Source of the DNA: a virus
Taxonomy: Duplodnaviria > Heunggongvirae > Uroviricota > Caudoviricetes
Strand: one strand, 5' to 3'
IMG/VR virus record: IMGVR_UViG_2703718869_000008
Location: 1-10,500 of that record
Length of the DNA stretch: 10,500 bases
Shown: piece after piece, positions 1-10,500 of the stretch
How positions within the stretch are numbered: the first letter of the stretch is position 1
How the letters are laid out: every line of letters begins with the position of its first letter
Translations under genes and position numbers: made by a program
The notes under the pieces: generated by a model
Seen by the model: only the letters and a program-made list of their open reading frames with translations
What the model was told of the DNA's origin: nothing
Database searches by the model: none

Positions 1-239
1 CGTCCATATTTCTTTCCCATCCAGGCGTTATCACCAACACGCTCAAGATGCGGAGGGTCGAATATAACCATCGAAAAAGATGCGTCTGCAAATGGTAGTG
101 CACGAAAATCAGCTATCAGATCAGGACTGATAATCAGGCGTCGTCCATCACACAATGTGTGCTCTTCCTTTCTGATATCGCTAAATATCGCCCGGTCGTC
201 ATTCTTATCGAACCAGAACATGCGACTGCCACAGCACAT
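1..239 (-). CDS. Putative SAM-dependent (DNA) methyltransferase, N-terminal fragment; ORF is open to the left window edge
   Basis: Hand translation of the minus strand from ATG (plus 237-239) gives MCCGSRMFWFDKNDDRAIFSDIRKEEHTLCDGRRLIISPDLIADFRALPFADASFSMVIFDPPHLERVGDNAWMGKKYG with no stop before position 1. The LP-x-x-S-x-x-x-VIFDPPH segment resembles motif IV (DPPY-type) of beta-class N6A/N4C methyltransferases. Absent from the ORF track because it has no stop in the window. Start is uncertain (ATG at 239 or 221; no strong RBS). Confidence 0.45.
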   Translation of the reverse strand, partial: MCCGSRMFWFDKNDDRAIFSDIRKEEHTLCDGRRLIISPDLIADFRALPFADASFSMVIFDPPHLERVGDNAWMGKKYG

Positions 240-262
240 GTCGAGGATTGCTGCATGTCCAG

Positions 263-613
263 TCACTGGCTGCCTCCTTTGCGAAGCCGTTCCGCCCATT
301 CTTCAAGGGATTTCTCTGCATATTCACCGGACAGGCCATCAATCGGATGCGATTCATTAGCTAACTCTTCTTTTGCTGACAGAATCATGCGTGTAACGTC
401 GAAAACTTCAGCCAAAGGCTTATTGATAAATCCGTGATTGAAAGCAGCAGCAAGACGGCTTGCGGTATAGTTAATACCCTCGTTGCGAGCCTCAGCACGT
501 ACTTCATCGAATTTACGCACCAGATACTCAGCATTTGTTTCATTCACTTTCAGATCTCGCGGTACACATTTCCCGCGAAGAAACCCTTCCATTTCGAAAA
601 CATTCATGCGCAT
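263..613 (-). CDS. Hypothetical protein, last gene of the leftward early cluster (positional equivalent of yfdS)
   Basis: 116-aa ORF whose start overlaps the stop of the upstream HD-domain gene by 10 nt, suggesting co-transcription and coupling. No recognisable motif. Confidence 0.6.
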   Translation of the reverse strand: MRMNVFEMEGFLRGKCVPRDLKVNETNAEYLVRKFDEVRAEARNEGINYTASRLAAAFNHGFINKPLAEVFDVTRMILSAKEELANESHPIDGLSGEYAEKSLEEWAERLRKGGSQ

Positions 614-1140
614 TTGTGTAACTCCGATAACTCGTTAAAACGTTCCATAAACATCCCGTAGGCATGGCTAGGTGCCAGTGGAATCACGTTGAACATCTCT
701 GTTGCCGGGATGCCTTCCAGTACAGGCCAGAAAGAGCCATCATCAAGCCCGAGATCGCGGCGTTCGGTTGCCAGCATGATAAGATCGGCATATTTCACGG
801 GCGTACTCATAACTGGGGGTAACCCGTATTTCTCACGGATTACGGCGTCAATTTTTTCTTCCATCCGTTTATAGTCAGGAAGAAGGCGTTTCAGTGGAGC
901 GGGGATGTCCTGGCAATACGCTTCTGTTGCATCATGCATTAATGCTTCAAAAGCAAATTCCTGCGGTACCAGCTGGCTGCAAAGAACCGCATGTTGGGCG
1001 ACGCTGTAGAAGTGCGAAAGATGACCGGCAAAGCGACAGATATTTGAAAGGGAAACCGCGATATCGTTAATATCGATGTCGTCTTTATTTATCCTGTCAT
1101 AATAAAAATGCTTCCCGGAAAAAGTTTTAATAAATGACAT
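604..1140 (-). CDS. yfdR: HD-domain metal-dependent phosphohydrolase (YfbR/YfdR-like 5'-nucleotidase family)
   Basis: Track ORF 604..1167 starts at GTG; the internal ATG at 1140 is preceded by GGAGAA-N5 and gives 178 aa (MSFIKTF...). H...HD motif (SVAQHAVL...LMHDATEAY) is typical of HD phosphohydrolases. Size and position after a 274-aa gene match the K-12 CPS-53 yfdQ-yfdR arrangement; the symbol is assigned from synteny and size, not from a search. Confidence 0.78.
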   Translation of the reverse strand: MSFIKTFSGKHFYYDRINKDDIDINDIAVSLSNICRFAGHLSHFYSVAQHAVLCSQLVPQEFAFEALMHDATEAYCQDIPAPLKRLLPDYKRMEEKIDAVIREKYGLPPVMSTPVKYADLIMLATERRDLGLDDGSFWPVLEGIPATEMFNVIPLAPSHAYGMFMERFNELSELHKCA

Positions 1141-1233
1141 TTTGTTCTCCACGTATATGCGCTGCACCGCGCTGAATTCTGGTAAAAAGAATCCCTCACC
1201 ATCCGGCGATTATTGAGTAAATTACGTTTCCAT

Positions 1234-1255
1234 AAATGCCCCCTCAGGGGCATTT
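1234..1255 (-). other. Perfect palindromic hairpin AAATGCCCC-CTCA-GGGGCATTT in the yfdQ-yfdR intergenic spacer (possible attenuator or RNA-processing/stability element)
   Basis: Seen directly: 9-bp perfect stem with 4-nt loop, 12 nt downstream of the yfdQ-like stop on the transcribed minus strand. No clean U-tract follows, so it is not called a terminator. Confidence 0.35.
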
Positions 1256-1267
1256 GCAGTAATGAAA

Positions 1268-2092
1268 TCAGGCGGTGAAAGTACCAATAAAGGTTTCTAC
1301 TTTGCTGTCCTTGAATTTCTCAACAAGCAGATCACGAAATTCGTTAGCCATTTCTTCCTGCACCGCCTCCAGCTGAATAATGCGCAGAACCAGTACCGGA
1401 CGATCGCCAGTGATAATGCTGAGGCGTAATTTAAACGGACGTTCTTTCAGACCTTCAAACGGAATGCATTTAAATTCAAATGCCACTGGCATAATGTCTT
1501 TGGTCTTCGCTTCGACAGACTCCATCAGGGAGCGTTTGCCGCTGAAGTCATTATCTTCAAAATCAGCGGTCTGGTTTGCTTCAATCGTGATTTTACGGAC
1601 CGCCGCAGCCGCTTTTGTTGCCTGAATGGTGTCACCATTAGCATCAAAGCCCACAAGGTAGTCGGCCCAGTCTTCAATCCATTCTGCCAGTGATTTCTGG
1701 GAGTTACGCTCGCCATTAACAGACAACAGAGCAGAGAACGGTGCTGTCTTTTTCAGTTTGAGAGTGGCGGTGTTATCTGCGTGACCTGGTTCATCAATAG
1801 TACCCAGGTTAAGCACACTGACGGCACGCATATTATCAGCATCAATAAAGCAGCGGGTGCCTTCATCTGCAAGATCTTTAGAATAACGGGTAAAGTCATC
1901 GATGCTGGCAGTGGAAAGAGCACCACGGAAACGGAAGCGATTTAAATTAAATTTTTCCAGATCATGAATGCGGAAATTCTCAGGCAATGCCACAGCATCG
2001 GCACCAATCTTACTGATAATTTCATTAACACCCTGAGCAGAAATAAGGGCATGGATTTGATTAATTGCGGTTGCGTCTAAGTTCTGAGACAT
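1268..2092 (-). CDS. yfdQ: YfdQ-like protein (DUF2303 family), function unknown
   Basis: 274-aa ORF, the same length as K-12 YfdQ, with GAGGA-N7-ATG RBS and the same order P-Q-R as the CPS-53 cluster. Family assignment is from memory and synteny, not a search. Confidence 0.75.
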
Positions 2093-2157
2093 AATAAGTC
2101 CTCACTATATAAGGATATTCAGTGATGAGATAAATAATCAGTTAATTAAGAACGATA

Positions 2158-2520
2158 TTAATGACCTGCTGCGCGGAGTTTTCCGTCAGGTTCACCGGCA
2201 AGAGTCAGTAATTGTCCCTGGTCTTCCTGCAGAATAGTCAGGCGACCACCGCGATTGACATACATCGGCGTTTCGGTGGTGTCTTCTTCGGAAATTTTCC
2301 CGCGGTTAGTCGGGCGAACATATGAGAGTTTGTGTTTGATTTTCACACGGTTCTCATCAAATGGTTCGATTTCCAGGTTGAGTGAGACCTTACCTTTGGT
2401 TTTCGTGTTCATCACACCTGAAGCGACTTCACTGAGAACTGCGCCGATTTTGGTTTCAAATACGCCGCCGTCCAGCTCCCCGATAAATGCCTGCACATCA
2501 GTACTGCGTTCGCTAGCCAT
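2158..2520 (-). CDS. yfdP: YfdP-like small early protein (120 aa), function unknown
   Basis: Track ORF 2158..2706 has an unlikely 62-codon N-terminal extension across the structured leader. The internal ATG at 2520 is preceded by GAGGAG-N7 and gives MASERSTDVQ..., 120 aa, matching K-12 YfdP size and position. Symbol is from synteny only. Confidence 0.65.
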   Translation of the reverse strand: MASERSTDVQAFIGELDGGVFETKIGAVLSEVASGVMNTKTKGKVSLNLEIEPFDENRVKIKHKLSYVRPTNRGKISEEDTTETPMYVNRGGRLTILQEDQGQLLTLAGEPDGKLRAAGH

Positions 2521-2568
2521 TTTGCTGCTCCTCATCATATCGACCCTGCAAGGTCGGTTGGTTTCTCC

Positions 2569-2657
2569 ACAAAACAGAGAAGAACACCTGCGGTGGCAGC
2601 CGCCCGGATGGATTGGGTTATGAGCCCGTCGTCCGGTGATGCTCTTCTCTGTTTTGT
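2569..2657 (-). repeat. Long-range perfect 15-bp inverted repeat (ACAAAACAGAGAAGA / TCTTCTCTGTTTTGT) with 59-nt spacer in the leader upstream of the yfdP-like gene
   Basis: Seen directly: arms at 2569-2583 and 2643-2657 are exact reverse complements. The spacer contains a further small GC stem (GCGG...CCGC). Confidence 0.6.
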
Positions 2658-2703
2658 AAAAAGAGCGGTACCAGCCGGAAGCAAGTGTACAAACTGGTAC
2701 CGC
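2656..2703 (-). terminator. Terminator-like hairpin (10-bp perfect stem GCGGTACCAG/CTGGTACCGC, 19-nt loop) followed on the minus strand by UCUUUUUAC
   Basis: Seen directly: plus 2665-2674 and 2694-2703 are exact reverse complements, and a T-tract follows in the minus-strand sense. The loop is long for a classical intrinsic terminator. It lies between the N-position HTH gene and the yfdP-like gene (tL1-like position). Confidence 0.4.
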
Positions 2704-2934
2704 CAAAGCAGTGGCTGTTGTGGTGACCGGTGCTGATCTCCGGCTTGCGGTTATTTCAGACTCTCACGGGCGTTTAATTACCCCGCCGAACAGCTCTTTT
2801 CCGCAATAGCTGCAATGTCTTTCGCGCATCAGCCTGCGCATTCACCACAACGCTAAGGATTCTCTCTGGTTGAAAATACTTAGCTGTTATGTGCCTGCTT
2901 TTAGCCACATCAGGCGAGGTGGTAGGTACGTGAG

Positions 2935-3303
2935 CTACTTGGTGGTATTTGCCTTCGATGAGGCAAGATAGGCATCAAGATCACTTTTTAGGTAAATAAC
3001 CTTTCTACCGATTTTTAAAAAAGGTATTCGAACTTTTCCTGTGCTAGCCCAATTAGCTAAGGTTTGCGCTTCTACGCCGATATAGGCTGCGGCGTCTTCT
3101 CTATTCATTTTTTCATGTTGTTCTGACAGAATACTCGTTGCTTCAAAATCAAAGCCCAGCTTTTCAAAGGCATAGATAATAGAGCCCAAAGCCATTTGTT
3201 TAACTGTTCTGTAGTTACTGCTTTCAACTTGGCTTAATGCAGTTTTTGCTGCTTCAATCACCACAAGCCAGGCATCTCGTTGGTTGTCGATACTGCCATC
3301 CAT
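2935..3303 (-). CDS. Helix-turn-helix DNA-binding protein (Xis/AlpA/MerR-like HTH in C-terminal half), first gene of the leftward early operon
   Basis: ATG at 3303 preceded by AGGAGA-N6 (track start GTG at 3309 abuts the RBS). C-terminal segment AAAYIGVEAQTLANWASTGKVRIPFLKIGRKVIYLKSDLDAYL resembles small excisionase-type HTH domains. Low-GC gene, unlike lambda N (not Arg-rich). Confidence 0.65.
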   Translation of the reverse strand: MDGSIDNQRDAWLVVIEAAKTALSQVESSNYRTVKQMALGSIIYAFEKLGFDFEATSILSEQHEKMNREDAAAYIGVEAQTLANWASTGKVRIPFLKIGRKVIYLKSDLDAYLASSKANTTK

Positions 3304-3361
3304 ATTCACTCTCCTGCCATGTGCGAATCATCCGGTCATTCATACGCCACCGTCGGCTACT

Positions 3362-3420
3362 TCGTGGGCGTCCTGCCTGTTCGTTATCTTTGATATAAAA
3401 TCTAACTTAACTTAGTTTTG
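3362..3420 (-). promoter_or_regulatory. Putative leftward early promoter/operator (pL/oL-like) with CTTAGTT-core operator-like palindromes
   Basis: AT-rich spacer between cI and the next leftward gene. Contains AACTTAGTT (3409-3417), sharing its core with palindromes in the cI-cro intergenic region; CTTAGTT recurs at 3446-3452. Promoter hexamers not confidently assigned. Confidence 0.4.
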
Positions 3421-3425
3421 ATGGC

Positions 3426-3462
3426 AAGAGAAAACACCAAACTTTTCTTAGTTCGGTGTTTT
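3426..3462 (-). terminator. Putative rho-independent terminator immediately downstream of cI (stem AAAACACCGAAC/GUUUGGUGUUUU with one G-U, 8-nt loop, U-rich 3' side)
   Basis: Seen directly: plus 3431-3442 and 3451-3462 are near-perfect reverse complements. On the minus-strand transcript the stem is followed by CUCUU. Lies 19 nt after the cI stop. Confidence 0.45.
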
Positions 3463-3480
3463 GGTTAGAGAAAAGGGGGG

Positions 3481-4107
3481 CTAGAGTTCGTATTGAACTC
3501 CTTTGACTACACCAATGATGAGGCAATTACCATTGATCGGGATGTTGGGGTACCGGGGATTTAATGGCACTAAAAACTTTTGAGGGCCATCGATAACTAA
3601 TTTTTTTACTGTGGCTTCGTTTGTTCCATCAAGTCTAGCGATGACTATTTTTCCATGCCGGGGTTCTGCATCAGGATCTACAATCACTGTTGCGCCTTCT
3701 GGTATTGTTGGGAGGCCGTTAGGGTTAGTCATGGAGTCGCCTTTAACCTCCAATGCAAATGAGTTATCACCAATCTTTAATGATGTATCTACCCACTTGT
3801 CTACTTCACTAAACACTTCTGCTGTCCTGCACTCAGTAAACTGCCCAGCCTGAACCCACGAGATTACAGGAACTCTGCGCATGTTTGTGACGAGTTTGCC
3901 TTCAAACTCCGCACCATAAAGAATGTAATCTATTGACGTATTGAAGAACTTCGCTAATTTTGAAAGTGCTTCCCCTCCAGGGACATTGATGTCTTTCTCC
4001 CAGTACCCCACAGCAACGTCACTTACTCCACAAAATTTACCCAATTCTTTCTGGGACGTTCTGGTAACTCTTCTCAGAGCTTTTATACGCTGACCAACCG
4101 TTTCCAT
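3481..4107 (-). CDS. cI: Phage CI-type repressor (N-terminal XRE-family HTH plus C-terminal S24 LexA-like autopeptidase domain)
   Basis: 208 aa. N-terminal HTH (QKELGKFCGVSDVAVGYWE), GDSM serine motif and downstream KK lysine motif typical of RecA-stimulated self-cleaving repressors. Divergent from a cro-like gene. Confidence 0.9.
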   Translation of the reverse strand: METVGQRIKALRRVTRTSQKELGKFCGVSDVAVGYWEKDINVPGGEALSKLAKFFNTSIDYILYGAEFEGKLVTNMRRVPVISWVQAGQFTECRTAEVFSEVDKWVDTSLKIGDNSFALEVKGDSMTNPNGLPTIPEGATVIVDPDAEPRHGKIVIARLDGTNEATVKKLVIDGPQKFLVPLNPRYPNIPINGNCLIIGVVKGVQYEL

Positions 4108-4204
4108 AGGAGCACCATTTCTTTAATTACTAAGTAATCTTAGTTTTTATTGACCTAAGATAGATTGATAATTAACATCTAATAAAACTTAGTTTGGAGG
4201 GCAT
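4108..4204. promoter_or_regulatory. Divergent immunity promoter/operator region (pRM/pR-like) with repeated near-palindromes ATTACTAAGTAAT and AAACTTAGTTT
   Basis: 97-bp AT-rich spacer between divergent cI and cro-like starts. Palindromes at 4126-4138 and 4185-4195 plus CTTAG/CTAAG at 4139-4143 and 4154-4158. Candidate pR: TTGACC (4150-4155), 17-nt spacer, TAACAT (4173-4178). GGAGG RBS 4 nt before the cro ATG. Confidence 0.6.
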
Positions 4205-4405
4205 ATGACGACTGACGATATCGAAAGCTACTTCGGCAGCATTGAGAAAGTTGCTGCTTTTTTCGGCATAACAACTGAAGCCGTTTATCAGTGGCGAAAC
4301 CGTCCTGGCCAGTTAATTCCAAAAGGACGTGCAGCAGAGGCTGCATATAGAACTTGCGGACGGTTGCCATTTAAACCTGAGCTTTATGAAAAATCTAATG
4401 GATAA
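4205..4405 (+). CDS. cro: Cro-like small HTH regulator (Cro/YdaS-type)
   Basis: 66-aa ORF divergent from cI, GGAGG RBS, central HTH-like segment (VAAFFGITTEAVYQWRNR). Position and size match cro. Symbol is positional/functional, not a lambda Cro sequence match. Confidence 0.75.
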   Translation: MTTDDIESYFGSIEKVAAFFGITTEAVYQWRNRPGQLIPKGRAAEAAYRTCGRLPFKPELYEKSNG

Positions 4406-4442
4406 ATCGATTTACAGAAACCACAGATATGAGGGCTTAAAC

Positions 4443-5027
4443 GTGGGTAAAGAACCTGAATGGAAAGTTGATAAGCAACCAGCATGGCTGGTGGCAGCAA
4501 TACGAAGAACGATTGCTGATTTACCTCATGGCTATGAGGAAGCAGCAGAAATTCTTGGTTTGTATAAATCTGATGATATCACCCCAGCAAAAGATCAATT
4601 GCATAACAGACTGCGTAGCGGTGGGGATCAAATTTTTCCACTTGAGTGGGCCATGGTTTTACAGGATGCCAGTGGTACCAGGCATGTAACGGATGCAATA
4701 GCCCGTCGTAGTAATGGGGTGTTTGTGCCGCTGGTGGTCATTGATGACATTGACAATGGTGACATTAATCAGCGGCTGATGGAGTCAATAGAATGGATTG
4801 GCAAGCATTCCCAGTACTTACGCAAGGCAACTGCTGATGGAGTTATTGACCAAGCTGAGCGTGAGCAAATCGAAGAGAACAGCTACCAAGTAATGGCGAA
4901 GTGGCAGGAGCATTTAACACTGTTATTTCGTGTTTTTTGTGCGCCGGAAAAGAGTAACGCCCGCGAGTGTGCAGCTCCGGGCGTCGTGGCGTCGATTGCT
5001 TCTGGTTGTGGAGAAACTAACGCATGA
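4443..5027 (+). CDS. Hypothetical early regulator in the cII position (possibly CII/YdaT-like); start uncertain
   Basis: Track ORF 4329..5027 overlaps cro in another frame. In-frame GTG at 4443 is preceded by GAGGG-N7; alternatives are ATG 4386 or 4398 without a good RBS. Stop overlaps the next start (ATGA). Function inferred only from position. Confidence 0.55.
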   Translation: MGKEPEWKVDKQPAWLVAAIRRTIADLPHGYEEAAEILGLYKSDDITPAKDQLHNRLRSGGDQIFPLEWAMVLQDASGTRHVTDAIARRSNGVFVPLVVIDDIDNGDINQRLMESIEWIGKHSQYLRKATADGVIDQAEREQIEENSYQVMAKWQEHLTLLFRVFCAPEKSNARECAAPGVVASIASGCGETNA

Positions 5028-5860
5028 ACAGTTTAACGGCAAATAACCGTTTGTCGCAACAGCTGGTGTTCAGTGTCGCTGAACACCTGTTGTTACGGCA
5101 TGAATGCAGATTACCAAATCACCTGGCTGTAAGTAACCACAGAGAACTTTACCTGACTGTGGGGGGCGAGTTGTGCTGGAACTTAACCGCTGGTTTCGTG
5201 ACGGAAGAGGGCTTTATGTCCATGTTATTCGTTGGGAGCCAGAAACACAGCGCGTTATCTATCTTCGCAAAGACTACCCGCATGAGTGCTTTAGTCCTTT
5301 GTGGAAATTCAGGCGTGATTTTGTTGAGTGTGAAGGACCACCAGCACATTGATTCTGCCATTCCGGGACGTTACACTGTTCAGGCACCTTATAAAGCGGG
5401 TGTCGGGATTGGCGTCCTGGAATTGCATACGGCGACAATTGGCGCGTTAGCGTCTTTTTTGTTGCTACAACTCAGCTATACCCAAATTATGGTGGGCTGG
5501 GTGGGGGCACCGAAAGGTGCGCCGGTTTCCGTATGCGCCGGTTACGCCAACCCTGCTCAGTTCACCACCAGCGAAATTGGCGTTTCCGGTGGTGGAAGTT
5601 ATCCATTGCATACGGAGGCTGCCATCATGGCTACTGTCCCAGCCCTCTCTCGTCTGAATGATGAAGACTTACATAAACTCAGTTATGTAACAACTGCACT
5701 ACGTGCTCTGCGCAAGGTAACTCTTTCGGATCCGCAGGCGCATCAGGTTTTGGTAGAAACCCTTCTTAACTTGCAGGCTGAACGTATTCGTCTGGCGGAT
5801 AAGGCTAATTTTCATATTCACCGTCTCCTGAATATCAGCGGAGGGCATCGTCATGCTTAA
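5024..5860 (+). CDS. Hypothetical protein (278 aa), unknown function
   Basis: Long stop-free frame; ATGA overlap with the upstream gene and ATGCTTAA overlap with the downstream gene. C-terminal 75 aa look clearly protein-like, but the middle is compositionally odd and an alternative frame is also open (see findings). Confidence 0.5.
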   Translation: MNSLTANNRLSQQLVFSVAEHLLLRHECRLPNHLAVSNHRELYLTVGGELCWNLTAGFVTEEGFMSMLFVGSQKHSALSIFAKTTRMSALVLCGNSGVILLSVKDHQHIDSAIPGRYTVQAPYKAGVGIGVLELHTATIGALASFLLLQLSYTQIMVGWVGAPKGAPVSVCAGYANPAQFTTSEIGVSGGGSYPLHTEAAIMATVPALSRLNDEDLHKLSYVTTALRALRKVTLSDPQAHQVLVETLLNLQAERIRLADKANFHIHRLLNISGGHRHA

Positions 5861-6089
5861 TCCGTTGATCCTCAATATTTGCCGTTTGCTTCAGCGTAAA
5901 AAAACATCAATTCCTACAGTTGGGCAGTGGTACACCACGCCTGCAGGGCATGTTCTACGTGTCAGCCTGGTTGACCGTGAATGTCAGAAGGTGATTTGTG
6001 AACCGCTGGGCCGTAATTACCGCGTCAGTATGCCGCTTATAGCCTTTCGCTCCGGAAAAAACATGAAGCATCTCGGAGGTGCAGCATGA
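5853..6089 (+). CDS. Hypothetical small protein (78 aa)
   Basis: GGAGGG-N7-ATG RBS and translational coupling on both sides (overlaps upstream stop; ATGA overlap with the initiator gene). Confidence 0.6.
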   Translation: MLNPLILNICRLLQRKKTSIPTVGQWYTTPAGHVLRVSLVDRECQKVICEPLGRNYRVSMPLIAFRSGKNMKHLGGAA

Positions 6090-6904
6090 GTATGGAGCTG
6101 ATGGTTAAAGCGATGAAAATTCGAGTGGGTAATCCATTGCGAAAACTGGTTCTGATCAAGCTGGCTGATAATGCCAGCGATCAGGGTGAGTGCTGGCCCA
6201 GCTACCAGCATATTGCTGACCAGTGCGAGATTAGCAAACGTTCTGTGATGAATCATATTGCGGCCCTTTGTGATTCCGGGCTGGTAAAAAAAGTCACCCG
6301 GAAAGGTGAAAAAGGTAACTCAAGTAATATCTATCTCCTTCATCTTGATGGTGCAGGAGATTCACTAGGGGGTAGTGCAAATAATTCACTATCTAGTGCA
6401 GCAAATTCACCAGGTAGTGCAGGAGTTGCACCAGGGGGTGGTGCAGGAGATTCACCCAGAACCAGTCACTCTTTTGAACCAGTCAAAGAACCAGTCAATG
6501 AACCAATAGCTGTTGGTGCATCTGCTGATGAGTCCGTGCGAGTTCGTTCAAACCGACCGGAATACTCTCCGGAGTTTGAGCAGGCATGGCTGGCATACCC
6601 CAAACGTGCTGGTGGCAATTCAAAATCTGCAGCCTTCAAAGCCTGGAAAGCTCGTTTGAATGAGGGGGTAAAACCCGAAACCATGCTGGAAGGTGTGAAA
6701 CGCTACGCGGGCTGGGTATCTGCGATGGGTAACAGCGGCACACAATTTGTGAAACAGGCTGTCACGTTCTTTGGTCCGGATCGTCATTTCGAAGAATCCT
6801 GGGAAGTTCCTGCGGTATCTGCAGCCAGACGCGAGGACCCGTACTTCAAAGCCAGTTACGACAACGTGGACTACAGCCAGATCCCGGCAGGATTCAGGGG
6901 GTGA
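6086..6904 (+). CDS. Phage replication initiator (lambda O-like organisation: N-terminal HTH, internal iteron-encoded Gly/Ser/Ala linker, C-terminal domain)
   Basis: GGAGG-N7-ATG. N-terminal HTH segment (LVLIKLADNASDQGECWPSYQHIADQCEISKRSVMNHIAALCDSGLV) typical of phage replication initiators. The middle of the gene carries tandem iterons, as in lambda O. Not the lambda O sequence itself. Confidence 0.72.
   Translation: MSMELMVKAMKIRVGNPLRKLVLIKLADNASDQGECWPSYQHIADQCEISKRSVMNHIAALCDSGLVKKVTRKGEKGNSSNIYLLHLDGAGDSLGGSANNSLSSAANSPGSAGVAPGGGAGDSPRTSHSFEPVKEPVNEPIAVGASADESVRVRSNRPEYSPEFEQAWLAYPKRAGGNSKSAAFKAWKARLNEGVKPETMLEGVKRYAGWVSAMGNSGTQFVKQAVTFFGPDRHFEESWEVPAVSAARREDPYFKASYDNVDYSQIPAGFRG
6347..6506 (+). 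repeat. Putative replication origin: five 15-bp iterons GTGCA-N5-T(T/G)CAC at 21-24 bp spacing, then three to four GAACCAGTCA repeats
   Basis: Seen directly: iterons start at 6351, 6375, 6396, 6417 and 6441 (first and fifth identical: GTGCAGGAGATTCAC). GAACCAGTCA occurs at 6459, 6476 and 6488 with a degenerate copy at 6500. Located inside the initiator gene, analogous to ori-lambda within O. Confidence 0.55.
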
Positions 6905-6906
6905 TC

Positions 6907-7395
6907 ATGAGTCTTTTGAATGAAGTTCAGAAATTCATTGAAGCCCATCCGGGGTGTACTTCCGGAGACATTGCGGATGCTTTTGCAGGTTACTCACGGC
7001 AGCGCGTTCTGCAGTCAGCAAGCAAGTTACGTCAGAGTGGGCGTGTGGCTCACCGTTGTGAAGGAGATACACGCAGACATTTCCCGCGCCTGACTGAGAG
7101 AGCGCAGGAACCGGAACCACAACCAGTTCGAGAAACCAGACCTGTGCGCAATTTCTATGTCGGCACTAACGATCCACGGGTGATTTTGTGCCTGACCCGC
7201 CAGGCTGAAGAACTGGAGTCCAGGGGCTTATACCGTCGTGCTGCAACCGTGTGGATGGCGGCATTCCGTGAAAGCCACTCCCAGCCAGAACAAAACAATT
7301 TTCTGGCGCGTCGTGAGCGGTGCTTACGGAAAAGCAGCAAGCGCGCTGCATCGGGTGAAGAGTGGTATCTGTCAGGGAATTACGTGGGGGCTTAA
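6907..7395 (+). CDS. Putative PerC/Pch-family transcriptional regulator with extra N-terminal domain
   Basis: GGGGG-N5-ATG at 6907 (track start GTG 6901 overlaps the upstream stop). C-terminal AEELESRGLYRRAATVWMAAF resembles the PerC signature (LE-x-GL-W/Y-RRAA-x-W) as recalled. Stop overlaps the next start (TAATG). Family assignment is tentative. Confidence 0.5.
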   Translation: MSLLNEVQKFIEAHPGCTSGDIADAFAGYSRQRVLQSASKLRQSGRVAHRCEGDTRRHFPRLTERAQEPEPQPVRETRPVRNFYVGTNDPRVILCLTRQAEELESRGLYRRAATVWMAAFRESHSQPEQNNFLARRERCLRKSSKRAASGEEWYLSGNYVGA

Positions 7396-8048
7396 TGAGT
7401 AATAAATATTGCCAGGCGCTGGTGGAACTGCGGAACAAACCAGCCCATGAACTGAAGGAAGTGGGCGATCAGTGGCGCACGCCGGACAACATTTTCTGGG
7501 GAATTAACACCCTGTTTGGCCCGTTTGTTCTGGATCTGTTTACTGACGGTGATAACGCCAAATGTGCCGCGTATTACACGGCGGAAGATAACGCGCTGGC
7601 GCATGACTGGTCAGAACGTCTTGCGGAGCTTAAAGGTGCTGCCTTTGGTAATCCCCCATACAGCCGCGCCAGTCAGCATGAGGGGAAATACATCACTGGC
7701 ATGCGTTACATCATGAAGCATGCCAGTGCCATGCGTGATAAAGGCGGGCGCTATGTTTTCCTGATCAAAGCTGCCACCAGCGAAGTGTGGTGGCCGGAAG
7801 ATGCAGATCATATTACTTTTATTCGCGGGCGTATTGGTTTTGAACTGCCTGTCTGGTTTATCCCGAAAGACGAGAAGCAGGTACCGACAGGAGCTTTTTT
7901 CGCTGGTGCTATTGCTGTTTTTGACAAGACCTGGAAGGGACCGGCAATCAGCTACATTGGGCGCGATGAACTTGAGGCATGTGGTGAGGCGTTTCTGGCG
8001 CAGGTTCGCCAGCAGGCGGAAAAACTGGTCAGGGAGATGGCTGCATGA
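7395..8048 (+). CDS. Phage-type DNA N6-adenine methyltransferase (Dam family), orphan
   Basis: GGGGG-N4-ATG at 7395 (track ORF starts upstream at 7362 in the same frame). Motifs WRTPD, FVLDLFTD and catalytic NPPYS are characteristic of the phage Dam family. No adjacent restriction endonuclease gene. Confidence 0.85.
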   Translation: MSNKYCQALVELRNKPAHELKEVGDQWRTPDNIFWGINTLFGPFVLDLFTDGDNAKCAAYYTAEDNALAHDWSERLAELKGAAFGNPPYSRASQHEGKYITGMRYIMKHASAMRDKGGRYVFLIKAATSEVWWPEDADHITFIRGRIGFELPVWFIPKDEKQVPTGAFFAGAIAVFDKTWKGPAISYIGRDELEACGEAFLAQVRQQAEKLVREMAA

Positions 8049-8371
8049 CGACATTAACTCAATGCCAGCAGCAGGTGCTGGATATGCTGATTTCTTATCA
8101 GAAAGAGCGTGGCTTTCCGCCAACCAATCAGGAGGTGGCAACCATGCTGGGATACCGTTCAGTGAATGCAGCGGTAGAGCATCTTCGCGCACTGGAGAAA
8201 AAAGGCGTCATCACGATAAAGCGTGGCGTGGCCCGGGGGATAACGCTTCATACCGCGGTGAAGGACGACGACAGCGAGGCGGTCGGGATTATCCACTCAC
8301 TGCTTGCCGGTGAGGAAAACGCAAGGCTGCGTGCAACCCACTGGTTACATGAGAGGGGCCTGAAAGTATGA
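8045..8371 (+). CDS. LexA N-terminal DNA-binding-domain homolog lacking the S24 peptidase/cleavage domain
   Basis: 108 aa. N-terminal ~70 aa align closely with E. coli LexA residues 1-70 as recalled (MTTLTQCQQQVLDMLISYQKERGFPPTNQEVATMLGYRSVNAAVEHLRALEKKGVI vs [56 protein letters not shown]). Recognition-helix residues NAA-EHL are conserved; there is no Ala-Gly cleavage site or Ser/Lys dyad. ATGA overlaps on both sides. Confidence 0.8.
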   Translation: MTTLTQCQQQVLDMLISYQKERGFPPTNQEVATMLGYRSVNAAVEHLRALEKKGVITIKRGVARGITLHTAVKDDDSEAVGIIHSLLAGEENARLRATHWLHERGLKV

Positions 8372-8763
8372 AGCTGATCCTGCCTTTTCCGCCCAGCGTG
8401 AACACGTACTGGCGACACCCCAACAAAGGGGCGTTTGCTGGTAAGAGCCTGATAAGCGCGGCGGGGCGCAAATTCCAGAGCGCGGCGTGTGCAGCAATAG
8501 TTGAGCAGTTACGTCGTCTGCCAAAACCAACGTCGGCACCTGCATCAGTGGAGATCGTGTTGTTTCCTCCGGATAACCGGATCCGCGATCTGGACAACTA
8601 TAACAAGGCGCTGTTTGACGCCCTGACCCACGCGGGTGTGTGGGAAGACGACAGTCAGGTGAAAAGAATGCTGGTGGAGTGGGGACCGGTTATCCCGGAA
8701 GGGAAGGTCGAGATCACTATCAGTAAGTACGAAAAAGCGAGTTGCAAATTAGCAACTCGGTAA
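8368..8763 (+). CDS. rusA: RusA-family Holliday junction resolvase
   Basis: 131 aa. N-terminal LPFPPSVNTYWRH and central DLDNYNKALFDALTHAGVWEDDSQV match the RusA pattern (PWPPS-N-YYR, DLDN-K---DALT-AG-W-DD-QV). Typical nin-region position. Confidence 0.88.
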   Translation: MKLILPFPPSVNTYWRHPNKGAFAGKSLISAAGRKFQSAACAAIVEQLRRLPKPTSAPASVEIVLFPPDNRIRDLDNYNKALFDALTHAGVWEDDSQVKRMLVEWGPVIPEGKVEITISKYEKASCKLATR

Positions 8764-8808
8764 CGGAATTGAGCAACACCCTAAATTTGGGTATTACCTC
8801 GTTAAAGA

Positions 8809-8828
8809 TACTGTATTTATGAACAGTG
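8809..8828 (+). promoter_or_regulatory. Canonical LexA (SOS) box TACTGTATTTATGAACAGTG upstream of the KilA-N gene
   Basis: Seen directly: CTGT-N8-ACAG with AT-rich spacer, close to consensus TACTGTATATATATACAGTA. Lies about 87 nt upstream of the KilA-N start in an AT-rich intergenic region that presumably holds its promoter. Confidence 0.6.
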
Positions 8829-8914
8829 TATCCTTGATAACTATTAAAAATCGCAGTAAGTTCATCTTGCATCAACGAAAAGGGAGTGCAGTCCCGAAAT
8901 TTGTGGAGAAACCA

Positions 8915-9730
8915 ATGAATCAGTTGCTTGTAATTGATGGCGTTTCTGTGCGCCAGTACTTTGAATCTAACTACTGTCTTAACGACCTTCAGAAAGCTGC
9001 TCTTCTTGCCGCTGGTGAGAATCGCTCCTCCCGTTCGCTGGAAGTTCACGAGTTTATGCGTCGTCCTGAAACGAAGGCTCTTGTGGAATTACTGGAAGAA
9101 GAAACTACGGGAGATTCCCGTAGTATTCCTGTCATCACCATTCAGGGGCGCAATGGTGGGACGTATGTCTGTAAAGAGCTGGTCTATGCATATGCAATGT
9201 GGATCAGCCCGGCATTCAGCTTAAAAGTGATACGTACTTTTGATGCGCTTCATAATTCATCACCAGAAGAAACCACATCCGACAAAATTAAATCCGGGGT
9301 CATTCTGCTTGAATCAGCAGCAAAGACTCTAAATCTGTCAAACTCCTCGAAACTTGGTGCATACCAGAAATTATCAAAGGTAGCTGGTCTTCCTGAACTT
9401 ATGCCGATCTATGCCATTGATGCACCTGCTGATGCGCCAGATGGTTCAAGCCGCCCTACGCTGTCGCTGAGTGCACTGCTGAAGCAGTATGGTATCCGCC
9501 TGACGGCTAATCAGGCATATCACCAGATGGTGAAGCTGGGGATCGTCGAGCAGCGCGAACGATACAGCCGTACCGGGATTAACAACATCAAAAAATTCTG
9601 GTCGCTGACGGCGAAAGGCTGCATGTTCGGCAAGAACATCACCAGTCCCGCAAATCCGCGCGAGACGCAGCCGCATTTCTTCGAATCCCGATTCCCTGAG
9701 CTGTTAAAGCTGCTCGATACCGTTCATTGA
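8915..9730 (+). CDS. KilA-N domain protein (candidate SOS-inducible antirepressor or Kil-like factor)
   Basis: ATG at 8915 with GGAGAA-N5 (track start 8819 lies inside the SOS box and is unlikely). N-terminal region (VSVRQYFESNYCLNDLQKAA...GRNGGTYVCKELVYAYAMWISPAFSLKVIRTFDAL) fits the KilA-N pattern. Gene is lower in GC than its neighbours (moron-like). Confidence 0.75.
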   Translation: MNQLLVIDGVSVRQYFESNYCLNDLQKAALLAAGENRSSRSLEVHEFMRRPETKALVELLEEETTGDSRSIPVITIQGRNGGTYVCKELVYAYAMWISPAFSLKVIRTFDALHNSSPEETTSDKIKSGVILLESAAKTLNLSNSSKLGAYQKLSKVAGLPELMPIYAIDAPADAPDGSSRPTLSLSALLKQYGIRLTANQAYHQMVKLGIVEQRERYSRTGINNIKKFWSLTAKGCMFGKNITSPANPRETQPHFFESRFPELLKLLDTVH

Positions 9731-9737
9731 GGTGACC

Positions 9738-10500
9738 GTGAGAGCACTACTGACCCCTGAAATTGCCCCGCGTATGGGGATCGTATTGTTCAGGCCAGGT
9801 TCAGAGCTGATGCCCCTGTTTATGCAGGGGCGTGTCCTGCTGGAGCCTGAGCCGGAACGTTATTCATCTTTCGCTAGTGGTGCCGTTCCGGCGGCATCAC
9901 AACCGCTGGCGGATGATCCTTCCGTTCGGGCCGTGTTCCGCAATGAGGCAGTGATCCGTCGTGCTGGTGGCGTGGAATGTCTTGAAAGCTGGTTACTTCG
10001 TGAAAAAGGCTGCCAGTGGCTTCATTCCGACTGGCACAGCGAGAACATGACCACAATGCGACACGCTCCGGGTGCAATCCGTCTGTGCTGGCACTGCGAT
10101 AACCAGCTGCGCGATCAGTTCACGGAACGGCTGGAATCAATGGCAACGGATAACTGTGCCCGCTGGGTGTTGTCTGTTGTGCGTCGGGATCTCGGTTTTG
10201 ATGACAGTCACGTTGTGACAATGCCGGAACTGTGCTGGTGGCTGATTCGTAATGACCTGGCGGATGCCTTACCGGAAAGTGCAGCCCGTAAGGCACTGAG
10301 ATTACCGAAGCCTGTTGTGCCGTCTGTCACCCGGGAAAGTGACCTTGTGCCTTCGGTTCCTGCCACCAGCATCATCCAGGATAAAGCGAAAAAGGTGCTG
10401 GCGCTGAAAGTGGATCCGGAGTCGCCGGAGTCTTTTATGTTACGCACCAAACGTCGCCGCTGGGTTAATGAAAAGTACACGCGCTGGGTTAAGACGCAGC
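9738..10500 (+). CDS. Cys/His-rich hypothetical protein, partial (possibly DUF968-like); ORF continues past the right window edge
   Basis: Hand translation from GTG 9738 (GAGGT-N4-GTG) is stop-free to the window end: VRALLTPEIAPRMGIV...CQWLHSDWH...CWHCDNQ...MLRTKRRRWVNEKYTRWVKTQ. Absent from the ORF track because it has no stop. DUF968 assignment is from memory of a similar RRRW-x-NEKYT-x-WV segment; low certainty. Confidence 0.5.
   Translation, partial: MRALLTPEIAPRMGIVLFRPGSELMPLFMQGRVLLEPEPERYSSFASGAVPAASQPLADDPSVRAVFRNEAVIRRAGGVECLESWLLREKGCQWLHSDWHSENMTTMRHAPGAIRLCWHCDNQLRDQFTERLESMATDNCARWVLSVVRRDLGFDDSHVVTMPELCWWLIRNDLADALPESAARKALRLPKPVVPSVTRESDLVPSVPATSIIQDKAKKVLALKVDPESPESFMLRTKRRRWVNEKYTRWVKTQ

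Follow-up and report, generated by a model that had tools for sequence, protein, structure and literature searches.

The 10,500-nt window analysed here (IMG/VR record IMGVR_UViG_2703718869_000008, Caudoviricetes) carries four minus-strand ORFs of 120, 274, 178 and 116 aa, located as the initial annotation had them (Table 1). The annotation had matched these ORFs to yfdP-yfdQ-yfdR-yfdS of Escherichia coli K-12. Global alignment with the MG1655 proteins showed that the first three are near-identical to YfdP, YfdQ and YfdR (99.2%, 98.5% and 97.2%; residue counts in Table 1), while the fourth is unlike YfdS past residue 36. Gene order, spacing and overlaps are the same as in the yfdP-yfdQ-yfdR-yfdS-yfdT cluster of the K-12 element CPS-53 (KpLE1). 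The cI/cro/pL region and the RNA leader that accompany the cluster in the window have been lost from CPS-53, where homology begins about 20 nt ahead of the ATG of yfdP. The yfdP-yfdQ-yfdR genes are a well-known and very common cassette of lambda-like prophages in its usual place. The observation holds, but the cassette has been described before, and the sole novel lead is the leader RNA. We consider it rather likely that the region is a standard accessory cassette of lambdoid temperate phages, located in the early-left (pL) operon and laid out as a structured RNA leader, an invariant yfdP-yfdQ core, yfdR as a frequent HD-domain addition, and a variable fourth gene.

Table 1. Features of the locus, with their coordinates in the window.
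Feature	Position	Strand	Description
Class I SAM-dependent methyltransferase, 5' part	3..266	-	leaves the window; takes the yfdT position
Chimeric ORF	263..613	-	116 aa; YfdS-type N-terminus (36 aa) and EaE-type C-terminal domain
yfdR	604..1140	-	178 aa from ATG (187 aa from upstream GTG); 173/178 identical to K-12
yfdQ	1268..2092	-	274 aa, DUF2303; 270/274 identical to K-12 YfdQ
yfdP	2158..2520	-	120 aa from ATG; 119/120 identical to K-12 YfdP
Structured RNA leader of yfdP	2541..2665	-	conserved, covariation-supported
Leader P1	2662..2638 with 2588..2564		
Leader P2	2636..2630 with 2610..2604		
Leader P3	2603..2600 with 2593..2590		
Leader P4	2556..2553 with 2545..2542		
P0 terminator-like hairpin	2665..2703	-	GGCGGUACCAG...CUGGUACCGC then UCUUUUUAC
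First ORF after pL	2935..3309	-	124 aa, C-terminal HTH_17
Candidate pL	3427..3399	-	TTGCCA-17-TAGATT; operators 3401-3416, 3437-3452
cI-type repressor	3481..4107	-	208 aa; HTH_3 and Peptidase_S24
oR/pR	4150-4178	+	promoter-like, rightward; TTGACC-17-TAACAT; operators 4129-4144, 4178-4193
cro, P22_Cro-type	4205-4405	+	downstream of pR

YfdQ is indeed DUF2303-like, as proposed (PF10065, E = 8.1e-92, 307.7 bits against a cut-off of 26.6, profile positions 2-269 of 269). A structure of a homologue is available as PDB 9o7m ("YfdQ Protein", E = 1.9e-44, 36 chains); our literature search found no paper for this entry. The structure model of YfdQ (pLDDT 76) gave no significant fold match and that of YfdP no informative one. 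The YfdP homologues listed all bear PF27127 as a precomputed assignment. Across species the two genes form an invariant unit, with yfdP next to yfdQ in 79 of 80 species loci, and yfdR is present in 59 of the 80.

The fourth gene overlaps the yfdR stop by 10 nt and is identical to YfdS in 52 of 146 aligned columns, with only residues 1-36 matching. The remainder, residues 36-116, matches phrog_614/14548/368 in their C-terminal part and is 36-95% identical to the C-termini of P22 EaE, ST64T Eae and "Ead/Ea22-like" proteins. DUF551, the domain of YfdS, is absent, and a Pfam search with the 116-aa protein gave no match. This EaE-type variant occurs in 8/80 close viral contigs, compared with true YfdS in 46/80. 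No yfdT was found within the window; where CPS-53 has YfdS (DUF551) and YfdT, the window has the EaE-type chimera and the methyltransferase. In related prophages, DUF551 genes sit further left, at positions that would fall past the window edge.

The same leftward arrangement is found in SfV (orf29-orf32), mEp460, Stx-converting phages, ST64B (gp35-37) and LLS (gp37-39), with the order cI, small variable ORF, terminator, yfdP-yfdQ-yfdR and variable gene. The DNA of this group is 97-98% identical to the window over approximately 505-2856, but the phages differ in immunity type, with cI often only 41-42% identical, and in the first pL ORF and the fourth gene. SfV, mEp460 and the Stx phages are plaque-forming or inducible. 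The cassette is frequent in early left operons of lambdoid phages (PMC12315714), and its presence in propagative phages (SfV orf29-31) has already been stated (Noguchi & Katayama 2016, PMC4776307).

The immunity region looks complete, as the annotation had claimed, with a LexA-like cI, a divergent cro and 16-bp operators common to the predicted pL and pR. The repressor has an autocleavage site at Ala87-Gly88 and a Ser/Lys dyad (Ser125, Lys168/169), and a CII-like gene is also present. The operator, nCTAAn-N4-CTTAGT, occurs at four sites overlapping left- and right-facing promoter-like sequences. Among the 80 species loci, an S24 repressor lies 0.6-2.6 kb upstream on the same strand in 46, and in Leclercia a pL-like promoter with palindromic operators adjoins the leader on its upstream side. 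Derepression on induction is plausible, because the cluster lies on the same strand as, and downstream of, a predicted cI-operated leftward promoter. The cluster does not lie directly under pL as had been described: the 124-aa HTH_17 ORF and a 414-nt structured spacer separate pL from yfdP. RefSeq annotates only 2935-3108 (57 aa) of this ORF, which is variable among relatives and was found in 2/80 close loci.

The spacer contains the conserved leader RNA, whose fold has a z-score of −5.3. RNAalifold predicted 45 pairs with compensatory changes in 17, and 96.8% of cells were paired, as compared to 42-52% in slid controls; for four of five measures, none of 500 shuffles reached the values observed. 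The window sequence matches the covariance model with 120.6 bits. Covariance-model searches found a single leader at each locus, in sense orientation throughout and adjoining yfdP on its upstream side; it is conserved, with compensatory base changes, in many enterobacterial genera. The most conserved hairpin (2628..2615) resembles the anticodon arm of tRNA-fMet, its three G-C pairs and CUCAUAA loop being identical to the anticodon stem-loop of the initiator tRNA. A search of 2500-2950 against Rfam 15 gave no match at E≤1. In other genera the position of the P0 hairpin is kept while its stem sequence varies, with compensatory change in 5 of 6 pairs. A conserved block just 5' of P0 in these genera is a candidate promoter.

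Several explanations of the leader were discarded. Peptide coding by a 49-aa ORF (2535-2684) is contradicted by an in-frame TAG in the most conserved block of one locus (L102), by the loss of frame relative to that block in two others (L109, L092), and by variation that is compensatory and does not fall at third codon positions. A tRNA gene was also dismissed, as ARAGORN finds no tRNA in the window and the tRNA-Met of the strain E2863 prophage has an anticodon arm that differs from the leader hairpin. The leader is also not one of a pair of put- or nut-like elements: searching the window with the covariance model revealed no rightward second copy, and the leader model (R1) scored at most 11 bits on HK022 (20000-32000), with nothing in the immunity region. 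Like lambda nutL and HK022 put, the leader is a structured element in the 5' part of a phage transcript, here that from pL, and would be cis-acting, but in contrast to nutL it comes without a boxB/N system. Neither an N-like arginine-rich first pL gene nor a nutL/nutR boxB of the lambda type is recognisable in the window; its first pL gene encodes the HTH_17 protein, and the rightward operon contains no counterpart of the leader.

Anticodon-arm mimics occur in other mRNA leaders, such as the E. coli thrS operator, but here the tRNA mimicked is the initiator tRNA-fMet. To our knowledge no leader mimic of initiator tRNA-fMet has been described, and a literature search for one found none. Where some loci have yfdP-yfdQ behind the leader, others have rdgC, and yfdR comes next in most; rdgC fills the leader-defined slot before yfdR in about 14 of 95 viral contigs. 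The leader always lies between a terminator-like hairpin and this exchangeable early-left cassette (yfdP-yfdQ or rdgC, usually then yfdR). YfdP-YfdQ shares its early-left slot, behind the same leader RNA, with RdgC and lambda RexA-like proteins. YfdP and YfdQ showed no detectable similarity to RdgC in sequence or fold, and judged from position only, YfdP-YfdQ would be a functional analogue of RdgC. Sharing a slot with a DNA-binding RecA modulator would point to a DNA- or recombination/replication-directed activity. Tentatively, and with somewhat less than even confidence, we suggest that the leader represents an undescribed cis-acting class of phage RNA, in which the fMet hairpin serves as a gate or decoy, combined with YfdP-YfdQ as an RdgC analogue. 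Gating of early-left expression by the leader could involve components of translation initiation (the 30S P site, IF3 or MetRS); another possibility is that nucleases attacking the initiator-tRNA anticodon, such as VapC, target the leader or are decoyed by it.

The annotation had pointed to published work in which YfdR binds DnaA and the cluster inhibits chromosomal initiation, and this work exists and agrees (Noguchi & Katayama 2016, PMC4776307). K-12 YfdR binds DnaA domain I (Phe46) in competition with DiaA and DnaB, and YfdQ is needed for the in vivo block of oriC initiation (PMC4776307). The minimal inhibitory set is yfdQ and yfdR with either yfdS or yfdT, yfdQR alone giving no suppression (PMC4776307). 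Inhibition was seen at multicopy only, deletion had no phenotype, and the authors concede that the multicopy effect may be an artefact; the idea of takeover by a phage was already proposed there (PMC4776307). Domain I is likewise the site of DiaA, DnaB and Bacillus subtilis SirA (PMC4776307), and SirA and E. coli Dps/DiaA are among the DnaA inhibitors acting on it. Lambda P, which binds DnaA domain III, is a precedent for a phage protein blocking host initiation (PMC4776307). YfdR differs from lambda P, SirA and Dps/DiaA in being a sequence-unrelated HD-domain protein whose inhibition is moderate in vitro and in vivo needs YfdQ plus YfdS or YfdT. The binding to DnaA domain I was demonstrated for K-12 YfdR only; the allele in the window, 97.2% identical, may share it. 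Of the inhibitory set, the window has yfdQ and yfdR and lacks both a DUF551-type YfdS and YfdT; the missing component speaks against the takeover model. DnaA targeting cannot be the core function of the cassette, and yfdR is dispensable to it, because yfdR is missing from 21/80 loci that retain yfdP-yfdQ.

The leftward promoter, overlapped by operators that also flank pR and beside a RecA-cleavable cI-type repressor, suggests that the lysogen would not express the cassette, whose transcription would start early after infection or SOS induction. The terminator-like hairpin and the leader just upstream of yfdP would then gate its expression. Expression is probably gated and not simply derepressed, because the hairpin and the conserved leader separate yfdP from pL and an N-like antiterminator is not apparent. 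A hairpin at this position, with no recognisable N/nut or put-type antitermination, also counts against the takeover model. By analogy with the 97-98% identical K-12 proteins, whose effect was at multicopy only, the most likely role of the cassette would be early interference with host DNA transactions.

The HD motif of YfdR permits another role. The annotation had called the protein an HD phosphohydrolase, and the H...HD...D residues of the superfamily (H50, H69-D70, D119) can be read directly from the sequence, with none of the five differences from K-12 on metal-binding residues; the Pfam YfbR-like/HD match, however, is sub-threshold (24.2 bits against 25.9). YfdR matches phrog_318, "deoxyribonucleoside 5' monophosphate phosphatase" (E = 1e-109), RefSeq likewise calls it a dNMP phosphatase, PDB 2gz4 is a homologue (E = 3e-14), and a dGTPase-family protein is encoded among neighbouring early-left genes of related prophages. 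The cassette might be a nucleotide-pool or counter-defence module in which YfdR, mainly as a 5'-deoxynucleotidase or other HD phosphohydrolase, reshapes pools of dNMP/dNTP or signalling nucleotides early in infection, YfdP-YfdQ assembles into a large complex by which a host factor is sequestered or shielded, and DnaA binding is incidental. The 36 YfdQ chains in 9o7m suggest such an oligomer, as judged from chain count only. Against this, YfdR shares its HD motif with the 5'-deoxynucleotidase YfbR but falls far under the YfbR equivalog cut-off (NCBIfam NF003009, 19.9 bits against 122), its nucleotide affinity is reported to be much lower than that of YfbR (PMC4776307), and PADLOC, which covers defence and not anti-defence, matches none of the four proteins. 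We regard this role as unlikely.

Slightly less probable still is a Rex-like function in the lysogen, in which the prophage would express the genes, through their own promoter or by transcription continuing from PRM/cI, to the benefit of the host through stress tolerance or superinfection exclusion. Deletion of K-12 yfdQ or yfdS raises sensitivity to H2O2 or MMS (cited in PMC4776307), YfdQ overproduction affects production of another phage, and RdgC, the replacement for yfdP-yfdQ behind the leader, resembles RexA in structure and has been proposed to share a transcript with cI. The operators and pL (3399-3452) between cI and the cassette argue against such expression, as do a hairpin after cI (3431-3462), the second, terminator-like one before the leader, and the result that no sigma-70-like promoter was predicted in 2521-2934 at the scan threshold. 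The expression state of CPS-53 is uninformative on this point, because the whole immunity region and the leader have been lost. An unrecognised recombination (Rec) module replacing Red/Erf functions is very improbable: phages such as LLS carry the cassette and no known Rec module, but ArgO145 has it alongside a complete one, the authors reporting both judged the idea unlikely (PMC12315714), and no fold similarity to Rad52, Rad51 or Gp2.5-type annealases appeared in the structure models.

Roughly 45% of the complete genomes of E. coli contain the cassette, often more than once, and it is also found in Shiga-toxin phages; its function has been addressed by one laboratory study only. If the leader RNA is regulatory, it offers a handle on control of the early left operon in N-less lambdoid phages. 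For experiments in an inducible prophage, as opposed to the decayed K-12 remnant, the conserved unit is the leader with yfdP and yfdQ; yfdR is optional, and many natural copies lack the YfdS or YfdT that inhibition in K-12 required.

The leftward yfdP-yfdQ-yfdR cassette and its variable fourth gene (263-2520) are preceded at 2541-2703 on the minus strand by a leader RNA with helices P0 to P4, a real conserved structure with strong covariation support. An alignment of 22 leader loci, mostly from different genera, contains 45 consensus pairs, 17 of which show compensatory double changes. In this alignment 96.8% of the cells at consensus pairs are paired, versus 42-52% with slid partners, and 70 cells carry double changes versus at most 16 in the slid controls. 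None of 500 shuffles attained the observed value in four out of five measures; in the fifth, further pair types, 34 of 500 did. Each locus has exactly one match to the covariance model of the leader (R1), in every case in sense orientation and just 5' of yfdP (100-146 bits), with only a weak echo on the reverse strand. Weaker matches occur at the equivalent position in Yersinia, Serratia, Rahnella and Providencia loci. R1 found no second copy in the window, no match in E. coli K-12 and nothing in the HK022 put region, and an Rfam 15 search of the leader gave no match. In the cryptic K-12 prophage CPS-53 the leader has been lost along with the immunity region.

Features of the leader, the cassette and the immunity region (window coordinates)
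Feature	Position	Strand	Remarks
Class I SAM methyltransferase, gene start	3-266	minus	next gene of the cluster; not yfdT
Fourth ORF	263-613	minus	116 aa
yfdR	604-1140	minus	178 aa
yfdQ	1268-2092	minus	274 aa
yfdP	2158-2520	minus	120 aa, from the ATG after a GAGGAG Shine-Dalgarno
P4	2556..2553 with 2545..2542		followed by the yfdP ribosome-binding site
P3	2603..2600 with 2593..2590		
Small G-C hairpin	2628..2615	minus	CGGGCUCAUAACCC; most conserved hairpin of the leader
P2	2636..2630 with 2610..2604		inside P1
P1	2662..2638 with 2588..2564		long stem enclosing P2
P0	2703..2665	minus (transcribed)	13-bp terminator-like hairpin, then UCUUUUUAC
First ORF after pL	2935-3309	minus	124 aa; C-terminal HTH_17 (excisionase-like) domain
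16-bp sites	3401-3416, 3437-3452, 4129-4144, 4178-4193		4129-4144 a perfect palindrome
Predicted pL (leftward)	3427..3399		TTGCCA-17-TAGATT; overlapped by 16-bp sites
cI-type repressor	3481-4107	minus	full-length HTH_3 + Peptidase_S24 (Pfam)
Predicted pR (rightward)	4150-4178		TTGACC-17-TAACAT; overlapped by 16-bp sites
cro	4205-4405		P22_Cro-type protein

All 14 nt of the small G-C hairpin agree with positions 29-42 of E. coli initiator tRNA-fMet (metZ), which form the anticodon arm and include three G-C pairs and the CAU anticodon, and this match coincides with the invariant hairpin of the leader. ARAGORN found no tRNA gene in the window. A 14-nt match was reached by 1 of 2000 mononucleotide shuffles, and therefore identity to tRNA-fMet alone is not proof. 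The loop varies, reading CUCAUUC in some homologous leaders versus CUCAUAA, and the one Scandinavium leader differs more. In a subset of leaders (L130, L160, L116, L127, L133 and L109) an insertion in the P0 loop carries a GGAGG that resembles a Shine-Dalgarno sequence and ATG/GTG-TTC-TG; no common frame is kept downstream. Initiation at this point would place the ribosome on the 3' arm of the terminator-like hairpin.

An IMG/VR pattern scan for the leader returned at least 120 stretches, 95 of which were examined. yfdP lies 105-132 nt 3' of the pattern in 64 of the 95, and 22 of 26 stretches without yfdP keep the full leader (87-136 bits). In about 14 of the 95 viral contigs an rdgC homologue (305 aa, PF04381, E 1.5e-115) replaces yfdP-yfdQ behind the leader (L170:3078-4168; also L192, L194, L243 and others), usually with yfdR next, and in about 7 the leader is joined directly to yfdR. 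Thus the order is leader, yfdP-yfdQ or rdgC, yfdR, variable gene. This alternation and the leader with its initiator-tRNA-like hairpin are the only leads here beyond what is known. The yfdQ-yfdR spacer (1141-1267, minus strand, 127 nt) has a G+C-rich hairpin, AUGCCCC-UGA-GGGGCAU, directly 3' of the yfdQ stop, and in contigs without yfdP-yfdQ the leader is joined close to this hairpin.

The initial annotation likened the four genes, in order and size, to yfdP-yfdQ-yfdR-yfdS. Alignment with the K-12 MG1655 CPS-53 proteins bears this out for YfdP (119/120 identical), YfdQ (270/274) and YfdR (173/178), and the proposed DUF2303 likeness of the 274-aa protein is borne out by Pfam (E 8e-92). The fourth assignment fails: YfdS is ruled out as the identity of the 116-aa ORF, as the match ends after residue 36. 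Over residues 36-116 the ORF matches PHROG families 614, 14548 and 368 in their C-terminal part and P22 EaE, ST64T Eae and "Ead/Ea22-like" proteins at their C-terminus, whereas K-12 YfdS is a phrog_583 member with a different (DUF551) C-terminus. In this mosaic ORF a YfdS-type N-terminus is joined to an EaE-type C-terminal domain; the ORF also looks like a phrog_614 member that has lost an internal part. A solved structure, PDB 9o7m ("YfdQ Protein"), contains 36 chains of a 274-aa YfdQ homologue (E 1.9e-44); chain C is given as its example, so A and B may not be this protein.

The yfdPQR arrangement is common and already known. Of 5426 complete E. coli genomes, 2452 carry the 2.06-kb yfdR-yfdQ-yfdP-leader segment at a coverage of at least 80%; a single genome can have as many as 7 copies, and strain E2863 matches at 100% identity. 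The segment also occurs in 179 phage records, among them SfV, SfIV, mEp460 and many Stx1/Stx2 phages. SfV, which has an annotated terminator before yfdP, and mEp460 share the window's layout of cI, small variable ORF, yfdP-yfdQ-yfdR and variable fourth gene. Among 80 IMG/VR contigs with near-identical YfdQ we found YfdP in 79, YfdR in 78, true YfdS in 46, the 116-aa variant in 8, YfdT in 28 and cI of the window's type in 14. In the set of 80 loci drawn from different species (YfdQ identity 39-99%; cI type not counted), YfdP is adjacent to yfdQ in 79, YfdR occurs in 59, true YfdS in 6, YfdT in 4 and the 116-aa variant in 4, the last counting any match, mostly to the shared N-terminus. The most distant of these loci (Marinobacter, Photobacterium, Kistimonas) all lack a yfdR-like gene, and 46 loci have an S24 repressor 0.6-2.6 kb upstream on the matching strand. 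What is conserved is therefore the yfdP-yfdQ pair, with yfdR as a common addition. The fourth position is a hot spot of mosaic recombination, where the genes often have no more in common than their N-terminal ~36-49 residues.

The immunity region is intact, as first described, with a full-length repressor, cro, a CII-like gene next after cro and four predicted operator-like sites (nCTAAn-N4-CTTAGT), two on each side of cI. The repressor has Ala87-Gly88, Ser125 in GDSM and Lys168/169, the determinants of RecA-stimulated self-cleavage. Together the repressor, cro and the 16-bp sites overlapping the promoter-like sites give the predicted anatomy of a cI-controlled pL/pR pair. A 13-bp inverted repeat directly after the cI stop (3431-3462), overlapping the distal oL site, is probably the terminator of cI (PRM transcript).

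The cluster was said to lie directly under pL; it is about 880 nt from predicted pL, with a 124-aa ORF and a 414-nt spacer between. The spacer folds far better than shuffles (z -5.3). The ORF does not resemble N and is seldom kept (2 of the 80 contigs with near-identical YfdQ), and its RefSeq annotation covers just the final 57 codons; a weak similarity to MADS Mad1 falls below cut-offs. HTH_17 relatives include AlpA-type antiterminators, a kinship that might be relevant to read-through of P0. In Leclercia the leader is directly 3' of a pL-like promoter with palindromic operators, and therefore yfdP is truly the first pL gene in some relatives.

On these grounds the lysogen would keep the cassette repressed, cleavage of cI in the SOS response would lead to its early expression, the P0 hairpin and the leader would modulate transcription or translation reaching yfdP, and the products may act on host DNA transactions. 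We favor this picture as a whole with moderate confidence. The published work invoked in the initial annotation is confirmed by Noguchi & Katayama 2016 (PMC4776307): K-12 YfdR binds DnaA, and yfdQRT or yfdQRS in multicopy suppresses the over-initiation of hda-185 and, in wild-type cells too, inhibits initiation. [quoted passage not shown] Deletion gave no phenotype, and the authors concede that an overexpression artefact is possible (PMC4776307). They point out homologues in phage SfV and propose a role of the proteins in an ancestral propagative phage comparable to that of lambda P (PMC4776307). The host-replication takeover module of the initial annotation is therefore this published hypothesis; it is reasonable and only partly applicable, as the window lacks the published minimal gene set. 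Host replication arrest as the natural, selected function is a tentative reading, because yfdR is dispensable across species and the required yfdS or yfdT is missing here.

The 178-aa protein, annotated as an HD phosphohydrolase, does keep the HD residues (H50, H69-D70, D119) and matches the structural-genomics homologue 2gz4 (E 3e-14), its sole Pfam match (YfbR-like/HD) being sub-threshold. RdgC is a DNA-binding RecA modulator; it is reported to be structurally RexA-like and, in some lambdoid phages, to lie immediately left of cI. Among rival readings of the cassette, a nucleotide-pool or counter-defence activity is unlikely, a Rex-like lysogen function seems rather improbable, and a cryptic recombination module is the reading to which we give hardly any weight.

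In the rightward operon, Rfam matches above gathering score are isrK (5384-5460, 58.9 bits) and C4 antisense RNA (5485-5572, 80.7 bits) on the plus strand, and the 278-aa ORF that overlaps them (5024-5860) is probably not a gene. With a weak match to the c4-a1b1 target at 5371-5423, these point to an RNA module for antirepressor control, of P1/P7 immI-like or Gifsy IsrK type.

Follow-up and report, generated by a model that had tools for sequence, protein, structure and literature searches.

The 414-nt spacer that separates the gene in the N position from yfdP in a Caudoviricetes genome fragment (here, the window: 10,500 nt, positions 1 to 10,500 of IMG/VR record IMGVR_UViG_2703718869_000008) raises the question of what so long an intergenic region does at the head of an early-left operon. 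RefSeq annotation of an identical E. coli chromosome contains no feature in positions 2521-2934. A preliminary description, made from the sequence, treated the spacer as one long structured leader on the minus strand, with a hairpin, an inverted repeat, and a loosely boxA-like string, and proposed that readthrough into yfdPQR may depend on an RNA-based mechanism, a processive antitermination element, or a small RNA. The coordinates given there for the hairpin and the inverted repeat are correct, and the folding energy of a 441-nt region, −167.5 kcal/mol as against −134.7 kcal/mol in shuffled sequences (z = −5.3; 0 of 100 shuffles as low), confirms a structured minus-strand RNA. In addition, compensatory changes among homologs, in both the terminator and the downstream element B, indicate that the pairing is more than chance. 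The structure thus stands, but the single leader does not: the spacer is built as a mosaic, from conserved RNA modules of the minus strand, and it can with good confidence be divided into two separate units, the gene for the small RNA sRNA-17 and the 5′ UTR of yfdP (Table 1). The mosaic arrangement, the published sRNA at 2659-2851, and a third, larger structure at 2717-2851 had all been overlooked.

Table 1. Positions of genes and RNA features in and around the spacer, in window coordinates.
Feature	Position	Strand	Details
57-aa HTH_17 protein gene ("N position")	2935..3108	−	RefSeq annotation
Spacer	2521-2934		Between the 57-aa HTH gene (stop at 2935) and yfdP (ATG 2518-2520)
Hairpin X, 6-bp remnant	2852..2884	−	GCUAAG 2879-2884 / CUUAGC 2852-2857; adjoins P1 5′ end
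sRNA-17, 193-nt prophage sRNA	2659..2851	−	Scaffold body plus intrinsic terminator; published, RACE/Northern
Scaffold element Y (sRNA-17 body, 135 nt)	2717..2851	−	Four-way junction; covariance model and fold
P1 closing helix, 9 bp	2843-2851 / 2717-2725	−
AAU linker	2840-2842	−
HP1, 5 bp	2824-2839	−	Loop GGCUGA 2829-2834
Variable arm, 79 nt	2745-2823	−
HP2, 5 bp	2726-2744	−	Loop AGAUCAGCA 2731-2739
Loop-loop pairing, five bp	2829-2833 / 2732-2736	−	GCUGA with UCAGC
Rho-independent terminator of sRNA-17	2658..2703	−	Stem 2694-2703 / 2665-2674; U-tract UCUUUUU 2658-2664
Element B, conserved long-stem structure	2569..2657	−	Inverted repeat and RNAalifold
Hairpin C	2541..2556	−	CGACC UUGCAG GGUCG; between B and yfdP RBS
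yfdP Shine-Dalgarno and start codon	2518..2533	−	GAGGAG 2528-2533, ATG 2518-2520; sequence and RefSeq

The upstream unit is a known gene. In E. coli K1 RS218, 5′/3′ RACE and Northern blotting defined sRNA-17 (Front Microbiol 2020;11:574833, PMC7719688), which sits in an mEp460-like prophage just upstream of yfdP. Specifically, the UTI89 row of the supplementary alignment of that paper, which starts aaaagagcggtacc... and ends ...gcgcattcaccacaac, is the reverse complement of the window from 2851 to 2659, and the 5′ end of sRNA-17, GUUGUGGUGAAUG, and its 3′ end, ...GGUACCGCUCUUUU, both match the window. The suggestion of a small RNA in the spacer was therefore right: the hairpin and U-tract are the 3′ end of the mapped sRNA. 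Of 5426 complete E. coli genomes, 586 carry the sRNA at a coverage of at least 80%, and the corresponding region of phage mEp460 is 99.4% identical and lies upstream of the mEp460 yfdP homolog. In the published work, sRNA-17 is a stand-alone regulator, repressed by ArcA and "with no Rfam homolog", and an ArcA-regulated promoter is placed upstream of it (PMC7719688). That work concerns the same gene and does not cover the features described below: the scaffold fold, the pairing between its loops, membership of a wider family, kinship with STnc100, and the cis effect of the terminator on yfdP. Expression, RNA ends, and the effect of deletion are taken here from the literature; structures, conservation, covariation, the identity of sRNA-17 with this locus, and family distribution come from the present analysis.

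sRNA-17 ends in an intrinsic terminator. In particular, GCGGUACCAG pairs with CUGGUACCGC to form a perfect 10-bp stem, with 7 G-C pairs, that closes a 19-nt loop and is followed directly by the U-run, UCUUUUUAC; the RACE 3′ end lies within this U-tract. A simple terminator scanner missed the site because of the 19-nt loop. The sequence of the stem is exchanged between phages with pairing kept (GUCGGCGUC/GACGCCGAC in ST64B; GUGCCCA/UGGGCAC in Eeyore), and the stem is paired also in SfV, despite unrelated sequence. A hairpin plus U-run abuts the 5′ arm of element B in 90 of 98 unique B contexts, with at least six unrelated stems. In a lysogen, the terminator would block immunity-side transcription before it reaches yfdP, yfdQ, and yfdR, much as, in phage lambda, insulating terminators of the timm/tL1 type keep transcription on the immunity side apart from the early-left lytic genes. 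When sRNA-17 is deleted, yfdP goes from 0.49 to 47 reads (about 95-fold) and yfdR from 0 to 8.5 (PMC7719688), from which it follows that the terminator works, unless the rise in yfdP is a trans effect of the RNA rather than a loss of termination in cis, as it could be. That yfdP and yfdR were published as sRNA-17 "targets" is probably an artefact, caused by read-through once the terminator was deleted. At this locus the earlier description is thereby corrected: what looked like a leader is an sRNA already in the literature, together with its terminator, and an exotic antitermination device is not needed.

The body of sRNA-17 is a four-way junction closed by P1. A single-sequence minimum-free-energy fold of the window recovers P1, HP1, the stem of the insert, and HP2. 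A covariance model (R1), built from a seed that excluded sequences bearing the insert type of the window but included a sibling element from the P1-like phage RCS47, matches minus-strand positions 2718-2850 with 66.5 bits (E 6e-16) and with the full model aligned. Across 76 distinct sequences, 96.1% of cells are paired, versus 81.1% in shuffles, and 18 of 23 pairs show double changes, a count matched by 0 of 500 shuffles; by helix, double changes occur in 8 of 8 pairs of P1, 5 of 5 pairs of HP1, and 3 of 5 pairs of HP2. The loop-loop helix, which was not included in the search model, is 97% paired, with C:G replaced by G:C or U:A and U:A replaced by C:G, and with compensatory changes at two positions. 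The window element carries the exact HP1 and HP2 loop consensus of the GGCUGA/UCAGC family. Immediately upstream of P1, hairpin X is homologous in sequence to a 15-bp helix, GGUAAGGGUAUUUUG/CGAAGUACCCUUACC, located ahead of the corresponding element in RCS47; a helix of at least 10 bp adjoins P1 in 43 of 190 family contexts, versus 1 of 190 in a shuffled control, and the 6-bp hairpin of the window, taken alone, is at chance level.

The scaffold extends far beyond this locus. With covariation in every helix, it recurs in phages and prophages throughout Proteobacteria, in more than 200 distinct sequences. For either of two exact anchors, at least 120 IMG/VR contigs gave a match, and an exact 19-mer of the scaffold occurs in the genomes of at least 120 bacterial species, whose range takes in, beyond enterobacteria, Xanthomonas, Burkholderia, Rhizobium, and Geobacter. 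We collected 161-222 unique elements, with lengths of 66-457 nt. A 143-nt core is 97% identical in P1-like phages, the Klebsiella siphophage IME207, and mEp460, with sharp boundaries at P1. The scaffold is a self-contained, horizontally mobile RNA module carried by many unrelated phages. Searches of Rfam 15 with the region, with 12 plus 16 diverse member loci, and with 10 related loci did not return a family for the scaffold, either at gathering score or at E ≤ 10. sRNA-17 is therefore of a type that has no Rfam family and shows clean covariation in four helices, including a tertiary loop-loop helix, and the combination of a conserved frame with a hypervariable arm suggests a route by which phages diversify regulatory RNAs, embodied in a concrete, testable object.

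The scaffold is, on the evidence of shared sequence context and predicted architecture, a distant relative of STnc100 (Rfam RF02076). In SfV, mEp460_4F5, and ST64B, an STnc100-type interior lies between the same P1 arms at this position. We compared the Rfam STnc100 consensus structure line with the fold of the window and found the same plan: a closing helix that ends in GGUG, an AAU followed by the 5′ hairpin, then the inner stems, the 3′ hairpin stacked on the closing helix, and a terminator. Like sRNA-17, STnc100 and the PasD1 and PasD2 RNAs of EPEC are prophage-borne and about 200 nt long. The two types nonetheless differ in hairpin sequences, the GCUGA/UCAGC loop complementarity was not found in the STnc100 type, and reports of STnc100 and PasD come mostly from Escherichia, Shigella, and Salmonella, whereas the GGCUGA type spans Proteobacteria. 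Cross-scores reflect this distance: window positions 2300-3100 give no STnc100 match even at E ≤ 10 (gathering score, 47 bits), SfV-type variants score 35-39.5 bits on STnc100, below the gathering score, and R1 scores the STnc100-type interiors of SfV, mEp460_4F5, and ST64B weakly, at 18.8-20.6 bits. sRNA-17, STnc100, and, by way of STnc100, PasD appear to share one structural plan.

With regard to function, we infer that the scaffold would confer RNA stability and defined ends and would display the variable arm as the working part, probably through Hfq-mediated base-pairing with mRNAs, by analogy with STnc100 and PasD, since those relatives bind Hfq and pair with mRNAs (PMC8550237; bioRxiv 10.64898/2026.05.13.724894). 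The conservation of the loops as an exact 19-mer exceeds what a passive stabilising scaffold should need and hints at a conserved binding partner, a point that counts against the explanation favoured here. The overall shape resembles that of purine riboswitch aptamers and of tRNA, in which a junction closed by P1 likewise has hairpins that meet via their loops and conserved junction residues, AAU in the scaffold; the likeness is one of shape only, the fourth arm of the scaffold ranging from about 20 to about 400 nt. A gene-specific riboswitch was rejected, given that the ORFs downstream are diverse with no consistent gene family and that only 50 of 222 elements have an ORF within 90 nt. Known self-cleaving ribozymes (hammerhead, twister, HDV-like, and hatchet) were rejected for want of an Rfam match and a fitting topology. 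A new ribozyme class that cleaves at the 5′ end of P1 is conceivable, with the RACE end as its sole support.

That end deserves attention. RACE does not separate a processed end from a transcription start. The 5′ end of sRNA-17 coincides with the first nucleotide of P1, beside an upstream helix, and processing is a more likely origin for it than a promoter. Hints of processing come also from the family: a helix adjoins P1 in many contexts, nearby tRNAs are nearly all on the element's strand, and the tail is C/A-rich and often holds a "CCA" (counts below). A promoter scanner returned no sigma-70 promoter-like site between 2852 and 2934, where inspection by eye shows just a weak −10 element, GAGAAT; the end may still be a transcription start, in line with the ArcA promoter proposed by the authors of the sRNA-17 paper (PMC7719688). 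If the end is cut, RNase P would be the leading candidate.

Among readings that concern the mode of action alone, one takes sRNA-17 as a tRNA-shaped mimic, excised by RNase P, that works not by base-pairing but as a decoy or hijacker of tRNA-binding host or defence factors, with P1 as the acceptor stem, HP2 as a stacked T-arm, HP1 as the D-arm, the loop-loop helix as the elbow, and the variable arm in the position of the anticodon arm. Topology and junction lengths fit this mapping, the mapped 5′ end falls exactly on the first P1 nucleotide, the elbow-like loop pairing is backed by covariation, and the loops are very strongly conserved. The 3′ tail of the family is C/A-rich, with "CCA" within 6 nt in 59 of 200 elements, versus 2-31 for control trinucleotides, an NCCA-like enrichment that points the same way, but such a tail is not fixed, and that of the window is AGCCAC and not NCCA. 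Nearby tRNAs lie on the same strand as the element in 45 of 48 cases, arrays in P1-like phages follow tRNA-Asn and tRNA-Thr, and some elements hold a whole tRNA inside the variable arm; against this, of 161 elements just 20 lie within 200 nt of a tRNA. ARAGORN finds no tRNA or tmRNA in the window, the Rfam tRNA model matches only neighbouring true tRNAs and does not recognise the element, the loops are unlike D and T loops in sequence and size, and the stack formed by P1 and HP2 has 12-18 bp or more and is not fixed at 12 bp. On balance, the mimic is a rather unlikely account. A broader proposal is somewhat less unlikely and is put forward tentatively: the sRNA-17 body may represent an undescribed, widespread class of phage RNA, a tRNA-shaped cassette cut by RNase P, with a loop-loop elbow whose extreme conservation would reflect binding to a universal host factor and a hypervariable arm of 20-400 nt, in some cases a whole tRNA, that would act as an exchangeable payload. 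If this were true, phages in general would use scaffold RNAs to take over the host or to counter its defences, with STnc100, PasD, and sRNA-17 as the few members recognised to date and the "plp/upl" region of phage P1 as an array of scaffolds. The same boundaries have also to be considered as DNA, namely as a MITE- or attC-like mobile cassette in which the terminal inverted repeat GTTGTGGTGA...TCACCACAAC and the internal hairpins are recombination sites. Boundaries that fall exactly at the inverted repeat in unrelated phages, interiors swapped between the same arms in SfV-type prophages, and the cassette-like variability of those interiors would suit such an element. RNA with exactly these ends has been detected, though (PMC7719688), and the arm sequences vary freely with pairing kept, which fits a structure and not a recombinase site; DNA offers no easy account of compensatory changes between the two loops, the strand bias with tRNA genes is 45 to 3, the G2744-U2726 wobble pair exists on the minus strand only, no target-site duplication was found, and no recombinase gene is adjacent in the four records with annotation that were examined. 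We regard a DNA-level element as very improbable, and sRNA-17 as an RNA module remains the preferred reading. Retron msr/msd, integron attC, IS200/IS605 ends, and CRISPR-like repeats were weighed by their general features and set aside, the arrangement being wrong and no enzyme gene being adjacent in the few annotated contexts. A coding function, either for a 25-aa ORF at 2764-2841 (MRRLMRERHCSYCGKELFGGVIKRP) or for an N-terminally extended YfdP starting at a TTG at 2706, is hardly credible: both ORFs exist, and family members share the AUG within AAUGCGC, but no Shine-Dalgarno sequence stands at usable spacing, ORFs from the conserved AUG have random lengths (median 19 codons in 196 elements), substitutions in the stems are compensatory and not synonymous, and the RefSeq start of yfdP at 2520 has a good Shine-Dalgarno sequence. 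The CxxC in the 25-aa ORF had suggested an HNH endonuclease remnant or small peptide; this candidate was dropped, since family members do not retain the ORF and their substitutions are compensatory.

Antitermination, the function first proposed for the spacer, bears on both units. The premise about the upstream gene was sound: its product matches Pfam PF12728 (HTH_17; 37.1 bits, E 3.8e-9) and is an HTH protein, not an N-type protein. The HTH_17 gene is not conserved at the N position among related phages, and SfV, ST64B, mEp460, and the window share no conserved N-like protein there. RNA-based processive antitermination is not supported: the structured element just upstream does not keep the terminator from acting in vivo, where a discrete, terminated RNA is detected and yfdP reads rise when the locus is deleted (PMC7719688). 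One form of the idea holds that the structured RNA is a cis-acting, put-like antiterminator that lets pL transcripts read into yfdPQR without N. The scaffold lies just 13 nt upstream of the terminator, the lack of a conserved N-like protein leaves room for such an RNA, loop conservation across Proteobacteria is as expected for binding to a universal machine such as RNA polymerase, and terminator-like sites come after 32 of 153 elements, versus before 13 of 153. Nevertheless, the full scaffold is contained in the RNA that ends at the terminator, yfdP is essentially silent with the scaffold present and goes up on its deletion, most family members have no terminator following them, with many standing beside or around tRNAs or directly before ORFs, and element B is downstream of the terminator and so cannot act on it. 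The put sites of HK022, two stem-loops, are likewise structured early-operon RNAs upstream of terminators in a phage without lambda N; here, by contrast, termination falls right after the scaffold, and the architecture differs. Comparison of the 414-nt leader with HK022 positions 22-34 kb by blastn-short gave chance matches only (E > 1) and did not itself locate the put sites, which are unannotated in that record and presumably lie in the immunity region. A put-like role is thus improbable. The other form of the idea, a lambdoid nut site for a protein antiterminator, reads CGCUCUUUUUACAA, present at 2654-2667, as boxA and a nearby hairpin as boxB. The boxA match is loose, and hairpin C, with its conserved loop and covarying stem, is somewhat boxB-like. 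However, the "CGCUC" part of the string is the 3′ arm of the terminator, and SfV, ST64B, and Eeyore have unrelated sequence there with the stem still paired: GCUC becomes GUCC, GACC, and CACC, respectively, changing along with the opposite arm. Furthermore, a 25-bp stem, and not a short boxB hairpin, follows the string, hairpin C is about 100 nt away from it, and the N-position protein is neither Arg-rich nor conserved. The homolog alignment brings the nut-site reading close to refutation, leaving it a minimal probability, and the resemblance to boxA is, judged by this covariation, accidental.

The second unit, downstream of the terminator, would be the 5′ UTR of yfdP, comprising element B, hairpin C, and the ribosome-binding site, on those transcripts that pass the terminator. 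The perfect 15-bp inverted repeat (2643-2657 / 2569-2583, with 59 nt between the arms) does not form a single functional device with the terminator hairpin; it belongs to this separate conserved structure, as the base of B. The repeat extends to 25-nt arms (2633-2657 / 2569-2593) that are 84% complementary, and the lower stem, of about 19-25 bp, is interrupted by two small internal loops; in the consensus it has 19 pairs, and each of the two loops is 1 nt. At its apex B has the invariant sequence CGACGGGCUCAUNNCCCAAUCCANCCGG and a variable sub-hairpin. In an RNAalifold consensus of 22 diverse B homologs there are 32 pairs, 7 of them with compensatory changes. The apical motif occurs in at least 120 IMG/VR contigs, B almost always adjoins a terminator U-tract and precedes the first early-left gene, and B has no Rfam match at gathering score or at E ≤ 10. 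A pseudoknot between the apical UCCAU of B and a downstream GUGGA/AUGGA was discarded, as the variants do not covary.

The role that we infer as most likely for B is in processing or regulation: RNase III or a sequence-specific partner would recognise it, and it would set the stability or translation of early-left mRNA. The stem is long enough for RNase III, which needs mostly continuous double-stranded RNA over at least about 20 bp, and in the early leaders of phages RNase III sites such as the lambda N leader and sib likewise place a long imperfect stem before the next gene. Unlike the lambda sites, B has an invariant apical sequence and a three-way apical region that RNase III does not need, and these invariant apical loops would argue for a sequence-specific partner beyond RNase III alone. 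In hairpin C, as judged by eye, the stem varies among homologs (e.g., GGCGG UGGCAG CCGCC) with the loop U(G/U)GCAG kept. Together, the terminator and B form a second uncatalogued conserved element, which heads the early-left operon in a large group of enterobacterial prophages; with a wider query that took in the terminator-plus-B segment and yfdP, about 3000 of 5426 complete E. coli genomes gave a match.

The spacer between the N-position gene and the downstream gene yfdP is highly structured, confirming the preliminary description. In particular, the 10-bp perfect hairpin and the 15-bp perfect inverted repeat reported there are both present, the arms of the repeat lengthening to 25 nt at 84% complementarity, and a 441-nt stretch folds at −167.5 kcal/mol, versus −134.7 ± 6.1 kcal/mol for shuffles (z = −5.3). 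The chromosome of E. coli strain E2863 is identical, and its annotation ends a 57-aa HTH gene at window position 2935, starts yfdP at 2520, and places none between; the N-position protein, previously described as an HTH protein, is HTH_17. Comparison of the spacer with phage genomes (blastn) splits it into blocks of differing distribution: query 77–219 (window 2716–2858) has 97% identity in P1-like phages RCS47, JL22, and P1, Klebsiella siphophage IME207, and mEp460; query 210–414 recurs in cdtI and Stx2c phages; and query 272–378 recurs at ~85% in Salmonella phages. In RCS47, the 2716–2858 block follows closely after the co-oriented tRNA-Asn and tRNA-Thr; in IME207, it falls in a gap without annotation. 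The boundary of the shared block is exactly a 10-bp inverted repeat, GUUGUGGUGA...UCACCACAAC, within which RCS47 has a compensatory G:C to A:U change.

The suggestion that the spacer might yield a small RNA was right, and the RNA has already been published: it is sRNA-17, a 193-nt RNA of E. coli K1 RS218 mapped by 5′/3′ RACE, confirmed by Northern blot, encoded in an mEp460-like prophage, and reported without an Rfam homolog (PMC7719688). Specifically, the UTI89 full-length row of the supplementary alignment of that study starts aaaagagcggtacc, ends gcgcattcaccacaac, and corresponds to window 2851 to 2659 read as the reverse complement. The 5′ end of sRNA-17 is therefore the opening nucleotide of the inverted-repeat helix, and its 3′ end lies in the U-tract following the 10-bp hairpin. 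This hairpin is the intrinsic terminator of sRNA-17. In RNA-seq, yfdP has 0.49 reads when sRNA-17 is intact and 47 when it is deleted, and yfdR has 0 and 8.5, respectively (PMC7719688); we infer, in a reading that is ours and not the authors', that the increase reflects loss of the terminator in cis. Among 5426 complete E. coli genomes, 586 carry sRNA-17 at ≥80% coverage. Another ~240 copies, on plasmids, comprise its first 136 nt only, that is, the body without this terminator.

The body of sRNA-17 (hereafter, the scaffold) has relatives far beyond E. coli. At least 120 IMG/VR contigs contain an exact 18-mer of the first hairpin, and at least 120 an exact 20-mer of the last hairpin; a 19-mer, AATGCGCAGGCTGATGCGC, occurs in at least 120 species genomes, the matches listed including Gamma-, Beta-, and Alphaproteobacteria, Desulfocarbo, a Geobacteraceae MAG, and a few MAGs placed in other phyla. 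Complete elements were verified in Xanthomonas, Burkholderia, Rhizobium, Pelagibacterium, Geminicoccus, Geobacteraceae, Desulfocarbo, and others, and one plan is common to all family members (P1 to HP2 in the table). No Rfam 15 family covers the scaffold, either in the window itself or at any of 28 diverse loci from the family. A coding role was considered and rejected: open reading frames starting at the conserved AUG vary in length (median, 19 codons). New here is the view of a widespread, uncatalogued family in which a conserved scaffold, held with a loop-loop helix, bears a hypervariable arm; the scaffold is presumably functional.

Features of the spacer, other RNAs of the window, and the plan of the scaffold family
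Feature	Position	Strand	Description
Scaffold	2717–2851	−	body of sRNA-17
Terminator hairpin	2694–2703 / 2665–2674	−	10-bp perfect stem, 19-nt loop, then UCUUUUUAC
Inverted repeat	2643–2657 / 2569–2583	−	15 bp, perfect, arms 59 nt apart
Element B	2569–2657	−	conserved long-stem structure
Hairpin C	2541–2556	−	just before yfdP Shine-Dalgarno; stem varies, loop U(G/U)GCAG kept in homologs
Helix remnant	2852–2884	−	6 bp; window's version of P1-adjoining helix
isrK	5384–5460	+	Rfam, 58.9 bits, above gathering score
C4 antisense RNA	5485–5572	+	Rfam, 80.7 bits, above gathering score
P1			closing helix, sequence free, 6–23 bp across family
AAU			linker after P1 5′ strand
HP1			5-bp hairpin, loop GGCUGA
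Variable insert			about 20–400 nt, between HP1 and HP2
HP2			5-bp hairpin, loop AGAUCAGCA, then P1 3′ strand directly

Covariation bears out this plan. In a 112-sequence core alignment, the extraction of which was partly selected for P1, 99.4% of cells are paired, versus 86.9% in shuffles, with double changes in 13 pairs. R1, a covariance model of the family built here from 35 members lacking the window's insert type, matches the window element (66.5 bits, E = 6e-16, 2718–2850, minus strand) and finds no second scaffold copy in the window. In the R1 alignment of 76 distinct matches, 96.1% of cells are paired (shuffles, 81.1%; slid controls, about 29–47%), and double changes occur in 18 of 23 pairs, a number reached by 0 of 500 shuffles. 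The HP1 loop GCUGA is complementary to the HP2 loop UCAGC, and, in a scan for HP1 loop variants that left HP2 unconstrained, GCCGA has mostly UCGGC as partner, GUUGA occurs with UCAAC, and GGUGA with UCACC; uncompensated variants (GAUGA, GCUUA) are few. In the R1-derived alignment, 97% pairing is seen in this loop-loop helix, which lies outside the model, and two of its four positions show compensatory changes. A borderline R1 match (15.6 bits, E = 0.04) is present in phage HK022 at 33582–33691 (L503 6083–6192, plus strand), far from the immunity region.

SfV, mEp460_4F5, and ST64B have another interior at the same position, with the same flanks and P1 arms. On these variants, STnc100 (RF02076) scores 35–39.5 bits, just under its GA of 47, and R1 scores weakly (18.8–20.6 bits). 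The Rfam consensus of STnc100 has the same plan as the scaffold: P1 ending GGUG, AAU, a 5′ hairpin, inner stems, a 3′ hairpin, and a terminator. A 2026 preprint reports structural homology to STnc100 for the Hfq-bound EPEC RNAs PasD1 and PasD2; our literature search found no published link between sRNA-17 and STnc100 or PasD.

The terminator is preserved as a structure. In SfV, ST64B, and Eeyore, the stem sequence is unrelated and the pairing is kept, nothing but the U-run and the ACA(A/C)AA after it being constant; more broadly, a stable hairpin and U-run directly adjoin element B in 90 of 98 unique contexts, with at least six unrelated stems. Because stems are exchanged and stay paired, the "CGCUC" of the boxA-like string noted previously is one version of the terminator 3′ arm, replaced in homologs, and a boxA role is not supported. 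The preliminary description had also proposed RNA-based antitermination, and the location of the scaffold only 13 nt upstream of the terminator makes a role like that of HK022 put, a factor-independent antitermination RNA, worth considering. However, the scaffold lies entirely within the terminated RNA, yfdP remains silent with the scaffold present, most family members have no terminator downstream, and the leader has no sequence similarity to the HK022 immunity region (in a record in which put sites are unannotated and were not located). The evidence thus does not support a put-like role. Separately, 10 of 11 positions of the variable-arm segment AAAAGAGCUGU (2790–2800, minus strand) are complementary to the terminator 3′ arm and U-tract, ACCGCUCUUUU (2659–2669, minus strand). 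Formation of the terminator hairpin could face competition from this pairing, but P1-like phages and IME207 have the same arm and lack this terminator, so the complementarity may be chance.

The 15-bp inverted repeat is the base of element B. An RNAalifold consensus of 22 diverse homologs has 32 pairs, of which 7 show compensatory changes; the apex has an invariant CGACGGGCUCAUNNCCCAAUCCANCCGG beside a variable sub-hairpin, and the apical motif is present in at least 120 IMG/VR contigs. Element B has no match in Rfam. It is followed by GGAGAA, hairpin C, and the RBS of yfdP or another first gene. Being 3′ of the terminator, element B cannot act on it and belongs instead to the leader of read-through transcripts. 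The long stem of element B would be a suitable RNase III substrate, its invariant loops suggest a specific partner, and hairpin C looks like a protein or RNA binding site. The terminator-element B composite is new and presumably functional. Upstream of its annotated start codon (ATG), the yfdP frame is open for another 62 codons, as far as a TTG at 2706 (2158–2706, minus strand), through element B and the terminator; the compensatory substitutions and a good Shine-Dalgarno sequence at 2528–2533 argue that this extension is accidental.

Among tRNAs within 2 kb of scaffold elements, 45 of 48 are on the same strand, and a tRNA lies within, or no more than 200 nt from, 20 of 161 elements. Terminator-like sites are found downstream of 32 of 153 elements versus upstream of 13 of 153, and an ORF, from many different families, is downstream of 50 of 222. 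At the P1 5′ end, an adjoining helix of ≥10 bp is present in 43 of 190 contexts (control, 1 of 190), and such helices alternate with scaffold elements in an RCS47 array after tRNA-Thr; CCA is over-represented in the 3′ tail, which is rich in C and A. These last features, flanking the element, would fit excision from longer transcripts, and would also fit a tRNA-like shape. In two elements (IMG/VR contigs L067 and L100), ARAGORN finds a complete tRNA-Pro within the variable arm, and, by eye, L091 has an apparent further tRNA-like sequence with its 3′ strand entering HP2. The RCS47 array (1426–2320, plus strand), downstream of tRNA-Asn and tRNA-Thr, has as its hairpins long GGUAAGRGCAUU...AGURCYCUUACC structures, a T-arm-like GGGUUCGAAUCCC being present in some, and one of its scaffold elements is STnc100-type; the record annotates this interval only with plp/upl CDSs, on the opposite strand. 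A Proteo-phage-1 RNA (Rfam, 60.4 bits) is located ~2 kb from a scaffold element on a prophage-like contig of a Rhizobium MAG (L385 2325–2405, minus strand). In the window, isrK and C4 antisense RNA are neighbours, both within mechanically listed ORFs, and the same pair is present in mEp460.

Follow-up and report, generated by a model that had tools for sequence, protein, structure and literature searches.

Introduction

The immC region of Salmonella phage P22, whose description is attributed to Poteete et al. in 1980, reportedly comprises the c2 repressor, Cro and the operators OR1-3 and OL1-3. Structures of the P22 system are available in entries 2R1J and 3JXB-D. The P22 repressor contacts operator positions 2-7 and 12-17 and reads the 4-bp centre that it does not contact; a T-to-C change at operator position 3 lowers its binding to the non-specific level (PMC4267663). 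For Cro proteins, an "evolutionary code" credited to Hall, Lefevre and Cordes has been published, in which A at +5 is paired with Ala at helix position H3, G at +6 with Gln at H6, and G at +5 with Ser or Thr at H3 (PMC6649833). A similar recognition core occurs outside phages. The C-box of the restriction-modification (R-M) controllers C.Csp231I and C.EcoO109I (motif 8) reads CTAAG-N5-CTTAG (PMC6765115).

Here we analyze a 10.5-kb stretch of caudoviral DNA (10,500 nucleotides, referred to as the window), in which the heptamer CTTAGTT is repeated on both sides of a cI repressor gene. We propose that the CTTAGTT copies are very probably half-sites of predicted operators in a P22-type lambdoid immunity switch.

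Results

Repressor and Cro of the window

The genes bordering the repeats were assigned as follows.

3481-4107, minus strand: cI repressor, 208 aa, Pfam HTH_3 and Peptidase_S24 domains
4205-4405, plus strand: cro, 66 aa, all-helical P22/N15-type protein, Pfam P22_Cro (E = 4e-11)
2935-3309, minus strand: first leftward ORF, 124 aa, HTH_17 domain
about 4443-5027: gene for a CII/CP76-like protein with a DNA-binding domain

The cI and cro genes are divergently transcribed, as in P22, and encode a repressor built from an HTH domain and a LexA-like S24 domain and a small Cro, respectively. Both the window repressor and P22 c2 combine an Xre-type HTH with an S24 domain; the N-terminal domains are 42% identical (E = 6e-11) and the whole proteins 47%. 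The recognition helix in the N-terminal HTH of cI is S29-D-V-A-V-G-Y-W36. The C-terminal S24 peptidase domain carries GDS125M and matches lambda cI in the PDB (E = 4e-28), and autocleavage likely occurs at Ala87-Gly88. Cro has the recognition helix T-T-E-A-V-Y-Q-W, and a Shine-Dalgarno sequence, GGAGGG, lies at 4197-4202 ahead of its gene. The closest solved relative of this Cro is N15 Cro (2HIN/6ON0, E = 9e-5).

CTTAGTT is clustered on both sides of cI

The window contains exactly four copies of CTTAGTT, each on the plus strand (3411-3417, 3447-3453, 4139-4145 and 4188-4194). Three of these positions agree with the preliminary description, which had placed the second copy one nucleotide too far left, at 3446-3452. 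All four copies are confined to the 268 bp of intergenic DNA on either side of cI. The chance expectation of about one copy per 10 kb given there was reproduced (0.96 copies per window). Four copies were reached in 6 of 200 shuffles of the window, and about 10% of all heptamers occur at least four times in it; the bare count was therefore dropped as evidence, being not significant, and only the clustering is significant. When the 268 bp were shuffled locally with dinucleotides preserved, a mean of 0.067 copies was obtained and four copies were reached in none of 20,000 shuffles. The flanking of cI by four copies, as first noticed, is thus confirmed by count and lies far beyond chance.

A 16-bp dyad forms the predicted operator unit

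Alignment of the repeats supports, as the putative operator unit, a 16-bp dyad (A/T)CTAAG-N4-CTTAG(T/A) of even symmetry, with its axis between base pairs and an A/T-rich centre. CTTAGTT corresponds to the better-conserved half-site at four of the five predicted operators. A scan of the window for ACTAAG-N4-CTTAGT gave a match with zero mismatches at 4129-4144 only, and three more sites with two to three mismatches, all of them intergenic. Counting such loose dyads (up to three mismatches) was abandoned as a criterion: the four found compare with 3.1 expected. Since the count shows no enrichment, the location of the hits and a position weight matrix (PWM) were needed. The PWM was trained on relatives only, and OL2 and OR2 were not part of the training set. 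The five sites listed below, both weak ones included, outscored every other one of the roughly 10,500 window positions. The dyads are given without strand.

3401-3416: OL1 operator (predicted), TCTAACTTAACTTAGT; PWM 22.3 bits, the window maximum; holds the first CTTAGTT copy
3437-3452: OL2 operator (predicted, weaker), CCAAACTTTTCTTAGT; PWM 10.6 bits, rank 4; second CTTAGTT copy
4129-4144: OR3 operator (predicted), ACTAAGTAATCTTAGT, a perfect dyad; PWM 21.3 bits; third CTTAGTT copy
4154-4169: OR2 operator (predicted, weak), CCTAAGATAGATTGAT; PWM 5.5 bits, rank 5, above all background; without CTTAGTT
4178-4193: OR1 operator (predicted), TCTAATAAAACTTAGT; PWM 19.9 bits; fourth CTTAGTT copy

Instead of two sites on each side of cI, as initially counted, the tally is three OR and two OL sites. 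The weaker fifth site at 4154-4169, which has no heptamer, had been overlooked. Proteus and Providencia relatives have a third OL site, which in the window is either degenerate or missing.

The repeats in the cI-cro spacer had previously been described as lying within near-palindromes of 11-13 bp. This holds for AAACTTAGTTT (4184-4194), but ATTACTAAGTAAT (4126-4138) adjoins the left side of its heptamer and is a perfect odd palindrome without CTTAGTT. Operators centred on a base pair are known from lambda, and both odd palindromes are perfect in the window, so that they could themselves be the binding units. Among relatives, however, their outer arms vary: the ATTA left of ACTAAG in ATTACTAAGTAAT is replaced by AAGA, AAAA, TAAA or TTTT, and the AGTTT right of CTT in AAACTTAGTTT by AGCTA, AGTAA or AGATT. 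The two palindromes are also of unlike length, have unlike cores and lack any OL counterpart. The 16-bp frame, in contrast, is common to all five sites, is conserved, and fits both the even symmetry of P22 and N15 (PMC6649833) and the Cro code. We consider it very unlikely that the odd palindromes are the operators, and the 16-bp even dyad replaces the 13-bp and 11-bp palindromes as the predicted functional unit.

Predicted operators overlap candidate promoters and a terminator-like hairpin

A consensus scan of the window returned two promoter candidates, and a hairpin resembling an intrinsic terminator was found 3' of cI.

4150-4178, plus strand: pR-like promoter (cro), -35 TTGACC at 4150-4155, 17-nt spacer, -10 TAACAT at 4173-4178
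3399-3427, minus strand: pL-like promoter (leftward early operon), -35 TTGCCA at 3427-3422, 17-nt spacer, -10 TAGATT at 3404-3399
3431-3462, minus strand: intrinsic-terminator-like hairpin 3' of cI, 13-bp stem, 6-nt loop, followed by UUUUCUCUU; overlaps OL2

The predicted operators overlap these conserved sigma-70 promoters, which point to cro and to the leftward operon. OR3, the site nearest to cI, is separated from the downstream pR -35 by 5 bp. OR2 falls into the pR spacer, with centre-to-centre distances of 25 bp to OR3 and 24 bp to OR1, and OR1 extends from the final base of the pR -10 across the expected start of transcription. On the other side, OL1 spans the pL spacer plus the first four bases of the -10, and OL2 is located 10 bp upstream of the pL -35. 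In most relatives the pL -35 reads TTGACC, and the AATCTA that gives the -10 is conserved.

No pRM was found by the consensus scan of the window, which gave pR and pL alone. By hand, two minus-strand -10 candidates were found, TAAGAT (4142-4137) and TAGTAA (4132-4127), both weak. TAGTAA is favoured by its geometry, which would resemble that of lambda, with OR2 at about -41.5 and OR3 at about -16.5. The pRM -10 is probably seated in OR3.

The hairpin at 3431-3462, formed around the 3447 copy, had escaped notice before. Its RNA fold has an energy of -15.6 kcal/mol (z = -4.8), none of 200 shuffles was equally stable, and it is retained in eight relatives with double-sided changes at two pairs. 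Because this terminator hairpin overlaps OL2, the conservation of OL2 is confounded. The OL2 position is occupied by a good dyad in Yersinia, Providencia and Proteus relatives (TCTAATAAAACTTAGC, TCTAAATAAACTTAGC and CTAAGTAGATTTAGA), and CTTAG is kept although it lies partly in the hairpin loop, where other bases vary. Rfam gave no family over the operator regions or the pL leader. An IHF-like site in OR2, compared by eye with WATCAANNNNTTR, gave no fit.

Overlap of this kind raises the question whether the repeats owe their conservation to a role as host-factor sites or as promoter and terminator elements, such as -10-like TAG, hairpin arms and UP-like A/T tracts. At OL1 and OR1, the left half does overlap a -10 hexamer, the 3447 copy is within the conserved hairpin, and the regions are A/T-rich (28% GC in the OR region). 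However, at OL1, OR1 and OR3 no promoter hexamer reaches into CTTAG(T), the half with the best conservation, and dyad symmetry and a fixed spacing of 24/25 bp are not promoter properties. In the hairpin loop, CTT is conserved while the adjacent loop bases are variable. In other clades, moreover, the half-site shifts together with the recognition helices and the promoter hexamers stay unchanged (see below). An explanation by promoter, terminator or host-factor function is therefore regarded as very unlikely.

The OR and OL regions align with those of P22

Element by element, the window could be aligned to OR and OL from a P22-type phage. The shared order in OR is OR3, 4-5 bp, TTGAC(C/T), OR2 (in the spacer), -10, OR1, Shine-Dalgarno sequence and cro. 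P22 OR3 (AGTTAAGTCATCTTAAAT) occupies the same position as the window OR3, and OR2 (ACTAAAGATTCCTTTAGT) and OR1 (ATTTAAGTGTTCTTTAAT) of P22 are the counterparts of OR2 and OR1 here. The P22 pR TTGACT and its -10 are found at the positions of the window pR hexamers, and P22 OL1 (ATTTAAGACTTCTTAATT), followed by GGTCAA (-35), is the counterpart of the window OL1. P22 operators are of even symmetry, with contacted outer bases and an uncontacted, A/T-rich centre of 4 bp (PMC4267663), and the same symmetry is present here. Unlike in P22, 21 extra bp separate OR3 from the cI start and OL2 is fused with the cI terminator. The sequence features expected of a P22-type switch are thus present: three dyads in the cI-cro spacer 25/24 bp apart, OL copies, and conservation linked to the recognition helices.

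In the 18-bp frame of P22, the half-site is A-T-C-T-A-A-G in the window and A-T-T-T-A-A-G in P22. The cI helix reads SDVAVGYW compared to SNVAISQW in c2, and the Cro helix TTEAVYQW compared to SDAAVSQW. Residues E44 and N46, to which indirect readout is ascribed in P22, align with V and G in the window cI. Neither the ATTTAAG half-site nor the SNVAISQW helix, which would mark homoimmunity with P22, was found, and the strong sites have C at position 3. Given the C at position 3, the SDVAVGYW helix and the non-specific binding of P22 repressor to 3C, the specificity would therefore differ from that of P22. The window consensus equals the P22 "3C" operator, and the altered half-site matches the altered recognition helices of cI and Cro.

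The half-site covaries with the recognition helices

Sequence conservation was analyzed in 20 relatives from at least eight genera, whose cI proteins are 63-90% identical and which are not phylogenetically independent. The genera compared were Enterobacter, Kosakonia, Kluyvera, Serratia, Rahnella, Yersinia, Rouxiella, Providencia and Proteus. The operator sites and the pR/pL hexamers stand out as conserved islands within diverged intergenic DNA. Conservation over the 20 relatives was 87% for OR3 plus OR1, 80% for the pR hexamers, 59% for OR2 and 47% for other intergenic bases, a measure that gives the same signal for binding by cI and by Cro and cannot separate the two. OR3 is conserved in 19 of the 20, and the same number keep an OR3-OR1 distance of 49 bp. 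The ATCTAA...CTTAG of OR1 is invariant or nearly so across all 20, and the OL1 sequence is the same or nearly so in 14 relatives. OR2 behaves differently. It is the sole operator changed, at three positions, in a common E. coli variant of 95.9% identity, and its position holds a clean dyad, CCTAATAAAGATTAGT, in Rahnella. Phages vB_EcoS-569R4 and vB_EcoM-689R6 represent a 95% variant in which OR2 is altered. OR2 may need cooperative binding, or may not be bound at all.

Every relative with a CTAAG half-site has the cI helix GVS(D/G)V(A/S/T)VGYWE(K/R)D; the exceptions within this pattern are G for D (H1) at two Proteus loci and R for K at a Providencia locus. A clade from Photorhabdus and Xenorhabdus combines a P22-like cI helix (GVSHVAISQWEKE) and the P22 Cro helix with TTAAG-N4-CTTAA sites, and a Proteus/Morganella clade combines the helix GVNRVTVTGWEKG with GTA(G/A)G-N4-CCTAC sites. 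Over three repressor clades of the same layout, the half-site thus covaries with the recognition helices of cI and Cro.

This covariation also bears on the possibility that another HTH protein binds the sites. The HTH_17 and CII/CP76-like genes are adjacent and carry DNA-binding domains. CII-type activators, however, bind direct TTGC repeats. The partners in the covariation are the helices of cI and Cro, and the sites travel with cI despite replacement of its neighbours: in Rouxiella and Serratia relatives, cI, OR3 and OR1 are retained and a Q-like gene takes the place of cro. Binding by one of the adjacent HTH proteins is accordingly rated as highly improbable.

Comparison with N15 Cro, R-M controllers and e14

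The N15 operator TTATAGCTAGCTATAA (6ON0) is a 16-bp even dyad as well (PMC6649833). The helix core AVYQW of N15 Cro is identical in the window Cro, and the pairings Ala H3/A +5 and Gln H6/G +6 hold. The window Cro and the Proteus-clade Cro conform to the Cro code in the 16-bp frame only: A(H3) and Q(H6) of the former pair with the half-site (A/T)1 C2 T3 A4 A5 G6, and the latter has Ser at H3 and G at +5 of the half-site TGTAGG. Differences from N15 are seen at half-site positions 1-4, which read TTAT in N15 and (A/T)CTA here, and at H1/H2, which are Pro-Gly in N15 and Thr-Glu here. The H1/+2 rule of the code is inapplicable to the window Cro, where the pairing is Thr with C; Thr H1/C +2 lies outside the published binary code.

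The ACTAAG...CTTAGT half-sites of C.Csp231I and C.EcoO109I (PMC6765115) are identical to those of the window, and these controllers have an Xre-type HTH too. On the strength of the identical 5-bp half-site of the C-box (PMC6765115), the sites could be read as C-boxes of an R-M controller. The controllers, however, use an N5 spacer in a 17-bp site with paired boxes upstream of the C gene, while each of the five sites here has an N4 spacer. [quoted passage not shown] This reading can be given hardly any weight.

The cryptic prophage e14 of E. coli K-12 (ymfK/ymfT) shares the flanks and the pL leader of the window (a ymfL-like cII and a conserved stretch at 3316-3385). The anatomy of its switch is as here, namely a perfect dyad, 4 bp, -35, -10 and a second dyad, and the two S24 domains share 42% identity. 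In contrast, the DNA-binding domain of YmfK and the YmfT protein have no sequence relation to their window counterparts, and the e14 dyads are GGTACA-type, e.g. TTGTACCGTTAAGGTACAA, unlike those of the window. Only the S24 domain and the flanks being common, e14 was rejected as a representative of the same immunity type; its mosaic slot corresponds to that of the window but holds another immunity module.

Discussion

The preliminary description had proposed that the repeats are repressor/Cro operators at OL and OR and set the immunity specificity of this phage. On sequence grounds, this proposal is supported by conservation, promoter overlap, PWM ranking, covariation and the P22 layout. We infer that cI and Cro bind the sites, and likewise infer the ranking of affinities, cooperativity, where pRM lies and the function of OL2; the literature searched yielded no binding, footprint or transcript-mapping reports on the phage or its relatives.

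In the switch we propose, a cI dimer and a Cro dimer would each bind every 16-bp operator. Repressor on OR1, at the start site of pR, and on OR2, in its spacer, would silence cro together with the rightward early genes. OR3 would lie over the presumed pRM, and Cro or excess repressor bound there would turn off cI. With a pRM start near 4120, the centre of OR2 would fall at about -41.5; lambda cI activates pRM from about this position. OL1 would cover the spacer and -10 of pL, and OL2, upstream of pL, would be built into the cI terminator hairpin. Upon SOS induction, autocleavage of cI (Ala87-Gly88, S24 domain) would empty the operators.

No new mechanism is revealed by this locus. It represents a textbook type of immunity whose specificity is unannotated and apparently undescribed. 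In the searchable literature, which included few subscription papers, no account of these operators was found; an earlier description is possible. The best database match was "mEp460_4F5" (LR595868). Because the original mEp460 record was not among the megablast hits, the name "mEp460 immunity" is not used here. Of 5,426 complete E. coli genomes, 513 contain the immunity region at no less than 95% identity. Annotation there stops at the labels "LexA family protein" and "Cro/CI family regulator" and leaves the operators unmarked. Since the operator cores read CTAAG, cross-talk with R-M controllers of the C.EcoO109I type is possible. Cross-talk of such controllers has reportedly been observed for the Rac prophage.

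Relative to P22, the cI helix is changed from N to D (H1), S to G (H5) and Q to Y (H6), and the Cro helix from D/A to T/E (H1/H2) and S to Y (H5). It is conceivable, if rather doubtful, that the two immunities differ essentially by a single base pair in each half-site (T to C, position 3) and about three residues per recognition helix. If true, this would be a natural minimal-step case in which repressor, Cro and five or six operators co-evolved to a new heteroimmune specificity. The Cro/cI recognition code would, in addition, gain a new pairing, in which C at +2 (16-bp frame) goes with Thr H1 or Tyr H5 of Cro and is read in cI by Asp H1 or Tyr H6. Studies of direct and indirect readout have used a synthetic P22 "3C" operator, to which the window operator would be a natural counterpart. 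As a practical matter, the definition (A/T)CTAAG-N4-CTTAG(T/A) predicts which prophages should be homoimmune, may guide the design of ChIP and EMSA experiments, and would let annotation pipelines tag OL and OR in this prophage group.

Genes of the immunity region

The window carries a lambdoid prophage immunity region, of which 3300-4450 shares 99.8% identity with Escherichia virus mEp460_4F5 (LR595868) and ~95% with phages vB_EcoS-569R4 and vB_EcoM-689R6. Its genes are:

2935-3309, minus strand: HTH_17 gene, on the left side beyond a 170-bp gap
3481-4107, minus strand: cI repressor, 208 aa, Xre-type HTH and S24 peptidase domain
4205-4405, plus strand: cro, 66 aa, P22_Cro family
right of cro: CP76/CII-like (YmfL-like) gene

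By sequence match, the C-terminal domain of cI resembles lambda cI (E = 4e-28) and the N-terminal domain the DNA-binding domain of P22 c2 (E = 6e-11, 42% identity). The best match of Cro is N15 Cro (E = 9e-5). The 1-kb immunity stretch was found at ≥95% identity in 513 of 5,426 complete E. coli genomes, chromosomal in every case and annotated only as 'LexA family protein' and 'Cro/CI family transcriptional regulator'.

Two gathering-level Rfam matches, isrK Hfq-binding sRNA (5384-5460, plus strand, 58.9 bits) and C4 antisense RNA (5485-5572, plus strand, 80.7 bits), adjoin each other within a mechanically listed ORF (5024-5860; Phage_ASH match). The pair looks like an antisense-controlled antirepressor module of the P1/P7 immI or Gifsy IsrK type, downstream of the cI/cro switch. 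If true, immunity would be controlled at a second level.

CTTAGTT is the half-site of a conserved 16-bp dyad

The heptamer CTTAGTT is present four times, always on the plus strand, with starts at 3411, 3447, 4139 and 4188; the preliminary description had placed the second copy one base too low. This number alone is not unusual for the window (expectation 0.96; at least four copies in 6 of 200 shuffles). The proposed clustering around cI is nevertheless real and non-random: all four copies lie within 268 intergenic bases, and dinucleotide-preserving shuffles of these bases held 0.067 copies on average, none of 20,000 reaching four.

Three of the copies fall in 31-nt segments that a repeat finder aligned as family D1 and that contain, in register, TCTAAC-TTAA-CTTAGT, ACTAAG-TAAT-CTTAGT and TCTAAT-AAAA-CTTAGT. 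The pattern ACTAAG-N4-CTTAGT matches 4129-4144 without mismatch, 3401-3416 and 4178-4193 with two mismatches and 3437-3452 with three. Every copy of CTTAGTT thus forms the right half of an even dyad of 16 bp. Odd palindromes of 13 bp (4126-4138) and 11 bp (4184-4194) had been suggested as the operator unit; their outer arms are unconserved in relatives, and the unit should be redefined as an even dyad of 16 bp, present at five sites.

Graded cI relatives were taken from a search with one genome per species. Twenty of them (Enterobacter, Kosakonia, Kluyvera, Serratia, Rahnella, Yersinia, Rouxiella, Providencia and Proteus; cI 63-90% identical) were aligned over two stretches, the cI-cro spacer and the sequence 3' of cI.

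Mean identity to the window in the cI-cro spacer alignment
OR3 and OR1 dyads: 87%
pR hexamers: 80%
Middle site (OR2): 59%
Other intergenic bases: 47%

OR3 and OR1, the strong dyads of this spacer, are exactly 49 bp apart in 19 of the 20 relatives. A symmetrised weight matrix was built from the relatives' strong sites only, after removal of sequences identical to any window site. Its consensus is TCTAAGTTAACTTAGA, and it puts five window positions above all others (best unrelated background, 2.45 bits).

Predicted operators and weight-matrix scores
3401-3416: OL1, 22.3 bits
4129-4144: OR3, 21.3 bits
4178-4193: OR1, 19.9 bits
3437-3452: OL2, 10.6 bits
4154-4169: OR2, 5.5 bits

Recovery of OL2 and OR2 is an independent prediction, because neither was represented in the training columns. 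The OR2 centre lies 25 bp from that of OR3 and 24 bp from that of OR1, and Rahnella has a clean dyad at this position (CCTAATAAAGATTAGT).

A commoner E. coli variant of the region (~470 genomes, e.g. APEC E19025; 95.7-95.9% identical to the window) has identical OR3, OR1, OL1 and OL2 and differs at three OR2 positions. Its pR -10 is TAGCAT versus TAACAT in the window. The putative operator OR2 is the evolutionarily soft site, and these OR2 and -10 differences could tune the set-point of the switch.

Loci from Serratia aquatilis (L007) and Rouxiella badensis (L012) keep cI, OR3, OR1 and the pR hexamers without cro. Their first ORF 3' of pR (L007 897-1298 and L012 884-1315, both minus strand) encodes 133-143 aa and, judged by eye, looks like phage antiterminator Q. 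The cro start is likewise absent from the alignment in L010, L011, L014 and L023. Such cro-less loci could be degraded prophages or else satellite-like elements under repressor control.

Promoters and operator geometry

A consensus scan of the region found two promoters, with hexamers conserved among relatives, and no match for pRM, the presumed cI promoter:

4150-4178, facing cro: pR, TTGACC-17-TAACAT
3427-3399, facing the leftward operon: pL, TTGCCA-17-TAGATT

OR1 begins at the final base of the pR -10 and extends over the expected transcription start. OR2 takes in the final two bases of the pR -35 hexamer, where it starts, and most of it falls within the pR spacer; OR3 stops 5 bp short of this -35. 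On the left, OL1 spans the pL spacer plus four -10 bases, and OL2 is found upstream of the pL -35 at a distance of 10 bp. The ATCTAA left halves of OL1 and OR1 also serve as -10 sequence, which is why the right half CTTAGT is better kept and all heptamers are on one strand. By inspection, minus-strand TAGTAA (4132-4127) has the position at OR3 that the conserved TAGATT, the pL -10, has at OL1. We infer from this a candidate pRM; with a start near 4120, OR3 would be at about -16.5, OR2 at about -41.5 and OR1 at about -65.5, close to the lambda operator positions relative to pRM (about -19, -42 and -66).

The CTTAGTT copy at 3447 lies within a hairpin (3431-3462; 13-bp stem, 6-nt loop; -15.6 kcal/mol, z = -4.8), which on the cI strand lies 19 nt past the stop codon and is followed by UUUUCUCUU. 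Eight relatives keep it, with two pairs changed on both sides, and most simply it would be the cI terminator. Among the hairpin-keeping relatives the loop bases adjoining CTT vary (TTT or AAA) and CTTAG is constant; Yersinia, Providencia and Proteus relatives have a good dyad at the OL2 position. Both observations suggest an operator constraint added to the RNA constraint at OL2.

Two Proteus loci (L016, L017; ACTAAGTTTTGTTAGA) and a Providencia locus (L015; CCTAAGTTGTCTTGGA) carry one more dyad on the left, a third, at 22 bp from OL1 and just left of aligned window position 3401. The window is degenerate here (3379-3394, GTTCGTTATCTTTGAT), and the Escherichia lineage has apparently lost OL3. 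Within the pL leader, ~70 nt (3316-3385, transcribed leftward) are 87-96% identical in phages with other immunity modules (ST64B, SfV, SfII, 118970_sal3, phiNP and Yersinia YeP1-3) and in K-12 e14. This stretch matched no Rfam family; the consensus scan marked a terminator-like hairpin at 3364-3380 (plus strand). Our guess is a nut-like or other leader RNA element.

Comparison with P22 and other systems

For comparison with the window, OR and OL were taken from a P22-type phage that has the P22 c2 sequence.

Order of elements in OR (OR2 in parentheses)
P22: CAT-AGTTAAGTCATCTTAAAT-aaac-TTGACT-(ACTAAAGATTCCTTTAGT)-ATAATT-TAAGTGTTCTTTAAT-SD-ATG
Window: CAT-21 nt-ACTAAGTAATCTTAGT-tttta-TTGACC-(CCTAAGATAGATTGAT)-TAACAT-CTAATAAAACTTAGT-SD-ATG

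The two are parallel element for element, and the names OR3, OR2 and OR1 are therefore used. OL1 followed by GGTCAA/GGCAAG is parallel as well. P22 repressor contacts positions 2-7 and 12-17 (18-bp numbering) and reads 8-11 indirectly, with A/T preferred (PMC4267663). The window 16-mers correspond to P22 positions 2-17; their central four bases are TAAT, AAAA, TTAA and TTTT, and ATAG in OR2, the weak site. Among the contacted positions of the consensus half-site, only position 3 departs from P22, with C here and T in P22. Wild-type P22 repressor binds a synthetic operator with this change (3C) only non-specifically (KD ≥ 136 nM; PMC4267663), so heteroimmunity between the window phage and P22 is expected. 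Candidate readers of the C·G pair are the altered helices, with the changes N to D, S to G and Q to Y in cI and D/A to T/E and S to Y in Cro.

Recognition helices and half-sites
Window group: cI GVS(D/G)V(A/S/T)VGYWE(K/R)D; Cro TTEAVYQW; CTAAG-N4-CTTAG
Photorhabdus/Xenorhabdus: cI GVSHVAISQWEKE (P22-like); Cro SDAAVSQW (as P22 Cro); TTAAG-N4-CTTAA
Proteus/Morganella: cI GVNRVTVTGWEKG; Cro KHPSVCGW; GTA(G/A)G-N4-CCTAC

All CTAAG-type relatives retain the cI helix, with Gly for Asp at helix position H1 in two Proteus loci, and both distant clades keep the three-site layout. The Cro 'evolutionary code' relates Ala at H3 to A at +5, Ser/Thr at H3 to G at +5 and Gln at H6 to G at +6 (PMC6649833). 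It holds for the three clades with half-sites in the 16-bp frame; in odd-palindrome frames it could not hold.

The restriction-modification controllers C.Csp231I and C.EcoO109I recognize CTAAG-N5-CTTAG (PMC6765115). Membership of the window sites among such C-boxes was rejected: the half-site is shared, but the controllers' spacer is one base longer, R-M context is lacking and protein similarity is marginal. Cross-talk with controllers of this type is conceivable.

K-12 prophage e14 resembles the window in its flanks (pL leader, ymfL-like gene) and switch anatomy, but its DNA-binding domain is unrelated and its dyads are of GGTACA type, so that the immunity module is a cassette exchanged within a shared mosaic slot. 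The e14 ymfK-ymfT spacer (L081 3440-3525) contains the dyad TTGTACCGTTAAGGTACAA, 4 bp, TTGAAG, TAATAT and then GTACACCGGAGGTACAT, and GGTACA-type repeats are also found on the pL side; these are candidate YmfK/YmfT operators.

The searched literature, which was short of many subscription papers, yielded neither a description nor an annotation of the window operators. The original reading of the sites, now five, as predicted repressor/Cro operators is well supported by their conservation, geometry and covariation and by homology to a system defined by experiment. The mechanism is not new; they would represent a new specificity inside a textbook kind of system.

Follow-up and report, generated by a model that had tools for sequence, protein, structure and literature searches.

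A repeat array inside a winged-helix initiator gene as the probable replication origin of a very common Escherichia coli prophage

Introduction

Does a cluster of short repeats in the middle of a phage replication gene mark the site at which the phage genome starts to be copied, or does it merely reflect the protein encoded there? The question is raised by a locus within a window of 10.5 kb (the whole stretch of DNA analysed, positions 1 to 10,500 of IMG/VR record IMGVR_UViG_2703718869_000008), which corresponds to the early region of the SfV / mEp460 / Stx "Eru6" phages. Lambdoid origins vary in iteron number, with 4 or 6 (PMC7466680), and in iteron plasmids the unwinding element carries 13-mers that the initiator reads sequence-specifically as single strands (PMC4980987). 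The replication proteins of Eru phages have been described as unstudied, in accounts that leave iterons unmentioned (PMC8044961, PMC8951638), and the published account of Eru6 is a typing scheme in which an 'HTH protein' is named, with no origin or iterons (PMC8951638). The origin was undescribed in the literature that we searched on these phages, on prophage iterons and on replication modules; Weigel and Seitz (2006, FEMS Microbiol Rev) may list the module. A first-pass annotation of the window had proposed a lambda-like origin lying within the initiator gene and bound by the N-terminal domain of its product. In this work, we compare the locus with its relatives, and the results lead us to regard the repeats as a probable phage replication origin, built on the lambda plan around an unrelated winged-helix initiator.

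Results

The initiator gene and its setting

The gene at 6086-6904 (+ strand) encodes a replication initiator of 272 aa and contains the candidate origin. Its product matches Pfam HTH_36 (PF13730) at 2.8e-11 (43.5 bits, the cut-off being 25), and residues 3-271 match PHROG 270 'replication initiation protein' at 1.1e-88. At the DNA level, the gene shares 97.8-99.6% identity with genes annotated for replication in SfV (orf39), mEp460 and phage 2H10. In the early-right operon, the gene comes after cI, cro and a CII-like gene and is followed by genes for a PerC-like protein (6901-7395) with an N-terminal MarR-like winged helix, Dam, a protein with a LexA DNA-binding domain, and RusA; no P or DnaC-like loader gene is adjacent, as the first-pass annotation had stated. 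Neither a DnaA box in the window nor a promoter-like site in 5800-7400 was found.

In the AlphaFold2 model, the region 6086-6346 (+ strand, aa 1-87) encodes an N-terminal winged-helix domain with helices at residues 3-11, 17-29, 40-47 and 51-63 (pLDDT about 77-90) and wing strands at 67-73 and 79-85, the predicted recognition helix being residues 51-63 (nt 6236-6274, + strand). Residues 91-156 form a disordered linker (pLDDT <50) that is coded by the repeats and separates the two folded parts. The C-terminal domain (about residues 159-272, 6560-6904, + strand), a putative helicase-loader recruitment module, has helices over 162-214 of low confidence (pLDDT 58-77); it matches PHROG 1701 'DnaD-like helicase loader' at 5e-33, while DnaD_N gives a weak match to the initiator of 23.2 bits, below the Pfam threshold of 27, and the DnaD C-terminal domain was not detected. 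A Foldseek search with the model returned generic winged-helix matches only, and a sequence search of solved structures nothing relevant.

Five dyad iterons lie in the linker-coding region

Five GTGCA-N5-TKCAC dyads occupy 6351-6455 (+ strand), spaced 24/21/21/24 bp from start to start: iteron 1, GTGCAGGAGATTCAC, at 6351-6365; iteron 2, GTGCAAATAATTCAC, at 6375-6389; iteron 3, GTGCAGCAAATTCAC, at 6396-6410; iteron 4, GTGCAGGAGTTGCAC, whose arms are perfectly palindromic and which is matched on both strands, at 6417-6431; and iteron 5, again GTGCAGGAGATTCAC, at 6441-6455. In the whole 10.5-kb window, the pattern GTGCANNNNNTKCAC has only five + strand matches, starting at 6351, 6375, 6396, 6417 and 6441. 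Counting the palindromic fourth copy also on the - strand, the total is 6 matches against a shuffle expectation of 0.07, with at least 6 reached in 0/200 shuffles, which bears out the earlier claim of five 15-bp dyad repeats 21-24 bp apart. When one mismatch is allowed, only two further iteron-like sites appear in the 10.5 kb, a single-mismatch one being at 7058-7072.

The three exact direct repeats GAACCAGTCA that had been described after the iterons were found again at 6459-6468, 6476-6485 and 6488-6497 (+ strand), with copy spacings of 17 and 12 bp (0.65 matches expected with at most one mismatch) and a partial GAACCA copy at 6500-6505. All these elements are within the ORF 6086-6904, and the iteron stretch and GAACCAGTCA region translate as GAGDSLGGSANNSLSSAANSPGSAGVAPGGGAGDSP and then RTSHSFEPVKEPVNEP, in keeping with the Gly/Ser/Ala linker previously noted. 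Over the repeat region Rfam gave no family; single-strand folding of 6340-6510 was not better than that of shuffles (z = -0.78), and comparison by eye with IHF, Fis, CRP and Chi sites gave no convincing match.

Relatives keep the DNA design and not the peptide

About 90 relatives were gathered by N-terminal protein similarity alone, and all of them share the layout of winged helix, repeat linker and C-terminal helices. At the corresponding position of the gene, every one of them carries an array of its own, made up of 2-8 dyad repeats, and 291 of about 320 spacings measure 21-24 bp. The spacings of the window array are all multiples of three, so the argument from reading frame depends on these relatives, among which 52/85 arrays include at least one spacing indivisible by three and 43/306 iterons sit in another codon phase. 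The linker peptides are wholly different (e.g., GMPADST, PPMPSDGT, GGAGAA); with peptides that differ and spacings out of frame, the motif is therefore maintained as DNA and not as peptide. The iteron arms are constant and the central 5 bp variable (0.2-0.9 bits), in a logo that is partly circular since sites were chosen by arm match. Iteron units range from 1 to 9 among otherwise near-identical E. coli proteins, a variation like that of lambdoid origins, and 80 viral contigs of 98-100% identity displayed copy-number variation only, with too few substitutions for a comparison of arms and spacers. These data show the anatomy of the locus and selection at the DNA level.

Half-sites follow the recognition helix

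A comparison of iterons and initiator N-terminal domain across related prophages, as suggested in the first-pass annotation, revealed that, apart from the retention of the nucleotide periodicity (15-bp dyads at 21-24 bp) and not of the linker peptide, half-site sequence co-varies with residues 52, 55 and 56, which fall on the predicted helix 51-63; all counts given here ignore shared ancestry. In the GTGMA/TKCAC iteron class, 66/66 proteins have R52 together with M, I or V at 55, and R56 occurs in 0/66, while R56 is present in 6/6 proteins of the GTGAC/GTCAC class; these six fall into three lineages that have members of the other class among their nearest relatives. Where the iterons are of the TGCCR/TRGCA or TAGGC/AAGCA type, 10/10 proteins carry R55 and either S52 or A52. 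Together with the array design, this pattern favours the proposal that, as in lambda, the iterons would be bound by the N-terminal domain of the initiator itself.

A conserved box adjoins the last iteron

The GAACCAGTCA repeats (6459-6497) belong to a box of roughly 37 bp, CCAGAACCAGTCACTCTTTTGAACCAGTCAAAGAACC, at 6456-6494 (+ strand), which is conserved at the DNA level and has the consensus CCAGAAYCAGTCACTCTyyTGAAYCAGTCAnnGAAC. Among 80 species-level relatives retrieved by protein alone, a 28-mer of the box is present with at most 3 mismatches in most and with none in many; positions -3 to +36 carry high information content, and conservation spans Vibrio, Shewanella, Pseudomonas and E. coli. 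At identical residues, codon identity is 0.92 in the box versus 0.41 in the N-terminal domain, the box being higher in 78/78 loci. The copies occur in two reading frames: in the window, the first GAACCAGTCA copy is read in another frame (RTSH) than the second and third (EPVK/EPVN), and copies across relatives are found in codon phase 0 (132) and phase 1 (81). In mEp021 and mEp013, the repeat motif is retained with a different peptide. The repeat copies of the box also tend to change together. Two bases, usually CC, separate the final iteron from the box in almost every relative read in this register, and 114/120 box-bearing ORFs in viral contigs carry the N-terminal family of the initiator, 5 of the remaining 6 being cut by the edge of the locus. 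No evident co-variation of box variants with N-terminal sequence was observed in the Pseudomonas clade. One correction to the first-pass annotation is that the GAACCAGTCA repeats are more than an accessory to the iterons, being part of the most conserved DNA element of the whole module. Such conservation indicates that an origin can hold a fixed sequence, and not just AT-richness, beside its iterons across hosts of very different GC content.

Duplex stability around the array

With a GC content of 0.43-0.48 over 6440-6540, there is no strongly AT-rich tract after the array, in agreement with the first reading of the sequence. At about 43% GC, the box is not the segment of lowest stability in the window, yet averaged over 82 relatives it marks a local minimum of duplex stability (z = 1.3-1.4). 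A least stable, AT-richer segment is found directly left of the array at 6308-6345 (no strand assigned; from the GC and stability profiles), in a region with a GC content of 0.38-0.40 (6280-6359); the least stable 30-mer of the window within +/-400 bp begins about 150 bp before the box, and the mean of the 82 relatives displays a second low-stability peak (z = 1.07) at the same relative position.

Helicase loaders and exchange of modules

An IstB/DnaC-like or lambda-P-like gene adjoins the initiator gene in 44/71 relatives, and no helicase-loader gene is directly downstream of it in the window. Among relatives with the C-terminal class of the window, the next gene is an IstB/DnaC-like AAA+ gene in 7/9 and lambda-P-like in 1, and in phiP27 this C-terminal domain stands behind a distant N-terminal domain and is followed by DnaC-like and helicase genes. 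Because no loader is encoded and the same C-terminal class pairs with a DnaC-like gene, we infer by association that the window phage uses host DnaC. The same N-terminal/iteron class is found in front of at least 6 unrelated C-terminal classes, and a single C-terminal class accompanies 3 iteron classes; the box marks the junction with these interchangeable domains. A Pfam search of the C-terminal domains matched almost nothing.

Discussion

A replication origin on the lambda plan

The reading of the locus as an origin within the initiator gene, bound by the N-terminal domain, is strengthened by the DNA design of the relatives and by the co-variation, both drawn from sequence, and we consider it quite likely. 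In the mechanism that we propose, dimers of the N-terminal winged-helix domain would bind the five 15-bp iterons through GTGMA half-sites with centres 10 bp apart and, because the iterons are about two helical turns from each other, would lie on one face of the DNA to form an O-some-like complex. This complex would stress the neighbouring DNA, with opening at the box (6456-6494) or possibly at the left AT-richer segment, and the C-terminal domain would then bring in the replicative helicase, proposed to be host DnaB with host DnaC because the phage encodes no loader.

The likeness to lambda ori in gene O is found in the position of the origin mid-gene, in the linker between a DNA-binding N-terminal and a recruiting C-terminal domain, in an operon read from the early-right promoter, and, as also in Stx phages 933W and P27 (six iterons), in the presence of 4-6 dyad iterons about two helical turns apart, spaced 20/24/23 bp in lambda and 24/21/21/24 in the window. 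Differences include the initiator family (PF13730 versus PF04492 in lambda O), iterons of 15 rather than 18 bp, a conserved box with 10-bp direct repeats in place of the AT-rich tract, and the absence of a P gene after the initiator. Homology to lambda O was rejected, as the N-terminal domain of the window has no PF04492 match even at E = 1 and an hhalign probability of 7%, while lambda O itself matches PF04492 at 5.7e-36. By analogy, the initiator may work like lambda O while not being a member of its family.

Iteron plasmids (RK2 TrfA, F RepE, pPS10 RepA, R6K pi) likewise combine a winged-helix initiator with direct repeats, and their reading of single-stranded 13-mers may serve as a model for the GAACCAGTCA repeats. 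However, plasmid Rep proteins have two winged helices and bind asymmetric iterons as monomers, whereas the window has one winged helix and dyad sites, and plasmid origins are usually outside the rep gene with DnaA boxes, of which the window showed none. Membership in the plasmid Rep family (WH1-WH2) was rejected, given the single winged helix in the model and the lack of a Rep_3 match. Gram-positive phages, such as lactococcal ones, have DnaD-like or replisome-organiser initiators with origins inside the rep gene, and the locus resembles them in its weak DnaD matches and in the direct repeats within the initiator gene. A further close counterpart is the Eru6 type phage Stx2a_WGPS2 (AP012537), whose gene is 98.4% identical to that of the window over 819 bp and is likewise preceded by a Rha/Ash gene and then given as an HTH protein, an order as in PMC8951638.

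Alternative explanations

The units of the window array are all in frame and code for a disordered linker, and the 1 to 9 units seen in E. coli are what slippage would give, so that the repeats could be a by-product of a Gly/Ser/Ala linker grown by replication slippage, with no function as DNA; we hold this to be very improbable, since relatives keep the dyad and period of the DNA and not the peptide, 22 or 23 bp spacings in 52/85 arrays put the same motif in different frames, the arms stay constant while the central 5 bp vary, and half-sites co-vary with the recognition helix. Just as improbable is the recognition of the array by another DNA-binding protein, such as a host factor or the winged-helix/PerC-like protein encoded next door: the MarR-like helix of the latter, and the similarity of GTGxA-N5-TxCAC to many dimeric HTH operators, are set against neighbour genes that vary among relatives while the array always accompanies the initiator N-terminal domain, half-sites that follow the initiator's own helix residues, and the failure to find a DnaA box in the window. 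An array bound by the initiator as an autoregulatory, copy-control or exclusion site, with DNA synthesis beginning elsewhere, seems to us improbable to a lesser degree. Plasmid iterons also act in handcuffing and autorepression (PMC4980987), an AT-rich tract is absent after the array, and the one-mismatch site at 7058-7072 would suit such a role; conversely, the 10.5-kb early region holds no second repeat cluster, the array is mid-gene and not at a promoter, the architecture agrees with lambda ori point by point, and a conserved, easily melted box is always beside the last iteron.

The box invites an explanation of its own, namely that of a recombination linker, a patch of shared homology joining the origin-recognition and helicase-recruitment modules and kept through exchanges there, rather than an origin element. 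Its location exactly at the module junction, the variety of C-terminal and iteron classes combined across it, and the phiP27 pairing favour this proposal, but a codon identity of 92% versus 41% implies direct purifying selection in every lineage, the 10-bp direct repeat persists in two frames and even where the peptide is lost (mEp021, mEp013), and the repeat copies tend to change together; we regard it as unlikely, and it is compatible with a role of the box in the origin. Our best guess for that role is strand opening or helicase entry. More tentatively, the box may be a previously undescribed sequence-specific origin core of a large gammaproteobacterial phage family, that is, a non-AT-rich unwinding or helicase-entry element whose repeats an invariant HTH_36 surface or a conserved host factor would recognise, perhaps in single-stranded form, and which would also serve as the joint for exchanging origin-recognition and helicase-recruitment modules. 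In that case the family, with its natural helix/half-site pairs (N56/GTGMA, R56/GTGAC and S52/R55/TGCCR), would offer a recognition code for a winged-helix initiator that is ready for use.

Distribution of the module

A very common E. coli prophage most likely uses the repeats as its replication origin. With the origin and its likely binding protein located, the recruitment of the host helicase by loader-less phages becomes testable, and so do the basis of incompatibility or exclusion between co-resident prophages and the effect of iteron number (1-9 units) on burst size and toxin gene dosage. The module is common to SfV, mEp460, cdtI and Eru6-type Shiga-toxin phages, and 2718 of 5426 complete E. 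coli genomes match it, 897 of which hold most of the gene.

Iteron array within the initiator gene

The pattern GTGCA-N5-TKCAC was found on the + strand at 6351, 6375, 6396, 6417 and 6441 (spacing of 24/21/21/24 bp) and at no further site in the window; with the palindromic fourth copy counted on both strands, the total of six compares with 0.07 expected, and none of the shuffles reached it. Exact GAACCAGTCA copies are located at 6459, 6476 and 6488, and every repeat lies inside the ORF 6086-6904 (272 aa), where the iterons are translated as GAGDSLGG SANNSLS SAANSPG SAGVAPGG GAGDSP, with RTSHSFEPVKEPVNEP coming next. The pattern search thus recovered the five dyads and three exact repeats that the first-pass annotation had placed within the initiator gene; its remark that no AT-rich element follows also agrees with the composition of the window, where no AT-rich tract was found 3' of the array. 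G runs (GGGGG) at 6368-6372 and 6434-6438 supply the extra bases of the 24-bp spacings. A one-mismatch iteron-like site, GTGAAGGAGATACAC, at 7058-7072 (+) within the PerC-like gene is near chance, 1.57 being expected at one mismatch.

Pfam and PHROG profiles assigned the initiator to HTH_36 (2.8e-11) and to PHROG 270 'replication initiation protein' (1e-88), respectively; a DnaD_N match stayed below threshold. In the AlphaFold2 model, helices span residues 3-11, 17-29, 40-47 and 51-63, followed by a beta-hairpin wing at 67-85 (pLDDT about 77-90), a disordered stretch at 91-156 and a weaker C-terminal helical domain; Foldseek searches with this model retrieved generic winged helices only.

The overall design is that of the lambda ori within gene O, a likeness already pointed out on first reading; the annotated iterons of lambda are spaced 20/24/23 bp. 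Membership of the lambda O family was considered and rejected, as lambda O matches PF04492 and the window protein does not (hhalign, 7%). On sequence grounds, the initiator is assigned to HTH_36/PHROG 270 and the region to the Eru6 type. Iteron plasmids differ from this initiator, which has a single winged helix and dyad sites. The putative origin, its predicted recognition code and the conserved box were not found described in the literature searched (older subscription-journal reviews being outside its reach).

Array architecture among relatives

Relatives were retrieved with the first 88 initiator residues (tblastn) and with an alignment of the first 90 residues from eleven relatives. The former detected proteins 54-72% identical in phages of Vibrio, Klebsiella, Salmonella, Serratia, Aggregatibacter and E. 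coli, and the latter, scanned over one genome per species, yielded 80 loci from host genera including Enterobacter, Pseudomonas, Proteus, Rahnella, Xenorhabdus, Marinomonas, Aeromonas, Shewanella, Providencia, Erwinia, Aliivibrio and Marinobacter, among others. Since the linker DNA was absent from both queries, the patterns observed in it are no artefact of retrieval.

Nearly all relatives carry their own array of 2-8 dyad repeats right behind the winged-helix domain, five being the commonest number, and 291 of about 320 spacings are 21, 22, 23 or 24 bp. The linker peptides are wholly unlike each other, e.g., GMPADST four times in S1249, PPMPSDGT in RothC, GGAGAA in Stx2a_F451 and PSDxMSP in Vibrio D67. 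A kept linker peptide with lost DNA periodicity, named in the first-pass annotation as the outcome that would speak against iterons, is thus the reverse of what is seen. Of 85 arrays, 52 include one or more spacings not divisible by three (23/22/21/24 is typical of Pseudomonas and Xenorhabdus), and 43 of 306 main-class iterons lie in another codon phase, which together indicate that the motif is maintained as DNA. These reading-frame results, along with the helix/half-site co-variation described below, contradict the explanation of the array as a by-product of peptide-repeat slippage alone. The central five bases of the iterons hold 0.2-0.9 bits, and the high scores of the arms are partly circular because sites were picked by their arms.

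Copy number varies among close E. coli relatives, with 1, 2, 5, 7, 8 or 9 units in otherwise near-identical proteins; the initiators P0001, P0009, P0020, P0029 and P0042 bear 9, 8, 7, 2 or 1 linker units (the form with two being present on 64 contigs), and the array of phage cdtI comprises eight iterons. The array ends with a 24-bp spacing in 71 of 85 relatives (L082-L173), and in 78 of the 85 a run of at least four G or C, on either strand, occurs in the spacer preceding the last iteron. In four species-level relatives (L094, L112, L144 and L148), the initiator gene is truncated or frame-shifted (7-201 aa), which presumably reflects prophage decay; the frames of L112 and L148 end inside the box.

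Co-variation of helix 51-63 with the iteron half-sites

The comparison of iterons with the N-terminal domain in related prophages, proposed on first reading, revealed that the half-site class tracks residues that are all on helix 51-63 (raw counts, kinship ignored). The 66 loci with GTGMA/TKCAC iterons all have R52 and M/I/V55, and none has R56; R56 is present in all six loci with GTGAC/GTCAC; S/A52 and R55 in all ten with TGCCR/TRGCA or TAGGC/AAGCA; and K55 in the three with GGGCA/TGMCC or GGGCG/TAACC. The six GTGAC/GTCAC loci span three lineages, namely Erwinia/Izhakiella, Vibrio D67 and Aliivibrio. The Erwinia/Izhakiella pair has its nearest outside relatives (81-83% identical) in the GTGMA class, the helix changes being N56R and A60D, and the closest relative overall of Vibrio D67 is likewise a GTGMA-class locus. 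Such recurrent association over lineages is what binding by the initiator's own domain would predict. Binding of the array by another protein is unlikely, because neighbour genes vary while the array follows the N-terminal domain of the initiator.

A conserved box adjoining the array

The three GAACCAGTCA copies form part of an element of about 37 bp, CCAGAACCAGTCACTCTTTTGAACCAGTCAAAGAACC, at 6456-6494. Its 28-mer core has at most three mismatches in most of the 80 species-level relatives and zero in many, from Xenorhabdus to Pseudomonas hosts, and information content remains high between positions -3 and +36. Where the residue equals that of the window, the same codon is used in 721 of 780 cases in the box (0.92) versus 2021 of 4957 in the N-terminal domain (0.41), with codon identity higher in the box at 78 of 78 loci. 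The first repeat copy encodes RTSH, the second EPVx; over the relatives, 132 copies lie in phase 0 and 81 in phase 1. C-to-T changes, which replace a residue in each of the two peptides (T to I, P to S), are found in both copies of a locus more frequently than if they were independent (at position 4, CC 48, TC 22, CT 4 and TT 10; kinship ignored). In phages mEp021 and mEp013, whose arrays consist of 45-bp double units with four iterons, the box peptide is replaced by PNQSYITSKEN and two copies of the DNA motif are kept at about nt 370-400 of the gene (AATCAGTCA ... AACCAGTAA). Of 120 box-bearing ORFs identified by scanning viral contigs, 114 carry this N-terminal family, and five of the other six are cut by the locus edge.

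The position of the box would fit a recombination joint between modules, and it may serve as one, in addition to or instead of an origin role; against this, the 92% codon identity across genera and the repeat kept without its peptide point to direct selection. When nearest-neighbour stability is averaged over 82 loci, the strongest low-stability peak coincides with the box (z = 1.3-1.4), and another lies directly to the left of the array (z = 1.07); of these two segments, the left-hand one (about 6308-6345) is the less stable in the window.

C-terminal modules and a possible route of helicase loading

At least eight unrelated clusters were distinguished among the C-terminal parts encoded 3' of the box; six or more of them occur with one and the same iteron class, and the cluster of the window occurs with three iteron classes. 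The next gene in relatives is IstB/DnaC-like in 26 of 71 and lambda-P-like in 18 of 71, with a DnaB-like helicase or primase-helicase in individual phages. Among nine relatives of the window's C-terminal class, a DnaC-like AAA+ gene comes next in seven and a P-like gene in one. In phiP27, L17 (1732-2658 of locus L295) pairs a C-terminal domain almost the same as that of the window with a distant N-terminal HTH_36 domain; its repeats differ (TCAGAwTCTGA at 15 and 33 bp), and DnaC-like and helicase genes follow.

Gene annotation identified no helicase-loader gene in the window, in line with the first-pass observation that no P or DnaC-like gene is adjacent, and this lineage presumably depends on DnaC and DnaB of its host. 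DnaC occurs in Enterobacterales and is not known from most other Gammaproteobacteria; its presence in the host would explain why E. coli tolerates the loss of a phage loader copy. The slot of the relatives' loader is occupied by a gene at 6901-7395 (+), annotated yfdN in E. coli genomes, whose fusion-like product combines a MarR-like winged helix (aa 8-70) with a PerC domain (aa 100-151).

Proposed initiation mechanism

From the anatomy, the DNA-level constraint and the helix/half-site co-variation, a route for initiator binding, opening and helicase delivery can be proposed. Dimers of the winged-helix domain would bind the five dyads, whose half-site centres are 10 bp apart, and, as the iterons are about two turns apart, all dimers would lie on one DNA face; the resulting complex would distort the DNA, the adjoining box would open, and the C-terminal domain would deliver DnaB with DnaC. 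Both DnaA and the Rep proteins of plasmids recognise the short repeats of unwinding elements in single-stranded form (PMC4980987), and lambda O binds AT-rich single strands (PMC7466680); by analogy, the reading that we tentatively favour, at somewhat less than even odds, is that the GAACCAGTCA repeats would be recognised in this manner. The array may instead be a control site with the true origin elsewhere; however, the window has no second repeat cluster and no DnaA box, and no promoter-like site was found in 5800-7400.

Prophage context

By its sequence, the window is recognizable as the early region of an SfV-like lambdoid prophage, with a cI-type repressor (3481-4107, minus) followed in order by CII/YmfL-like, Rha/Ash, a small ORF, the initiator, PerC-like, Dam, a LexA-DNA-binding-domain protein, RusA and KilA-N. 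The early-left genes, all on the minus strand, include a DUF2303 protein (1268-2092; 8e-92), an HTH_17 protein (2935-3309) and a product whose weak match to a YfbR-like 5'-deoxynucleotidase falls short of the Pfam cut-off (604-1167). The initiator gene is 98-99.6% identical in DNA to replication genes of 2H10, mEp460, cdtI, SfV and several Stx2 phages, including Stx2a_WGPS2, the type phage of the 'Eru6' replication region (PMC8951638); the Eru papers do not mention iterons and describe the replication proteins of these phages as wholly uncharacterised (PMC8951638, PMC8044961). A match to the gene was obtained in 2718 of 5426 complete E. coli genomes, but 80% or more of it was covered in only 897, so many chromosomes carry partial copies. 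Finally, Rfam matches above the gathering score were obtained on the + strand for isrK (5384-5460, 58.9 bits) and C4 antisense RNA (5485-5572, 80.7 bits), both within the Rha/Ash ORF (5024-5860), suggesting that this gene harbours a P1/P7-type antisense-RNA immunity or antirepressor control.

What the first reader, a model, noticed from the sequence alone, without database searches (positions are those of the whole stretch)
8045..9730. Cleavage-domain-less LexA homolog encoded next to an SOS-box-controlled KilA-N gene
The 108-aa protein at 8045-8371 keeps the LexA DNA-binding domain, including the recognition helix, but has no S24 autopeptidase domain, so it cannot be inactivated by RecA-stimulated cleavage. 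About 440 bp downstream, a near-consensus SOS box (8809-8828) precedes a low-GC KilA-N gene. The phage also carries a classical cleavable cI. This suggests a second, phage-owned layer of SOS-type control: the LexA mimic could hold the KilA-N gene (a possible antirepressor or host-killing factor) or host SOS genes repressed even when host LexA is cleaved, or act as a dominant-negative competitor. I am not aware of this pairing being characterised.
Basis: partly seen in the sequence, partly recalled or inferred. Interest (0 to 1): 0.8.

Follow-up and report, generated by a model that had tools for sequence, protein, structure and literature searches.

The report
Uncleavable LexA-like phage protein, SOS-boxed neighbour
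A lambdoid E. coli prophage encodes a small protein with LexA's DNA-binding domain but no self-cleaving domain, and 440 bp downstream has a strong LexA operator in front of a KilA-N gene; both are real, but they are separate mosaic pieces rather than a conserved pair, and whether the protein binds SOS boxes is untested.

Summary
ORF 8045-8371 encodes a 108-aa protein ("LexA'") with only the LexA winged-helix domain: Pfam 3e-19, 51% identity and 1.0 A rmsd to E. coli LexA, and no S24 domain. Two predicted C-terminal helices replace that domain. TACTGTATTTATGAACAGTG (8809-8828) scores 22.1 bits on a LexA matrix, within the range of genuine operators. It lies in a 151-bp non-coding spacer before KilA-N (8915-9730).

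The proposed pairing is only partly supported.
- The LexA' gene occurs in 2233 of 5426 complete E. coli genomes, but the SOS-boxed KilA-N allele (mosaic segment 8740-9157) occurs in 187.
- Most LexA' phages, such as SfV and Stx2a/2c phages, join rusA to kilA-N with a 20-bp gap and no box.
- About 7% of boxed loci lack LexA'.

Precedents exist. GIL01 gp6 is a truncated phage LexA homologue that activates a promoter at a non-SOS site. Gifsy prophages carry LexA-boxed cassettes in the same region.

The most likely reading has two parts. Host LexA controls an allele-specific promoter feeding kilA-N, DUF968 and Q. LexA' is a RecA-insensitive, delayed-early DNA-binding regulator whose targets may or may not be SOS boxes. 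Four of LexA's five contact residues are kept; Glu44 is lost throughout the short family. I found no published characterisation of the family.

The parts
3481..4107 (-). cI-type repressor (HTH_3 plus Peptidase_S24), RecA-cleavable type; context only
   Evidence: Pfam S24 1.6e-27 and HTH_3 3.5e-09. The translation shows AG, GDSM and VKKL motifs.
7395..8048 (+). Phage Dam N6-adenine methyltransferase. Its stop overlaps the LexA' start (ATGA).
   Evidence: Pfam Dam 9.9e-46. Start taken from the RefSeq annotation of the identical FRIK944 locus. Sequence.
8045..8371 (+). LexA': 108-aa LexA-type winged-helix DNA-binding domain plus a two-helix C-terminal module, with no S24 domain. Its stop overlaps the rusA start (ATGA).
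   Evidence: PHROG 362 at 4.5e-59. NCBI names it 'LexA family transcriptional regulator'.
8368..8763 (+). RusA Holliday-junction resolvase
   Evidence: Pfam RusA 6.4e-15.
8740..9157 (.). Allele-specific mosaic segment absent from SfV-type relatives. It covers the last 24 nt of rusA, the spacer with the SOS box, and the first 81 codons of kilA-N.
   Evidence: blastn against SfV aligns window 4897-8739 and 9158-10500 only. The N-terminal part of KilA-N is diverged and the C-terminal part is nearly identical.
8738..8759 (.). Palindrome CGAGTTGCAAATTAGCAACTCG at the rusA 3' end. It looks like a terminator only on the minus strand, where CTTTTTCG follows it.
8764..8914 (.). Non-coding rusA-kilA-N spacer, 37.7% GC
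   Evidence: An 11-bp indel in relatives rules out coding from the ATG at 8819. GC content.
8809..8828 (.). SOS box (LexA-operator-like) TACTGTATTTATGAACAGTG
   Evidence: 22.1 bits, 0 of 500 shuffles reach it. Invariant in E. coli and Shigella copies; SfIV has ...CAGTA, 23.7 bits.
8834..8862 (+). Best sigma-70-like promoter in the spacer: TTGATA, 17 bp, TAAGTT. The predicted start is near 8869-8870. The SOS box ends 6 bp upstream of the -35 hexamer.
   Evidence: My own weight-matrix scan gives 10.2, joint fifth best (tied) in the whole window. The same scan ranks a site before cro first and the site just upstream of isrK third. The stricter consensus tool did not report it.
8882..8895 (+). Conserved stem-loop GGGA-GTGCAG-TCCC, 20-33 nt before the kilA-N ATG. 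It is present in both kilA-N alleles with a constant (G/T)TGCAG loop.
   Evidence: Covariation count: 85% of cells paired against 30-49% with slid partners, and 0 of 500 shuffles reach the score.
8915..9730 (+). KilA-N domain protein, 271 aa: N-terminal KilA-N domain, helical linker, and an unassigned C-terminal domain
   Evidence: Pfam 1.6e-15. PHROG 129 at 1.8e-108. AF2 pLDDT 76. No significant PDB match.
9738..10500 (+). DUF968 (HNH-like) gene, cut by the window end. In the source genome it is followed after 13 bp by antiterminator Q.
   Evidence: Pfam DUF968 5.7e-32. Gene order and spacing in FRIK944.

Best explanation
There are two separable features in the delayed-early (nin) region of a lambdoid prophage.

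**1. LexA'.** LexA' is a member of a very common enterobacterial phage family: a LexA-derived winged-helix DNA-binding domain fused to a short helical hairpin that replaces the S24 protease and dimerisation domain. It is translationally coupled to dam and rusA in the PR operon. I infer that it is made after infection or induction, that it is insensitive to RecA, and that it dimerises through the C-terminal helices and binds a palindromic operator. Its targets are most likely LexA-type CTG-N10-CAG sites, because it keeps Ser39, Asn41, Ala42 and Glu45. This would let the phage re-impose repression on SOS-box promoters, both phage and host, once host LexA has been destroyed.

**2. The 8809-8828 box.** The box is an operator for host LexA in an allele-specific 418-bp cassette. 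It abuts a plausible rightward promoter (TTGATA, 17 bp, TAAGTT) that would transcribe kilA-N, DUF968 and probably Q. In this allele that block would therefore become directly inducible by DNA damage from the prophage state, like the LexA-boxed nin-region operons of Gifsy prophages.

The neighbourhood of the two features reflects module synteny, not an obligatory partnership.

**Shown:** domain content, operator quality, non-coding spacer, distribution, separability. **Inferred:** DNA target of LexA', dimerisation, promoter activity, LexA binding.
For: **LexA' identity and placement**
- Domain and fold.
- Four of the five LexA DNA-contact residues listed in PMC3091678 are kept.
- ATGA overlaps with dam and rusA.
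- The gene order methylase, LexA', RusA, KilA-N, DUF968, Q is kept in Citrobacter, Kluyvera, Cedecea and Leclercia.

**The box**
- 22.1 bits, far above background.
- SOS-like sites occur at the homologous position, -114 to -117 from the ATG, in diverged relatives at 7.9-17 bits.
- A promoter-like site lies next to the box.
- kilA-N, DUF968 and Q are separated by only 7 and 13 bp.
- Gifsy precedent: a LexA box 1.3 kb downstream of the replication genes, preceded by a palindrome (PMC3121763).

**Other strong SOS boxes near LexA'**
- 43 of 80 LexA' loci have at least one box of 20 bits or more within 6 kb.
- In an Enterobacter element, LexA' itself lies behind an SOS-boxed promoter.
Against: - No binding or expression data exist for either feature.
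- Glu44 is replaced by Val here and is never Glu in the short family. Glu45 and Ala42 vary in more distant members. This points to diversified rather than LexA-identical specificity.
- The one characterised truncated phage LexA homologue, GIL01 gp6, binds a different palindrome and activates transcription.
- The box lies upstream of the -35 hexamer rather than over the core promoter, and the consensus promoter tool found nothing in the spacer.
- The box is weak or absent in several relatives that keep LexA'.
- The LexA matrix was built from operator sequences recalled from memory.
- With LexA' in 41% of E. coli genomes, strong constitutive SOS-box binding in lysogens would make them SOS-defective. 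That is not known to be the case, so any such activity must be confined to lytic growth.
Confidence: 0.5

Rival explanations
1. LexA' and the boxed kilA-N form a dedicated pair: LexA' keeps kilA-N repressed, or gives it only a pulse of expression, after host LexA is cleaved. This would add a phage-owned layer of SOS control aimed at this gene.
For: The two features are 440 bp apart in one transcription direction. 82 of 88 boxed phage loci also carry LexA'. Four of five contact residues are conserved.
Against: Co-occurrence is explained by linkage, because rusA always lies between them. About 92% of LexA'-positive E. coli genomes lack this box, and so do 76 of 80 IMG/VR LexA' loci. Boxed loci without LexA' exist, with Dam running directly into RusA. 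Relatives in other genera keep LexA' with a degenerate site or none.
Confidence: 0.15
2. LexA' is a gp6-like phage-specific regulator. The LexA fold has been re-targeted to a phage operator that is not an SOS box, and it activates or represses a phage promoter, for example one for late or accessory genes. On this reading the nearby SOS box concerns host LexA only.
For: GIL01 gp6 is a truncated LexA homologue that binds GaCACAnnTGTGaC and activates P3. Glu44 is lost family-wide and residues 42-46 vary. LexA alpha-3 substitutions are known to change specificity (PMC4951493). Many short LexA-DBD-only proteins occur in unrelated phages.
Against: No candidate non-SOS operator was found; my search for one was limited to a palindrome list. 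The close family keeps Ser39, Asn41, Ala42 and Glu45 and is 51% identical to the host LexA domain. Strong SOS boxes are frequent in LexA' phages.
Confidence: 0.3
3. The SOS box controls a leftward small RNA, alone or in addition to kilA-N. This would be a transcript of roughly 75-115 nt, antisense to the rusA 3' end, running from about 8803-8840 to the minus-strand terminator-like hairpin at 8759-8738 and its T run.
For: Minus-strand RNA 8842-8728 folds into three hairpins at -35.3 kcal/mol, z = -5.7, with 0 of 200 shuffles as stable; the last hairpin is followed by CUUUUUCG. Minus-strand promoter-like sites are TTGATG, 17 bp, GATTTT (score 8.1) and TTATCA, 19 bp, TACAGT, whose -10 lies inside the box.
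Against: Palindromes fold equally well on either strand, so the z-score is not strand-specific. There is no Rfam match even at E <= 1. The promoters are weak. All copies are about 97-100% identical, so conservation cannot be tested.
Confidence: 0.15
4. The box is a fortuitous or decaying palindrome with no regulatory role, and kilA-N is expressed only by read-through from PR.
For: The site is degenerate or absent in several relatives. SfV-type alleles manage without it.
Against: It scores 22.1 bits against a next-best 9.3, and 0 of 500 shuffles reach it. It is invariant in the E. coli and Shigella copies aligned here; one of about 100 IMG/VR copies carries a disabling C-to-G change. It sits in an AT-rich non-coding spacer beside a promoter-like site.
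Confidence: 0.05

Closest known systems
GIL01 (Bacillus thuringiensis tectivirus) gp6, a truncated LexA homologue (Fornelos et al. 2018, PMC6182141)
   Same: It is phage-encoded, consists of the LexA N-terminal winged-helix domain without the S24 domain, is therefore RecA-insensitive, and acts in a phage whose genes also carry host LexA boxes.
   Different: gp6 is essentially the bare domain, whereas LexA' adds a conserved C-terminal helical hairpin of about 40 aa. gp6 binds a non-LexA palindrome and activates the late promoter. The host and phage types are unrelated (Firmicutes tectivirus against enterobacterial lambdoid). I did not compare the two sequences directly.
Host LexA (E. coli), and its non-cleavable mutants such as lexA3(Ind-)
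   Same: 51% identity and 1.0 A rmsd over the DNA-binding domain. Ser39, Asn41, Ala42 and Glu45 are kept. Functionally it would resemble an Ind- repressor.
   Different: There is no S24 catalytic or dimerisation domain. Glu44 is Val. The aligned Ala-Gly is not conserved in the family. It scores below the lexA equivalog cut-off.
LexA-controlled nin-region operons of Gifsy prophages (dinI-antirepressor; Lemire et al. 2011, PMC3121763), and Tum of coliphage 186 and AntC of N15
   Same: A LexA box lies downstream of the replication genes in a lambdoid prophage, preceded by a palindrome, and makes an accessory cassette directly inducible by DNA damage.
   Different: The cargo here is a 271-aa KilA-N protein followed by DUF968 and Q, not a DinI homologue plus a small antirepressor. 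This phage's cI is of the cleavable S24 type, so an antirepressor is not required. The palindrome has no T run on the plus strand.
Phage or plasmid modulators of the SOS response: GIL01 gp7, phage DinI homologues, Listeria AriS (PMC9043618)
   Same: They share the conceptual outcome that a mobile element damps or reshapes the host SOS response.
   Different: Those proteins act on LexA or RecA, or by other routes. None is a LexA-fold DNA-binding protein.

Membership tests
LexA repressor (TIGR00498 equivalog) | N-terminal LexA-type winged-helix DNA-binding domain | tested here: met
   Pfam PF01726 3e-19. PDB 1lea 7e-16. Foldseek 3jso rmsd 1.0 A over 67 residues.
LexA repressor (TIGR00498 equivalog) | C-terminal S24 serine-lysine autopeptidase and dimerisation domain | tested here: not met
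   No PF00717 hit. Only profile positions 1-91 of 203 are matched, at 71 bits against a cut-off of 110.95. The protein ends at residue 108.
LexA repressor (TIGR00498 equivalog) | Conserved Ala-Gly cleavage site | tested here: not met
   An AG (LLAGEE) aligns with LexA VAAGEP. It lies at the end of a predicted helix. It is not conserved in the short family, where the aligned residues are ER, TR, SG, DD, AE and AC.
LexA repressor (TIGR00498 equivalog) | Base-contacting residues Ser39, Asn41, Ala42, Glu44 and Glu45 | tested here: inconclusive
   Four of five are kept and Glu44 is Val. Position 44 is never Glu in the short family, and positions 42 and 45 vary in distant members.
Truncated phage LexA homologues (GIL01 gp6 type) | [quoted passage not shown] | tested here: met
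   Many such short proteins appear in viral structure and sequence libraries.
Truncated phage LexA homologues (GIL01 gp6 type) | Binds a phage-specific palindrome and activates a late promoter | not testable with these tools
   Needs binding and transcription assays. No candidate site was identified.
Gammaproteobacterial SOS box (LexA operator) | CTGT-N8-ACAG palindrome with an AT-rich spacer, scoring within the range of genuine operators | tested here: met
   It scores 22.1 bits, against 12.8-26.7 for the 26 training operators, which I recalled from memory.
Gammaproteobacterial SOS box (LexA operator) | Overlaps or abuts a promoter so that LexA binding blocks transcription | tested here: inconclusive
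   The box ends 6 bp upstream of the best -35 hexamer (TTGATA, 8834). Alternative weak promoters overlap it. The consensus scan found none.
Gammaproteobacterial SOS box (LexA operator) | Bound by LexA, with the downstream gene induced by DNA damage | not testable with these tools
   No ChIP or expression data were accessible.
LexA-controlled prophage antirepressor cassette (Gifsy, 186 or N15 type) | The cargo is an antirepressor acting on a non-cleavable repressor | tested here: not met
   cI here has an S24 domain. The KilA-N protein has no antirepressor (ANT, AntA or KilA-C) domain hit and no informative structural match.
KilA-N domain proteins (PF04383) | KilA-N domain | tested here: met
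   1.6e-15 and 57 bits against a cut-off of 23.8. PHROG 129.

The most novel reading that the evidence does not exclude
LexA' is an uncleavable LexA surrogate. It is carried by prophages in about 41% of complete E. coli genomes, including Stx2a/2c, Cdt-I and Shigella serotype-converting phages. During lytic growth it would re-occupy SOS boxes after host LexA has been destroyed. This would shut down the host SOS regulon and SOS-triggered rival elements, and turn the phage's own SOS-boxed cassettes into pulse-expressed genes. Those cassettes are kilA-N-DUF968-Q here, and in relatives the box inside cI and the box at the start of the methyltransferase gene.
Probability: 0.25. Interest if true: 0.8.

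Novelty: new variant of a known kind. Interest (0 to 1): 0.5.

Why it matters
If LexA' binds SOS boxes, a very common prophage gene would let phages override the host DNA-damage response in E. coli, Shigella and relatives. That would bear on Shiga-toxin phage induction, cross-talk between co-resident prophages, colicin release and SOS mutagenesis.

Separately, a LexA-controlled promoter placed just before kilA-N, DUF968 and Q would give DNA damage a route to the late-gene antiterminator that does not pass through cI.

Both ideas can be tested with simple binding and reporter assays. If LexA' instead has its own operator, it is a second, independent case after GIL01 gp6 of phages recycling the LexA fold as a private regulator.

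Tried and rejected
- **Trans-cleavage idea.** LexA' has LLAGEE aligned to the LexA cleavage site VAAGEP, so I considered it as a substrate for cleavage in trans. I rejected this because the AG is not conserved in the family and lies at a predicted helix end.
- **ORF from the ATG at 8819** (303 aa, start inside the box). Rejected, because an 11-bp indel in relatives breaks that frame and RefSeq starts the gene at the site equivalent to 8915.
- **KilA-N as antirepressor or defence protein.** There is no Pfam domain in the C-terminal half even at E <= 10. The only PADLOC hit is a local KilA-N-type match. There is no NCBIfam hit. The AF2 model has no PDB match at E <= 0.001, only weak winged-helix-like hits. 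The function remains open.
- **Rfam search of the spacer at E <= 1.** Nothing found.
- **Consensus promoter tool.** No site in the spacer; I used my own weight-matrix scan instead.
- **Origin of the boxed cassette.** The three other exact matches to the 20-mer are unrelated: two are coding sequence and one is an unrelated GC-rich locus.
- **Literature.** Six of the eight searches used looked for a characterised enterobacterial LexA-like phage protein or a LexA-controlled KilA-N gene and found none.
- **Not attempted.** I did not do a phylogenetically corrected comparison of SOS-box density in LexA'-positive and LexA'-negative lambdoid phages. The loci already fetched were selected on these features and would be biased.
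Full report
**What the window is.**
The window is the early-right region of a lambdoid prophage. Segment 8740-9140 is 100% identical to chromosomes of E. coli O157:H7 FRIK944, E2863 and others. The gene order, is:
- cI with HTH_3 plus Peptidase_S24 (3481-4107, minus strand)
- cro (4205-4405)
- a YmfL/CII-like gene
- an 'Ash' ORF
- an HTH_36 replication-type gene (6086-6904)
- PerC (6901-7395)
- Dam (7395-8048)
- the 108-aa ORF (8045-8371)
- RusA (8368-8763)
- a 151-bp gap
- KilA-N (8915-9730)
- DUF968 (9738 onward)

In the source genome an antiterminator Q gene follows DUF968 after 13 bp. Dam/LexA' and LexA'/rusA overlap by ATGA. The block from 6086 to 8763 therefore reads as one tightly packed operon downstream of PR.

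**The 108-aa protein.**
- Pfam finds LexA_DNA_bind over residues 1-65 (3e-19) and nothing else significant.
- The lexA equivalog model matches only its first 91 of 203 positions, below the cut-off.
- phmmer against the PDB gives the E. coli LexA N-terminal domain at 7e-16. The alignment runs through LexA residue 86.
- The AF2 model (pLDDT 81) is a winged helix-turn-helix followed by two helices at 74-87 and 93-103.
- The winged helix superposes on DNA-bound LexA (3jso) at 1.0 A with 51% identity.
- Of the five LexA residues reported to contact DNA (Ser39, Asn41, Ala42, Glu44, Glu45; PMC3091678), four are kept and Glu44 is Val.

The protein cannot autocleave.

**The family.**
- Close relatives of 106-108 aa occur in E. 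coli, Shigella, Salmonella, Citrobacter and Hafnia. NCBI names them 'LexA family transcriptional regulator'. The family is PHROG 362.
- An exhaustive profile search finds more distant members of the same length and architecture at 41-51% identity, with the C-terminal helices conserved.
- In all of these, position 44 is hydrophobic or small (V, A, T, F, L) and never Glu. Glu45 becomes G, D or L in three of them, and Ala42 becomes T or G in two. This variation is unexpected for a strict mimic of the invariant enterobacterial LexA.
- The AG dipeptide that aligns with the LexA cleavage site is not conserved.
- The gene is very common. It is present in 2233 of 5426 complete E. coli genomes, with up to four copies. 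It occurs in SfV, SfII, SfIV, mEp460, the Cdt-I phage, and Stx2a, Stx2c and Stx2k phages.

**The box.**
- CTGT-N8-ACAG occurs at 8811-8826, against 0.16 matches expected per window.
- On a matrix built from 26 E. coli operators, which I recalled from memory and which should be rebuilt from a curated set, the 20-mer scores 22.1 bits. That is close to recA and sulA. The next best site in the window scores 9.3, and 0 of 500 shuffles reach the observed value.
- The other CTGT-N8-ACAG, at 5127-5142, scores only 7.0 bits.
- The spacer is non-coding. Relatives carry an 11-bp insertion between the box and the ATG at 8915, which breaks the frame of the ATG at 8819. RefSeq annotates the 271-aa product.

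**Mosaic structure and separability.**
- Against SfV, the window aligns at 4897-8739 and 9158-10500 only. Segment 8740-9157 is therefore an alternative allele. It covers the rusA tail with a palindrome, the spacer with the box, and the first 81 codons of kilA-N.
- SfV-type phages join rusA to kilA-N with 20 bp and no box.
- The two KilA-N alleles are 67% identical overall, diverged in the N-terminal domain and nearly identical in the C-terminal half.
- The boxed allele is in 187 of 5426 E. coli genomes, in 5 phage records, and in 4 of 80 IMG/VR LexA' loci.
- Conversely, of 88 phage-context loci with the exact box and enough upstream sequence, 82 carry LexA' and 6 do not. In five of those six, Dam runs directly into RusA.
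- In Citrobacter, Kluyvera, Cedecea and Leclercia the order methylase, LexA', RusA, about 100 bp, KilA-N, DUF968, Q is kept.
- At the homologous position, -114 to -117 from the ATG, these and other relatives show SOS-like sequences of varying quality. Examples are TGCTGGATAAATATTCAGAT (17.0 bits), TGGTGGATAAATGAACAGTG (13.3), AGGTGGATAAATGTCCAGCT (12.7) and GGGTGTATGCATGAACAGTG (7.9); some have nothing.

I read this as a site with some evolutionary persistence that is at full strength only in the E. coli and Shigella allele. I do not read it as evidence that LexA' and the box need each other.

**How the box may work.**
- A simple sigma-70 weight-matrix scan ranks a site just before cro first and a site just upstream of the Rfam isrK hit third, which gives some trust in it. 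It ranks TTGATA, 17 bp, TAAGTT (8834-8862) joint fifth in the whole window.
- The box ends 6 bp upstream of that -35 hexamer, which is not the classic overlapping position.
- The stricter consensus tool reports nothing in the spacer.
- Because kilA-N, DUF968 and Q are almost contiguous, such a promoter would give DNA damage a cI-independent route to Q.
- The arrangement parallels Gifsy prophages. There, a LexA box 1.3 kb downstream of the replication genes, preceded by a palindrome, drives a dinI-antirepressor operon (PMC3121763).
- A rival reading is a leftward small RNA. The minus strand of 8842-8728 folds into three hairpins (z = -5.7), ending in a hairpin followed by a T run, and weak minus-strand promoters exist. 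But palindromes fold on both strands, Rfam has no match, and the copies are too similar to test conservation.

**Does LexA' act on SOS boxes?**
This remains open.

In favour:
- The contact residues that are kept.
- 43 of 80 LexA' loci contain at least one box of 20 bits or more within 6 kb. There are two recurrent types. One lies inside the linker codons of an XRE/S24 repressor gene. The other lies at codons 3-9 of a DNA methyltransferase gene between Q and the lysis genes.
- 78% of loci with those boxes and enough flanking sequence carry LexA', although this is confounded by common descent.
- In an Enterobacter element a 135-aa LexA' lies about 440 bp behind an SOS-boxed promoter, followed by RusA, DUF968 and a Q-like gene.

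Against:
- The family-wide loss of Glu44 and the variable recognition helix.
- The only characterised truncated phage LexA homologue, GIL01 gp6, binds a different palindrome and activates transcription.
- Many LexA' phages have no strong box in the region examined.

**KilA-N.**
It belongs to PHROG 129, annotated as 'transcriptional regulator'. It has a KilA-N domain, a helical linker and a C-terminal domain with no Pfam, NCBIfam or informative PADLOC match. Its AF2 model (pLDDT 76) has no significant PDB neighbour, only weak winged-helix-like hits. Nothing supports the antirepressor or killer labels specifically.

**Verdict.**
The LexA' family is annotated but, as far as six of the eight literature searches used could show, not characterised. 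It is a new architectural variant, a LexA domain plus a helical hairpin, of a known kind (truncated phage LexA homologues). The boxed kilA-N cassette is a new member of the class of LexA-controlled prophage cassettes. The specific pairing is not a conserved unit.

Noticed in passing
window 5384-5460 and 5485-5572 (+): There are Rfam gathering-level matches to the isrK Hfq-binding sRNA (58.9 bits) and the C4 antisense RNA (80.7 bits). Both lie inside the mechanical 'Ash' ORF 5024-5860. A strong promoter-like site, TTGATT, 17 bp, TACACT, sits at 5349-5377 just upstream of isrK.
   Followed up: partly
window 8882-8895; also L001 4443-4458 and relatives: A stem-loop with a constant (G/T)TGCAG loop lies 20-35 nt upstream of the kilA-N start in both alleles and in several genera. 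The stems differ: GGGA/TCCC, GGCGG/CCGCC, CGGGG/CCCCG. 85% of cells are paired against 30-49% with slid partners, and 0 of 500 shuffles reach the covariation score, though independent changes are few. Its function is unknown. The window's 11-bp deletion removes its lower stem.
   Followed up: partly
L005 851-870 (E. coli O104:H4 2011C-3493 prophage) and many IMG/VR loci: A 25-bit SOS box, TACTGTTTTTACATACAGTA, lies inside the coding sequence of an XRE/S24 cI-type repressor gene, in the linker codons (...SNTVCKNSIG...). It recurs in 25 of 80 LexA' loci when its one-base variant is included.
   Followed up: partly
L001 7652-7671 (SfV orf48); L005 10460-10479: A 22-24-bit SOS box covers codons 3-9 of a DNA methyltransferase gene that lies between Q and the lysis genes. 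In SfV this gene is flanked by annotated terminators, so it looks like a moron (an autonomously expressed accessory cassette) under LexA control.
   Followed up: partly
L096 5467-5486 and 5908-6315 (Enterobacter sp. TMH.L2): The SOS box AACTGTACATTCATACAGTG follows directly after a TAATAAT -10-like sequence. It lies about 440 bp upstream of a 135-aa LexA' that is followed by RusA, DUF968 and a Q-like gene, with no cI, cro or replication genes upstream. Here LexA may be the direct repressor of the whole block.
   Followed up: partly
L535-L544, and window 7395-8048: The gene immediately upstream of LexA' is always a DNA methyltransferase, but of different families: Dam PF05869, MethyltransfD12 PF02086 (in Kluyvera separated from LexA' by a 72-aa ORF), and a C5-methylase plus D12 fusion. 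In Pantoea an MT-A70 methylase is followed by an unrelated 156-aa protein in the LexA' position.
   Followed up: no
window 8728-8842 (-): Three consecutive palindromes (8738-8759, 8772-8798, and 8803-8834 around the SOS box) give a very stable fold (z = -5.7). On the minus strand the fold ends in a terminator-like hairpin with a T run, so this is a possible SOS-controlled small RNA antisense to the rusA 3' end.
   Followed up: partly
proteins P0129, P0132, P0148, P0151 and others: Several database proteins of 140-350 aa contain two separate stretches matching the LexA DNA-binding domain. They may be single-chain pseudo-dimers of the LexA fold.
   Followed up: no
window 5127-5142: There is a second exact CTGT-N8-ACAG (CTGTAAGTAACCACAG), but it scores only 7.0 bits on the LexA matrix and lies inside the Ash ORF. 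It is probably not an operator.
   Followed up: yes
L496, 117 nt upstream of kilA-N: One IMG/VR copy of the box carries a C-to-G change in the right half-site (TACTGTATTTATGAAGAGTG, 15.3 bits). This is a natural operator-down variant that could be compared with the wild type.
   Followed up: no

Follow-up and report, generated by a model that had tools for sequence, protein, structure and literature searches.

The window analysed here, a stretch of 10,500 nucleotides of viral DNA, is by its Pfam matches the early region of a lambdoid prophage, with genes arranged in the order cI (on the minus strand), cro, a ymfL-like gene, a replication gene, a PerC-like gene, a Dam methylase gene, a gene for a truncated LexA, rusA, a gene for a KilA-N domain protein (referred to below as kilA-N), and a DUF968/HNH-like gene. 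The cI-type repressor (positions 3481-4107, minus strand) has Pfam matches to HTH_3 and Peptidase_S24 and aligns to the C-terminal domain of lambda cI, with the VQAG cleavage site, the serine of GDSM, and the lysine of KKL all kept. The initial annotation of this DNA had described the repressor as self-cleaving, a description with which an S24 domain carrying intact autocleavage motifs is in good agreement. Toward the other end of the window, on the plus strand, the Holliday junction resolvase gene rusA (8368-8763; Pfam RusA) is followed by an intergenic spacer of 151 nt (8764-8914; GC 0.377, or 38%), kilA-N (8915-9730), and the DUF968/HNH-like gene (9738-10500; Pfam DUF968), which begins 7 nt after kilA-N and runs off the window. 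In relatives where the antiterminator and late-gene activator Q is annotated (L085, SfIV, and L086-L093), it lies within 13-64 nt after DUF968, and in the matching E. coli prophage and in SfIV the gaps separating kilA-N, DUF968, and Q are of 1-17 nt (for example, 7 and 13 nt). A search of the plus strand from kilA-N through Q found no strong terminator before the end of Q.

Within the intergenic spacer lies a palindrome resembling a LexA operator, TACTGTATTTATGAACAGTG (8809-8828, without strand), in which CTGT occupies 8811-8814 and ACAG 8823-8826. It had initially been annotated as a near-consensus SOS box of the form CTGT-N8-ACAG with an AT-rich spacer, located in an AT-rich noncoding region between rusA and a KilA-N gene of lower GC content, and the sequence confirms each of these points: against the GC of 0.377 for the intergenic spacer, that of the first 125 codons of kilA-N is 0.459, compared with 0.55 for neighboring genes. 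The site thus has the features of an E. coli-type LexA operator, namely the CTGT-N8-ACAG core within a 20-bp palindrome, an AT-rich center, and a heterology index (HI) in the functional range. Functional LexA sites reportedly have HI values below about 12.6-15, thresholds ascribed to Lewis in 1994 and Fernandez de Henestrosa in 2000. Scoring with a LexA matrix, which the initial annotation had proposed as a check, was carried out with an HI matrix built from 18 published E. coli SOS boxes (PMC3009722 Table 4) and gave the site values of 7.8 (forward), 5.6 (reverse), and 6.6 (symmetrised matrix), all inside the range of the proven boxes, which when scored in leave-one-out fashion have a median HI of 6.9 and a range of 0.6-12.8. 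In Salmonella, the SOS genes with clear LexA dependence have a mean HI of ~6.3 (PMC8072944).

A site of this quality is rare. The runner-up in the window has an HI of 13.0; of 2000 Markov-shuffled versions of the window, one (~0.05%) contained an equally good site, and of 20000 shuffles having the composition of the spacer itself, none did. The CTGT-N8-ACAG pattern occurs twice in the 10.5-kb window against 0.16 copies expected; the second copy, at 5127, falls within an open reading frame and has a GC-containing rather than an AT spacer. The box is also the sole strong site over 24 kb of the matching prophage of E. coli E2863 and the sole site with an HI below 13 in the complete 39.8-kb genome of SfIV. 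Box alleles in E. coli differ at position 20, which is either G or A, and both score well (6.6 and 5.0, respectively), the latter being the value for the SfIV allele, which ends in ...CAGTA. The literature searched contained nothing specific on this box, on KilA-N together with the SOS response, on PhiR49_1, or on truncated LexA in coliphages, and yielded neither binding nor expression results for the locus.

The box lies next to a predicted σ70 promoter, P(kilA) (8834-8862, plus strand), identified from a position weight matrix (PWM) together with conservation and composed of a -35 element TTGATA (8834-8839), a 17-nt spacer, and a -10 element TAAGTT (8857-8862), with a predicted start near 8869. 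Its PWM score of 10.7 is the best in the intergenic spacer and the fourth best on the plus strand of the window; the promoter falls below the 9/12 threshold of a simple promoter scan, and its -10 hexamer is weak, with 3/6 matches. In an alignment of nine diverged spacers (alignment A2), three islands are conserved: TTGAnn, a -10-like hexamer 17 bases further on, and a GUGCAG/UUGCAG stem-loop. T8857, A8858, and T8862 are invariant across this alignment and TTGAnn is kept, and the invariant T, A, and final T of the hexamer are, as a pattern of sequence, the signature of a σ70 -10 element. The -10 of the best-scoring promoter ends 60-66 nt 5' of the ATG in 10 of 20 other relatives and 53 nt 5' of it in the window, the shorter distance being due to an 11-nt deletion. 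The box and the predicted -35 element downstream of it are separated by 5 bp, and with its center at about -50.5 the box overlaps neither the -35, the -10, nor the start. Neither this position, upstream of the -35 instead of over the promoter, nor the presence of the truncated LexA two genes upstream had been remarked on in the initial annotation. Candidate promoters that would overlap the box were rejected, the rightward ones (TTGGGT-N16-TACTGT and TGAACA-N16-TATTAA) for poor scores and lack of conservation and a leftward one with its -10 inside the box for its weakness and 19-nt spacer. A weak second LexA-like site, AACTATTAAAAATCGCAGTA (8839-8858, without strand), falls within the promoter spacer with HI values of 14.8 (forward) and 17.6 (symmetrised); marginal in score and not kept in relatives, it was discarded as a cooperative partner of the box and, from its sequence, is probably not significant.

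Downstream of the predicted start, the leader can fold into a stem-loop (8872-8907, plus strand) in which an inner hairpin, GGGA-GUGCAG-UCCC (8882-8895), with its stem formed by 8882-8885 and 8892-8895 and the loop GUGCAG, is enclosed by an outer stem. In each of the 22 loci examined, the sequence TGCAG is found 28-50 nt upstream of the ATG, and the arms flanking it vary between loci yet stay complementary, with compensatory changes in four of four pairs. The hairpin is found as well in the SfV/Stx2-type loci that have no box, where it overlaps the rusA stop, and a search of the spacer against Rfam gave no match. Among the elements of the spacer it is this leader hairpin, not the box, that is the most conserved. 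The Shine-Dalgarno sequence GGAG and the kilA-N ATG at 8915 (together 8906-8917, plus strand) lie within a repeated 15-mer, TTGTGGAGAAACCAA (8901-8915), and this start agrees with PGAP and with the SfIV/GenBank annotation. A longer reading frame of 303 aa starting from an ATG at 8819, inside the box, was rejected; an 11-bp indel interrupts it in SfIV, and both PGAP and GenBank use the downstream ATG.

Box, promoter, and leader were apparently acquired together. They belong to a mosaic cassette of 418 bp (8740-9157, plus strand) that contains a new rusA tail, the intergenic spacer, and kilA-N codons 1-81 and is absent from SfV/Stx2a-type relatives; in a blastn comparison with Stx2a_1447, homology ends at 8739 and restarts at 9158. 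At its left edge, a 30-bp segment (8732-8761, plus strand) that now forms the last rusA codons is 90% identical to positions 2424-2453 of the Stx2a_1447 locus L002, inside the kilA-N gene of that phage, and is what remains of an inner part of the kilA-N allele that was displaced. The palindrome GAGTTGCAAATTAGCAACTC (8740-8759) contained in this relic forms a strong hairpin (z = -3.2) without a U tract on the plus strand, a lack for which it was rejected as a Gifsy-like insulating terminator. As read from these sequence boundaries, the 5' end of a KilA-N gene resident in the nin region was exchanged for a low-GC segment that came with its own upstream region. The epithet "moron-like," initially applied to kilA-N, therefore holds only in part: the low GC content and a predicted promoter fit it, but the gene has no terminator of its own, and instead of being inserted between genes adjacent in relatives, the segment takes the place of the 5' end of a gene already present there. 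The methylase/truncated-lexA/rusA/kilA-N/DUF968/Q module is common in SfV, SfII, mEp460, and Stx2a/Stx2c phages, and in SfV, SfII, mEp460, and the Stx2 phages kilA-N starts 19 bp after rusA, without a box, as a plain gene of the early-right operon. Among phage records the cassette itself is confined to five, the entries for SfIV and PhiR49_1 and duplicates of these; of 5426 complete E. coli genomes, 187 (~3.4%) carry it, including O104:H4, O111, and S88. A link to Shiga toxin was considered and rejected, as the O104:H4 copy sits in a non-Stx prophage. Every copy in E. coli/Shigella is 96-100% identical, which makes phylogenetic footprinting within this group uninformative.

Relatives of the KilA-N N-terminal domain were gathered from other genera. 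Many of these keep the order rusA, spacer, kilA-N, and DUF968, with Q next wherever the retrieved DNA extends that far. When the 120-nt spacer of each of 21 loci was compared with its own dinucleotide-preserving shuffles, a LexA-like site beat 95% of the shuffles in 14 spacers and 99% in 10, an enrichment whose P values are inflated by the kinship, and hence nonindependence, of the loci. Many of these sites are weak by HI, and they are found in three placements. Centered at -50.5 are those of the window and SfIV (6.6 and 5.0), L035 (14.5), L090 (14.2), L087 (16.5), and L020 (15.1); L035, L087, and L090 share the conserved promoter of the window along with the site, and by alignment A2 the same element is present in L091 (16.1), though the best promoter by PWM differs there. 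A second group of sites lies over the -10, at -7.5 (L038, 8.5; L006, 12.1; L037, 15.5), and a third at about -20 (L032, 7.2; L030, 15.3; L088, 17.4). Three placements at one promoter among Enterobacterales prophages can be argued to reflect selection for LexA control, and selection more than once. The good HI of the box and the enrichment of LexA-like sites in orthologous spacers of other prophages together favor the original reading of the element as a LexA operator. In the nearest relatives from other genera (Kluyvera L087, Kosakonia L091, and Leclercia L090), the left half has GTG instead of CTG and the HI is 14-16.5, and in the aligned spacers of Citrobacter L086, of L093, and of Pantoea L089 there is no LexA-like site at the position of the box. 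As the right half of the box is, in addition, homologous to the rusA stop-codon region in such relatives, the perfect box may be recent and specific to the E. coli/Shigella cassette.

The protein encoded downstream has 271 residues and consists of a KilA-N domain (PF04383; score 57.3 bits, gathering cut-off 23.8, E 1.6e-15) and an uncharacterised, winged-helix-like C-terminal half. Pfam finds the KilA-N domain alone, with no AntA/ANT, and NCBIfam finds nothing; the protein belongs to phrog_129 ("transcriptional regulator"), and none of its 2728 database homologues bears a name other than "KilA-N domain-containing." An AlphaFold2 model (pLDDT 78) suggests a KilA-N/APSES-like domain followed by a winged-helix-like domain, both of DNA-binding type. 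A fold search of the full-length model against the PDB gave no significant match, the weak ones being to DNA-binding winged-helix proteins and Mbp1, and in BFVD the viral matches are KilA-N proteins. From these features we infer that the protein is a DNA-binding regulator of lytic development and not an antirepressor.

The interpretation that best accommodates these observations, to which we would give about an even chance, is that 8809-8828 is an operator for host LexA on an internal prophage promoter driving kilA-N, DUF968, and probably Q. In a lysogen, LexA centered some 50 bp upstream of the start and abutting the -35 would hold the promoter down; upon DNA damage, RecA-stimulated cleavage of LexA would release it, and a transcript carrying the leader hairpin would run through kilA-N and DUF968/HNH and then into Q beyond the window. 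The SOS signal would then elicit synthesis of the KilA-N protein, and probably of additional Q, without awaiting cleavage of cI and early-right transcription. DNA damage would thus probably switch on the KilA-N gene independently of the phage repressor, and perhaps Q too. Occupancy of the site by LexA in vivo, repression from the -50 position, and read-through into Q are steps that we infer. Several considerations weigh against this account. A center near -50 is unusual for LexA repression, and in Salmonella boxes far from the start associate with LexA-independent behavior (PMC8072944); the promoter is a predicted one with a weak -10; and in the nearest relatives from other genera the element is degenerate or absent. 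In addition, a promoter controlled by LexA alone and feeding Q would risk lysis at sub-inducing levels of damage, from which it can be argued that there is either some extra control or no read-through.

Some of the same considerations bear on the view that the box has no regulatory role, having arisen incidentally when recombination assembled the cassette, so that LexA may bind but nothing important changes from -50. Its location outside the core promoter, the homology of its right half to coding sequence in L087 and L091, its decay or absence in the closest relatives from other genera, and a near-identity of E. coli/Shigella copies that deprives conservation within the species of meaning are all consistent with this; yet a 20-mer so near consensus is very unlikely to arise by chance, several lineages have LexA-like sites at this promoter, in several positions, and the E. 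coli alleles that differ at position 20 both retain good scores. We consider the lack of a role rather improbable. The function initially proposed for the downstream gene, a LexA-controlled antirepressor acting on cI, or on the repressors of co-resident prophages, and so providing a second SOS-linked route of induction, fares worse and appears very unlikely. The arguments for it are that a good LexA box precedes kilA-N, that, like the units of Gifsy, 186, and N15 (PMC3121763), this one is located outside the immunity region, that KilA-N domains are found in proteins loosely annotated as antirepressors, and that in Fels-1, a phage with a cleavable repressor, the antirepressor FsoA acts on other prophages. 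But neither sequence nor profile comparison reveals likeness to characterised antirepressor families (Tum, AntC, GfoA/GftA, or P22 Ant-type domains), the modeled structure has two domains of DNA-binding type, and the orthologues in most relatives are genes of the early operon with no box. The protein is, moreover, identical over its first 133 residues in association with three unrelated repressors, those of the window (cI), of SfIV/PhiR49_1 (cI), and of the O104:H4 prophage (XRE-type), which is indirect evidence against its pairing with a cognate repressor. With autocleavage motifs kept in both the cI of the window and the SfIV-type cI, these two repressors have no need of an antirepressor. 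Those LexA-controlled antirepressors that have been characterised serve repressors that are not cleavable and, in the case of Gifsy and 186, are small and unrelated proteins, so that the locus, with its cI cleavage motifs and a product having no antirepressor homology, does not resemble the antirepressor modules of 186 (Tum), N15 (AntC), or Gifsy. The proposal of two SOS-linked induction inputs through this protein is unsupported in its stated form on the same evidence. KilA-N may act in trans on other prophages in the manner of FsoA, although nothing in the analysis points there.

A different question is which LexA reads the box. The truncated LexA of the phage (8045-8371, plus strand) is a protein of 108 aa whose residues 1-65 match Pfam LexA_DNA_bind (E 3e-19) and which has no Pfam match to an S24 cleavage domain; like gp6 of the phage GIL01, it has the DNA-binding domain alone. 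It aligns without gaps to residues 2-69 of E. coli LexA, its recognition helix reads RSVNAAVEHL where that of E. coli LexA reads RSPNAAEEHL, and it keeps Ser39, Asn41, Ala42, and Glu45, the residues that contact bases in the LexA-DNA structure. Truncated LexA proteins of this kind are widespread among SfV-like phages and Stx2 phages. Expressed from the early-right operon, the phage protein might bind just upstream of the -35 and be the main or an additional reader of the box, either as an activator that, like GIL01 gp6, feeds forward to Q or as an uncleavable repressor that re-closes the promoter along with host SOS genes, a view that on balance we consider unlikely. It draws on the proximity of the gene (440 bp upstream of the box, in the same operon), on the gap-free alignment, on a site just 5' of the -35, a position commoner for activators than for repressors, and on the precedent of GIL01, in which gp6 activates the late promoter P3 and host LexA represses it (PMC6182141). 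Of the five other loci with the -50.5 placement, four (L035, L087, L090, and L091) have a truncated-lexA gene, with none found near L020, and the gene is absent within 1.5 kb at L005, L006, L037, and L038, where the site lies over the -10 or is a similar palindrome, although this co-occurrence rests on very small numbers. Against it, most phages with a truncated-lexA gene (SfV, SfII, mEp460, and Stx2a/c) have no box or promoter before kilA-N, the boxes of relatives that carry the gene are mostly degenerate, and no covariation is visible between recognition-helix residues of the truncated LexA and the half-sites of the box. The N-terminal domain of LexA alone binds DNA poorly unless dimerised, and the tail through which the phage protein might dimerise has 38 residues; GIL01 gp6, for its part, does not bind canonical LexA boxes. 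Combining both readers, the box might serve as a shared operator of cleavable host LexA and uncleavable phage LexA, a "two-LexA" timer in a lambdoid coliphage after the pattern of GIL01, which we judge quite unlikely. Host LexA would silence the internal kilA-N/DUF968/Q promoter in the lysogen; once that LexA is cleaved, its phage paralogue, a product of the early operon, would occupy the site in its stead and then either boost Q or re-close the promoter and the host SOS regulon.

If the box is indeed an operator for host LexA, it is on its face one further example, undescribed in the literature searched, of a prophage gene under host LexA, a class already well known. Its placement on a conserved promoter upstream of an operon ending in Q nonetheless means that DNA damage might reach the late genes while bypassing cI and early transcription, and the cassette is carried as well by SfIV, a serotype-converting phage of Shigella. 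The locus also offers a concrete and cheap assay for the function of the unstudied truncated LexA and corrects the easy assumption that a KilA-N gene with an SOS box must encode an antirepressor.

With the operators of E. coli recA, sulA, umuDC, and uvrB, the box shares the CTGT-N8-ACAG pattern, the AT-rich spacer, and the range of HI values. SOS boxes of the E. coli chromosome typically overlap the -35, the -10, or the start, whereas the phage box ends 5 bp before the -35. Within the same group of phages carrying the truncated-lexA/rusA/kilA-N module, two strong SOS boxes lie upstream of a dinI homologue in mEp460, and in both mEp460 and SfV a DNA methylase gene located downstream of Q has one strong box within its first codons. 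These predicted sites resemble the present one in being strong boxes at accessory, nonessential genes, and differ from it in the genes concerned.

The Gifsy-1, -2, and -3 prophages, whose nin regions contain LexA-controlled units of dinI, an antirepressor gene, and irsA (Lemire et al. 2011, PMC3121763), provide a further parallel: they too are lambdoid, and their internal unit, which has a LexA box, is preceded by a palindrome and located downstream of the replication genes and well outside the immunity region. The Gifsy repressors, however, are short and uncleaved, in contrast to the cleavable cI of the window; the Gifsy unit encodes DinI and a small antirepressor, whereas here a 271-aa KilA-N protein unrelated to GfoA/GftA is encoded and the palindrome lacks a U tract; and the putative -35 and -10 elements and the LexA box of Gifsy lie together just before the dinI start codon, whereas here the box is upstream of the -35. 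A quite different parallel is offered by GIL01, in which gp6, a truncated LexA homologue, activates P3 from a palindrome centered at -43.5 (Fornelos et al. 2018, PMC6182141). Unlike the lambdoid phage with its cI, GIL01, a Bacillus tectivirus, has no cI of its own, and its gp6 acts on a non-SOS palindrome while LexA, with gp7, occupies separate downstream boxes instead of a single canonical SOS box near -50. What the two systems have in common is a LexA reduced to its DNA-binding domain, a palindrome at or just upstream of the -35 of a promoter for late functions, and host LexA in the same region, as would be the case here.

Upstream of the LexA operator-like SOS box that lies between rusA and kilA-N (window 8809-8828), the phage encodes a truncated LexA of 108 amino acids, comprising only the DNA-binding domain, at 8045-8371 (+). 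Its recognition helix is nearly identical to that of Escherichia coli LexA, and the gene is kept beside rusA in SfV, SfII, mEp460, the Stx2 phages, and many prophages of Enterobacterales. A search of the literature for a functional study of a coliphage truncated LexA found none. In the SfV GenBank record, putative -35 and -10 signals are annotated before dam (29523-29549). Should these signals prove genuine, a lysogen could express both dam and the truncated lexA without transcription from pR, and the reading of the box would be altered accordingly.

Strong SOS boxes, as judged by score, are also found elsewhere in the related phages, at 34170-34189 in SfV and at 41021, 23255, 23283, and 31970 in mEp460. 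In both phages a DNA methylase gene lies downstream of Q, and the box TACTGTAAAAATAAACAGTG falls within its opening codons. Two candidate boxes lie upstream of the dinI homologue of mEp460, and one, with a heterology index of 3.3, lies inside its repressor gene.

In all 22 of the loci examined, kilA-N is preceded by a conserved leader hairpin (window 8872-8907, +) whose loop reads (G/U)UGCAG and whose stem shows compensatory changes between loci. A similar hairpin, CGACC-TTGCAG-GGTCG, is found directly upstream of the yfdP-like gene on the other strand (2546-2562, -). A repeat count for the 15-mer TTGTGGAGAAACCAA gave three copies in the window, at 2558-2572 (-), 5006-5020 (+), and 8901-8915 (+), against 0.04 expected; one of the three has a single mismatch. 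Two of the three lead directly into an ATGAAT start, and the 15-mer probably serves these places in common, either in translation initiation or as a module boundary.

The final codons of rusA (8732-8761, +), with the palindrome GAGTTGCAAATTAGCAACTC among them, share 90% identity with an internal segment of kilA-N in the Stx2a_1447 locus (2424-2453) and are a relic that marks the recombination junction. E. coli O104:H4 FDAARGOS_349, of the 2011 outbreak lineage, has the cassette of box and kilA-N in a non-Stx lambdoid prophage. The repressor of that prophage is of the XRE type, and its other genes include one of the Rha family, tRNA genes, and a SASA-family esterase gene in the late region.

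The stretch that separates the ymfL-like gene from the replication gene gave Rfam matches for isrK (5384-5460, +; 58.9 bits, E = 7.6e-11) and for C4 antisense RNA (5485-5572, +; 80.7 bits, E = 5e-15), with a weak additional match to the c4 a1/b1 target within 5371-5572 (+). The 278-amino acid open reading frame that overlies the isrK and C4 matches (5024-5860) is probably not a gene. From these matches, the interval 5371-5572 (+) looks like an RNA switch of the kind represented by immI of P1 and IsrK of Gifsy.
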